Shown here: piece after piece, positions 1-64,000 of the stretch
Position numbering within the stretch: the first letter of the stretch is position 1
Layout of the letters: every line of letters begins with the position of its first letter
Translations under genes and position numbers: made by a program
Notes under the pieces: generated by a model
The model's database searches: none
What the model saw: the letters and a program-made list of their open reading frames with translations, nothing else
What the model was told of the DNA's origin: nothing
Source of the DNA: Takakia lepidozioides
Lineage: Eukaryota > Plantae > Bryophyta
DNA length: 64,000 nucleotides
Direction: 5' to 3'
Assembly: GCA_030704615.1 (NCBI GenBank)
Contig: CM060732.1
Location: 73,284,001 to 73,348,000 of the forward strand

Positions 1-1593
1 TATGGTTCTGCCTCTGGTCTTGTGGGATCAAGGGAAAGATGTGGAGAGTTGTCCACAACTTGTATGCTCACACCAAAAGCTGTGTCACTGTTAACGGACA
101 GAAGTCCAACTTCTTTGACATAGACCAAGGTGTAGCTCAAGGATGTAGTCTCTCCCCTCTGCTCTTCAATGTTTTCATCAATCAACTCCTCGAGGATGTG
201 GAAAGTGAGGGATTTGGGTTAAGGGTGGGTGATACCACCATACCAGCCCTTATGTTTGCGGATGACTTCGCAGGCATAGGGGAGACTCCAACCAATCTCC
301 AGGAGTTGATTGATTGCACGAAGAGATACTTTGATCTTTTGGGGCTAGAGGCTAATGTCAGCAAATGTGCAGTGGTAGCATTCAACGACAGAGGAGAGGG
401 AGGAAGTGATCTTAAGTGGCAGTGGGGTAGCCAAGAGATCCCGGTCCTCCCTTCCTACACTTACCTGGGCGTTGAGTTCTCCTCCAATTGTAATTGGGAT
501 GCACATATCCGGAAAGTTGTTCAAACTGGCAAGGGCAAAGCTCTGGGGCTCACTAAATTTTTCCACTGCAGAGGGGTCAACTCTGAGGTCAAGAAAACCA
601 TGCTTTGTCGCGCTATTAGACCTGCCTTGGAGTACGGATCTGCTATATGGGTTGATAACTCCAACCAGGTTAAGTCTCTAGAATCCATTCAAGTGGGGGT
701 GCTTAAGGAGTGTATGTCAGCATGCTCCAAAACAGCCGATGTGGCTGTTCGGGGTGAGTTTGGCATTCCGTCCTTAAGCTCCCAACGAGATGAATTCAAG
801 GTCAGATGGTGGGGTCAGCTGCAACATATGCCCAACACCAGATATCCTAAGTTAATCGATGGAAACAGGACCGCCCTGTCAAACAGGCTAAGTCCTGGCA
901 GAAGAGAGTAGAAGAGATCCTCAAGGACCTGGACCTGGATCCGCAAGTCTTGACCCTGCTGGATAAATCTGACTTAGAGGCTGTAGTGTCCTCAGCCATG
1001 TCTGTTGCCATGAGATTGTCTGATGGAAATGAAGTTAGGCAGAAAACTTCCCTGAACTTGTTTCCAGTCTGTGACGTGGGGGAGGACATCTTGGATGACC
1101 TCAAGGGTCTACCCACTCTCGGCACTAGACTGAAATTTAAACTCAGGGCAGGAAGCCTACCTTTGAACAGCAAACAGAAGCAGAGAGGAAAGGGAGAGTG
1201 CAATTGCCAGTTGTGTGGGCAATCTGAAGACCGTATTCATTTTCTGATACACTGTCCGGGGTTCTCTCACCAAAGAGACGCTCTCTTCAAATCTATTAAG
1301 GGAATTGTGCCTGTACCCCTGTTTACCAACTTTGAAAGTCTCGAGGCTGAGCCAAAAGCCCAGGCCCTCCTGAGGCCTAGTTTTTGGGCAAATCACACAC
1401 AACAGATTGATGCTTGTGTGAAGGGATTTCTAGAGGATATCTGGAAAACCCAGATTAATTCTTTATATGGAGGTAAGTCTTACTACCAACGTCAGCCCCT
1501 GACAGAGGTAGGTTCTGTCCCTTTTGTTCCCGCTCAAACTGGGCGCGGGGTCAATGGCCACAAGGCTACGGCAAACAACGTCTTATGAGTACA
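1..1593 (+). mobile_element. Non-LINE-L1-type non-LTR retrotransposon (LINE) copy A, 3' part: RT plus C-terminal CCHC knuckle, one frameshift near 860
   Basis: ORF 39-911 has RT motifs QGCSLSPLLF, FADD, YLGV and YGSAIW. ORF 950-1588 has CQLC..EDRIHFLIHC. The element ends in ...GTCTTATGAGTACA, the same terminus as copies B and C. Confidence 0.92.
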
Positions 1594-1622
1594 ATCTCTC
1601 TCACACACACACACATACACAC
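1594..1622. repeat. (CT)n(CA)n microsatellite directly after the LINE 3' end
   Basis: atctctctcacacacacacacatacacac. Confidence 0.8.
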
Positions 1623-1629
1623 CTCCCTG

Positions 1630-4600
1630 TCCTCTAGGAAGCCTATTGCCATTGTGTGGACTTGATACGGGAGTACATAAATGTCTCTGTGACTAAATGC
1701 CGGCCTTGTGACCCCATGTCTTTGTTTGTTTTGACCTGAAGCGCTTTGCTTCAGGTAAGGTAGTGCATTGGAGTCAGTTGGGAGAGTTTGGGACCTCTCC
1801 CTCTTCAGAGTATGCCTATGCGGGCCATTCCCTGCAGCTCCCTTGAAAGTGATCTCTGAACGGTGACAAGCGGACCCCTACCGCTTGGGTTAGCCCCTCC
1901 ACCCAAATTGGGCAGTTGTATGCTCTGTCTAGCATACTTGGCACTTGGGCGAGGGTTGGTCCTTGTGCTTGAACTTATAGCCTGTGAATTTTACCAATAC
2001 ATTAACTCTTATCAATAACAACACTCCCCAGGGTGATTCCTGGGAATTGGTTACTTACGCCAAATCTAGGGCTTCATGTCTAGTTTTTGGGTTGACTCCC
2101 AGGATGGACGATGTGTCCTTCAAAACTACATGCTCCAGCTTACGCTTGGATCATATGACTAATGGTTCCATCTTGAGACTTGATAACAGAGGTATTTTGA
2201 AGCTTGCAATGCCCAAAAATGCTACAAATAGAGTCTCACATCAATTCAATCTCAAAGAAGTTCCTCCCTTGACTGGCTGGAGAGCGGTCTTAGACATTGG
2301 TAATTCAATGAGGCGCTCTAGGAAGACAACCAAGGGCAGGGATTTCAACTTTCTAACCGGTTTGATGCACTGGATGAGGTTGATTCCAAGCAGTCAGACA
2401 GACAAACTGACCCTTACACAAGACGAGCAAAATGTACACGCGGGGTAATTGTCCCCCCTTTGCAGAACGGTTGGCCGTCCAGGGCAACCATAGGCTACCT
2501 AGACGACAAACAATTCAGATGCAAAGGGCTGGCTTGCGGCTGGGCACTTCCAATTTCTCAGGGCTGACTAACCAAAGGAAACGATTCGAAGTGGGACAAG
2601 TTCTTCGGGCAAATCATATTCATATCTGTGCTGGGCAAGAGACATGGGAAACTTCGGACAAACTGGTTGGAGATGTCAATGATTATAAGTGGATCGGTAA
2701 GATGTGCGCTCTTAAGGCGGCCTCTGCCAAACGTGGTCAAAAAGGGGTTGGCTTCTTTGTCCGTGATTTCTTGTGTGACAATTGTGAAATTATCAACAAG
2801 GGTTTGCGGTATGAGCACAGTATCTGGCTAAAACTGAAATTGAAGGGCGGCGTGAATACGAAGGACCTCTTTGTGGGTTGCGTGTACATGCCCACAGAGG
2901 GGACCCTTAGTGCTGACACAGACAAAGCCTTCGAAGACATAAAGCTGGACTGTGCTATGTTCTTCGCAAAGGCCAGGTGGTCTTATTGGGTGACTTCAAT
3001 GCCTGGGTGGGCAAAGATCTTATCAGGATGATACCACTGGGCCTTTTGGTGAGGACAAGCTGAATTCTAATGGTAGACGGTTAATAAACTGCCTGGAAGC
3101 AGCTTTTGACTTTGAATAATAAGTCAAAAGGAGACCAAGTGCAGTGGACTCGTGAGAAAGCCCAACTGGGGAATGTTCCATTGTGGATTATATCATAATC
3201 GACAAAAATTTTGTTTCCCCAGACTGCCACTGTGTTGATCAACAGACCTGATTTTGGTACCTCTGACCACTTCCTGGTTTGGACTGAGATCAGAAGGTGT
3301 TTCCCAACACCAAGATGATTCGGGAGTGGCGCATAGAAAATTTCCAAAATGAAGAGGTCAAGGCTGAGTAAGTCCAGGCCTACAGGCTCTCCTTCATTTT
3401 GTCCACTAGCTCCAAGCCCTTCAGTCTCTCTCTGGCAATGCAAGAAATGAAGTCGAAAGTGCAGTGGATTCTTGGGAGATTTCGTCTCCTATGTGGCTGA
3501 CAAGATCATTGGGAGGAAACTGAGCGGTTAATTGGTGGACCAATGAGATTAAACTCAAGATAGCTGAGGGACGAGTCCTCTCTAAAAAGTGCTGCAACTT
3601 GAATACCAACAAGGAATTGTGGGCTGGGTACTACCAGATCCACAAAGATATCAATCAGCTTGTAAGGTCTCAGAAGAAATTATACTGGGACAAGTTATAC
3701 AGTGAAATAAACTCAAAACCACCATGGTGGCAATGACAAGAGATTCTGGTTGGCGCTTCAACGTTTGTACAAGCCAAAAAACTGTCAGCAAGGAGAAGCG
3801 CTGAGGACTAGTAAGGGTGCAGTGGTGACTTCAACGGTTGACATTGTCAAAACCTTTGAAACCCACTACAGTATCCTTGGCAGAATTTCTAGGTCTAACA
3901 GTGAGGGGTCCTCTGAAGAATGGGAGGACACACTTAGAGAATGTACTCATAAGACATTGTTAGCCAGGCCTTGTGGCCATTGACCCTGTGCCCAGTTTAA
4001 GTGGAACACCAAGGGACAGAACCTACCTCTGTCAGGGGCTGACTTCGGTAGTAAGACTTACCTTGGTAAAGAACATTGATCCGGGCTTTCCAGATATCCT
4101 CTAGAAATCCTGTCACACAAATATCAATCTGCTGTGTGTGGTTTGCCCAATAACTAGGCCCCAGAAGGGCCTGGGCTTTTGGCTCAGCCTCGAGACTTTC
4201 AAAGTTGGTAATTAGAGGTACAGGCACAATTCCCTTGATAGATTTGAGGAGAGCGTCTCTCTGGTGAGAGTACCCCGGACAGTGAATCAGGAAATGAATA
4301 TGGTCTGCCGGTTGCCCACACAACGGGCAATTGCACTCTCCCTTTCCTCTCTGCTTCTGTTTGCTGTTCAAAGGTAGGCTTCCTGCCCTGCGTTTAAATT
4401 TCAGTCTGGTGCCAAGAGTGGGCAGACCCTTGAGGTCATCCATGATGTCCTCCCCCATGTCACAGACTGGAAACAAGTTCAGGGAAGTTTTCTGCCTAAC
4501 TTCATTTTCATCAGACAATTTTCTGGTAACAGACATGGGCTTTGGACACTACAGTCTTTAAGTCAGATTTATCCAGCAGGGTCACACTTGCGGGTCCAGA

Positions 4601-5678
4601 TTCAGATCCTGGAGAATCTCTTGTACTCCTTTGGGACACACTTAGAGAAACAGTTCCTATGATTCAAGACAGCCCTGATGAATTGTAGTATATTTCAAAG
4701 GCTTACAATGCTCCCATTAGTTCTTCTGAGATGTGGAAGCAATTGAGCAGGATATAAAGCTGGTGGACCTGATGGCACAGTCAACAAGCTTATCAAGCAC
4801 GGTGGCGATCCCATGATAGAGGCCCTTGTACTTCTCTTTAACCTTATCTGGAGGACTGAAATGATCCCCTTTCGCTGGCAACAGGGGGTCATTGTCAATC
4901 TATACAAGAAGGGTGACAGAGAAGAACCGGGGAGCTACCGAGGCATCACACTCCTCAATGCAGTTGGCAAGATATTTTGCAGAGTTATAAGTACTCGTCT
5001 CGAGGTTGATCTGGAATCTAGAGGTTGTTTCGACGAAGGCCAAGCTGGCTTTCGGCGAATATCTTCACTCTCAGCCAGATTGTCCAGGGAAGGAAAAAAG
5101 AAGCGATACACACTTCTGTATTTTTCTTGGATGTCAAAAAGGCTTATGGAGTGTGGAGAGACAGTCTATGGCTCCGACTCTGGTCATGTGGGATCAAGGG
5201 AAAGATGTGGAGAGTGGTCCGTAACTTGTATGTTCACACCGAAAGTTGTGTCACTGTTAATGGATAGAAGTCTAACTTCTTTGACATAGACCAAGGTGTA
5301 GCTCAAGGATGTACCCTCTCCCCTCTGCTCTTCAATGTTTTCATCAATCAACTTCTTGAGGATGTGGAAAGTGGGGATTTGGGTTAAGGGTGGGTGATGC
5401 CACCATACCAGCCCTTATGTTTGCGGATGACTTCGCAGGCGTAGGGGAGACTCCTTCCAATCTCCAGGAGTTGATTGATTGTGCAAAGAGATACTTTGAC
5501 CTTTGGGGGCTAGAGGCTCACCTCAGTAAATGTGCAGTGGTGGCATTCAACAACTGAGGAGAGGGAGGAGGTGATCTGAAATGGCAGTGGGGAAGCCAAG
5601 AGATTTCGGTCCTCCCGCTCAAACTGGGCGCAGGGTCAATGGCCACAAGGCTACAGTAAACAACGTCTTATGAGTACA
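1630..5678 (+). mobile_element. LINE copy B: near full-length but decayed (putative ORF1, APE endonuclease, RT), with an internal ~1.08-kb deletion and a nested insertion
   Basis: APE motifs GTSNFSGL, GQETW, GVGFFV, CVYMP, LGDFNA, VDYII and SDH lie across 2520-3280. Pre-RT motif LYKKGD..PGSYRGITLL is at ~4900. 5160-5616 is homologous to 1-451, and the family terminus ends at 5678. The 5' boundary is approximate. Confidence 0.88.
3942..4633 (-). mobile_element. LINE copy C: 5'-truncated, inserted antisense inside copy B
   Basis: Reverse complement of ~900-1593 (ORF 3997-4536 matches ORF 950-1588). Flanked by a 16-bp TSD GGACACACTTAGAGAA at 3926-3941 and 4634-4649. Confidence 0.93.
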
Positions 5679-6538
5679 TCCTCTCCCTCTCTATCTATCT
5701 ATGGTGGCTTAGCTCCTGGTAACACCACTCAAGAAGTGGAATTTCCTGCCTAGAACAGAACAGGAAAACAACTAAGTCCCCTGTAATAACACTCTTGAAT
5801 CGCGTGATCTCTGTCCCTCTCTCTATCCTTGAATATGGCTAACTCCACTCCTGGATTACTTAATCCTGTCGTGGTGTTGTGGAAATTGCTTATTGAGCTG
5901 CTCATACATTTCCGGTAAGGCAAGGAGAATGGTATGTCCATGAAAGTTCCTTGTGAACAAACATGGCGCAATACCTTGTGCTAGGACCTGTAGCAGCAGC
6001 ATACGGGAGTATATGTGTACACCTTCTGCATGATCCGGTCAATGCACATTGCTCTGATGGCTGGTCTACTGTAGCCAATGCCAGGTATCCGAATTGGGAA
6101 ACCTGAAAATGAGAGGCCTGAGAATTCTCCTGCTTTTATCTTAATGATGGTAAGTTTTTGGTAACACCATTCAAGAATTGGCCCATCCTGTTTTTCTCTT
6201 AGGATTTTTTGCCTAGAATGGAACAAAACAGATTAGGGTTCCCCCTAGGACCTAATCTAAAGCAGCCAGCCTACATGGTCAGACAAGAGGCTGCCCTATA
6301 AAGTAAGAAGCTCTGGCTGCTCTTCTCATGTGGAAAAACAGGCAGGAGCTGAAGGAGCAGTCATCTCAGAGCTGAAGCAGTGTGGCATCAACTAACATGC
6401 TCACTTAGGCTCTTTACTCACTTTAATGACTTCACAAGTCTGCTAGAACTATTGAAGGGTGTGAAGAGACAGACAAGAGGATGGCACATTCCGATACTAG
6501 AGGTTGGAAATATCTAGCGGGTTCTACTACAGACTCAC

Positions 6539-8380
6539 CTGTCAAAGTTATAGCCATGAAGTAGTGACTCTGCCAGAATGGTTTTGGTAGAAGTCACAAG
6601 GCATCCGAAAAATGCTGCCAAGAATCCCGCCATGTTGAAACTGAGCTCAGTGATGGAGGTAAGCATAATACCACCCACCACGGGTAACAGCGAGAGCCAA
6701 ACCCGCCGATCAAATGTCTTGCCCCAAACCAGCCACTGTAACACCACTGTTTGCATCCACACCCAGTTAGAAATTGTTGCAATGACAACTTTAAGTGTGC
6801 TGAAGCTTCCAGTGCGACCTACAGATGCCATACTTCCAGTATACACTCAAGTGATCCTTGAGAGCCTTCACAAATCATTGCAAACGAGCTAATTGTGGGA
6901 TACTATAGTGAGACTGCAGAAACACCAGAAATAAACCTTATAGCAGTATAAGGCATACTAAACCACAGCATCTAACTGAGCATCGAACTGCAGCTCCAAA
7001 AGCTGCTAAATTTTAAGTTCACACCAAAGCATGAACAGATTTGTTGGCAGACCTGTATATCTATTGGGCAAATAGTAACGTTCTGGAAAAGTAGACCCTG
7101 ACATGAGATGCTCTGGAATTGCCTTCCTGTTCAGATCACCGCATCATGCACAGACTGAGGAGCTTTGCATCATGCAGAAAACTACTTGACAAGAAAGCTG
7201 ACGAGGAGGCAGGCAAGCGCACCAGTAGTGGCAGGTGTGAAGGACTTGATAGTTTGCATGAAGGAGACTGGGATATATCGCAGGCTCACATTGCCGAGCA
7301 CAATATTGATGCAGAACACAAATGACATTGGCAAGATCCGCCTCCAGCGATCCGTTGGGTTGACTTCAATCAGTGGCTTCAGGTGAAGTATTTTAATAGC
7401 TACGTAGGCACCAATTGTTGAACATATGAAGTGCACTGTCGACACTGTGAGGGGGAATTTGAAGTCCAATTTCTGTCCTCATCCATTCGAACATTCCCAC
7501 CAGCCTCACTTGGTTAACAATGCAAGCCTTGGCATTTTCCCATGAAAAGCCTCCCTATATCCAACCTTTTGATTTTCTATAGGTAAGTTTTGAAGGAGCC
7601 AAGCACATGCTGCATACAGTCAGGAACACAGGGCTTCATGCCCCACAAAGATTAAAGCCAAGCTATATGGTTTATGCAAAGGGCACCAAAGTTCTTAGGC
7701 AATCCAGTTATTGATGAGATGTGGGAAATGATGCATTTTCCAACCACCATTTTGTAGGGATACAGATGTAATAGGCAGTATTTGGGGTTGTGCTGAGGCT
7801 AGTCACGTACAACTTTCCCATGTGACAGTGTGTAATAGCAAACATCCTTTAGCCTTCATTTACCACATTTACATACTCTAATATTCTATTTCACAAATGT
7901 GGCTCCTGCAATTTGCCTTTTAGAGCTACAAAACTTGTAGAGAGCAGCCCACATGGATGTGAGGGCTTCAGTGTACCATTACCCCACCTTCCCGTTGCCC
8001 AGCTAAACAGTTGGCATTCTCAAACTAAAACACTGACTAAGTTTATGACATGCTGAAGTGAAGAAACTTGCAGCAAGGGTTCTTTAATCATGCTGGGGCT
8101 GCGCATTGATCACCCTTGTATTCAGCTAAAGTGTCTTCCGTGCCAATGCATGCAGGCAATCACCTTATCATTTGTGCAATAAGAGGCTCCCTCACTTGAT
8201 GAAGACTGAAGGTATGCATATTGCAATGGGAAAAGCACCAACCTGGAAGATCCACTTGTTCATAATAATCACAAGCACATTGAAGCCCCACCATTGCAGA
8301 ACTGACAACACCCCTCGAAGCTGGCTAGATTGGTTCAACGTGCTCCCTTGCTTGCCCTCAATGTCAATAGTCGAAGTCAT
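6539..8380 (-). CDS. GONST5: Nucleotide-sugar transporter, UDP-galactose transporter 1 / GONST5 family (TPT superfamily). First three coding exons: 8380-8243, 7472-7223, 6746-6539. The gene continues left of the window.
   Basis: The spliced peptide LQWWGFNVLVIIMNKWIFQ-KLDFKFPL...LGNVSLRYIPVSFMQTIKSFTPATT-VVLQWLVW...TSTKTILAESLLHGYNFD matches the plant UDP-GalT1/GONST5 family. GT-AG junctions have consistent phases (0, 1, 2). The expected next exon (SINTVYYMAP) was not found in 1-6538. Confidence 0.93.
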
Positions 8381-11197
8381 GGTTTGCTTTATGTGTTATA
8401 CACCTGTTCGCCATGCATCCAAGCACATTTGACTGTCCATGTCCTTGTAAGCTCCCAACTGTTGCTCCAGTCTCAGGTTGAAAGCTGCTTCCAGCCAATC
8501 ATTTCATGTACAATTTCCAAAGAACTGAGTACCAGATCTATAGCAGAAAAGTTTCTGGTTATCAAAAATGATGATGTTCAACGACAACTAGTCAGAGGGG
8601 ATGTAGAGTTAGATGCTTCAAACCCTGCTCATCTCTATGCGTGTTATGCATACTGAATTGCGGACAAAATCTGCAGATTAGCAAAGGTTGGCAGAGAACG
8701 GAAGAAAAATTAGCGACAGGAACACAGAGAACAAGAGAAGGATGGTGACAATGGAGATTATTAACTGAACATGCAACCATCGCAAGGGCGCATGGAGGCC
8801 TCTCTCATTCCGGGGTAGACCTTCAGGAGAAAAGGAAGAACTATCTCTTCTCATGATTGATTGTTACCCAATTTCTGCCTTCAACTACAAAACCCATTTG
8901 TCTTAGGTTCTTCCGATACATATGAGACACATCTGAAGTGAAGTGCAACAATCTTCTACAGAAGGATGAAGAGGACGTGCGGAACGTATAGGAAATGCAG
9001 TACCTTTGAGGGATATCCTGCACATGCAGATACACATCCAATCCTACCGTTGACTTATCACTGCTTTTTGTTGAGTTCGAACTTCTCAGCATGCAAGCAT
9101 TCTGGGACAGCCCATCTTTCAACTTTCTGCTGTTGAAGCGGGACAAGAAAGACAGACAAACTGGCTGCGTATAGAGTCTGCAGGTGAAAGAAACAACTTG
9201 CTCACGCCATCCTGCAACCTTTCCAGAGACAGCAAACCCAAAACTCTCCAAACAAAATCACAAGCTGTGAGGTCTTGTATGACCCTGTCAGATCCAAGAA
9301 GTTCGTGCAGCAACATGCACTGACGAGGGTTCCCAGAGCCAGCGATGAAGTTACGATCGCTGCTCTCATTGGCTGTCCCAGTCTTACAAAAGCTCAATGT
9401 CTCCGGCATCATCTGATTGCTGCAGGAATACAGGTACCGGTCCAGCTACACTTGCCTTGCTAACTTACTCTACCGACCCGTGCAGGTGCCACCTGCCCAC
9501 ACAAGCACAGGTATGCCTGCTGTCTGTGGGGAAATGCTTTGCTATTTTGGTGGGGCATCTCTGTTGGGTATTCTCTACAGAGTATACATCCCACCATCGC
9601 CACCATCATCGCCCTCACATATGGTACTAAGTCCTCTTTAACGTTCTGGTGTTTCTTCAACCAAAAAATTTCTGCACAACTTTACACTGGTGACTGGCAT
9701 AATAGATGGGAGAGAACATTTTCCTACTAACTCTCACTACACTACACTAACACACAGACTAATATGAGAGTCTCTTATGTTAGTTCTAGAATGTTATGGA
9801 CAGACTGCCTGCCACCCTACATGGTATAAAAAGGGTAAGGATTGTTTTTTTTTGGGGATATTTTGTGCTCAGTTTAATTCTCTTGCGGTGCGGATCCAGA
9901 GTTTTTACTTTCCTTTTTTTGAAAAAATGAATAGGGGTGGGTTTGCAAGGTAAGTTATTTTTTCTTTGCATGAATTTGAGTAGCGGGACTCCATTCTCTT
10001 TCTTTGAAAAAAATAGGGGATAGATGCCCTCAGAGAATTCTATGGACTTTCAAAGAAGTGTTTGTAAGAATGTCGGACAGTCTTGGTGTGTTATTTGGTA
10101 GTACATTTGATATTATTTGGTATCAGAGGAAAACCGCAATTAACTTAGTTACTAACGACATCTTTGTTCGTCTCATATATCTGTCAAGGTCATGCTCTTG
10201 GAGCTTCTTCTGCAAAATTTGTTTCATATTCCGCCATTGGTGCTATTTGTTTGTACAATAATTGTATATTTGGGAAAATATGTACAAATTTCATATTTGA
10301 AAGTGTGGTGATACGGAATTTGTAAAGCACTACTCAAAAATCCCATTCAAGTAGTAAATATAGTGACTTCCTATGCCGCAGGCTTTACCCCTAGGTAGTT
10401 CTTCCAGCATTTCAACCGTCCATTGGCTTGGAAGGCATCTGTGAATTCGATATGTTAACCACTTCAACCTGAGAAGTACTTTACCCCACTACAAATTCGA
10501 ACAATTATTTTGACAATTATTTTTATTCCAATTTTTTTGGATAATTTTTTCATGAAATTATACTACAACTTCAATGACATATGAGAGCAACATTCCTACT
10601 ACATTAGAGATTCCACTTCCTTTATAGTGTTAGCTATGAGTATGGATATGTAGTTTTTTGAGAGCATGCTAGAACGGCAAATGGAATAACTCGCAGAGGA
10701 CGGCATCTACTCACAAAATAAGCATCCAATCACACTCATATCCAACATTGTACACCTCAATTGAAATTGCAACATAAGAGCACAATTTGCCCCCTAAATC
10801 TTGCGTCCAAAACCATTTGTAATGGAAGACCATTCTTACATGGGAACGCAAGAATGGGCCTTTGGAGTCGAGTTGTGGTCTTTCTGGACATGGCAAGCAA
10901 CCCACACTTGCGAACTTAAATCCATAGAATTTAAATAGTACTCTCCATTCACCGCTACTGTCAAATCTCCATTTGAGAGTACTAATTTGTCATCCCCAAA
11001 TGACTGCATCTCCTACTGAGAAAATGGGTCGATTCAATTTATAGGCTCCCCAAAAGTATCCATCATTGCCTAATCCTGCAATAAAGGATTCTACAAGAAT
11101 TTAAAGAGAAAATAGCTAATCAATAGCCAATCGGAAGAAAACAATCTCAAGAGTTGTTTGAGGTGTTTTACCTCTATGGATTCTTTGACGGAATCAG

Positions 11198-11347
11198 CAT
11201 CACTATGAACAATATGTTCCTGGTTGACAATACTTGAAGCCCTCGTCATGCTTTCTCTTGGAACTGGTGTAATATCACTACGAACAGTATGTTCATGATT
11301 GACAATACTTGAAGCCCTCGTCATGCTTTCTTCTGGAACTGGTGTAA
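11198..11347. repeat. Tandem duplication, 2 x 75 bp
   Basis: Units 11198-11272 and 11273-11347. On the minus strand they read TPVP(E/R)ESMTRASSIVN(H/Q)EH twice, in frame. Confidence 0.9.
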
Positions 11348-11437
11348 CAAGTAGTATATGAGAATTTGTACATACACCAGACTCATAAGAGAATACTTGA
11401 AAATGAAATGTCAATTAAATAGAAACTAGACTCACTT

Positions 11438-12163
11438 TGTCGCGCACCTCACTTTGGTAAGCTCCCATTCAAGTCATAGTTACTCGCTTTGATGCGCGCG
11501 CCTAACTCCTAAACTGGTCGCCGGGCCAACTCAGAGCTTTGGCTGCTCACCGGGGCATAACGGTCCCCCTCAAACTCCTACTCGACCCTCGACCTGTTGG
11601 GCTCAGTGGAAATTCCCTTTGGTAGATGGTAGTCCGGAACAGCTCCCCACACCTTGGTCGCTTTCCGGCTCGCACGCTTATTCACTAGTTCTTGGTCACC
11701 AACGGGCTTGCACCGTTCTCGGGGTTACTACTCCCTATATATACTTCTGTAGGTATCCGCGGGGGTTCCACAAGTAGCCAAGTCCAAATCTGGTGCACCA
11801 CCACTTAGACCCTCGATCGTCCCAATGGTGAGTCGCGGTGAGTCTTGGCCCACCCACCACGGCCCCAATGGACCGTGGTGAGTCCCAAGACTCCCCACGA
11901 CTCCCACCACAAGGCCTCAGCCTCATGGTGAGTCCTATGTCAACCCCACTACAACTCCCTACGCTACCACCACCCCTCGTGGAGCCCCCACCACCGCCAC
12001 CCGGTTTGCGGGGTTCTACCTAGTGAGCGTCACCGCCTCCTTGAGTGCCTTCGGCACTCGAGGGTGCTTCAACCCCCTTTCCTATTTGCTGCCACTGCCC
12101 CCACCACAGGGGCAGCCTCTCTTGTGTCCCGACCCCCCGCCCTCAAGGCAATGGGCCGTGACA
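11438..12163 (-). mobile_element. Solo LTR (726 bp)
   Basis: Termini TGTCGCG...CCGTGACA with a 5-bp TSD CACTT at 11433-11437 and 12164-12168, and a TATA-like tatatata near 11740. Orientation comes from the homologue at 27435-27766, which is followed by a PBS. Confidence 0.9.
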
Positions 12164-13773
12164 CACTTGCTTCATTGAAAAGAAGAACGTGTAAGGAATT
12201 ATACCTTCGGGCCAACATAAATCTGTTGCTCAGACGACATCTGCTTGAGCTTGGGAAGTGTGACTCAGTAGTGACTTCTTCAACTCAATGAAGTTTGCTG
12301 ATGCCAATGTAACATGCACATTCAACAAAAGATTATCAAGCTGTATGTCAGTTGAAAGATTGAACGACCAAAAGATCATGCAGAGCTGCGGTGGTTGCAG
12401 AGACATTATCAATTGAACTTTGCCCATATTTGTGTGTGTGAGAGATACGATCATCTGGCCGAATTCGTACTAGCTAAAAATCCTCCAACCAAGGGTCCGT
12501 TAGCTGAGTGGTGACCTCAACTTGGACGACCGAGGAATTGTGGTATAGGACATGACTCTAGTGTTGTCGAAATACAAATGCTATATACCAAGAGATATAT
12601 GGTCGTGGGTACCCACAAGGAAGAAAGAAAATGTCATTACAAATGAGTTAATCCTGCAAGCTAGTAGCTGAATACAACAAACATACTAGTCATCATGCCC
12701 TGCATCTCCACCAAATATCATGCTGCCCCACTAGAAATTTGGCCACACTTCTCTATTATGTTAGGATATGTAGTTTTTTTAGAATATGCTAGATAGTCAG
12801 AGTGGATCACTTGTAGATGATGGCATCCACTCATATAATCTCATGGACCAACTCATATCCATTTATCTACCACACTAATATTGAAGTATCCAATGAAACT
12901 CACATCCACCACCGTACACCTCAATTAACCCCTAATGGACGAGGCGACCCGTTTCGGGTCGCATCAGGGTGGCTACAGAATTCATCCACGATGTAACTTC
13001 GTCGGATGACATCGGATGAAAACAATTTCTGAACGAAAGTTGTGCGCCTTGATGTCATGCACCCGCCTGTTTTTATGGCACCCTAAAATAATAAAATCCC
13101 TGCTGTCAGTGATTTTTTTTAGTGTGCAGGGGTGCCCAAATTTGGGTGGTTCAGGGCCTCCAGCACCTTTGACCTAGTGATGTGGCAGGCTAAAGGGGTG
13201 AGGGGGCGATCAAAAGCCGACGACGGGTTTAGGCATGGGGTTGCATGTCCGCCCGTGCGGACACACCCAAGCACCTGAAATAATGATGATGACGGGCCCG
13301 GCAGGTGGCGGGAGCGGCTGGGTATCTTCTCGGGCACAGAGTCTCCAGCCTTCCTTGCACCTTGCTTACGGGCAATTTCTCTCGATTGTCGCTGCTTTAT
13401 GTTTTTGCTGCGCTTGTTTTTGCTATCGTCGCATGCAGCTGATTTGCAAGGGGGGGGGGGGTTCTACGCGTGCTCATTATGAGCGCAGCTCGAGCTGCAC
13501 ATCCACATACTTTCCATGCAGGAAACCAGCGGGAGTCGTTCCGTTTTGCGAGATATGGCCTTGGAACTTGATCTTCCTGTTTCTTATGCATTGACGATGT
13601 TGTTAGGGTTCAATTTGGAGGCGTTGCTGCTTGTACTACCTGCCGTCACAGATGCTAATGCGCGCTGCTTTTGTGTGTGTTCATGTGTGCTGCATTTCTG
13701 TATCTTCATCTCGCATGTTTTCTACATAGGCTTGCATTCATTGGGGTGAGTTGGGGTAATCTGTGTGGGGGTT

Positions 13774-14229
13774 ATGGAATGGATGGCACCTAAACGCAAA
13801 GCCTTGGATGCAGGTGAGCCACCACCACCTCCACTCGAGCTTGCAGGTGCAACAGAGATTATAAGGGATTGGGCTGTGAGGGAGCAGCATTGCACTGAGG
13901 AGCAGTGCAAGGTAATCTTAGGTTGCATGTGTCAAGAGTTCTTGTGTAGTTTGCCTCCACCGCCACTTGCGAATCGGTGGCCTCGTCACCCACGTCCTTA
14001 CAATTTCCGCTTCTTGTTTAGGCGTCAAGTCGCTCTTGTTCTTGGTTGGAGAGAGAGACGAGAGGAAAGAGACAAAGAGGGTTTTAGTGATGCCGTGAAT
14101 TTGGTTCCGAGAGAAGATATCCGGCCCGATGCCGACAGTCAAGCGTCTGAAGGACATGGCTCGTGCAAAGAGAAGTATTCCTGTAAGTGTGATGGCCCCT
14201 CCCAAAGGGGTAGTGAGGAGAAAAAGTAA
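13774..14229 (+). CDS. piggyBac-internal upstream ORF (151 aa from the ATG), unknown function, possibly the frameshifted N-terminus of the transposase
   Basis: Open frame starting MEWMAPKRKA (NLS-like), followed by Pro runs, a Cys cluster and NFRFLFRRQVALVLGWRERR. It overlaps the transposase ORF by 101 nt. Confidence 0.5.
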   Translation: MEWMAPKRKALDAGEPPPPPLELAGATEIIRDWAVREQHCTEEQCKVILGCMCQEFLCSLPPPPLANRWPRHPRPYNFRFLFRRQVALVLGWRERREERDKEGFSDAVNLVPREDIRPDADSQASEGHGSCKEKYSCKCDGPSQRGSEEKK

Positions 14230-16114
14230 TGTCCATGGAGAGAATGCTGGAATTGGGAGATTGTGTGCAAGTCCTGCCTTTTCCATTGACTGTCAAGGTG
14301 GAATTTTGAGTCAGGCGCCGGTGATTCCCCTCATGGGATTGACGAGACCTACTTTGGGTGAGTTGCATCCCAACACGGGTGCGTTATTGAATGTGGGTGC
14401 TTCTTCTTCGGCTCCTGTATACCAGCACGATGGGGCCCATTCAGCTTTTGATGATTTGTTGGGGGACAATGATGGGTACGTGGGAGACTCTGCAGATGAG
14501 GCCGATTGGGATGTTGAGAATCTTCAAATGGAGAGTGATGGTGGTGATGAACCTAACCTGGATTTTCTCAACTTGTTCAAGCCTTGTACCTGGGAAAAAG
14601 GAGTGGGCATCGATTTTGTAAGCGACAGAGATGCTTTTAGTGGCCCCGACCCTGGGCCTTGTCTCCTTGACATGAAGGGTTTCACTCATATTTGGTTTTT
14701 TCACCTGTTTTGGAGGCAATCTGTACTCGAGCGGATTTGCAAAGAGTCCAACCGCTATGCATGTGAAGCGTTGGGTACAGGGACTCGTGGAGGGCCTCGT
14801 TGGAAGGAACTGCAGGTTCCTGAACTGCGGGCTTGGATTGGTGTGTGTCTGTTTATGGGCATGAAGAAGCTGCCCCATACTCGTTGTTACTGGCAACACT
14901 CTGAGGTGTTCTTCTCTTGCCCTGTCATCCACAAAGTAATGACCCGAGACAGGTGGGAGGCCATACTTAGATGCCTGCACCTTGTCGACAATTCCACTCT
15001 GGTCTCTGATCGCTCAAGTCCCAATTTTGACAAGTTGGGAAAGTTTAGATGGGTTTGCGATGAAGTAGTTGCTAGATGCAAATCGTTGTGGAATCTGCAC
15101 AAGATGTTGACGGTGGACGAGCTTATGATCCGTTACAAGGGGAAATATTGTTCGATTAGGATGTACATGCCAAAGAAGCCATGCAAGTGGGGCATAAAAG
15201 CTTGGGCGTTGGCTGATTCAGAAACGCATTATGTGTACGATTTCTCTTTCTACTATGGGAAGAATGAAAAGGGCCCTGAGGGTGACAGGCCAAAAAGTGG
15301 CAAAGGTGAGGGTTATGATGTTGTCACCAGGTTTGCTGCGGGATTGCATGGTTTGGGGCATGTAATTGTCACTGACAATCACTTCACCTCGGTGCAGCTT
15401 CTCTATGACTTGGCCCAAGTTGGCACTTGGGCCACTGGCACAGTCAGATTAAACAGGAGAGGCCTTCCTCCCTCTTTGATTAGGATGAAAAAATCTAGGA
15501 CTGCCAAGCAAGGCCAGTCACGGTACAACATGCATGCTTCTAAGCAACTTGCTGCAATCTTGTGGTGGGACAAGAAAGGGGTATTTCTATTGTCTTCTGC
15601 AGCTAGGCCAGCATGTAGGTCTTCTTCTCCTATGTCTGTAAGACGATTCGTGGGACACCAGAGAGTATCAGTGCCATCTGTTCCTGCACATGTGCAGTAT
15701 CAAACATTTATGCGAGGAGTAGATGTGCAAGACCAGCTTCGAGGTGCGTACAGCTTGCAGCTACACACAAAGAAGTGGTGGCATCGTGGATTCTTCTTCC
15801 TTATGGACACAACAATGGTGAATGCATATATTTTGCATTCAGCCCATGTCACCAAGATGGGCCGGCGGGCCATGAGCCATTTGGAGTTCAATTTGGCGCT
15901 GGCTTATGCATTGACAGCAGTGACCTGCACAGACAATATGGAGGGCATTGGCGATGGGTCTTGCACATTTGTGCATCAATGCCTTCACACAACGCAGAGG
16001 CGGTTGTGTGGTGTTTGTCATGTGCGCACTCATTACTACTGCCCTGGATGTGAGGGCAAACACTTGTGCATTGGTGTGTGCTGGAATGAGGCACATCGCC
16101 ATGGATCGAGGTGA
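14129..16114 (+). CDS. piggyBac transposase (DDE_Tnp_1_7 / PGBD-like), 661 aa, uninterrupted
   Basis: Catalytic triad contexts TVDELMI, VTDNHFTS and MRGVDVQDQ. Also YMPKKPCKWGIK, ATGTVRLNR, KKWWH..F..L.D...VNAYIL, and a C-terminal Cys-rich domain CGVC..RTHYYCPGC...LCIGVCWNEAH. Confidence 0.96.
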   Translation: MPTVKRLKDMARAKRSIPVSVMAPPKGVVRRKSNVHGENAGIGRLCASPAFSIDCQGGILSQAPVIPLMGLTRPTLGELHPNTGALLNVGASSSAPVYQHDGAHSAFDDLLGDNDGYVGDSADEADWDVENLQMESDGGDEPNLDFLNLFKPCTWEKGVGIDFVSDRDAFSGPDPGPCLLDMKGFTHIWFFHLFWRQSVLERICKESNRYACEALGTGTRGGPRWKELQVPELRAWIGVCLFMGMKKLPHTRCYWQHSEVFFSCPVIHKVMTRDRWEAILRCLHLVDNSTLVSDRSSPNFDKLGKFRWVCDEVVARCKSLWNLHKMLTVDELMIRYKGKYCSIRMYMPKKPCKWGIKAWALADSETHYVYDFSFYYGKNEKGPEGDRPKSGKGEGYDVVTRFAAGLHGLGHVIVTDNHFTSVQLLYDLAQVGTWATGTVRLNRRGLPPSLIRMKKSRTAKQGQSRYNMHASKQLAAILWWDKKGVFLLSSAARPACRSSSPMSVRRFVGHQRVSVPSVPAHVQYQTFMRGVDVQDQLRGAYSLQLHTKKWWHRGFFFLMDTTMVNAYILHSAHVTKMGRRAMSHLEFNLALAYALTAVTCTDNMEGIGDGSCTFVHQCLHTTQRRLCGVCHVRTHYYCPGCEGKHLCIGVCWNEAHRHGSR

Positions 16115-18658
16115 CATTTCCAGCTGCAACTGCAACTGGTATCGTGCTCTGTTGGCGTTTCTTGTGTGTGTGAGTGTTCACAGGGTGGCGGGGCTGTGAT
16201 GGCAGGTTTGGTGGTCGCTGTTATGGAGTGCGTTCGTCGGGTGCTGCGTTTCGGGTGCCCAACAATTCCCCATAAATTGATGACGTAGCCCGATTTTTTG
16301 GGCCGGAATCCTCTGCCGGCTCAAGCATGAGTTCCCCGGAATTTGGATTCAAGTAGAAATAGACCCAAATGGAAATCTATGCATGTAGATTGGTTAGAAT
16401 GCTTCCCAATTTTTTATGGTGGTGAGTTTCCACCCAAAGAACAATATAACCAGAGGAACTGACATTGTGATGAAAATTTGGACACATTTGGGGCAGATTT
16501 GGGGTCAATTGTAATGGAGAGCATGTTTGACCCACCAATTTTCCCATACAAAGCAACCCTCATGTGGTTTTGGAATTTGGTTCTAGAATCTTGGCCCAAG
16601 GTGCTCTACATGCCAGGAAATTACAATCTGGGTATGCTGTATCAATGAAAAATCATTTTGCCAGGCCAATTGCTTGGTCAAACCATTTTTTCACTCCAAA
16701 ACTAGAGCACAATAAATATTTACAGCTTACATTTTTGTTATAATCTTCCTAATGACACGGTGAAATCACTTGAAATTTTTACAGTAGGTTCCTGAAGTAG
16801 GTAGGATTACTTTCATACGGTTTATCCCCCTAGATGTTTGCCAAATGTCAGATATGCCCTCAAACATGAGGACATGTTCAGTTTTGGCATGGGCCCACCA
16901 AAAATGGGCTCGTCCATTAGGGGTTAAACACAGGCAGATTTAAACTATTGCAACTATGTTTCTTGTATAGAAATAGATTTCGTTATCACTTTGGATCAGC
17001 TTAATCAAGGTCCTTAATCTTATAAAATGTGTTGTTTCGACCACTGTTGGTCTGGTATCAGTTTTAGGACATACCATACTGGTCCTGGTTCTAGACGTGT
17101 TACAAAACTTCCATACCAATCTAGTCTATATAATAGTGGTGTTTAAATCGGAGATGCTTGGCTCCTAATACACTGATCACAGTGTGTGTGCCTCATGGTG
17201 TAATCGGGGTTTTAAATTTTTTCCCCTCTAAATAATTTATAATAAATATATCAGAGATACAACCCCCCCTGTTTACAAAAAAATAAAAATGTGCGGCTTG
17301 GCACTAGATATCCAAGAGTTTGCAAAAGAAACAACTGACCGTGGGTCAGTGGCACTCAAAGCGATTAAGTGTTTTTGTGCCTTGCCCACATGCATAACGG
17401 AGGTGATCTAGGGTTCAAAGTGTCCATTTTCCAACGGAGTGTGGGAGACCTTTGGGACTATAATTTGCCCTTTGGTCAGTGGCCACATAAGTTACTCTAG
17501 TAGATTAGGGTTAAACAAATTTAGGGTTAGAGAGAGAGAGGGGATGCGGAGCATATTCACAGCACCGTCGCTGAGCCCACGTGCCCAACAGCAAAGATAG
17601 TTCGTGGGGCCAGCAGGGCTTCAATGCTTTCCTCGGATCGCGTGCATCCGAAATCGTTTGTGAGAGATTGTTGTGTTTTGGAGATGGGGTGAACAGCTGC
17701 GGGGATCGGGTCCGGGAAAGGCTGATCCTTGACGAAATTGATAGTGGTAGCAGGCGGTAATGACAGCTTCCCGGCATTTTCTGTGCTCGAGGTCTGGTTG
17801 CACCTGTGTTGATAGCAGCTCGCCACGGTGTGAATGTCTTCCTCTTCGCCCTCTTACTAAGGTATGCCGTCACGGAGTTTTGGTCTTTGGAGGAGAGTTG
17901 GGTCAGCAACCCACCATGAGTTGATCATCTACATGTTTGGTCCACATGCAATTGTTTTCTGGTTGGGAGCTTACAGCATTGACAAACTATCACATTGCCC
18001 CCCTCTAGTAATCGTGAACGGTGTCTGCGGTTCTAGAGTGTGTGGCGACAAGCTTTGACAGGATCTGCTTGATGCTTTTAATTTGGAAGTTGAAGGCTGA
18101 TTTGTCTCCCGGAACGGAGGTGAAGCCACGTGTGGACGATGTTGTGGGTGTATTCTGGTTGTTCGAGCTCCAGCCCTCCATAATTTCTTGCTACCTGATT
18201 TGGACATCCCTTTTCTAAGAGAGATTATAATGAGCTGAAGCTGTTTGAAGACAAGTTGGTGCTTTTCATAATGTTACTCCTCAGTTGATGGATTGCATAA
18301 AATACATTACATCCCTTCAGTCAATTTGGAGAATACAGATTGTCTCTCTTTGCCTGCAAACTGTTAAGCATGGACTTGCCTAAGCAACATGACTTAATTG
18401 GATCTGGTGCACCTTTCAGTCTCTTGAATCCAGGGAAGTTCAGCTCACAAAGGTTTTGTGGTCTTGCTGAGATCGCCAGACATCACTGAATTGCAAGAGC
18501 CCCTCTCTTTTAACAGCAGCTGTTGCTCACGTTGAGCTGTCCATAAGGCGTTCACAGCGACACCTGGCCCAGCAATGCTCTCTATTCAGAGAAATTGGTG
18601 ACAAGTGTTTGGGGCAAGGGCAGTGAAGAGAGTGAGCCAGAGAGACACTCACATCGAG

Positions 18659-21600
18659 ATGGAAGAGCAGGGCAGCCAAATGGAAGGGAGGCTGGAGGGA
18701 GTGTTGCCGCAGAAGAGGCAGAAGGCCTGGGGGGGCCAGGGTTTGTGGGAGGGTGCAAAACCTTTTGTGTTTGGTGGCGTGGCTGGTATGCTCGCCACTT
18801 CCATCATCCAGCCCCTCGATTTCTTCAAGGTAGTATGCTCGGGAATGTTTCCCATCTTTCATCTGCGAGAGGAGAGGAGATTTGCCTGTGCACTTGCAAT
18901 GCAACCTCAAATTGAACTTTTTCTGGTGTCGCAGTAAAAAGTGAAACACAGAGAAGGCATCATATCCAGGAGATCTTGCAACCATGTGGAATCATAACTG
19001 AGAGTAGTTTCATATGAAATGCCTCTATTGTTTACCAATTGCAGCTGCTTGATTGCTAGGGCATCATCCTGGGGGAAGTGGACAGTTAAGTGTCAGTGAA
19101 TCTTACACGGATTGTGCAAAAGAAACAACCCTTGCCTGATTCTTTCACTTTAGTGTTCTCTGAAACTTGTCAAATCCAAGCAAACGATTCAGTACAGTGG
19201 AAGTGAGAGATGTATAAGACTCCTTACTGTTTCTACCTCCTTGGGCTTTTCCATGGATTTGGATGGTGAATTTGAAGCGTGACCCCTTAGATGAAAATCT
19301 GTCATTACCGGGCCCGAGGTAATGACTAAGGTGAGCCGAATGGGATACGGTTAAAAGCACGCCATTTGGGACAATTTCCGACCCTCACTTGAAGGGATAC
19401 AAGGTACTGTTGGAAGGGTCTAGTGCTACCACATTTCCTTTGGACCAACTGCCGGTGAGCCAGCTTGGAAGTGACCTGTCTTTGCTTGGTTGAAAGTATC
19501 CATTTGATCCCTTTGGCTTCTTGCAGGTGCGGTTGCAGCTAATAGGAGAGGGAACAATGGTTGCCCGCCCTTCCGTGCTTCAGTTAGCACCAAGCATTGT
19601 GAGTTATTTTTAATGTGGAGTTTGTACATTCACACACTGTGTTTAGAGTATTGGACAGGATTTGTTGCATCTCAAGAGTTTGTTGCATCTAACTGTATCT
19701 CAAGAGTTTCTGCTTTTAAAACCAAGTGTATAGTGTGATTAAGAACTTTTGTGAACTCCATGCCGGCACATCGGCATGTCATGTGTTGCTGACTTATGGG
19801 GGAACGGCACTTGGAAAGGTGTTTACGCTTCTAGTTGAGCGTAGAATCTGGGAATGACATGTCTCTCAAAACTTGAGTTTGATGGATACCTAGATTGGCT
19901 GTTGAAGTATTGGTCTTGAGTCGGTTGCATGCGGGAGGGCATAGATCAGAAGTGAAGGAGTGGGCATCATGTACACAGGACTCTCTGCGGCGCTGCTTCG
20001 ACAGGCCACCTACACCACTGCTCGGATGGGTAATCTTGTATGCTTGGCTCTGATTGCAGAGCATTTGATCTAAATTTTGTTGTTTTCTGAATATGATGTG
20101 GAGATAATGATGCTTCTTAGAGGACAGGGAAACCTGTAGGATTGGGAAATATGTCGATGAGTCTGCTGTCCAACCTCAGCCACACTGTCTCCTGGCACTG
20201 GGGAGCATGACATCCTTAAAATCCTTACATGGTAGAGTCCTTGTTAACATGAGAACCCTTGGTAGGCCCACAGATTTCTGGTAGGCTGTGGTTGCTTGTT
20301 TTCTCTTATTCACAGCAGTATCTTTCAATAACATGTATCACGTTAAATCTATTCACAAAACTGCTGGAAGTGGGCTTGGAGGCAGGTGTTCCCACAACTG
20401 CAGTCTGAGAAGGTGTCAATGGATCTGATGTGACAGGAATATTCAGATCATTGAGTGATGCTCTGTCGAAGGAGGGGAAGCCTCTGCCATTTCATGAGAA
20501 GGCCGCCTGTGGCCTGGTGGGTACTCTGAAGCCAAACTTATAAAACTCCATTGTACTTTCGTTTCCGATTGTTCAAGATGAGTTCTGTGTCCCCCACCAA
20601 AGTGGATACATGCATTCAGACTAATGTTACCAGGGAGCTGTCAGCCCTAGTGGGGGTACATGAGCTTTGGTTATCCAAATTGCACTTTTAACCCAGGTAT
20701 TTCCCTAAGAGAAGCAACGAAATAGATCCCTAGGAAGATTTGGTGGCAATCAATCGATTCTGCTATTGATTTAATCAGTGGCCCCTGTCAACATCTAACT
20801 GCTAGCAACATGAGGGCAAAGCTGCTTGAATCTCATAGCCTGTTCCTGTGAAAGCTAAAATGCAATGCTGTATGATTCGCAGCAGTATTAGTCATGGCTT
20901 TAATCTGAGGTTTCTTACACTGCTTCTTCTGCTTATAAAGATCAAAGTGTAAAACAAGTGTTCCACCTGTTTTACATCTGGTAGCCACTATACAGAGGCA
21001 ACCTTGGCAGATTTTGGTCTAAGGGGTTAAATCTTCCCTATATTAGTGTTGATTTTTGGAGTTAAAGGTCTCATCTTGTCTGCAGCTGACTGCAGTCAAG
21101 GATGCATTTCCTATGTTTGGGTTTGCTTTGTCGATATTGGATATGGAATGCATTTCATTGGTTCGTTTCCCCAGCCTTTACTAGTTTATGCACTACGATG
21201 ATATTACAATGGAAGTGTTCTTATCAAACTTCTGTTACCTTCTTCAACATCCATCTGCCCTCCTTAGCAAATTATACACTCGCTTTTCTGGAGAAATTTA
21301 CATGGGTCAATCTTATATATACTAGGAAAATGACACTATCATCTTGCGATTAGGATTACTGTAGCTGTGGTTCTACTTATTGATTAGTGCTTAGGGATAC
21401 TTCCAATCATCTGTAACTCGAAGAGATTAGTCAGCTTGTAAATCTGAGTAGCTCTCAAACTGGGGCAAGAATCTTATTGTAGCAGCAGCTAACTTTGTCC
21501 AGTTTCCTCTAATTTAGTGCAATGAGCAGGAAGACTAGGTGATACTTTCCCAAATTCAGTTGGGGTAGTCTGCTGACATCCCTGCTTTCTAAACTTCAAG

Positions 21601-24315
21601 ATCGTTGAAATATTGTCGAAATTGCAAATGTGGAGTTATAGGGGCATGCAAGTAAGGATTGAAGGATTTGTATTCGCTACTGTACATTGACTTTTGAATG
21701 ACTTACATGGACTCCTTTTAAAGGATCAGTACCTTACACATTCGAGTGATGTTCAAGGCCTTTGCGTCAGTGAGTCATTTGGTAGGACTTTGTATGTTTA
21801 TGTTCATCATCTGAAGGGTAATGGCACTGGATGATTCACTGCTGACAGAAACTTTTGCCAGGTAAATTGCTGTTTTACGAATCGAGATAACAATTTATCT
21901 GTCTACAGGTGGCAGGGGCGCTAGGCTCGTTAATAGGTAACCCAGCAGATCTGGCCCTCCTACGTATGCAAGCTGATGGTTGTCTCCCTTATGTTCAACG
22001 CCGTCATTACAGGTATGTTTTGCTATCTGAGTCCAAATTCCCACATGCTTGTTTCCTCAACTGCTGGGCTATACACCTGTGATGTTGCTATTGAGGAAGA
22101 TTACACCAATTTATCGAGTGGTTTAAGACGGATCTGTAGTATAAGTAACAAATTATCTGAATTGCAGACCCTACATTGAACTGGATTTTATTCGTGCTTG
22201 AGCTGGTGGAATACTTGTGATGGGATGCAATGGATTTGTGGTCTGCTAGTGAGTGGCTTTTAAAGAAGGCTTTAGGTTTATTGGGAGAGGACGGGAACTC
22301 TGTACATTGTGAGATTCTTCAAAACACAACCCTCTGTGTGGGTATTGGCAGGAATGCCTTCGATGCACTACTACGCATCATAAAGGAAGAGGGAGTGGTG
22401 CGGCTATGGCGGGGAGCAGTGCCTACTGTCACACGTGCTATGGCAGTCAATGTTGCCATGCTGGCAACATATGATCACACGAAAGAGGTATATTAGATTA
22501 AGGAGTGAATACCTCCAATGTATCACATGTAGTGTCTTCATAGTTCAACAGAGGATGGCTGAATCTGGAGTTGCATGGATTGAATCCCGGGTGGGGTGAG
22601 GGCAGGCCATCATTAAGCACTGGACACACAAAGATTCCTTCATTGCTCAATTGGGGGCTAGTGCTGTGTCTGGTTTCTCCATTGCTGCCTTCAGGTGTGT
22701 TTCTGCTTGCATATTTTCCAACTCACGTGGCCGTATTCTGCACATAAGGGGCATGAGCCAGTGCAACAGGATTCACAGAGGAACGTGTTGCTGTATCTTG
22801 AGAAGATTTTGTAGCTCTGTCTAGTCCACATGAAGAAGGGCCTTATGAGTGCTTTGCTTATTGTACTTCTCCGATTGTGCTGCCGTATGTTGTGCCTTAG
22901 GGGGTATGCCTTGGAATAGGTTAAGTAGGTCCCTCATGATGTTTGATTGCTTACAGTTTGTCACTGGGAGGAGACTTTTGGAGAAATGAATTTAATGCAG
23001 GAATAATCTGAAAAAGTATCAAAATGTTAGCAGCCTGACTTGACATTTCTGTGTATTGTTTCTCCTATGTGAAAATGGCAGCCTACCATTTGATTTTGTA
23101 AAGACGCGAATCCAGAAGATGAAGCCACTTCCCAATGGCTCGTTGCCCTATCGCAATGCCTTTGACTGTGCCCGCAAGGTACTCTCTACCTTTTTGAAGC
23201 GAACCTGTACGCTCCAGTTCAGATATTTCAACTGTGACTGTCTTCTATACCTTTTCATCTCTGTCGCTCTATGTGTGGTTTTGCTTTCATCCTCCTCACC
23301 TTTGTGGGTCAGTCTTCTGTATTCCAGAAAAACTGAGGATAGGTATTTGAAGATTCTAAGTCTGTGTATACAAACATGCGTGACGTTTTTGTCTACATGT
23401 AGTCGTTAGCTTTTTTGGAACACACTCATGAGCTATTGAAGGTATCAGAGTGTGCTCGTGTTTGAGTTAACCTTATTGTGAGATATGGAGAGTGGCTAAG
23501 GAGTGACTATTATAGTGACTATGAGAGTGGCTATTAACAACTATGGAGAATGGCTGGTTCTGTTGACTAAGTTTGTGGTTGTTTGGGTGAGGTGACAGGT
23601 GTTGAAGCAGGAAGGAATTACTGCCTTCTACAGGTACTCCCTCTCTGCAATGCCTTGCTTGGAATTCCACTATTTCTTTCAAAACAATTTGCACGAGGAA
23701 CTTGTACTTCCAATTCCTTGGCTGTCTTTTACTGGCACTGTATGTTGGCAGAGCCTGCGGACTTCACAGCCTTATCTGTGTAAGCCATGGTTCACAAAAA
23801 GGAAGATCTATAACTGACTGGTCGTCCGGACATGGTAGCGGCTTGTCTCGAGCTCTGTTTTGTTGTTCTTTGGTTTCTGTGGTTGCACTGAGTCAGTCCA
23901 TAGAGGTCCATAGAGGCTTCAAAGCTTCTGCATCAGTATATACTTTTGTGACAGGAGGTGAGGGGTGCCCTGGGGTCTCAGTTCCACATCTAATTGCAAT
24001 CCAAAGAGAAGGCTGGGTTTGGGTTTGAAATTCTTCTCAGGAATCCTTTGACTTGGGTGTGTTCTCTCACCAAGTTTAGGCCCCTTCAGCGTAGTCTTTA
24101 GATTGCATTCAAGCATTTGGTAACAGCAGTATTCTCAGAGTGCAAGTAAGAACTACTACTATTGTACAACAATTTTGAAATCTGTGTTGGATGTGTGTGT
24201 GATACTGTCTGGCAGGGGGTTTTCGACATACTACATGCGATGTGCACCACATGCCATGCTAGTCCTCCTCTTTATGGAGCAATTACAAGCGACTGCCGAT
24301 TACTTCAGAATCTAA
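18659..24315 (+). CDS. DTC: Mitochondrial dicarboxylate/tricarboxylate (2-oxoglutarate/malate) carrier, SLC25 family, 322 aa. Exons: 18659-18829, 19527-19598, 19945-20029, 20437-20516, 21909-22012, 22352-22487, 22606-22694, 23082-23178, 23599-23633, 24216-24315.
   Basis: Three carrier signatures (PLDFFKVRLQ, PADLALLRMQ, PFDFVKTRIQ), plus KPFVFGG.AGM.AT, GLSAALLRQATYTTAR.G and PTV.RAM. All introns are GT-AG, the phases are consistent, and the exons sum to 969 nt. Confidence 0.93.
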
Positions 24316-27300
24316 TGAGTCATGGTTACTTTCCATGGAGATGGTGAAAAACACCACCTTGGTTTTTGAGTTGACCATTTCTGTTGAAAGAACCCAGAAA
24401 GTTGTTTTGTAAGTAATTACTGAAAAGTTGTGGTTGTTTCCATACTAAAAGCTGTGGCGATCACTTTGCACTTCAGTGCAACTCAGATTTTATCAGAAGT
24501 GCTAAGCAGCTTACTTGCGCGAGGAGTTGACTCCTAGACAATCCCTTGAACATAGTTGTTTTGGGCTGTTGTGGAGGGTCCCTCTCTCTTTTTCCTCGTG
24601 CCTTGCCATTTCATCTCCTTTCTTTTGTCCCATAAGCCCTTTAAGCTTTCCCCAGATGTACAAAGTACCATTTCATTTCTCCTCAAACACCACCTCCAAT
24701 GGGGGTGCACCAGAATTCACTGTGGGCCGCATGCTGGCAAATTCCAACTATCCAATCCGTCACAGGTTGCCCTGTCCTGCAACTAATTCTTCCTTAAATA
24801 TAGGGATGGATGGTGGTCACTGAAGATAGGAACTGCACTGAAGATAGGAACTGCGCTTTCTGCTTCCCATCTTTCCTGTTTTAAAGCTTCAGATGTCCTG
24901 CCCTGAGTAACGCACTTGAAATAGCAAAATGGGCTTGAAAGTCGAGACAAGAGGATGCCTCTTTATCCTCATTATCCTCAACTCTCTGTTAGCCTCGCTT
25001 CTCCTGCACAGCCTCCACATCCACAGCAATCCCTCATGCAAAAGGCTGCGATCAGTTGTGCCTTCCTTCAAGGCTCTGATGCCGTTGCACCCTTGGGACT
25101 GTAACTCTACACGGTGTAACTTGCACTCGGTCTTGAAATTTGACTAACTATAAAATGGACTTTGAGGAATTACAGAAGATACACTACTTAGTTGGCCTTA
25201 TTTCACAGCCCAGGATGAGCCATCCATCAGGAGTTGGATCCGGATTAAGAGGGGGTGGGGCGGATTTGACAAGGGAGCCCTCCGGAGGAGTAATCCTGCC
25301 AAAGTACCGTCAGATGGAACGCTTCCATGATCTTGAAAGCTATAGGTTCAGTACTGGTCTGATCTACGCTACAGCTTGGGTGAGTCAGATTCCTCTTCCG
25401 AGCATCGACAATGGAGGAGCTGGTTCAATTTCGACAGACTGGCACTTTTGGATGGGGTCAAGTAGTGGTTGCAATATTGGTGACAGTAGCAGTGATCTCA
25501 CTACTGACCAAACTGTGAGGGACATGCTTGTGAGACCTTCTTTGATTAACTGGGCGATGGAGAAGCAAGGGATTAAGAGCAATTCCGTCGAGTGTTAGTC
25601 AGTTTATCGGAGCTCCAAAAGCTGCACGAGGCGGCCTATTCTCGTGATCTCGATGGACCAACAAACCATGATATATTGTCGCGCACAAATCCATACTTGT
25701 CCAAGCTCCTAAAATTGTACAACGGTAATTTGAGGTTTGATCAATGTTTGAGTGTCTACCCTCTCTTTCTGTTGTCCACAGACTCTGTCCTGAGGCACTA
25801 TCCTTATGGCCCAAGAAAGCAAGCTTGCAAGATCAAACGAGTACATCTCTGCCTGCTTTCTTCCACACCCTTACAACACTGGTATTCAACAGCAACTACA
25901 AAGAACATTAAGGATAATTAATTGAAGTACGTGTACATGGAAGTAAGCTGACTGGTCAGTGACCTTTCTAAATTTTTGCTAGAGCTACATTTCCCTAATT
26001 AAGGAAATCCAAGGAGCCAGTTTCAAATCAACAGCACCCCATCCACTGGCGGTAGTTACAAGTGATGTACAATGGGTATTGCAGAAATGCCAGTCCCAAA
26101 GAGACACTCTAGAAATTATGACTGATGAATCCAATTAATTCACGTAGGCAGGACGATTTCCTTGACCTGCTCCTGATCAAGTGCTGTCAATCTTGCCTTT
26201 GGGCCCCAGAAGGACACTACTGCTTGGCCTGCAAGATGCCATGGGGTCAAGTACTGGGTCAATCAGAGGCGTGTGGTGGCCCCTACTTTTCACTCAGAAA
26301 AACTGACGGTACTCGACATTTTCTTTATTGGCTCCGCAGGGGAGAAGGTGCATGACTTTTGAGATAAACTTGTAACTTGAAGTTTCTTTGACAACCGGAA
26401 ATTCAGAACAGCGTAAGGACACAATGTTCACCCTAACCTTGGGGGCCCATGAAGAGCTTTCTACATTACCTGAACTACCTGTGTAACGATTAAATCATGA
26501 ATTTCAAGTGATTGCAAGTAATGACGCTCAGAGTTAAAGCTCAAAGGCTCTATGTCCAATGCAACAACATCTCAGCGGTGCTATTATCCAGCACCTGAAG
26601 TATCTTTTCTGTGGAGTGATCTTTGTCTCCCTCACTTCTAGGGGCAAGAATGCATTGAATCACCATGGCTCCGGTTGCACTTGAGTTTGCCTCCTTGTCA
26701 GATCAGCCCTGGGGGGTGGGCGGGTTTCTAGGTTCTTAGATTTTTGAGATCCCACTGGGTGTAGTCCAGGTAACCATTGGGGTGTAATCTCAAAACCCTC
26801 ACAACTGCTCTCACTTCTCACCTAGTGGAAAGGCCCTCTTTGGGCTGCCCGGCTTACTACCATATACAAAAACTTTCAGAGAAAACACCTTGAAAATTGG
26901 GATATAATAATGATTTAGTGGAGGATGGAAAAGAAAAAACCCTAGCAGTTTTTTATGGGCAACAATATCTCAGGTCCATATAAAAATCCCAAACATACAA
27001 GGTAGTTTGCAGTTCTTTTTATGGAGCACATTCTTCACCAACATGAGCGGCATGAGAGGGAAAAAACAGGGAAAATATTTCATGAGTGGGAATGTAATAC
27101 GCACATATGTAAACTGAAAGTGGAAGCTTATAAAATTGTTCTTACTATTTTATAGAACCCAGTAAGGAAGAGGCTCTTATTTATGCTAACTTCGATCGGT
27201 GTCATGCATATATATATATAGGTTGCTGAGCCCAAAAATCGATTGAAATTTTGCTGCAGGCTGAAACCATGGAATCTACAAAATGCTATGGTGTGTATGT

Positions 27301-27434
27301 GGAGTATGACGTGAGGGTGTTTTTTAGGCTGAAATCCGATGGAATTTGAAGGGGTAGATCTTATGTGCCCTAAATTTTCCTCTAAACCAATAACAAACAA
27401 AGGGTGGATAGAGAGGGGTGGGCAGCCAGTGCCC

Positions 27435-27782
27435 ATTCAGTTTGGTCGTTTAGGAATGCCCGTCGACACCTAGAGAAGTATACATAAAGAATAATAGCCA
27501 TGAGAACTGTGCAAGCCCATTAAGCAACCAAAAGCTAGTGAGGCAAGCAAACGAACGGAAAAAGCGACCAAGTGTGGGAAGCTATTTCGGACTATGTCCA
27601 AAAAGGAATTTCCAATAGTTGAGGGATGTGTGGGGGAGCAGAAGGAGCCCGTTACCCCCGGCAGACAACCTAAGCTCTGAGTTGGTCCAACTGCTACTTT
27701 ACGAGTTAGGTGCCGACCAAAGTGAGTAACTGTGACTTAAAGGGGGTTAACTGAAGTGAGCTGACACGTGGTATCAAGAGCC
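27435..27782 (+). mobile_element. Truncated LTR (3' half) of the same family as the 11.4-12.2 kb solo LTR, followed by a tRNA-iMet-type PBS
   Basis: Collinear similarity to the reverse complement of 11438-11790 (e.g. aaagcgaccaag, ggaatttcca, aagctctgagttgg, gagtaact.tgactt). Ends in TGACA at 27766, followed by TGGTATCAAGAGCC at 27769-27782. Confidence 0.8.
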
Positions 27783-28423
27783 AAGAGTTGAGCGCGCGTT
27801 TAAGTACTAACCGTGTTTGGCCGATTCTGCCCTGTAAGCGGCCTTTGGGCGAGCCCTATGGCCGCGCGGGCAGAGTACGGCCCGCGTTAAAAGCAGGTGT
27901 GGTGGATTCTCGCCACGCTACGTGGCGCAATATGATTGAGGTTCGATTATCCCATATGGATTGCCCAGATTCAGAGCAGCCCCTGAGAGGATATAAACGG
28001 GCGAGCCTCAGGGGAAGGCGGGCGGCTCGATGGTCACATGGGCCTCGGTGGTGGTAGGTCTGCCGTCCTCTGTGCGTAATCGGCCATCCCTGCCTTTTCT
28101 GCCCTGGGTGCCAATTCGGCCTGAGAATTAGGCCGAAAAAGTGGCAGAATCCGCCACACCTACTTTTAACGGCCTACCATGGGGCTTTTTAAGGGGCCTT
28201 GTAAAGAGTGACAGAAAAACAAATCGGACAAATAATATGAAATGTCCTGTTCTAATCAAATCCTATAAAATTGTTTGAGGCAACCATCAAAATCCAACTT
28301 AACCAGAGGGGTCATTCAATTAGTTGGAGCATTTCTGGGTTAATAGCTGAAACAATTATGCCATTTCAAATCTTAGTTCCCACAAATTCTAAGAAATTTG
28401 CTAACAGATTTTGCTTTCAAACC

Positions 28424-30010
28424 TTGTGGTTGTTCGGACTTGAGGTGACAGGAGTTAAAGCGGAAAGATAAAGATAAAGTTTATTACTTCCTTCTAGCAG
28501 TTACTTCTACCTCTCTGCAGTACTTTGCTTGGAATTGCACTATTTCTTCCAAAATAATTTGCATGAGGAACTTCCTGCAAATTCCTGGGCAGTCTTTCAC
28601 TGCACAGCATGTGGGCACTGGGCAGGTCCTGCGGACTTTAAATATAAGTCCTTTTCGATCCAGCCTTATCTTTGTAAGCCTGATTATAACTCACAAATAA
28701 GGATATTGATGCGTCAGTCCATAGAGGCTTCAAAGCTTCTGCATCAATAGATACTTTCATGACGGCCCGGTGGGTGAGGGGCTCTGGGTTTCAGTTCCAG
28801 CTCTGCTTGCACTCCAAAGAGAAGGTGGGTTTGGGTTTTTGGCAATCCTCTCAGGAATCCTTGACTTGGGGTGTTCTCTCACCAAGTTTAGGCGCCCGCA
28901 GTTGCATTTGGAAAACAGAGTAAGTATTCTCAGAATGCTAAGGGAGAAATACTAAATTACAATTATCTCTGTTGGATGTGTGTGTGATACTCTCTGGGCA
29001 GGGGATTTACAGTCTACATGCGATGTGCGCCACATGCCATGCTAGTCCTCCTCTTTATGGAGCGATTACAATCGACTGCCGATTATTTCAGAATCTACTC
29101 ATGTGATGAGTCATGGTTACCTGACTCCTTTAGGCAATATAATTATGGAGATTCTGAAAAATTCCACCTTGGGTTTTTGGAGTTGAACCTTTACGTCAGA
29201 ACCTGTATGTAATTACGGAAAGTTGTACAAGTTGTGTCCCTACCAAAACCTACTGCGATTACCTTGCATTCCGTTGCAACTTTTTTACCAGAAGTGCTTA
29301 AAGCAGCTCACCTGCATGAGGAGTTGACTCTAGTTTTTGGGGCTGCTTGTGGAGGGGCCCTCTCTTTCTCGTGTCTTGCCATAAGCTTATCATTTTCTGG
29401 TCCCATTGGTCAATGAGCTTTCCATGGACTTACTAAAGTGGGCTACCATTTCATTTAACTTCATTTCCACCTCCAGTAGGGGTGCACCAGAGTTCACTGT
29501 GGCCCGCTTGGTGGCAAATTCCAACTTTCCAATCTGTCACAGGTTGCCCTGTCCTGCAACTAATTCTTGCAGGATGGATGGCGGTCACTGAAGATAGGAA
29601 TTGCGCTTTCTGCTTCTCATCTTTCCTGTTTTAAAGCTTCTGTCCTGCTCTAAATAACGTACTTGAAATAGCATAATGGGCTCGAACATCGAGACAAGAT
29701 GACGCTTCTTCATCCTCAACTCTCGTCAGCCTCCCTCATCATGCAAAAGGCTGCGATCAGTTGTGCATTTTGTCGCCCTTCCTTGTCTTCAAGGCTCTGA
29801 CGTTAAAGAAACTTTATCCTTTATGATGCCGTTGGGACTGTAACTCTACTGGGTGTAACTTGCACTGAGTCTTGAAATTTGACCAAGTATAAAATGGACT
29901 TAGAGGAATTATAGAAGATACACTAGTTGGCATTACGCAGCCCAGGATGAGCCATCCATCAGGAGTTGATCCGGATTAAGAGGGGGTGGGGCGGATTTGA
30001 CAAGGGGTCC
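28424..30010 (+). pseudogene. Diverged direct duplicate of the carrier gene 3' end (last two exons, last intron and ~1 kb of downstream DNA)
   Basis: Collinear with ~23573-25275. ORF 29018 gives MRCAPHAMLVLLFMERLQSTADYFRI. The exon 9 copy is disrupted and the stop codon is changed. Confidence 0.9.
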
Positions 30011-31996
30011 CCGTCGGAGGAGCCCAAGCTGCGATCGGTTGTGCATTTTGTCGCCCTTCATGGCCTTCAAGGGGCGACTTTCCCTATAACTAAATAACAG
30101 TCTGCAAATGAAAATTGGGCCGCCCTTCACACTGAAGGGTCTGGAAAAAACCGCCCTGCATAAACAAGGGTGGTCAGAAAGCATACATGAGGATCCCATG
30201 GGCCAGAGGCATATAAGAAAGGCAAGAGCGGATGATAATTGTGGCACTCATCAGATCTGATGAAATGAATGAATAGTGCTTTGAAAATTGAATGATCAGA
30301 CAGAAGACCTGAACATGAGGAGTCAAAGACTCAAAGCTGCCTGCCCAAGAGAGTAGACAAGAACAACACAAAACAAGTCCTTGTGAAGTTGTATGAAAGA
30401 CCCACATGAGGTGACTGTACAAGAGTCAACAGGCCTCTGAATCATGTTGGATGGAAACAACAACCATGACAGAATACCATAAAACGATGATATAAGTAAA
30501 AGTTCTAGTATATTCAGGTCCCCCTGAATTAATTTCCATGAAGCATAATCATGATTCTATGTTTAATCGCAGGAAAAATTACCTCTTTCATGGTAACCTG
30601 GCATGCACAAGGCTCATGGGCCATCACCCAACTTCCAAAAGGGAAGGAAGGGGTAGAAGATGGTAACCCAACAAGGAAGGACGCTTCTTATTCAGTGAAG
30701 GGCAGTTCTGGAAATGATAGCCCACAAGCAGGCTTATCAGGCAGGCTCCCCTTCACCGACAGAGCATCTTAACTCTGGGCTATGGCCTTGGCAACTGCTA
30801 AAACCGCTTTTGTGGGTCCTCAAATGGTAGACGAGGACTATCTTAGTGCCAACTGATGAACCGATGATGCCCCTGCAAGTTAGCATCATCCGGCATCAGA
30901 TCGGGGATCGTCCCAGACCGCTTGGAAGAAATGGGAATGGAAGACGACGACCAAGAGCGATGGCGGTGACTTTGACACTAAGGTGTTGGAGAGTTGGTTA
31001 TCAGGACAGGCGCGCGAGAAAAAGCAAAAGGCCTGCAGATGCGGGATGTCCAACCCTCCCATTGGACCGATGGCAATCTATCCGTCTCTGCTTCTGACAA
31101 GCACCTACCTACACGCACACAGCATGCTCCGAATCTCCGCCATCGCTGCCTACGGCTGCGTTGCGATAGGTGTGTGGCCTACCGTCGGGTGAGCAAGAGG
31201 GAGAATCTTCCTGCACTGTTGGCAATGGAGCAGAGTGCTCTGACCTTGACGATTGCAAGTCAACTTGAGATTCCTGTGTAGCACCGTCAGAGACTTTGGA
31301 CTCTGGATAGAGTTTTAGGGTTTAGGGTCAGGTGTAAGGATTCTGGCTCTCGTAAATGCAACACGGACAACGTGTTGATTCGACCAGCATCTTTGGGCCG
31401 GGATTCTACACAACACAAGTAAGTAGGTTGTGATCGCTGGAAGATGAGCAACCAACATACCGGTGGGTATTCAAACCTCTTCCTACGATCGTGTGATAGC
31501 CGTGTTTGAAAAGGAATCAAAAGAGGCACCCAAAGGAAGATCCAGCATTAAAAGCAAACTGGACGTGGGTAGGAACTAGGAACTCTTGCCCCTTCCCAAC
31601 CCTAAGTGGCATTCTATCAATCATCGAAAGGAGGCCTCACGTCGCCGCTTCCGCAGTGCCATGGAGGATTGGACAATCGTGGTGAGTAGATTGCACAGCG
31701 CTGCTAAAATGGGTGCGCTACCATCCACCATCGTCACCATGATCACAGGTATCCAACATGATGGCCAATGTCAATCTCATATTGGACGCTACTTCATCAA
31801 TGCAAACCAGGATCTGAAGATCTGACCTCCCCACCTTATAACCTTGCAAACAGAATTTAGGGTTTCCCTAAATGTAGTATATAGCTACATTAGTATATGC
31901 TTTCTTCTCCCCCTTGGAGCCTTAGGGGTTACATAATTGGCAATGATTGGCATCCTGGAATGCACACCAATTGTAGTCCCCTCGAATTTTTCCTGA

Positions 31997-32153
31997 GGCC
32001 TCCCTCACCCCTTTCTAATTTTTTTTTGAGTCAGAAATCCTTTCTCTCTCACAGTGACTAAGTAAATGTGATCTTCAAGGGCCTCCCTCACCCCTTTCTA
32101 GTCTTTTTTTGAGTCACAGAAATCCTTTCTCTCTCCCAGTCACTAACTAAATG
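31997..32153. repeat. Tandem duplication, two units with ~83-bp period
   Basis: ggcctccctcacccctttcta...tttttgagtca..gaaatcctttctctctc.cagt.actaa.taaatg occurs twice. Confidence 0.85.
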
Positions 32154-33705
32154 GGCTACCTCTGCCTCTGCCTCTAGTGGGGTGGCTTCTCTGATATTTC
32201 AGGAGTGTCAGGGAGTGTGCAGCATTCTGGAGTGTTGCAACCAAGCGCACACTAACTTACAACCTGCAACCTGCACCAAAGGTACCAAAGCGAAGCAACC
32301 ATCTCAATCATTGCCACTCATCTTGGATGATTGTTAATGCTCACAGGCCTGGGGAATCGGGATGGTAGGCCAACAGTAATCTTCCCGTTTTCCGCGCCAA
32401 TTACACGGTTGTTGGTGTGGTGTCTTGCAGTGTTGGACAACAGACATGGGGGTGATGGTATGTATGCAATTTGCTCTCCCTGGCGTCCCAGTTTTCCTTG
32501 ACATGCTCATAATGAGACGGTGTCCCGTTCTGAAGCGGCCCTACCTTGGCAGCAGCTCCCCCAGGTGCGTCCCTAACAAACTGAACATGTGCTTGATCTG
32601 AACTCTCTTGAGGTCCTTATGGAATATGGATGCTTTTGGATATACCTAGGTACTTTGTCATTTCAACCCAAATCTTTATGAATCTTCATATTAACTATTA
32701 ACCACTTACATCTTCAACCTATAACTGCAATCGGTAATTCTGGCCCGGTACTATCCCATTCACCCTAAGGAAAAAAATAAAATTCTACCACTTCAGATTT
32801 GAAGACGGAAAAAATTCGAAGACAGTAGTGTTAGTGTAGCTGTAGTTATTTTTTTAAAATAGAAAAAGGAAGGAGCCCTTAAAATCCTAACTTTGAGCGG
32901 TGGGTCCGACTGGCCAACCCACTAGGAGTGCAAAAATGTTTATGCTCCAATGTTTTACTACTAGTATTTTATCCCAAGGTCAGAGTTACTAATCCAAACG
33001 TGCAGGATTGCCATCGGATCACCTACTTTTCACCTTTCTACTGACTAGGTGCTATGTAGGCCGCCCCAAGTGTCTACAGAAATGCGCACTTTTCCGGATT
33101 GAAGCAGACACCTGAGTATTTGAAGTAGAATTGGATTGAGTGGGATGGCTGGAACAAAATTGTAGACATGGAAACATTCTTGGCTGGCAGCAGGAATGAC
33201 AAAATTTCTCAGGCATTTTTTTGCAAAAATATTTAAAGGGAAACATGCGGGATCGCACCGCTCAAAAAAGATTCCCTTTAAAAAAAAATGAATATTGGAA
33301 AGTATGGTTTAGGTATGGCTTAGGTATCACAGAAAATAACAGAAATTTCAGGGGGACAGCTCCCCTTTCAGTTTTTTTGCTTTTTAATGAAAGTTCATTA
33401 GGATGCAAAGGCTAGCCATTTGTTGTACCAATTTTTTTAATTAAAAAATTATTGTTATTGAATGATCTGATTTATAACTTCTCTCAATTTGAGGTCACAA
33501 ATAATAATAATAATAATAAGCTTTGACAATTTGGTTTTTTCTTTGTATCCACATCAGGTTTTTGGAGATATCCATTCTGTGAATTCTTCATATTCATAAT
33601 CCTTACAGACCACCTGCACATTAAAAAATCAAACAATTGGACATCTCTATGTGTAGGCTCCACCCAACCCTGAAAGTGGCAATACTGAGGGGAAGAGAGT
33701 CTTAA

Positions 33706-34223
33706 CCCCTAAAGGACCACGCAATTCTCAATGTAGTCAAACTTCGATCTGTAGCTCTTGAATTTGAGAAAATTATTTTTTAAATATTTTTCATAGATGA
33801 ACCTATATGTTTACTATAAATCCAGAATTGTCTCATTAAAAGTGAAATATTATGATTTTCTTAAGCTTAATGTCTTCAAAAACTCATATCAATTACAATA
33901 AGTATCCAAAATTTATGAAAATTTTACCTTGGGTGTAAATCACAATGAAAACCACATTAGTGTATTTAAAAGTAAAAAAAAGTTCTTAAGTTGAAAAATT
34001 CGATAGAAAAACTATGCTGAAGAAAATTGCTAGAAAATGAATTGGTAATTGCTAGAAAAGATTCAGTAATTGGAATTTTGATGACTCATAAAGTGGAATA
34101 GAGACTAGACTTGATTATCTTTACTTTGTTAGTTCAACTCAAATGCAAAAAATATTGTTTTCAAAGTGTAAACTAAGTTTGACCAGAGAGAAGCCTCTGT
34201 TGGGCCTCTTGGGCATTTAGGGG
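33706..34223. mobile_element. Non-autonomous piggyBac-type MITE (518 bp)
   Basis: TTAA at 33702-33705 and 34224-34227. TIRs CCCCTAAAGGACCA and (rc) CCCCTAAATGCCCA match at 12/14. The interior is AT-rich and non-coding. Confidence 0.82.
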
Positions 34224-35383
34224 TTAACTTAATTAGCTGTCTTGGGCCAGCTTCATCTCTGTTCTCTACTTTATTGTGTTTCTCATTCAGCAAGTCTATC
34301 AAAAAATGGTCAAAAACTACAAAATAGAATGAATGTTTGTTTGTTTTTTCTGTTTTTCTTAAAGGGGCAGGAAACCCCAAAATTGCATTGAAAAGGTGAG
34401 GAAAAAACAACAAAGGCGACGAGGCAACAGCCCTAAATGTAGACATCAACTTACGTAGGATCACGCATAGACACTGTTTAGGGCAACTTCCTTTTTTATG
34501 ATTGATTCTTGAGGTGTCCATTGTCCACCTTCCTACCGGAGGGCAGTAGTCCTTGGGGGGTCAAGAAACACCATAATTTACGCTTCCTTTGGGAGGCGTC
34601 ATATATTACTATGATTGATTGATTCTCTTCTTTTTCCGATGGGTTCCTGCAGTAGTTATGATAGTTCTGTGGTTCAAACTATGAATAGTTCACTCGTAAT
34701 ACTCTGTTTGACTGATTTGTCCTACAAATCTTCTGTCGCTCCCAGGTTTCCTTTATTTTTATTTTTTTAAATTGAAATAAAATATGGAAACAATACTAGG
34801 AGAAAATATTAAATAAACAAATAAACAAATCCAATACCCATTGTAAATTTGCCATCTGGAAACCGACAATGGACAACCGCCTTCCGACATGCTGCCGTGT
34901 GGCATGTATTCCATTTTTTCCCAAATAAAATTGAAATGGCCAATTCAATCTCTCCCACCTCCGACCCCTGGGCGGTCCCTAGTGTTTCCCTTAAACAAAA
35001 AATCAACCCACTCACTCGGCCAATCCACACACCGAGGGAAACAAACGTTCTGCTGTGTCCTTTGGTTATAAAAATCCTTGGTCACATTTACGCATTTTTA
35101 ATACATCATTTTGATAGTTCACCTTTCAACTTGGCAAAGGCAAAGGCAAAGAAAAAACATCGACAATAGACAATACCCACAAAACACATTGCCGCCAAAC
35201 TTGTTGAGCACCCAAAGATTGTCGGTGACTAGCATTTTTGCCAGTCAACATCACATCAAGTTGGGAAAAAAATCAAGTCGGATTCGGGACCTGTGTGGCA
35301 AACATTCCAACGTGGGAACCTTTGCAAACAAACCCCCCTTCAAAAGCCTTAGATCCCGTAAAAATATCCCACCCTTCGCCGTT

Positions 35384-36460
35384 GACTGACCGACAAGCAT
35401 CACATCCGGCGCGCGAATTAGTAACACTATTTTGTTGGGGTTTTCCCCCTACTAGCTCAATGTTAATCAATCTATCATGCACACACCAACACACAGAAAA
35501 CCCATCCCATGGATCATCCCAGGGTTGGGAAGATGGATGAGGATGGATGGATGATGGATTCTGTTCAGGACGACCAACCGACAAGCATCACATCCACTGC
35601 GAGAATTAGTAACCCTATTTTGTTGCGGTTTTTCCCTACTCACTCAATGTTAATCAATCTATTATGCACACGCTAACACACAGAAAACCCATCACATGGA
35701 TGAAAGTGGGCATCCTGGGATTGGGAAGATGGATGAGGATGGATGGATGATGGATTCTGTTCAGGACGACTAACCGACAAGCATCACATCCACTGCGAGA
35801 ATTAGTAACACTATTTTGTTGCGGTTTTCCCCTACTCGCTCAATGTTAATCAATCTATCCCCAGAGTCCCAGGTGTTTCCCTTTTCAAAAACCTAAAAAC
35901 AAATAAAAAAAATAAAAAATCTATCATGCACACACCTTACACACAGAAAACCCATCGCATGGATGAAAGTGGGCGTCCCTAGGGTTGGGAAGATGGATGT
36001 GGATGGATGGATGATGGATTCTGTGCAGGACGACTGACTGACATGTGTTTTTAATTCTGGCAAATTTTCTCAATATTTTGATAGAATCTTCTGTTTTCCC
36101 TGTTTTCTCATGGATGAAATCGCCAAACTACTCCAAATAAAATATAAATTATGGATGAATTTGCCAAATATAGATGATAAAAATGGATAAAAGGACAGAG
36201 GATGATTCTATCTAAATTTCAATGGATGAACAGAAAATATGGCTATTTCTTGCAAAACTCAGTAGCCACTCCCAAATTTTAATAAAAAACCACATCGGCT
36301 GTGAGAATTACTAAGTTGGGTTTTTCCGCTGGATGTTAATCAATCTATTATGCACATGCCAACGAACGGAAAACCCATCCAATGGATGAAAGTAGGCAGA
36401 CTGGGATGATGGGGAAGATGAATGAGGTTGGACAGATGATGAATTCTGTCGAGCGCGACG
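35384..36460. repeat. Tandem array of ~190-200-bp units (three adjacent, plus a diverged fourth at ~36290-36460)
   Basis: Recurrent ccgacaagcatcacatcc...gaattagtaac...tgttaatcaatctat.atgcacac...gaaaacccatc...ggaagatggatgaggatggatggatgatggattctgt. Confidence 0.9.
35860..35917 (+). mobile_element. 58-bp retroposed stub (SINE/LINE-like 3' end with A-rich tail) inside the third repeat unit
   Basis: Flanked by duplicated AATCTATC (35852-35859 and 35918-35925) and ends in an A-rich tail. A related motif gtccc..gtgtttccctt plus A-run occurs at ~34966-35002. Confidence 0.6.
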
Positions 36461-36493
36461 ACTTTGGAATAAGATGATGAGCAGCGCGCACGG

Positions 36494-36605
36494 GTGTGTT
36501 TAGTGACGTGTGTTTAGTGACGTCGCACAGAGAGAGAGAAGAGCGAGAGAGAGATAGAGAGAGGGAGGCGAGGGAGGAGATCGCTGACTTCGATACAGAG
36601 AGATA
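36494..36605 (+). promoter_or_regulatory. Candidate upstream regulatory region of the RSL gene: duplicated TGACGT motifs and a GA-rich tract
   Basis: gtgtttagtgacgt occurs twice and is followed by (GA)n. It lies upstream of a CT-rich putative 5' leader and a donor-like GCAG|GTGCGT at ~37334. Confidence 0.35.
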
Positions 36606-38485
36606 TGTATGGGGATGCGAGCCAGGACATCAACAGTGGGGATCAGTGTGAGGGAGTCGGGACGGAGGGGGCAACAAGAGGTGGGGCGGTTCTGCGAGCA
36701 GGAGGCGACATGGCATGGCAAGGGATGCAGGCGACGTGATGAGAGGAGCACGGGCATAGCTCATTAATGCCAGAGACGGCACGTCCGTGCCCCCCCTGCT
36801 CTGCTCCCACTGCACGCCTTTCCTCGTTTGCTGTGCACCCCGACCACCCCTACATCCTGCTGCCTTCCCAAATGGTGCTGTCTCTCGGGAACTTCATGTC
36901 ATTCGTCTTTAGTGGGGGGGGGGGTCTTGCTTGTCTCTGTAGAATTTTCTCTCTCTCTCCCGGTCAGTAGCTTCTTTCTTGAGCATCTCTCAGCTAGATA
37001 TCTCATGGGGAGCGTGGCTCACCAAGGAGGAGTCTAGCCAAGACTGGGACTGTATCGACCTTCACTCTATCTGGGTTTCTTTCTCTGCCAGCGAGGGCCG
37101 ACCTTTGAGAGTTTTCGCTTGAGTCTGGACACAATTCTCTTATTAAACGCTGCAGATCTCCAGGCCAGACTGCTTACTGCATAGCTTGAATCCTGTCTCC
37201 AGAGCCAGCAGCGACTGTTGTTGTCGCTTATGCAATGGCTCCACCTTTGTGACATCACGCCGGTTTGAGAGCTGGCGCTGGAGAGAAGACTGTCTTCAGA
37301 CCTAGCTCCGAGTACTCGCTGTATTGCGCTGCAGGTGCGTCTGCGCTAATGTCATATACGAGTATGTGAGCGGCAAATTTATTGAGGTTATTCCCTTTTG
37401 ATCGAGGGTTTGAATGCTCGTTGCGTATGAAACACAGACTCGTCCCAACTACTATATATTGATTGCTTCTAGCCTATCTACATGATCCATGGGATGTCTA
37501 TTATGAAATGACCGCGCCTGCAGGGCTAGAAAGGAAGATGGCAGCTTGGATTCTGGACTAAACAACAATGCATGCATTTCAAGGGAGTCTAGGAACAATG
37601 TCGAAAAACAAAATCAGTTCAGACCGTGTACAGAGTAGCGTATCGGCGTTCTAGCGGGCCTTCTAGGTTCCGTTTCTAGGGCCCAGTTCTAGGTTCTAGA
37701 TGGGGTCCATACAGTCAGAAGTACTAACTTCATTGAAAATGATCACCACGATTGAGTTTCTGCCTGGCCACAAGCCGAAGGTTACACCTTCTCTGAATTA
37801 CAGTCCTACATTGAACAGCCAGACTACAGAATTTCTTCCTCCGTGGTCATTGTTCTGAAATTCACTGGTATATGTCCACGGCTCGTCTGAACTTAACAAT
37901 GCAGCTTTGATTGAAAAGTTCGAACTCGTCTATATTGACTGTACTAATCTAACAAGAGCTGCCTACTAATGTGAGTTTCATGATGTGGAAAGAACCCAGC
38001 TCGATCTTAGCCCTGCTTGGAAGACCAAGTGACGTGACCTCGGATATATAATTTTTTATGTGTATGTAAGCAACTGAGGGAGAGCTTCTCTAGAGCAGGA
38101 CGCGGACCAGATCGGGAGAGTTATTTATTGTGGCCCTTGGAACCCAGGTGTTCAGGCCTGCAGTGATTCTAAGTATGAACTCTCCCATACTTAAGGGGAA
38201 GTCCAGTTTATTAATCCACTGGATGTGCAATGAGTGTGGGTATCCATACGGTGCCTATGGCTGCAAGATTTTCCACTCAAATGCACGGAGTCTCACCTTC
38301 CAGAACCTTTGATGCACGGCTTTGGTTGGTCCATTGTCTTCTAGATCTATAATGTTCACCTGGGAGAAATTTTCTGCACGAGTGTCATATGGATAATTGG
38401 ACAAATTGACATTGTCGTGATATTTCAGAGACTGACAAGTCACTGGTCACGGAAACTGGGATGCAGGGTCCTGCGGTTGCATAAG

Positions 38486-41400
38486 ATGAGCCACCTGCAG
38501 TGTGTTGGGCTCAATCAACTGAGAGACACGATGACGGACTACAACTCCAGCATGGAGTCGGGATCCTCGGGCGAAGAAGGGTCATCCACGGTCCATCCAA
38601 TGCACAATGCTTGCGACCCATCCATGTGGGACGGACCCTGGACACAGGCTTCATCCGCTAACGAAGTGATCACCAGCAACTCAATGTCAGAACTTGCTGG
38701 GAATTCACCGTTTACACTCAGCCAAGCTGACATACTCACCAATTATTGGCTTTCTGGCTTCCACCCCATGTCTCATGCAGGTTCAAATCTCTGTGTGGAC
38801 CAGTCTAGACAAGACCCAAATCATACAGATCAGCCAGGAAACTTCATACCAGATGCGCTAAGTGCTATTGAAATGAGCAGCTCCCCCTCAGTTGATCGAG
38901 ACAGTTCCAGTCACATATCCGCACATTTCTCTGGACTGTATGAAAGAAACAGTGCATTGAAGCATCAAGTTACAGGGCCAGGTTTCGCGGTGACTACTCA
39001 GTCCTACGAGGGAGTGGAAACCTACGGCAAGAGCGCAGACGGTGGATCTCACTTTGCCTACGGAAAAACGTCGGCATCAAATACTGCATTGCAATTGCTG
39101 CAGTCACTTGACCAAGAGTCGCCTTCCTCTCCCTTGGCACCTAATAGCTCCATGTTGCAACAGTTTTCGGGGCACTGGGATGCGACACACCCACTGTTAA
39201 CTTGGGCAAACTGTGAAGCTACCTCCCAGGCCTCAGGCACCACTTTGCAGTTGATGCAGGGTGCCAACCAGTTCTGCACAGACGTTCAGCAGCTACCTGC
39301 CAAACGAGAGCTCTTCCCTAGCACAGTGGTGGACACGTATTACGACAACTATAATGACTCAAGGTCAAATGGGGAAATCTCTTCACAAATGATCGATCAG
39401 TTGGAGACACTCATGCAAAGAAACGTTGTCCCGTCGACCAACACAGAGTTTCTTATCGGCTCCCGAGGCACCTACAGCGCAACGGCTGGACCGTGGTCTC
39501 ACATCTCAGAAGTGGGCTCCCCTATTCGTGGGCCACTCAAGCTGATGCCAACCCTGATGCATGATGGACGAGACGCAACTAATTTCAGTCCAAACAATGT
39601 CACCTCAGTTGGCTCAAACAGCTGTCTGAGCCGCGATGATCAAACGCCTAGTGTGGTTACCGGTGCCATTTCCAGCATCTTTACTAGCTCTGCCAGAGAG
39701 GAGGCACCAGCTGCTGGCGACCAGAACGGGAAGCATCGGTTTGATCTTCTCCAAGTTGAGGATGAAAACACTCCCCCTCTCAAACGGCAAAGCCTTGTAC
39801 GTGTTACCTTGTCATTTAATAAGATATCTCTGACCCAAGTAAGACGATTACGAGTCACCAGTTGGTGCAGTACTGCATGTCAGAAGGGTGTACTAACATT
39901 TTAGCTTTCTAAAATGTTTTCTTTTCCAATGGATTTGAGAGCGCTTATATCTAACATCTGGCAGAGTTGTCATGTGAATCCAGATGCAGTCCACAGTAAG
40001 TTAGAATTAGAGCATTTGCGAACTTACCAAGGGACCTAGATGTAATAGATTCTCCATAGTCGCTTTCTGGACAGAGCCATGACCTAAATCTTTCAGATGC
40101 TTCTACATAGTCGTCAGGAGTTCGTTGATGAGTGTATTGCTAGGATCCGGTAACTAACCTTCCGCAAACAGCTGAAATTGAATCTGCTAGGTACTTAGTG
40201 TGTACTGATCCCGTGCTGATCTAGCGCCTGTAGCTACTACCAGCGGTTGTTGTTTATCTCTCGAATGGTTTTTGCCTAGTTGAGATCGATATTTTTATGT
40301 AAAGGAGATTCGTTCATGACTAGGCAACCATGATTTTGAGCAATTGGCAGGACACAGCTGCATTATCATGGCAGCGAACTCCGGCTTTGAGAAGGGTAGA
40401 GTCCAAGACGTTTCCATCCACATGCATGGCATCACAGGCGATGGATCTCATGGTCGCAGTTGGTCCTGCACTTAACACCAATGGTAAACCTAGAGCACGG
40501 CGTGGATCTGCCACAGACCCCCAGAGCGTCTACGCCAGGGTATTACAAACTCCCAGGACTGCTCGATTGTGCTCATAATTGGCTGATGTATTCTTTAGTT
40601 GAACAGATCAACTAGTCCAGTGTGTAATGTTAGTACAACTGGCTGTCTCTCTAAATAGCACAGTAGGGGAACTACTCACTCAAACACTTGCTCTATAATA
40701 ACCAATTTGCAGCAAAGGCGAGGAAGGATCAATGAGCGACTCAAGATCTTGTGCAACTTGGTACCCAATGGGGCGAAAGTAAGTCTGCTCAACAAGTTCC
40801 AGATTCATTTTCATGTGCATGCATTATTCTGAATTTTATGGATCATATTAAATTATAGAAATCTCTCTCGGAGAACTAACTCCAAGTCTAGGACATCTGG
40901 TTCCCAATATAATCAACGTTTCCGTCGATATATGCTTATATTTAAGTGTTCTGCTCGGTACTGTCATTTTTATGTGATGATTGAGCAAGCGCTCAGCTCA
41001 TTTGAATGAGCTTTGAATGCAGGTAGACATAGTGACGATGCTCGAGGAAGCTTACCATTATGTCAAGTTCTTGCAGCTTCAAGTCAAGGTACATGGCAAG
41101 CTTGAAATTGAAAAACTTTATATATGGTATTGAAAGACTGTCATCCCGAACTAAAAGACTGTCAAAGGATAGGTTCAAGGTCAAGCAAAACTCTGTCCAC
41201 ATAGCCTCGCGTACTGTGTGCCAACATCTAAAGCTTCATGCAAGTAGGCTGCATGATAGGCAGGTCCTCTGTATCGCTATGTATATTACAAATATCTCAA
41301 CGATCATGTAATCTTAGGGCATCTTAAATGTGCACCGTAAAGAATTGTGGCACGACCAAAGTATCCAGCCTAGTATGTGATGATTGACTTCTTATGCTAA

Positions 41401-41617
41401 AACTAGAACTTTCATACAGTCTAGTACTGAGGTCTCTTCAAGTCAGTACAGAACTAGGATACTGAATACTAACCTCTCGTTGATGGGCGGTGCACATTTG
41501 CAGCTATTAAGCTCAGACGAGCACTGGATATATGCCACGCCCAACTCATACAATGGCATGGAGATGTCGGTCGGCATGCACACGGGAACGGAATCAACCA
41601 GTCCGATCATAATGTGA
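38486..41617 (+). CDS. RSL: bHLH transcription factor, ROOT HAIR DEFECTIVE SIX-LIKE class II (subfamily VIIIc2), ~581 aa. Exons: 38486-39796, 40351-40539, 40713-40778, 41023-41088, 41504-41617.
   Basis: [81 protein letters not shown]..YNG is the class II RSL bHLH plus RSL domain. All four introns are phase 0 GT-AG. The start codon is the first in-frame ATG and is less certain. Confidence 0.93.
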
Positions 41618-43069
41618 GGAGTGAACTACTGAGGTGAAATCCCAAACATATCAAGTGCTACTCCGACGCCTTCACATACGATTCGAGAGCTGGGTTCCAA
41701 AGGCACTCCGAACATACATTCATAATAGATTGAATATTTGGTTCAAGGTTCATCTCCGGTCTAATCATATTTTTGTCTGCCCGGTATTGATAGCTTCAGC
41801 TAGCGCATTCACTGCAAGTTTTGGCTAGAGTCTTTCAAGTTTGAGGATGAAGTGCAAACATGACAGGACTTTTAGCAAGTTGATGAGTTAGCTGAAGGCA
41901 TCAAAACTGAATCTAGAGCAGTTCTGTGTAGATCATTCAGATGTGAGGTTTCTAGAACCTCTTTTCACATTATGACATTCGACAGTTTTACTGGGGACAG
42001 TCTAAAATGTAGCCCCAATGAGGCCAGGGACCTTGAACCACACTTTGAGACATACACGCGGAAGTTGAGGAGCTGGATGTGAACCAGCATATTTTCTTTG
42101 TTCAAGATTCCCATGCTCCATCCTCCATTCTATAGGCTCTAGATCGTCACACACTGACTGTAGTTTGCGTGCTAAGAGGCACTCCAGAGATGAACACCTG
42201 CAAGTAGTAGCTACAACCATCGAGCCAACATTCGAGGTTGCAACCTCCCAACAATTCAGCTCACTTGACATATGATTCATTTCATTTGGCAGAAGTTGAT
42301 GATCAGGAGTTCATACAATTCCAGGTGGAATTGAACAGCTCAATTCCGTGTGACTCTGGCAATTGGGCGTGTATTTTTTATTGATTTAGGGGCTATGAAG
42401 TTTTATTTGCTGTAGTACTTAGTAGCACCTTATAACAGATAAGGAAGTCATCGCAATTATGTCATTTTTAGATTCTTATGAGAATCTGTGCTAAATATGC
42501 AAAGTTATGGGAAGGAAAGAAGACTTGGGCAACCCTAAGTTATGGTATTACTTCACCCAGGAGGACTACTGCATTATGTTTGGAAGGTGGGCATGACCTT
42601 CTAGCGACCCTAACGAGGGCAACGAGGTTCCCCAACCCTCCTCCCAAAGACAAACCATGGAGTTCCAAACCCGAATCAAAGGGAATGTTATTGAAGTTGT
42701 GTGTAGGACATGAGAAAATATAGTGGTATTTTCTTACAAGCTGATAGGTTTCTCCTCAGGTAATTCTTCATTCCATCCCTATGTATTTGTATATAGGTAT
42801 GCACTTATAAATTAAGTACATCTTATTTTATTGCATCATGCATGTAAATGCCTAGAAACAATGTTTGGAATTAGGGTACTATGTAAGTGCACGACTTTTA
42901 GATAGAGATGTGGGTTTGCTATGTAAATTAGAATTCAATCCATCTGTTCATGGTGAGTCATATAATTATTTATCTACTCAAAAGTGGAGGTGTCAAATTA
43001 TGACAATAAATGGGATCCCAAGTGGTTGGGGAGGGGAATTTGGTGGTAATTTGACTTGTTAGTACAGTA

Positions 43070-45699
43070 CTAGGGTAGCCTGTGCCATTGGCCCAAGTGT
43101 CCAATGTCATCTAAGTCCAAGTGCAATCCTAGGGTAGCCTGCGCCATTGGCCCATGTGTTAAGAATGAAATCTAAGTTCAAGTGCAATCCCCTATGTATT
43201 CAAGTAGCGTCTCCTATGTCGAGGCCCATGTGTGAAGAATTGAAATCTAAGCCCAAGTGCAATTTCTTATGTATCCAAAGTGGGTCTCTTATGTCGAGGC
43301 CCGAGTGCAATCCTCTATTCAAGTATCCATGTGCATCTCCCGTGTGTACAGGCCCAAGTCAATGTCATCTAAGTCCAAATGCAATCCCATATCTGATCAT
43401 TTTTATTTTTTTCCAGAGAGCCTATGACTAGATTTGAACCGGAGACCTTTCCATTGATATCTCTCCCCTCGAGGCTCCGAACATTGTCCTAGGAATGCCC
43501 ACTTTGCCATTTCTGCTATCTTCTGTGAATTTCCTGCGACCAAAAGTACTTGGAATTCCGTATCTCCCACACCGCATGTCCAAAAATCATGAGACCAAGC
43601 CGGTGCACCCCTCCTTGGCAAGGGCTTTCCAACGGTACCAAGCACCAGTGTTGTGTTGGGGCCTTGCGATTCGGGACATCTCAACGCTACAAAACAAAAC
43701 AAAACAAACAAACAAACAAAGTTCATCTTGCTTCATATATTGACTAGGGTAGCCTGTGCCGTTGGCCCAAGTGTCCAAGGTCAGCTAAGCCCAAGTGCAA
43801 TCTCCTATGCATTCAAGTGCGTCTCCTATGTCTAGGGCCAAGTATGACCTCCAGGGTAGCCTATGTCGTTGGCCCAAGTGTCCAATCAATATATGAAGCG
43901 AGACGTTTGTTTTGTTCTGTTTTGTCACGTTGAGATGTCCCGAACCGCAAGGCCCAGCGGTGGTGCTTAGTACCGTTGGAAAGCCCTCGACGAGGAGGGG
44001 TGCACGGGCTTGGTCTCATGATTTTTGGACATGCGGTGTGGGAGATGTAGAATTCCAAGTACTTTTGGTCGTTGGAAATTCACAAAAAATAGCAAAAATG
44101 GCAAAGTGGGCATTCTTGGACAATGCTGGGAGCCTCGACGAGAGAGATATCAAGGGGAAGGTCTCCGGTTCAAATCTGGTCTAGGCTCTTTGGTAAAATA
44201 AATAAATAAAATAAAAATAAATGATTAGATATGGGATTGCACTTGGACTTAGATGACACTGGACACTTGAGCCTGTACATGGGAGATGCACTTGGATACA
44301 TGAATAGAAGATTGCACTTGGGCTTAGAGGTCGTTCTTGGGCCTCGACATAGGAGACCCACTTGGATACATAAGAAATTGCACTTGGACTTAGATTTCAA
44401 TTCTTCACACATGGGCCATGACATAGGAGATGCTACTTGAATACATAGGGGATTGCACTTCGAGTTAGATCTCAATTCTTAACACATGGGCCAATGGCGC
44501 AGGCTACCCTAGGCCTAGATCTCCCAAACGCGAGGGTCTCTAGATACGTAGGGGATTGCACTTGGACTTAGATGATACTGGACACTTGGGCCAACGGCAC
44601 GGGCTAACCTAGTCAATATATGAATTAAGACAATTTGTTTTTTTGTTTGTTTTTATCATGTTGAGATGTCCCAAACCACGAGGCCCCATCGCTGGTGCTT
44701 GGTACCGTTGGAAAGCTCTCGACGAGGAGGGGTGCACCGGCTTGGTCTCATGATTTTTGGACCTGCGATGTGGGAGCTACGGAATTCCAAGTACTTTTGG
44801 TCGCTGGAAATTCACAAAAAAATAGCAAAAATGGCAAAGTGGGCATTCCTGGGACAATGGTTGGAGCCTCGACGGGAGAGATATCAAGGGAAAGGTCTCC
44901 GATTCCAATCTGGTCGTAGGCTCTCTGAAAAGAAAATGATTAGATATGGGATTGCACTTTGACTTAGATGACGCTGGACACTTGGGCTTGCACTTCGATA
45001 CATGAATAGAAGATTGCACTTGGGCTTAGATTTCAATTCTTCACACATGGGCCGACGGCATAGGCTACACTAGAGGTCGCACTTGGGCCTCGACATAGGA
45101 GACCCACTTGGATACATAAGAAATTGCACTTGGGCTTAGATTTCAATTCTTCACACATGGGCCTTGATATAGGAGACACTACTTGAATACATAGGGGATT
45201 GCACTTCGACTTAGATTTCAATTCTTAACGCATGGGCCAATGGCGCAGGCTACCCTAGGCCTAGATCTCCCAAATAGGAGGGTCTCTAGATACATAGGGG
45301 ATTGCACTTGGACTTAGATGACACTGGACACTTGGGCCAACGGCACAGGCTACCCTATGTCATCTAAGTTATCCAAGTCTAATCATTTTTTTTCCAATGT
45401 CATCTAAGTATGTTTTTTTCCAGAGAGCCTACGACCAGATTTGAACCAGACACCTTTCCCTTGATATCTCTCCCGTCGAGGCTCCAACCATTGTCCCAGG
45501 AATGCCCACTTTGCCATTTTTGTTATTTTTTGTGAATTTCTAGAGACCAAAGGTACTTGGAATTCTGCATCTCCCACATCGCGGGTCCAAAAATCATGAG
45601 ACCAAGCCGGTGAACCCCTCCTCGTCGAGGGCTTTCCAATGGCACCAAGCACCAGCGCTGAAAAACAAAACAAAACAAACGTCTCGCTTCATATATTGA
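43070..45699. mobile_element. Array of four non-autonomous Helitron-like units: a minus-strand dimer (45699-43744, 43743-43070) with a plus-strand dimer (43886-44612, 44613-45357) nested inside it
   Basis: Each unit starts TCAATATATGAA and ends ..GGCCAA(C/T)GGCAC(A/G)GGCTA(C/A)CCTAG (the last unit ends CCTA). Internal junctions are CTAG|TC, both insertions lie between A and T, and there is no TSD. Confidence 0.85.
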
Positions 45700-46139
45700 T
45701 TGTATAGAAAGGTTGTGGACTGTAAAATAAAACATCCAACAGTACTGGACCCAATTACTACTACAGATCCCGGCTTTAACGTCTGTTACATTTGCCCAGT
45801 CGTAGCATATATGTCTACAAAATGCAAGGGGGCAGTCTTGGTTGCCAATTGTGACCACCAGAAGTCGTATATGCCACCTTGTACCTCCGCCACGTCAGGA
45901 TCTGCGATCAAACACGTTTGACCAGATAGGGGAAGATGGTAGATATGACTAGGAGTCATGGCCAAAACTGCAACATAATGTATGACTGCCAGTATGCACG
46001 ACTGCACGTGGCGATTGCCGGTTGCCCAAGGAGTGTCTACGTGGACGATGCAAACATAAATGGATGAAACAAATGTAGGATGTGATTGCAAATGACGACG
46101 TGTCAACATATCACTGCTCGCGGGCACTAAGCCACACCC

Positions 46140-46620
46140 TGTGAATGAATGGATGAATGAATGATTAGGATGAATTAGGATGAGTGAACTAGGATGAATT
46201 AGGATGAATGTGCTTGAATTTAGGGTTGTTAGGTCGCAGTGTGTAAAACTAATCGACTGCTGGTTAAGAATAGTGAAACAAAACAACTGTATTATCTCAA
46301 CGAATGATACACAAATGCCTTGCTGGCAACTATTGGATGAACATATCAAAACATAACTTTTGTGTACTGGATGAACATATGAACGAATGATACAACAAAC
46401 GTCTTGCTGACAACTATTGGATGAACATAGGAACGAATGATAATGCAAACGTTGAGCTGACAACTATTGGATGAATTGACAGCGAAACTCATTTAAAGAT
46501 TTATTTTGGATGAATGGATGAAATTAAAATGGAAAACCAAATGAATGGATGGATGTATTGATGGAAAACCCAAAATCCATCCATCTATCGCTACATTCAT
46601 CCATCCAGTCATGAGTAGAG
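46140..46620. repeat. Low-complexity GGATGAA-rich repeats, including three copies of gctg(a/g)caactattggatgaa
   Basis: Direct inspection. The same GGATGA motif recurs at 35.5-36.4 kb and 12.98-13.02 kb. Confidence 0.7.
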
Positions 46621-46849
46621 GGGACTTAGCGTTTTTTTTGTCTTCCTTGCTATCTATTTGTTTTCTTTGTGTCGAGTTTGATCGTGAGAGACAACAAACA
46701 GGACGGAGCTGTGTTTGCTTTCTTTTAGTGTCGAGTCTGATCATGAGAGACGTCGAACAGGGCGGAGCTATGTTTGTTTTGTTTTAGGGTCGAGTCTGAT
46801 CATGAGAGACGACGAACAGAGCTGGTGGGATAAGGGGCAGACATGGACT

Positions 46850-46924
46850 CAAACCCTAGAATCGGGGCATGAAGATGTGGTGCACGATGTGGCCATAGAC
46901 TACTATGGGAAGCGGCTGGCCACC
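46850..46924 (+). pseudogene. SEC13: SEC13 N-terminal fragment
   Basis: QTLESGHEDVVHDVAIDYYGKRLAT matches the start of Sec13 (GHED.VHD...DYYGKR.AT). Homology stops abruptly after this. Confidence 0.85.
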
Positions 46925-48263
46925 TTCACGATGGACAACCGCAGTCGCAAGGTATGGCTTTTTCTCAATGTACGATGTGAAGAAGTTTGACCATCTTGCA
47001 AATGTGGGCTCTTGGCGACTGTTAGTACCATGATTTGGTATTCTTTCTGTTGTTTACAAGGTTCTTTGGAGAGTCAGCTTGGTCTTAGCAGGTCGTGTTT
47101 CAATCTCTCCTCGCTCAGCTGCACTGTGGTCGTCTTATTTGGTTATACGTGGAATGATTCAGTTTTTGGATGCTTGTGTGGATGTTTTCGAGGATAAACT
47201 GGATACAAGCACTCACAAACAGGAATATCATATGGATGTGCAGATATGTCGATCAAGTCTCATGTCTTTGATTGTCTGCTTCGAAGTGGCCACTCAAATA
47301 TTGATGAACTTCAGGTAGGGAAATGAAATGAAATGAAACAAAATGGTACTTTCTAATGTCCGCGGAAAGCTCAGTCGGAGAGAGTCGGTTTTGTCAGCGC
47401 TTGGGATGGGAGATAAATGGGCTCCGGCAGCTCGAAGTCCAGCTCCGGACCTTCTGATGCTTTGATACCCAAGGTCAGCTGTTCAACGAGATTGTCTGTT
47501 CCACACTCTCTCTCTCTCTCTCTTTTTTCTCTTGAATGCAACTGATTGATGGGCTTTTCCTATTATTCTATTTTATCCTATAGGACCTGTGGTCTCTGTG
47601 GACTCATCCAGTTTGTTTTTTTTCTCTCCCTGTAACAATTTTGGTCTGGTTTCTGCTTTGCTGTTGGACTTTCATGGATGTTATAAAGCTTATCATGGTT
47701 TTGGTTTGCCATCTTTCTACAGTGTTATTCTAATCTGTAGACCTCCCTGGCCAACATGATGATCAATTATTCTCAGATTAGTACTGAGCAGCTGCGACTG
47801 TTTGTTTCAAGCCGTGTGCGATAACTCATAGAAAGAGATTCTCAACTTGGATAGTGTTTGAAGTGCTTTACAGAGTTTTGTTGGTGTTTTGTATCCAGTG
47901 GTATGTAAACTTGGACACCCAATGTTCCAAGTCCTTCTTCAGCAAACAAATACGGTAAGGAGTGTAGATCTTCATTTTGATCTATGTAAAGTAATGTGTG
48001 CCTTCTTTTGGACATGCATAGGCAAACATGTAGTCCTTATTCTATACCACTCTGGTATGGCACAATCCTGTGGTGTATGCTTTGAAATTATTATGTGTTT
48101 TCTCTATCATCTGTGCTTTGGCAAGACATTGATTTATGTGGACAATCTTGATATTTGAAGAGACAAAAAAAAAGTGTGAAGATGAAATGTAGTCGACATG
48201 ATGTAATTAGGTGCCCTCCTTCGCTGATGATGCTGGTCTACATGTAGGTATGTGAATGTACAT

Positions 48264-48347
48264 GGGCGTGGAACAGTGGTCACAGGGCGTGTGGAATAGG
48301 GGATAATTAAGGTTGGCGAGGAAGTTGAAGTGGTTGGGCTTCGCACG
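48264..48347 (+). pseudogene. Isolated exon of organellar (probably mitochondrial) elongation factor Tu, with an internal stop
   Basis: [27 protein letters not shown] followed by a GTAAC donor. Confidence 0.88.
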
Positions 48348-48772
48348 GTAACAATCTTCCTTGCACAGAAACTTGGGCCCATATAACTTTCCTTCCTTTG
48401 GCAATGTTAGTACAGGGATTTGCTGTGTGATTCACTTCAGTTGGGTCATGACACAAGGTCAAGGACAATGTGGTGAGGGCACCTTCTTCTTCGACCTATT
48501 TCAGCCTGTTTTGCCCTCTCATCAGACTTGGCCCTGAGATGCATATTGAATTTTGTAAGTTAGCTCGTTGCTCGTTGATAAGTAGGGTTGGGGGTGTTTG
48601 CTGGAACAATTCTAGGCTGTCATTGTCAGTTGCTAGCAGGAAGGCAAAGATGTATGTTGATTTTGTGCAGAGGCATAGATAGTTGAAGGAGCAGGGACAG
48701 AGAAACTCATTAGTAGTGGGATATTGGGATAACTCTTGGCCATGTGCCATCGTCAAAGCTGAAATTGTTTTA

Positions 48773-48960
48773 GTTGTCATTCTGAACACTGCCCTGGTGG
48801 ACATGTATGCCAAATGTGGGTGCAGCAAGCCTGATGCGAAGGGAGAGTTCGACAACATGGCTAAATGAGATGTGGTGTTGTGGAGTGCCATGATTGCAAG
48901 GTATGTGCAACATGGGTGTGGGATTAAGGCTTTGGAAAGAGGCTGCATAAATGCAAGGGG
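48773..48960 (+). pseudogene. PLS-class PPR protein fragment
   Basis: NTALVDMYAKCG...DAKGEFDNMAK*DVVLWSAMIARYVQHG.G.KAL. Confidence 0.85.
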
Positions 48961-51900
48961 AGGTCACTTCCAAATATTACCACTTGACCAGATGCATCCA
49001 CAAAGCTCTAGAATAACCTCAAACAAGTATAGGTCAGGCTGTATATAACGGGCTGCATATAAGTGGGCAGCTCCTGCAGGTGGTGCTATAGTTGTTCCAA
49101 ATGTCACTCTACACCCTGGCTCTGAGAAAATAAAATTTAGAATACATTTAGAAATACTATAGGGTACCAATATATTGGCGACACCACATTTAAATTAAAA
49201 TATGGTCCAAAATAAAGACGTATTTTCAAAAAAAATTAAAACTAATATAGGGTGGAGAGAAATTAAAGGGACACGTGACATTCAGTGACACGCAGTTCGG
49301 GACACGCAGCGGAGAGGGCGTAGGCGCATGTACACAACAACCCTAAGCTTCCCTCTCTCCTGTCGGCTACAATTCGTGGCGGCATTGTGCTAGACAGGCA
49401 GAGAGAAAGGGTGGTGCGCTCAATGGTACAAGCGTTGTGGCCCACAGGTTTTGAAGCTTGCAGGGCGTGACAATGAAGAAGCGTAGATTGAGAGGGGAAT
49501 GATGGCAACCCCATAATGTTTTTTTTCTTAATTTTCAGGTTAATATAGGGTGTCCAATATTTGTTACCTGCTATAAAATATAAATAATATAGCATGCAAG
49601 AAAATATGCCATATTACAACATTATGTAATAATAGGGTGGCCAAAAATTCAGAAAATAAAATTAATACCCCCATAGAAAATGCTTGTTTGCCTCACGTGC
49701 CTGGGAAACTAGATAGGGAATGACCTCCCCGAGCATAAAGGGAAAGGCATAAGGGTGTTGTATGATGTGTGCTAATGGGATGATTACATGTAGGGGACGT
49801 GAGGTATTTCATCCTAGAAAATGCATTATTTTTTTATCATCCCGCGATTGAGAGCACAGTACCAAAGCCCCGAATTGGCCAGATTTATGAGATGGCACGC
49901 CTCGCATTGGAGCCCCCCGGGAAAGGTGTGCGGGCCACAAGATTCACAAGCATGGAGGCATATTGAAGAGATGCGACCTTTTCTCTTGGAAGACCTACGA
50001 CATGTCCACCTCGGCTTCTCCTCGGATGGGGTCAACCTGGCATTCTCTGTCCAGTCATGTAGTCATTCCACTTGGCCAGTGACCATGGAAAATTACAACA
50101 TCCCTCCGTATCTTTCAATTTAAAAAGACCATATCATGTTGGCTGCCATTGTGCCAGGTGAGTGTTCTCATTTCATGTTTATTATTGCCTTGGACTTTAC
50201 ATTAAACTTCTGATCTCTGATGCAATTTGGATGCAAGATTCATGAATGAGATAATCATGGAGTAAGACGTGTAATTCATTTTGTAGTATAATTTGCATAA
50301 TGGTGGAGCATTGAAACAATGATGTGAATGTCTCATAGGGAAAAAACAAGTGGCAAATATGGACACGTACTTGCGACCTCTTGTTGATGAACTTAAGGAG
50401 CTATGGAGGGGGGTCCCGGCATTGGATGCTTCACTTGACCCTATGGCCGGACAATCTTTTCAGATGAGAGGCATCTTGCTTTGGACAATGCATGATTATC
50501 CATGTATATTATGTTCCCTATAAACAACCCGCGTACATTCACTTGTCAATGCCGGATAATATCGATGAGGATTGGGATTGATTGAAGTAGCGGCGATAGT
50601 CTTGTGCACCGTAATGGGATAGATGGCATTATGGGCCATGCACATGACAACTTTTTGTCTTTGCTAATATGGCGGGATATATAGTACATGACTAACTGTT
50701 TGCTCGAGACTAAGCACCAAAGGGTAACATGCATGTTTGCATTGTGGCGATGATCTTGATGCACATAGCTTCCGTCATCTTCACAAGATGGTGTATCCCA
50801 ACTACCGCATGTTTCTTCCTATGATCCATCGATGGAGGAGAAGGAAGAAACACTTGTTTGATGGCAAAGAGGAAGTACATCCCCTCCCTATGACACCATC
50901 CGGGCAGTTTTGGGAGGACCGATGGAAGGAGGCCCATGCGGGCACGGACGGTGAAGTGGACGTGCCTGACATGAAGCGACTTTCAATCTTCTACGAGTTG
51001 TCATATTGGGTGGTATATATTCCACAAAAACACCGTCAATATCCTTATGCATGCATGTGATATTGCACATTTGGTATGCGTTGCATTGTCACTTTCACGT
51101 CAAAAAATTTGTGTAAGTATTTGTGGGTGGGGATATATGTAGGACCTGAAGATTCGCTATCTTCCAGATCCCATGTATATTGAAAAGAATGTCTGCTCGT
51201 CCCTTTTTTGGGTTCTTCATGGCGCGCCAGCAAAGAAGGGAGTGGCTGCAAAAAGATATTCTCTCGGTATAAGAAAAGAGCTTGAGGAGCAGGGTCGCAT
51301 GCGCCATCTATGGGCCGAACAAAATGGTATGGACCCAAAGGGTATTGTACGGTGGAAGTATAGGCGCGTACCTTGGCAATGGATAAAGGAGGAATACGAG
51401 AAAGTGATAGCCACCATGTGCTGTCCGAACACCAACTGGTTATGGGTCATCCCTCTATACGAAGTTCAACGAAGAAGATGGGGACCATGGTTTGAAGTCT
51501 CATGACTACCACAATCTATTGCAAGACATCTTGCCCATTGCAGTACGTGGGACATTGACTCCCGAGGGTCGTGAGACAATCTATAGATTGGGAGGCTTGT
51601 TCCGGTGGATTTGCTCCAAAGAGTTGGAGAAAGCGGATTTTTCACGCATGAAGAAGGAGGCGGCGGAGGTAATGTGTATGTTGGAGATGCACCTTCCTCT
51701 TTCTTTCTTTGACATCCAAGTGCACTTGGTAGTGCACTTAGTGGAAGAGGCTTTGATTGTCGGCCCCGTTCATTCTCGGTGGATGTACTTCCTTGAGCGT
51801 TATATGAAGACTTTGAAAAGATTTGTAAGACAAATGGCGCACCCGGAGGATAGCATGGCGGAGGGGTATACGTTGCAAGAAACTATGTTCTGTTGCACAG

Positions 51901-52565
51901 AGTACATGGCAAGGGTGGATGAGGAAGCCCATCGGATGTGGAAGGAAGAGGAGAATGCACGAACCAAAGACATTGTTTTGCCCAGAAAATCGAAGAGGGT
52001 AAAATTGCCGACCTTGGTGTTTGAGCAAGCGCATGACTTCATACTGAAGAACACCCCATTGGGAGACAAAATACAATAACCTTGTTCAGCAACGAGAGAA
52101 TGAGACGTTTGCATGGAGGTGGAACCATCCAAGGCCGGGTACTAGACGCTCACGACGAGGAGCGGGTCGCCGGAATGTTCATTCACAAAATTTGCCCATG
52201 GAATTGCAGCCTCTAAGTTCATTCCAACAATGGCTTCGGACTTCAGTTTATGATGTCGTTGCTCAAGAAGAGATGGTTTCAGATTTGGTGCAAGACATTG
52301 CAAGGGGCCCCTCTCAATTTGCGATCTCATACACGGCGGTTTGGATGAATTCACGGTCGTTATTTCCGCATTCGTGCTCTTGACATGAAGCGCAAAACAA
52401 CATTTGATTCTGGCTTGTGTGCCACATATTAGCAAGACTCCGTGTGGGACAAGGGAGATACACGACCTACTATGAGCAAACTTGAGTACATTGGAGTGCT
52501 TGAGAGCATACTCCAACTTCAGTATACAAGGTACCGGCCTCTTCTCTTCAAAGGAAGGTGGTTCC

Positions 52566-53227
52566 TGTCACGGACATAGCCCAGAGGGACTGACCAGGAG
52601 TAAATACTAGAAGTTATCAAGTTACCATGTTATCCGAAGTTACCATGATTTACCGTGATTTACCATGATCTACCATGATTTACCATTACTTACCAAATTA
52701 CCGGGAGTTTACCAAATTATCAAGAGTAACTTGGGAAACTACTCAGGAAGCTTCATTTGGAGGAAACTTCTCCATCAAGATACCTCTTTTGTTTAAGGAA
52801 GCTTCTCCATCAAGAAACCTTTGTTTAATCTTGGAAACTTCTCCAGCAAGAAACATCCATAGGGGAAGCTTCTTGGGGAAGCTTCTTAGTAACCAGTATA
52901 TATAGGAGGCGAGACTGGACACTCTTCAGTCTCGCCAACACAAGTTCAAGCTACTCTTGTTCCAAATCCAGTACTCCAGTCGAGTACTCCAGTCCAGTTT
53001 CCAGTATCCAGTCCAGTTTCCAGTATCTGGTATTCCAGTCCAGTTTCCAACATTCCAATATCCGAGTCGAGTTCCAGTATTTTGTACTTTTGTCCATTGT
53101 TATAAAGATCATCTTGATTCATGTTCACCTACCATGCATTCGGCCACGCCGACCTTGACTTCTTGTCTAGTCTTGTACCTTTAGTCTGATCTCTTGTTTG
53201 TGTTCTGTCATGTTCTCGTCCTTGACA
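52566..53227 (+). repeat. 5' LTR (662 bp)
   Basis: Direct repeat of 58373-59028. TATA at 52897-52904, TTACCA-type repeats upstream of it and CCAGT-type repeats downstream. Confidence 0.96.
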
Positions 53228-53319
53228 GTTTGGCGAGACTAAAGTTTTTTTTTTAGTAAGAAAAGATGGAAGGCACATTTACGGAAATGGTCACCACATT
53301 GTAGAGTCTTCAACTCCAG

Positions 53320-54291
53320 ATGCAAGAACTTCGTACATCTACCGCCCAATTGCAAGCTGATCAGTCTCAAGATCTTGGCAACGCTCTCCATAATTTGCAA
53401 CAACAAATTTCAGGGTTAAAAGAATCGAACAATGGATCTTCAACCATACGAGTCTCTACTGCAACAGCTCATACTGCAACGGTTCCTCTTCAACAGATTA
53501 CGAGAGAACCAAAGATTAGTATGCCCGAGAAATTTGACAGGACGAGATCAAGATTTGGCGGTTTTGTTCAACAAGTACGACTATTCCTACGACTACATCC
53601 ACAACACTATCCCGATGAAGGTATTCAAGTAGGATTTGTGGGCACCTTTCTTTCAGGCACTGCCCTATCTTGGTTTGCAGTGCTAAAAAATTCGCATTTA
53701 CTATACAATTTTGAAGCATTCATGTCCGAGTTCACTGCAACGTTTGGAGAAAATGATAGAGAGAGAGTTGCAGAAACAAAGATGCGAAATCTTCGACAAG
53801 GAGCACGTCCTGCTTTCGTTTATCTTCGACAACTTGTGTGCGACCTCGATTGGAATGAGAAGAGCCTCATTAGTCAATTTCGATGTGGACTAAAAGATGA
53901 TGTAAAAGATTTGTTGCTGACAATGCTAAACGTGAGCACACTGAGTGAATTCATCACTCAAGTCATTACATGCGATAATCGTTTATTCGAAAGACGTCAA
54001 GAGAAGCGATCTGGATGGTCTACGACGCATCATGTCACTGCTACTACGACACCAAACACAACGATCCATCAGACATCCAGTAGTGATCATATGCAGATTG
54101 ATGTTGTCCGATTCAAGCCATTGACGCCACAAGAAAAACATAGACGACGCTCGAATGGTTTATGCCTTTATTGCGGAGAAGAAGATCGCATAGAATTAAA
54201 CTGCCCCAACAAGAGAAGATTCAAAGTTCGGGGCACAACTCAAGTGTTCGATACGAGGAGGTCGGAAAACGAAGATGTCCAGTCACAGTAG
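53320..54291 (+). CDS. Retrotransposon Gag (capsid plus degenerate zinc knuckle)
   Basis: PKISMPEKFD..RS.F..F..Q, LSGTALSW, LRQG, F..GLKDDVKD, MQID and RRSNGLCLYCG. An upstream in-frame ATG is cut off by a stop. Confidence 0.85.
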   Translation: MQELRTSTAQLQADQSQDLGNALHNLQQQISGLKESNNGSSTIRVSTATAHTATVPLQQITREPKISMPEKFDRTRSRFGGFVQQVRLFLRLHPQHYPDEGIQVGFVGTFLSGTALSWFAVLKNSHLLYNFEAFMSEFTATFGENDRERVAETKMRNLRQGARPAFVYLRQLVCDLDWNEKSLISQFRCGLKDDVKDLLLTMLNVSTLSEFITQVITCDNRLFERRQEKRSGWSTTHHVTATTTPNTTIHQTSSSDHMQIDVVRFKPLTPQEKHRRRSNGLCLYCGEEDRIELNCPNKRRFKVRGTTQVFDTRRSENEDVQSQ

Positions 54292-57200
54292 GGACCATGC
54301 GGCTGGACATCACAAATTCCTTACCGAAAAAATTTCTCTTTTTACCTCCAGACCCTGCACCTTGCTTTACAGTTCCGGTAAAATCAGAGTGCAAAATCGA
54401 GATATCACTGTAGAAGCACTTTTGGACTCAGGAGCTTTAGCTTGTTTTATGGACAAAAACTTTGCGAAACAAAATAATTTAACGCTCGTAAAGAAGAAAC
54501 TCTCGGCCCCCGTTGAAGTCATCGATGGACGACCATTAGCATCAGGAAATGTGGACCATGAAACTCGACCATTTGAAGTGAAGCTTAAAGATCAAGCATC
54601 ACATATTGTTTTCAATGTCATCCAGTCTCCAACGAATCATGTGATCCTTGGACTTCTCTAGTTCGTACTTCACAATCCCGACATCGACTGACGATCGTGA
54701 AAAATTTCTACAAGACAAAAATATAGAAATATCAAAGGTATTCAACCCCTATTCCTTGGAGCTAGAGCTTTCATGAGAGCTACCAAAAAGGAGGCGGCAT
54801 TTGCACTTTATGCGACTCCGATCAAGACCACAACAGACAAATGTACTTCAACATTACCCGCTCAATATCAAGATTTCAAATATGTCTTCGAGAAGAAAAA
54901 TGCCGACATATTGCCAGAACATTGACCTTATGATTGTGCAATTGAGTTACAAAAATGAGCCCAACCACCATTCGGCCCAATCTATAACTTATCCCAGACG
55001 GAGTTGGCTGCATTACGTGAATACATTGATGAAAATTTGTCGAAGCACTTCATCTGACATTCAAAATCACCCGCGGGGGCACCTATCTTGTTTGTGAAAA
55101 AGAATGACGGATCAGTATGCATGTGTGTCGATTATCGCGGTCTCAACAAAGTCACAATCAAGAATCGTTATCCGTTGCCGCTGATTTCTAGGCTTCTCGA
55201 CCATCAGGGACGAGCGAAGATTTTCACCAAAATCGACTTGAGATGAGCTTATAACCTTGTACGGATAAAAGAAGGAGACGAATGGAAAATAGCTTTTCGA
55301 ACAATGTATGGACATTTTGAATACAGTGTTATGCCTTTCGGTCTTATAAATGCTTCAACAATTTTCTAACATATGATGAAAGACATCTTTCGAGAATTTT
55401 TAGATGACTTTGTAGTCATTTATTTGGACGATATTTTGATATTTTCACAGAATGAAGAAGAACATGGCCGCCATGTACGTCTTGTCCTTGATAAATTAAG
55501 AGAAAAAAGATTATATGCCAAGTTGGAGAAATGTCTTTTCCATCAATCTGAGGTCGAATTTCTGGGCTACATTATTTCCGACAAAGGCGTCTTTATGGAT
55601 CAGAAGAAAATACAAACCATCATCGAGTGGATTAAACCAACTTCGGTCCGAGATGTACAATGTTTTCTGGGCTTTGCAGATTTCTATAGAATCTTCATCA
55701 ATGACTACTCCAAAATTGCTGCACCATTGACACGACTCACCGGGAAGAACAAATTTGTATGGGATGAGAAGGTTGACCAGGCATTTGAAAGGCTGAAGCA
55801 GGCATTTACAACGGCTCCCATACTGGTACATGCAGACCCATCTAAACCATTCTTCTTAGAAGCAGATGCATCGGACTTTGCACTTGGCGGGGTACTCTCT
55901 CAATACGGTATAGATGGCTGACTCGTTCTCGCAAATTTTCCGCTGCGGAGATCAATTATGAAATCCATGACAAAGAACTTCTAGCGATTATCGATGCTTT
56001 TGAGGAGTAGCGACATCTATTGGAGGGAACTAAACATCAGGTCACTGTCTATACCAATCACAAAAACCTCGAATATTTTATGAGTGCTTGTGTTTTGAAT
56101 CGACGTCAAGCGAGATGGAGTATGTCACTGGCAATGTTTGATTTTGTTATTACCTACCGTCCCTGACATCTTCAAGGAAAACCAGATGCTCTCTCTCGGC
56201 GATCGTATCTTGCGCCAAAAGAAGAGGATGCACCTTTTGACCAACAAAAATTCATCATCCTGAAACCAGCAAATCTCCAATTGAATATGCTATCCATGTC
56301 CACCTATGACGATGCAGAGATCATAAAGGAGATTCAGGAAGCACTGAAGAGCGACCATTTTGCTACGACACTACGGAGTCAACTAAATCAATCTCAGGAC
56401 AACCCACATGTTACAACAACTTCGAATTCAAAGATGACTTACTTTACTTCAAGGGACTTCTCTATGTACCTCCAGGACCTACACGACTTCGAATTCTTCA
56501 AACATGTCATGATCTTCCGGCTACGGGACATTTCGGCTTCAACAAAACATTGGAGTTGATATCCAGGGACTATTGGTGGCCGAAGATGTGGAAACTCGTG
56601 AAAGAATTTATAAAATCCTGCGACACGTGTGCTAGAGCGAAGGGACCACGACATCGACCTTACAGCCTTCTTCAACCATTACCCATTCCCAAGAGTCCAT
56701 GGTCGTCCGTGTCTATGGACTTTATTACGGACCTTCCAATTTCCAAGACCACCGATTCAATCATTGTTATTGTAGATCGTTTTACGAAGATGACACATTT
56801 CATTCCATGTAATAAGATGGTTACCGGCGAGGAAACTGCAAGACTCTTCCTCAATAATATGTATCGCAGTCATGGACTCCCGAAGGACATCGTATCTGAT
56901 CGAAGACCACAGTTCCTATCAAATTTCTGGAGGGGATTATTTCACATATTGGATACTAAGATCAACCTCTCTACAGCTAATCATCCACAGACTGATGGTC
57001 AAACCGAACGTGTAAACCAGATTTTAGAGCAGTATCTTCGTTGTACGATAAATTATCACCAAGATAATTGGAAGGACCTTTTGTCATTGGCTGAGTTTGC
57101 CTACAACAACACTATACATTCTTCGACCAAGCAAACTCCATTTTTCTCCATGGTCATCATCCTCGAGCAAACCCTTTCCACATGAAAACTGTTGGAAGCC

Positions 57201-57769
57201 CTGCTGCAGAAAACCTTGCTACTCATTTTGCTACGATTCACAAGGAGCTTACATCTCACCTCGCAGAAGCTCAAAAACAATACAAGGAGTATACAGATCA
57301 ACGTCGCCAACTCCAACCCCATTTCAAGATCAGAGATCGTGTGTGGCTTCTTCGACGAGACATACAAACCTCGCGACCATCAAGGAAGTTGGATTATCAA
57401 CGCCTAGGATCATTCAAAATTATTCGACAAACAAATCCGGTCAGTTTTCGGCTCGAACTCCCACGAAGTATGCGCATCCATTCAGTCTTTCATGTTTTAT
57501 TATTGGAGTTATATCATCCATCGAATATTCCAGGGAGAGTTTCCGTACCACCTCCACCAATCGAAATCAATCAGGAAATTGAGTATGAAGTCGACGAAGT
57601 CCTAGACTCTCGCATCAAGTATAAACGTCTTGAGTATTTCGTATATTGGAAAGGCTACGACATCAGCGAACGGACGTGGGAACCTTCATCCAACCTTGCC
57701 AATGCCTCTGACAAAGTCCAAGAGTTTCATCAACGATATCCAGCTAAGCCCCGAGCTACACATCAATGA
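54270..57769 (+). pseudogene. Pol (protease, RT, RNase H, integrase, chromodomain), broken by stops and frameshifts
   Basis: LLDSGA; YLDDILIFS; EADASDFALGGVL; WSSVSMDFITDLP, IVSDR and HPQTDGQTER; chromodomain EYEVDEVLDSR....LEYFVYWKGY...ERTWEP. Confidence 0.93.
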
Positions 57770-58317
57770 GACGTCACAATGATGATGTCAGCCAAGTTAG
57801 CTTCAAGGAGAAGACTCCACATTCAATGTACTTGATATACGCTAAGGAGGGAGGAACACCACACATCAGTATATATAGCTACACTTCCAGCACTATTGCA
57901 TCTTGTATTGGCAGCATGGAGTCACAAGAACCAGATACATTGAAGTTGTCGCTTACCCAACTACCAGATCAGCCATTCCGACTCTCACGACCTTCAACAT
58001 CACGCCGACGCTCTCGAGACGATGGGCCACCAATGCGATGCGTACTTCCTCGTCTAGACCCCGTACGACGGCAAGTGGAGCCTACTCGAAGTCTGATAAT
58101 TCTGTTGGAGGTTGAGGCTTCGGACCCAGAGGGCAACGAAATCATGTTTGAAGGCAGCTTCGAAAATCAGAATGCTCAAATCACTGCGTGGTCCCAAGTT
58201 CAAGGTGTTGGACACTATCGATTGTTGCAGGGACCTATAAATCATTTGAGTCAAGAACGAAGAGCCGAATACTTGGCAAGTACCATTAGCCGGATTTTGG
58301 ATTTTCTCCAACTCTAA
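57766..58317 (+). CDS. Extra ORF (ORF3) between pol and the 3' LTR, unknown function; 183 aa, or 133 aa from the ATG at 57916
   Basis: Uninterrupted ORF. The first ATG overlaps the pol stop (ATGA). The second ATG has a strong context (GCAGCATGG) and lies 46 nt after a TATA box. Confidence 0.6.
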   Translation: MRRHNDDVSQVSFKEKTPHSMYLIYAKEGGTPHISIYSYTSSTIASCIGSMESQEPDTLKLSLTQLPDQPFRLSRPSTSRRRSRDDGPPMRCVLPRLDPVRRQVEPTRSLIILLEVEASDPEGNEIMFEGSFENQNAQITAWSQVQGVGHYRLLQGPINHLSQERRAEYLASTISRILDFLQL

Positions 58318-58372
58318 GCAAGTCCAAGATTTTACCGCTCCTCGAGGAACTCGGCGCTAGAGGAGGGGGTGA

Positions 58373-59028
58373 TGTCACGGACATAGCCTAGAGGAACTTA
58401 TCAGGAGTAAATACCAGAGTTACCAAGTTACCAAGTTACCAAGTTATCCGAAGTTATCATGACTTACCGTGATTTACCATGATCTATGATGATTTACCAT
58501 TACTTACCAAATTACCGGGAGTTTACCAAATTACCAAGAGTAATTTGGGAAACTACTCAGAAAGCTTCTTTTGGATGAAACTTCTCCATCAAGATACCTC
58601 TTTTGTTTAAGGAAGCTTCTCCATCAAAAAACTTTTGTTTAATCTTGGAAACTTCTCCAACAAAAAATCTCCATAGGGGAAGCTTCTTGGGGAAGCTTCT
58701 TAGTAGCCAGTATATATAGGAGGCGAGACTGGACACTCTTCAGTCTCGCCAACACAAGTTCAAGCTACTTTTGTTCCAAGTCCAGTACTCCAGTCCAGCT
58801 TCCAGTATCCAGTCCAGTTTCCAGTATCTGGTATTCCAGTCCAGTTTCCAACATTCCAATATCCGAGTCGAGTTCCAGTATTTTATACTTTTGTCCATTG
58901 TTATAAAGATCATCTTGATTCATGTTCACCTACCATGCATTCGGCCACGCCGACCTTGACTTCTTGTCTAGTCTTGTACCTTTAGTCTGATCTCTTGTTT
59001 GTGTTCTGTCATGTTCTCGTCCTTGACA
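58373..59028 (+). repeat. 3' LTR (656 bp)
   Basis: Direct repeat of 52566-53227, preceded by the PPT. Confidence 0.96.
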
Positions 59029-59501
59029 GTTCCAGCCACATCTTATGGGGCTCTCCGTAACACTCGTGCAAGATGATTGTGGTTTCATGCGCGTCAATGC
59101 AAATATGCTCAATCCTACTCATCGTCCCTCCGATGAGCCTTTTTCACGGCATTCAAACATGGAGCAAATTTTCTTCTCCGATGACCAAACAAGAGGAGGG
59201 AATTGGAAGGTGGTTGTGCATGCTCAGCCATAGGAAGACGTATCTATCATGGTCTGAAATCTCCATGGGGTGAGGCAATTGCGATGGACGGAGAGATTGG
59301 TCATAATGATGCTGATGATGGAGGTTGGGTAAAGGGGGTAGAAGAGGATGATGGAGTCCCGGACCCTATATGATGAAGCTCCAGAAGATACGGATGTTGG
59401 AGAAGGAGACGAAGACACAGCCATTGACAACGAGGTGGATGATGATTCGGAGGTGTTTTTTGAGGGCCGGGCCATTTATGACGATGACTCCGATGACTAA
59501 G

Positions 59502-60711
59502 CACTACAGCAGTTGGGGGGGGGTCTGCGACGTCAGCCGCGCCCCCACGCCCCGCGCGGCGCTGAGCCTACAACGCCGAGCCCGCGGCGTTTTTTTGCGA
59601 CACTCCGACGTCCCAATCCCCCGCTGCGACACCGTTACGACGCCCAGCCGTCGTAAGGTGGCATGAAGGGGGAAAGATGGCCCTCGCTGTGACGGATTTT
59701 TTTTCTTGCGACACTCCGGCATCGGAAATTTATTATTAAAAAATAAAAAATAAAAAATAAAAAAACGTTGCGACGCCGAGCAGCATCACTAAGGGCGCCC
59801 CAGCGCCTCTGCGACGCTAGGGCGTTGCAACAGCATCACCATAGTGAGAGTTTTTTTTTTTTTTTTTTGGCTTTGCGGCCCTCAACTTTACAAAAGCGTC
59901 GCTGGGGGCGCCCCGCGCTGGGACGCCCAACGTTGCAACACCAGGGGGTCGCAACGGCGTCGCCACAGGGGGTTGCAATGGTGTTGTGGTCAGCTTAGGT
60001 CATTACAAGGACGTCGCTTGGGGCGCCTGACGGTGGGGGGGTGCAACAACGGCGACGATGCTGGGGCTGGGGCGGGGCATTAAGGCTGTGGAGGTTGCAA
60101 CTTCCCGGCGTCACAAAAGAAACCCCCTTAGAAGAAACTTGAAGGCTCTTGAAAGAAATCTTTATATGTGTATATATATATATTTAGATTGCTTTTGTGA
60201 TATATAGATATAGCGTAGGTGTGTTGGTTAGTTTGTAGTGTCTTAGAAATGTTATAACGTGGAGGTCTTAGGTTCAAGTATGCATTACATGATATATGTA
60301 GAACAATGAACATATCGCCATTAGACAGAACCGGAGTCAATGGTCAACGCCGGAGTCAATGGTCAACAAGTTTTTGAAATTCAAATTTCAAATTCAAATT
60401 TTCCCGCCTAAATTCAAATGCACCCCTTTAAATTATGACGTCCGGGCGTCGCACTTTGTGACTCCCGGACGGTGTTAATTCTGCATTGCAGAGTAGGGTT
60501 TTTATTTTTATTTTTATTTTTAGTCCGACGCCCGGGCGTCGCAAATCGCGGTTTCGCCTATTTGCGACCCCCATTGGTCGCAAATTTGCGACGTTTTTTT
60601 TACGACGGGCTTGCGACGCTCGAACGTCGCAAATTTGGATATTTTCCCCTACCCGAAAATGACTGTTTTACGACGCCGCGGCGTCGGAAAACCCCCCTTT
60701 TTCTTGTAGTG
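59502..60711 (-). mobile_element. Non-autonomous CACTA element (1210 bp) nested in the acidic tail of the host CACTA transposase, in inverted orientation
   Basis: CACTACA...TGTAGTG termini with a 3-bp TSD AAG (59499-59501, 60712-60714) and TGCGACG-type subterminal repeats. Its left end matches the reverse complement of the host end at 61681. Confidence 0.92.
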
Positions 60712-63044
60712 AAGAAGACTTGCAACTTGATGAGGATGAAGAAGCTCTGGATGATGATGTTCAAGTTGATTAGACACGAAATCAAAGCTACATAACAATT
60801 CTCGCACCAAACTGTACCCATTCATTCGATTGATTGTACATGTACATGCATATTGTAGCTTATTTTTATGATTGATCAAATATGGCTGTGGCTGGTAGTC
60901 TTTCAAGAAAGAAGGCAGAGGCATTGAATATGTTGGAGCAACACATACAGATGTGGTATCAAGAGAATTATCAAAATGAATGTCACAATCTACAAGAAGG
61001 TCCACAACAACAAGCTAAACCATAAAGAAAAACAAACACCCTACCCCAGTACCATATGAATAAATAAATAAATAAAAGAAAAAACTAAGAACCCCCAAAG
61101 GCCCTAAACGTAGAAAGCCCTGCCGTCGCTGCCTGCGATCCCCACGCGTCGCACGCTGCGACGCGTTTTTAGCATATATACGGCCGGGAGTCGCAAACAG
61201 TGACGGCACGCCGTCGCAAGATGCGTCATGTTTTTTTTTTGAAAGAATTGGGCAGCCCTTGTTTGCGACGCCCGGCCGTCGCCAATGCATTTTGTCATTC
61301 ATGCCACAATGCAACGGCCTGGCGTCGCCAACAAGGGCTGCGATGAAAGAAAGGGCAAGAAAGGGCAAGAAAGGGCAAGAAAGGGCTATTTTTTTTTGCG
61401 CTGGCGACCGCCGGCCGGCGCCTGAAAGGGCTGCCTTTTGCCCTTCGTTGGTGGGCGACGTGTGGGCGTCGCACGGAAGGGCTGCCTCCTGCCCTTCATC
61501 CGCCCATGCGACGGTCGGGCGTCGCCGCATGGCCCCGGCGCCAAGTGGCGACCCGCGGTGTCTGTTTGCGACGACCGGACATCGCAAAAAGGCGTCGCGG
61601 GGTTGGTGTCGCACGCTCGGCGCCGTGCGGGGCGTGGGGGTGCGGCTGGCGTCGCAAACCCTCCCCCCATTTGTTGTAGTGTTGGTTACTCTGTTTGGGG
61701 ATCAGACCTCTCAGATAAAATGAAGAATTAGATTAATAACTAAGTAACCAATCCACAGGCATATGCAGGCCGACAGAGTAAGTTCTGTGGTAGTAGCTTG
61801 AGTTTTTCAGCTACTGAAGTAGAGTTCATTGTGTCAAGTTAAATAAGCACAGTGTGAAAACAGCTAGAATAAAACTAGTTATTTGTATTTAACACTTGGA
61901 TTTAGGTCAAGTGTTAAATCAGGTGTCAAGTTTAGTTTGACACCTGGTCCGTCTTATCTTCACGAGAGCGGCAGTCGCGCGGCTCATCTTTCTCGAGTTG
62001 AGCCTGCGCGACCGAGCTCCTGCATGTGTTTAGATTTGAGTGTGCTTATGTAGGGGTACAGGTTGTTGTGGGGTGGAGTCCCCATAGCTTGGGGTGCCCC
62101 TGGCTCGACTACTATTTTCTAAGAGTGATGGTTTGGTTTTCATGTTTTGTGTAAACAGTGTGTTCGTTGGTTTTCTATCACTCGAGAAAGATGCTCTCTT
62201 ACCTGTGAGTGCAAGGTAGGAGTTGAGGGTTAGCACTTGCAAGATTACCTGCGTATAAGTAGTGATTAGTTTGAGAAGCATATCATTGAATGTGACCACA
62301 AGATTCAGCGTGCCCTGAAACGCCTGGAGGATGACGATGCCAGAGCCGCCATTGTTATTGCAGTCGCTGAAGCTACCAAGTCACTAGAGGCTTTGGGGTA
62401 CACAAGGAGATACTTAAAAATGCAGCAGCAAATGCTAGTTGGCACCTATGCATGATCCTTGAAGCTGGATGATCGTTTCACCAGTAAGCTTATAGAGGAG
62501 CTCTTCTGGTCTTGTGTGTCATGTCTGAAGGCTTCATCGCATACCACTGATCCTCTTTCAAAGGAACAACCGCTTGACTGTCCAGGCTTTGCAGAATCAG
62601 AAGCTTGAAGTCACAACGAACGATGATGATGATGTGGAACAGTGGGTGGAAGCTTGTCTTCCAAATTTTTGGCAGCAGATGACACTGCAGCGCGGAAAAG
62701 AATGCCTTGCTCGGAAGAAGGCTCTGATCCAACTAGTTGTGTGTATCTGTGACTTGGCAGAGGACTGGGCATAAATGACATTTGGTGGGTCTCAAAAGTG
62801 GGTCCACATCTGAACGTTGTCACTTGGGGCTGCAAGTTATCGTGATTCAGGGGTGACTCTAACTGAATCACCATTGACAAGGACAGTAGTGGCAAGTGCT
62901 GTTTAGGGAAGACACCACTGTGGACGACTTGATTCATGTGATAGAAGGCTAAATACAGCAGTGGTGGGACTAGCCAACAACCGACAAGGCAATCCAGCAT
63001 GCAGTACCTGGACAGTTTCTTTTTTTTTTCAAAATGGATTGCAG

Positions 63045-63610
63045 GGATATCAGCAGATGAGAAGGCAAGACTGCTACACTGTGTTGTTGTAGGTGGTGGT
63101 CCTACAGGGGTGGAACTCAGTGGTGAGCTCAGTGACTCATCAGGAGAGACGTCTACGGCTAGTTCGGCCATGTGAAAGATTTTATCCATGTCACACTTAT
63201 TGAGGCAAAGGAGATTTTTTTTCATCTTTCGATGTTCGACTCCGGGAGTACGCGACCAGGCACCTGATCAAGGGTTTGGAGGGATAAGCTGGAGGGTCTT
63301 AAATGCATAACTGTTTTCAGACTGGGGTAAAGCTGATGCAAGATGTAGTCAAGGATGTTCTGCCAGACAAATTAGTGCTTACGGATGGGACGGAGGGACC
63401 ATACGGGCTGCTGGTTTGATCAATGGGTGTTGGATTTTCTTCCTTTGTCCACTCCTTACCTGTGAAGAAGTGCCCTGGTGGAAGCTTGGCAGTTGATCCA
63501 GTTACTAATGGAAGCCCTACCGCAAACAAAGAGTGTTGCTGAGAGACAAGGAAAGTACCTGGGCAAATCTTTGAACAAGCTGGCACAAGCAGGTGGTGGT
63601 CAGGCTGGGG
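63045..63610 (+). pseudogene. NDA: Internal fragment of an alternative (type II) NAD(P)H dehydrogenase, NDA-type
   Basis: [55 protein letters not shown] and VAERQGKYL, with frameshifts and stops. Confidence 0.88.
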
Positions 63611-64000
63611 TCCTTTTGTAGATATTCTGTGGGCCTTTAATGAGCAAGTGATCCAACCATACTCTAAGCTCAGGCGTTGAGCAGCCTTACAGGTGAATCT
63701 ATAGGGTCCCGTGGGAACAATTTCTGCAGCTACACATGGTGTGTTAGTGGCCTAAGAACAGCTTAGAAATGCTTCAGTGCAAGCCCTGGAAATTGTGGGC
63801 GTCAATGCCCGTTGCAGGAAAACATGAGAGATGCGAATTAGACCAAGTTGATGGAACTTCAAGCTGGTCTTGGCTTTGGATTCCATGCAAAGACGGCCAC
63901 GTCACAGCAGGCCGCCTGTCCATAAGCCATGAAGGTGCTGCGTAGTGCATCTGCTCTTGAAATCGCCCCAATTCCTGGTTTGTAGTCTCTAGGTCTCGAG

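What the first reader, a model, noticed from the sequence alone, without database searches (positions are those of the whole stretch)
12925..16927. Structurally intact autonomous piggyBac transposon in a land-plant genome
Seen: perfect 15-bp TIRs, TTAA on both sides, and a 661-aa transposase with all three catalytic Asp contexts and the Cys-rich C-terminal domain, with no stops. Most other elements in the window are decayed. Established: piggyBac is a TTAA-specific, footprint-free cut-and-paste system best known from animals, and it is not a usual component of seed-plant genomes. Inference: this is a recently or currently active, plant-adapted piggyBac family. It is of interest for its origin (vertical versus horizontal) and as a plant genome-engineering tool.
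Basis: partly seen in the sequence, partly recalled or inferred. Interest (0 to 1): 0.85.

Follow-up and report, generated by a model that had tools for sequence, protein, structure and literature searches.

The report
Intact two-gene piggyBac in moss genome
This is a complete, young-looking copy of a piggyBac cut-and-paste jumping gene in what is probably a moss genome; it carries a second conserved small gene in front of its transposase, but piggyBacs in land plants were already reported in 2025.

Summary
At 12925-16927 there is a 3,995-bp element with perfect 15-bp terminal inverted repeats (CCCC...GGGG), TTAA on both sides and an uninterrupted 661-aa transposase. The transposase matches Pfam DDE_Tnp_1_7 (E 2.5e-74) and its predicted fold matches piggyBac 6x67. 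The catalytic residues D330, D416 and D532 and a Cys/His-rich C-terminus are present.

ORF1 (13774-14229, 151 aa) overlaps the transposase start by 101 nt. It is under purifying selection (dN/dS 0.17 against a 76%-identical relative from Takakia lepidozioides shotgun DNA). It recurs in the same overlapping layout in a family whose transposase is only 35% identical.

The transposase sits in a well-supported clade of 12 unnamed environmental or SRA proteins, apart from named animal PGBD4-like proteins.

Intact ORFs, repeats and target duplication imply at most about 2% neutral decay since insertion.

The host is probably a moss, possibly Takakia; this is an inference.

Novelty is moderate. A 2017 survey found no plant piggyBacs, but a 2025 mining study reports a fungi/land-plant/algae group. 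This scan has already noted many piggyBacs, and the two-gene layout, elsewhere in this genome.

The parts
12925..12928 (.). Left TTAA target-site duplication
   Evidence: Read directly; part of the 19-nt perfect inverted repeat I1.
12929..12943 (+). Left 15-bp terminal inverted repeat, CCCCTAATGGACGAG
   Evidence: The CCCCTAA terminus is shared with the right end of the related 6.15-kb family (L009) and with the MITE at 33702.
12944..12962 (.). Subterminal palindrome (8-bp stem, TTT loop) directly inside the left repeat
   Evidence: single-stranded DNA fold z -3.1. Function unknown. The right end instead has TGGGCCCA 27 nt from the tip, so the ends are asymmetric beyond 15 bp.
13774..14229 (+). 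ORF1, 151 aa, a conserved accessory gene of unknown fold
   Evidence: 76% aa identity to P0197/L014. dN/dS is 0.165 at dS 0.94 in the part that does not overlap the transposase. BLASTP E 5e-10 to the ORF at L009:959-1531, which lies upstream of a 35%-identical transposase. The DNA upstream of ORF1 is not alignable.
14129..14229 (+). 101-nt overlap of the ORF1 3' end with the transposase 5' end (transposase in the +1 frame)
   Evidence: Synonymous divergence drops in the overlap (dS 0.34 against 0.94), as expected for dual coding. The same layout is seen in L014 and L009.
14129..16114 (+). piggyBac transposase gene, 661 aa, single exon, no stops
   Evidence: Pfam DDE_Tnp_1_7 E 2.5e-74. PDB sequence hits to piggyBat 9c0f and T. 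ni piggyBac 6x67, E about 1e-28. AF2 model mean pLDDT 79, above 90 in the core. Foldseek top hits are 6x67 (E 6e-29, TM 0.75) and 9c0f.
15116..15118 (+). Codon of catalytic D330 (aligns with T. ni D268)
15374..15376 (+). Codon of catalytic D416 (aligns with T. ni D346)
15722..15724 (+). Codon of catalytic D532 (aligns with T. ni D447); D535 follows
15962..16102 (+). Cys/His-rich C-terminal domain (residues 612-658)
   Evidence: Pattern read. C638, C641, C647 and C651 lie in nearly invariant columns. Modelled with pLDDT about 90 as two short beta-hairpins and a helix. Pfam zf-Tnp_2 did not match.
16115..16908 (+). 3' non-coding region
   Evidence: No ORF of 80 aa or more, no tRNA-like or Rfam match, and no unusual RNA structure (z 0.10).
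16909..16923 (-). Right 15-bp terminal inverted repeat
16924..16927 (.). Right TTAA target-site duplication

Best explanation
This is a young, structurally complete autonomous copy of a piggyBac-superfamily DNA transposon in a eukaryotic, probably moss, nuclear genome.

Inferred mechanism, from the family: the 661-aa DDD transposase binds the CCCC...GGGG ends through its Cys-rich C-terminal domain. It excises the element through hairpin intermediates and reinserts it at a TTAA, which becomes duplicated. The flanking TTAAs show that this copy arrived that way.

Unlike described piggyBacs, this lineage carries a second gene. ORF1 (151 aa) lies upstream of the transposase, and its 3' end overlaps the transposase start in another frame. 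It is under purifying selection. I take it to be a lineage-specific helper or regulator of transposition, most likely translated as a separate protein from the same transcript. That role is inferred, not shown.
For: Ends and target duplication.

Transposase family, catalytic triad and fold.

Youth: both ORFs, the 30 repeat bases and the 8 duplication bases are all intact. With 108 nonsense targets per substitution per site, the joint probability of this is about 5% at 2% divergence and about 1% at 3%. Indels are ignored, and including them would tighten the bound.

ORF1 is real:
- 76% aa identity to P0197.
- dN/dS 0.165 in the non-overlapping part, while the DNA upstream is unalignable.
- A 29%-identical homologue (BLASTP E 5e-10) sits in the same overlapping, +1-frame position in L009.

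The clade is mobile. The L009 family is a 6,152-bp element bounded by TTAA-CCC...GGG-TTAA. Its left flank differs between L008 and L012 exactly at the TTAA, and three assemblies break exactly there.

Phylogeny: the window sits in a 12-member clade (SH-aLRT 99) that contains both ORF1-bearing lineages.
Against: - No transposition assay, no reads, no second copy of this family and no empty site were available.
- An intact ORF does not prove an active enzyme.
- ORF1 has no recognisable family or confident fold: Pfam at E up to 10, a PDB profile search, the Atlas, and an AF2 model at pLDDT 48 all gave nothing. Its role is therefore a guess.
- ORF1 was not found upstream of the P0005 family (L001), and its presence cannot be judged for L007 or L013.
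- The host being a land plant is not proven from this window. An RT ORF gave only unnamed hits plus Ectocarpus.
Confidence: 0.75

Rival explanations
1. The copy looks complete but is functionally dead or permanently silenced. It has inactivating missense changes, or the host keeps it methylated, so it is a recent relic and not an active element.
For: Nothing here measures activity. Only about 40% of intact-looking piggyBacs tested in PMC13461360 were active in human cells. The element sits in repeat-rich DNA, the kind of region plants usually silence (my knowledge).
Against: All residues in conserved catalytic and Cys columns are retained. Both ORFs, the repeats and the duplication are intact. 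Unverified scan notes list other intact copies and TTAA-flanked MITEs in the same genome.
Confidence: 0.2
2. ORF1 and the transposase are made as one fusion protein, through a +1 ribosomal frameshift or a short intron within 14099-14226. The true transposase would then carry the ORF1 domain at its N-terminus.
For: The transposase lies in the +1 frame relative to ORF1 in both independent lineages, window/L014 and L009. The overlap is highly conserved.
Against: The transposase ATG and its basic N-terminus (MPTVKRLK...) are conserved from exactly that ATG between the window and L014. Agreement on one of two possible frames in two lineages has a chance of about 1/2. No slippery site or conserved splice pair was identified. 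In the overlap the transposase frame is more constrained than the ORF1 frame (0.18 against 0.43).
Confidence: 0.15
3. The element does not belong to the plant. It is a contaminant or misassembled piece from an associated fungus or animal, or a very recent horizontal arrival.
For: The nearest named relatives are animals at 33-36% identity. The closest relative, L014, comes from a plant-plus-microbiome shotgun sample that also holds fungi. The junctions could not be checked with reads.
Against: The element is embedded in a continuous 64-kb window. Its G+C (0.486) is close to that of its surroundings (0.45). A TTAA-flanked MITE with CCCCTAA ends lies 17 kb away. Unverified scan notes report over 150 piggyBac observations across this genome. 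Recent horizontal origin of the lineage as such is not excluded.
Confidence: 0.05
4. It is a domesticated piggyBac-derived host gene (PGBD-like), not a transposon.
For: The ORF is intact and the family is under purifying selection.
Against: Domesticated PGBDs lack repeats and target duplications (PMC5381638). This copy has perfect ones, keeps the full catalytic triad, and lies among retroelements.
Confidence: 0.03

Closest known systems
Trichoplusia ni piggyBac (IFP2; PDB 6x67/6x68) and bat piggyBat (PDB 9c0f)
   Same: TTAA target duplication and short repeats that begin CCC and end GGG. DDE_Tnp_1_7 catalytic core with the same three (plus one) aspartates. A C-terminal Cys-rich domain. The predicted fold matches at TM 0.75 and 0.71.
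   Different: Only about 21-22% identical in the structural alignment. The N-terminus is longer and disordered (residues 1-127, pLDDT below 50). The Cys/His pattern looks like the longer H/C-rich type, not T. ni's, and does not match Pfam zf-Tnp_2. The element has a second gene, ORF1. The host is not an animal.
'Group 4' PiggyBacs of fungi, land plants and algae (Nat Biotechnol 2025, PMC13461360)
   Same: [quoted passage not shown]
   Different: The paper's sequences and species lists were not available here, so membership of Group 4 is untested. The text I could read does not describe an upstream accessory ORF in these elements.
Unnamed environmental clade: P0001, P0002, P0005/P0008, P0038, P0035, P0011/P0034, P0003/P0004/P0006
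   Same: Transposases are 35-45% identical and form one clade with SH-aLRT 99. The P0034 family has TTAA-CCC ends, at least two insertion sites and an ORF1 homologue.
   Different: No member is at least 50% identical over the transposase. The sequences are unannotated and their hosts unknown. The P0034 transposase has a roughly 500-aa longer N-terminal region.
Two-gene DNA transposons such as PIF/Harbinger (Myb-like ORF1 plus transposase) and MuDR (mudrA plus mudrB); comparison from my own knowledge
   Same: A cut-and-paste element that carries a second, conserved, non-catalytic protein beside its transposase.
   Different: They belong to a different superfamily. Here the two ORFs overlap, and ORF1 has no recognisable DNA-binding or other domain.
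This scan's earlier finding s1-469822 (two-gene piggyBac with a 'KolX-like helper')
   Same: It describes the same genome and the same layout: a small conserved gene in front of, and overlapping, the transposase start.
   Different: Its proposed link of the helper to the P2X7 receptor tail was not reproduced here: no Pfam hit at E up to 10, and nothing from the PDB profile search or the Atlas.

Membership tests
piggyBac superfamily (transposon) | TTAA target-site duplication on both sides | tested here: met
   12925-12928 and 16924-16927.
piggyBac superfamily (transposon) | Short terminal inverted repeats starting 5'-CCC and ending GGG-3' | tested here: met
   Perfect 15-bp repeat CCCCTAATGGACGAG; 0 chance matches in 100 shuffles.
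piggyBac superfamily (transposon) | Transposase with a DDE_Tnp_1_7 (PF13843) RNase H-like core | tested here: met
   E 2.5e-74 and 251 bits against a cutoff of 22.4, covering the full profile. Foldseek 6x67 E 6e-29.
piggyBac superfamily (transposon) | Catalytic DDD triad (T. ni D268, D346, D447) | tested here: met
   D330, D416 and D532 align to the corresponding motifs and sit in columns at least 90% conserved.
piggyBac superfamily (transposon) | C-terminal cysteine-rich (zinc-binding) domain | tested here: met
   Residues 612-658 hold 8 Cys and 7 His. C638, C641, C647 and C651 are nearly invariant and the domain is modelled at pLDDT about 90. Pfam zf-Tnp_2 did not hit. Zinc binding is not testable here.
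piggyBac superfamily (transposon) | Precise, footprint-free excision and TTAA integration in an assay | not testable with these tools
   Needs an excision/integration experiment.
Recently active family in this genome | Several near-identical copies, polymorphic insertions or empty sites | tested here: inconclusive
   No other copy and no paralogous empty site in the window. The metagenome scans were blank. Only unverified scan notes point to other intact copies.
'Group 4' PiggyBac (fungi/land plants/algae; PMC13461360) | Placement in that branch of the authors' tree and its CRD type | not testable with these tools
   No supplementary sequences are held.
P2X7 C-terminal ('ballast') domain relatives, for ORF1 | Significant match to the Pfam P2RX7_C family or to P2X7 structures | tested here: not met
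   No Pfam family at E up to 10 for three ORF1 homologues. Profile search against PDB at E up to 10 gave nothing. The Atlas gave no usable hit. The AF2 model is too poor for a fold search (pLDDT 48).
Domesticated PGBD gene | Loss of repeats and target duplication, fixed syntenic locus | tested here: not met
   Perfect repeats and duplication are present. Synteny is not testable.

The most novel reading that the evidence does not exclude
This clade would be the first two-component piggyBac system. ORF1 would be a required helper or regulator of transposition, for example in end recognition, nuclear import or protection from silencing. The family would still be moving in an early-diverging moss, showing insertion polymorphism between populations, and would offer a plant-native, footprint-free TTAA vector.
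Probability: 0.25. Interest if true: 0.75.

Novelty: new variant of a known kind. Interest (0 to 1): 0.55.

Why it matters
piggyBac is one of the main tools for gene delivery and for seamless removal of inserted DNA. The standard survey of the superfamily reported it from eukaryotes 'except in plants' (PMC5381638).

A complete native copy in an early-diverging land plant would give three things:
- A concrete sequence with which to test whether plants host active piggyBacs.
- A natural case of a piggyBac that has kept a second gene for a long time: ORF1 persists between lineages whose transposases are only 35% identical. No such helper is known for the tool versions.
- A starting point for asking whether the fungi/plant/alga branch reported in 2025 spread vertically or by transfer.

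The value is tempered in two ways. The 2025 study already reports land-plant piggyBacs. T. ni piggyBac already works in plants (my knowledge; also stated in PMC5381638).

Tried and rejected
- **Reads.** Junction support, expression and empty alleles are therefore untested.
- **Other copies.** The search for related loci with the transposase and an exact search for the 19-nt end in metagenome contigs both found nothing. No second copy or transposase fragment lies in the window. The exact protein is not on record.
- **Empty site.** The flanks have no paralogous uninterrupted copy in the window.
- **ORF1 identity.** Pfam at E up to 1 and up to 10, a PDB profile search, the Atlas and AF2 (pLDDT 48) all gave nothing. 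The earlier P2X7-tail proposal is neither confirmed nor refuted. I did not run complex prediction, because I do not claim that ORF1 binds the transposase.
- **Host identity from window genes.** The RT ORF gave unnamed hits plus Ectocarpus at 36%. Rfam and tRNA scans were blank. Pfam on 18 other ORFs found only retroelement domains.
- **Names for relatives.** Two cluster look-ups gave only animal names for the more distant hits.
- **Ends in L001-L007 and L013.** None found; the contigs are too short.
- **tRNA-like or structured RNA cargo.** Scan notes describe this for other piggyBacs in the genome. It is absent here.
- **Leaky scanning.** ATG depletion between the two starts is not significant: 3 observed against 5.8 expected, P 0.16.
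Full report
**1. What is in the sequence**

The window reads TTAA at 12925-12928. This is followed by CCCCTAATGGACGAG (12929-43). At the other end its exact reverse complement lies at 16909-23, followed by TTAA at 16924-27.

The repeat finder returns this as one 19-nt, 100% complementary inverted repeat. The 19-mer occurs in none of 100 shuffles. Pairing stops at position 16, so the repeats are 15 bp.

Beyond the repeats the ends are asymmetric. The left end has an 8-bp-stem palindrome directly after the repeat. The right end has TGGGCCCA 27 nt from the tip.

**2. The transposase**

The element holds one long ORF, 14129-16114, of 661 aa with an ATG start. The evidence that it is a piggyBac transposase:
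- Pfam DDE_Tnp_1_7 at E 2.5e-74 over the whole profile.
- The only PDB sequence matches are piggyBat (9c0f) and T. ni piggyBac (6x67), both at about 1e-28.
- In those alignments D330, D416 and D532/D535 pair with the T. ni catalytic motifs.
- The same positions are at least 90% conserved across 41 homologues, as are C638, C641, C647 and C651 of the C-terminal Cys/His-rich region.
- An AF2 model built on that alignment is confident in the core (389 residues at pLDDT 90 or more). Residues 1-127 are disordered.
- Foldseek ranks 6x67 (E 6e-29, TM 0.75) and 9c0f first, then Tn5.

Every defining sequence feature of a piggyBac element that I could test is met.

**3.

The frame at 13774-14229 encodes 151 aa and overlaps the transposase start by 101 nt. 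The transposase is in the +1 frame relative to it.

Its only database relative is P0197, at 76% identity. P0197 lies on a 1.4-kb contig, L014, that also encodes the start of a related transposase.

Between the window and L014 the DNA upstream of ORF1 cannot be aligned, but ORF1 can. In the part of ORF1 that does not overlap the transposase, dN/dS is 0.165 at dS 0.94. In the overlap dS falls to 0.34, as expected where two frames are constrained. The transposase ATG and its basic N-terminus are conserved from exactly that ATG.

A more distant ORF1 homologue (29% over 82 aa, BLASTP E 5e-10) sits at L009:959-1531. It again runs into the start of a transposase that is only 35% identical, and that transposase is again in the +1 frame.

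ORF1 is therefore a real, long-retained gene of this lineage. Its function is unknown. Nothing came from Pfam at E up to 10, a PDB profile search or the Atlas, and the AF2 model is unreliable at pLDDT 48. An earlier follow-up of this scan (s1-469822) proposed a link to the P2X7 receptor tail. I could not reproduce that link.

**4. Relatives and mobility of the clade**

The best protein relatives are 42-45% identical and all come from unnamed metagenome or SRA contigs. The nearest named proteins are animal PGBD4-like sequences at 33-36%.

In a 48-sequence tree the window falls in a 12-member clade with SH-aLRT 99. That clade holds only unnamed sequences and includes the second ORF1-bearing lineage.

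That second lineage is demonstrably a multi-copy TTAA element:
- In L009 it spans 6,152 bp, from TTAACCCTTTAATGTGCC to its imperfect inverted partner ...GGCACTCTTAGGGGTTAA (L009:1-6152).
- The DNA left of the TTAA differs between L008 and L012.
- Three assemblies break exactly at that TTAA.

The CCCCTAA terminus of the window element is shared with the right end of that family. It is also shared with a 526-bp TTAA-flanked MITE at 33702-34227 of this window.

**5. Age**

I counted the single-base changes that would create a stop. These are 4.35% of changes in the transposase and 4.86% in ORF1, or 108 nonsense targets per substitution per site.

Adding the 38 bases of the repeats and the duplication, the chance that everything stays intact is about 23% at 1% divergence, 5% at 2% and 1% at 3%. 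Indels are ignored.

So the insertion is young, or the copy has been under selection. The calculation does not show that the copy is active now.

**6. Host**

Nothing in the window proves a plant. The other ORFs are retroelement pieces. An RT ORF gave unnamed hits plus Ectocarpus, and Rfam was blank.

The circumstantial evidence points to a moss, possibly Takakia lepidozioides:
- L014 comes from run SRR15431198. That run is shotgun DNA of washed T. lepidozioides plants (PMC9021317). The sample also contains fungi.
- The scan reports 5,084 windows for this genome. At 64 kb each this comes to 325 Mb, the published size of the T. lepidozioides assembly (325 Mb, N50 83 Mb; PMC13120521).
- Scan notes lie 46.7 Mb before and 8 Mb beyond this window on the same piece. 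The piece therefore exceeds 55 Mb, which is unusual for other sequenced mosses.
- Unverified notes describe a DYW-type PPR gene 21 kb beyond the window.

I rate 'land plant, moss-like' at about 85% and 'Takakia' at about 60%. Both are inferences.

**7. Literature and novelty**

[quoted passage not shown] RepeatMasker tables list 0% in a liverwort and traces in a fern.

I found no paper that links piggyBac transposons with Takakia. I found no description of a two-ORF piggyBac, but the library is incomplete.

Within this scan the same genome already has about 150 piggyBac notes. These include other 'intact autonomous' copies, MITEs, and a follow-up on the two-gene layout. This finding therefore repeats something the scan has already seen on other DNA.

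**8. What could not be done**

Read support for the junctions, expression and presence/absence in other accessions are therefore all open.

Copy number in the genome could not be measured from a 64-kb window. Both metagenome scans were blank.

**9. Verdict**

The copy is complete and young. However, 'currently active' and 'plant-adapted' are untested, and the novelty is reduced by the 2025 report.

I classify it as a new variant of a known kind: a piggyBac with a conserved overlapping accessory gene, in a probable early-diverging moss. Interest is 0.55.

Noticed in passing
window 33702-34227: A 526-bp AT-rich non-autonomous element flanked by TTAA. Its ends are imperfect (CCCCTAAAGGACCA and CCCCTAAATGCCCA) and share the CCCCTAA tip with the autonomous element. 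There is no other internal similarity and no second copy in the window.
   Followed up: partly
L009:1-6152 (also L008:4961 onward and L012:619 onward): A related 6.15-kb two-ORF piggyBac family from JGI metagenomes and SRA runs SRR358162xx-358164xx. It is bounded by TTAA with imperfect repeats and has at least two different left flanks, meaning at least two insertion sites. The annotated 1,164-aa product probably starts too far upstream. A basic N-terminus like the window's begins at the in-frame ATG at 1272.
   Followed up: partly
L009:5131-5517: A 128-aa ORF downstream of the transposase and inside the 6.15-kb element, with no Pfam match. The window element has no counterpart.
   Followed up: no
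L013:1-354 and 355-2538: In the P0004 family an upstream ORF and the transposase ORF are in the same frame, separated by a single stop. The upstream part has a weak W..C....C resemblance to ORF1. This could be a third layout of the same two-part arrangement, or chance.
   Followed up: no
window 39-911: A 290-aa reverse-transcriptase ORF. Its best relatives are unnamed contigs at up to 51% identity, and its only named hit is the brown alga Ectocarpus at 36%. This is not an obviously plant-typical retroelement lineage.
   Followed up: no
window 38417-39904: A 495-aa Ser/Thr-rich ORF (GTG start) with no Pfam match. It could be an exon of a host gene or part of a transposable element.
   Followed up: no
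window 12944-12962: A perfect 8-bp-stem palindrome with a TTT loop directly abutting the left repeat (single-stranded DNA fold z -3.1). There is no equivalent at the same distance from the right end.
   Followed up: partly
whole genome (scan statistics): 5,084 windows of 64 kb come to 325 Mb, and this piece exceeds 55 Mb. Both fit the published Takakia lepidozioides assembly (325 Mb, N50 83 Mb). The closest ORF1 relative comes from a T. lepidozioides shotgun run.
   Followed up: partly
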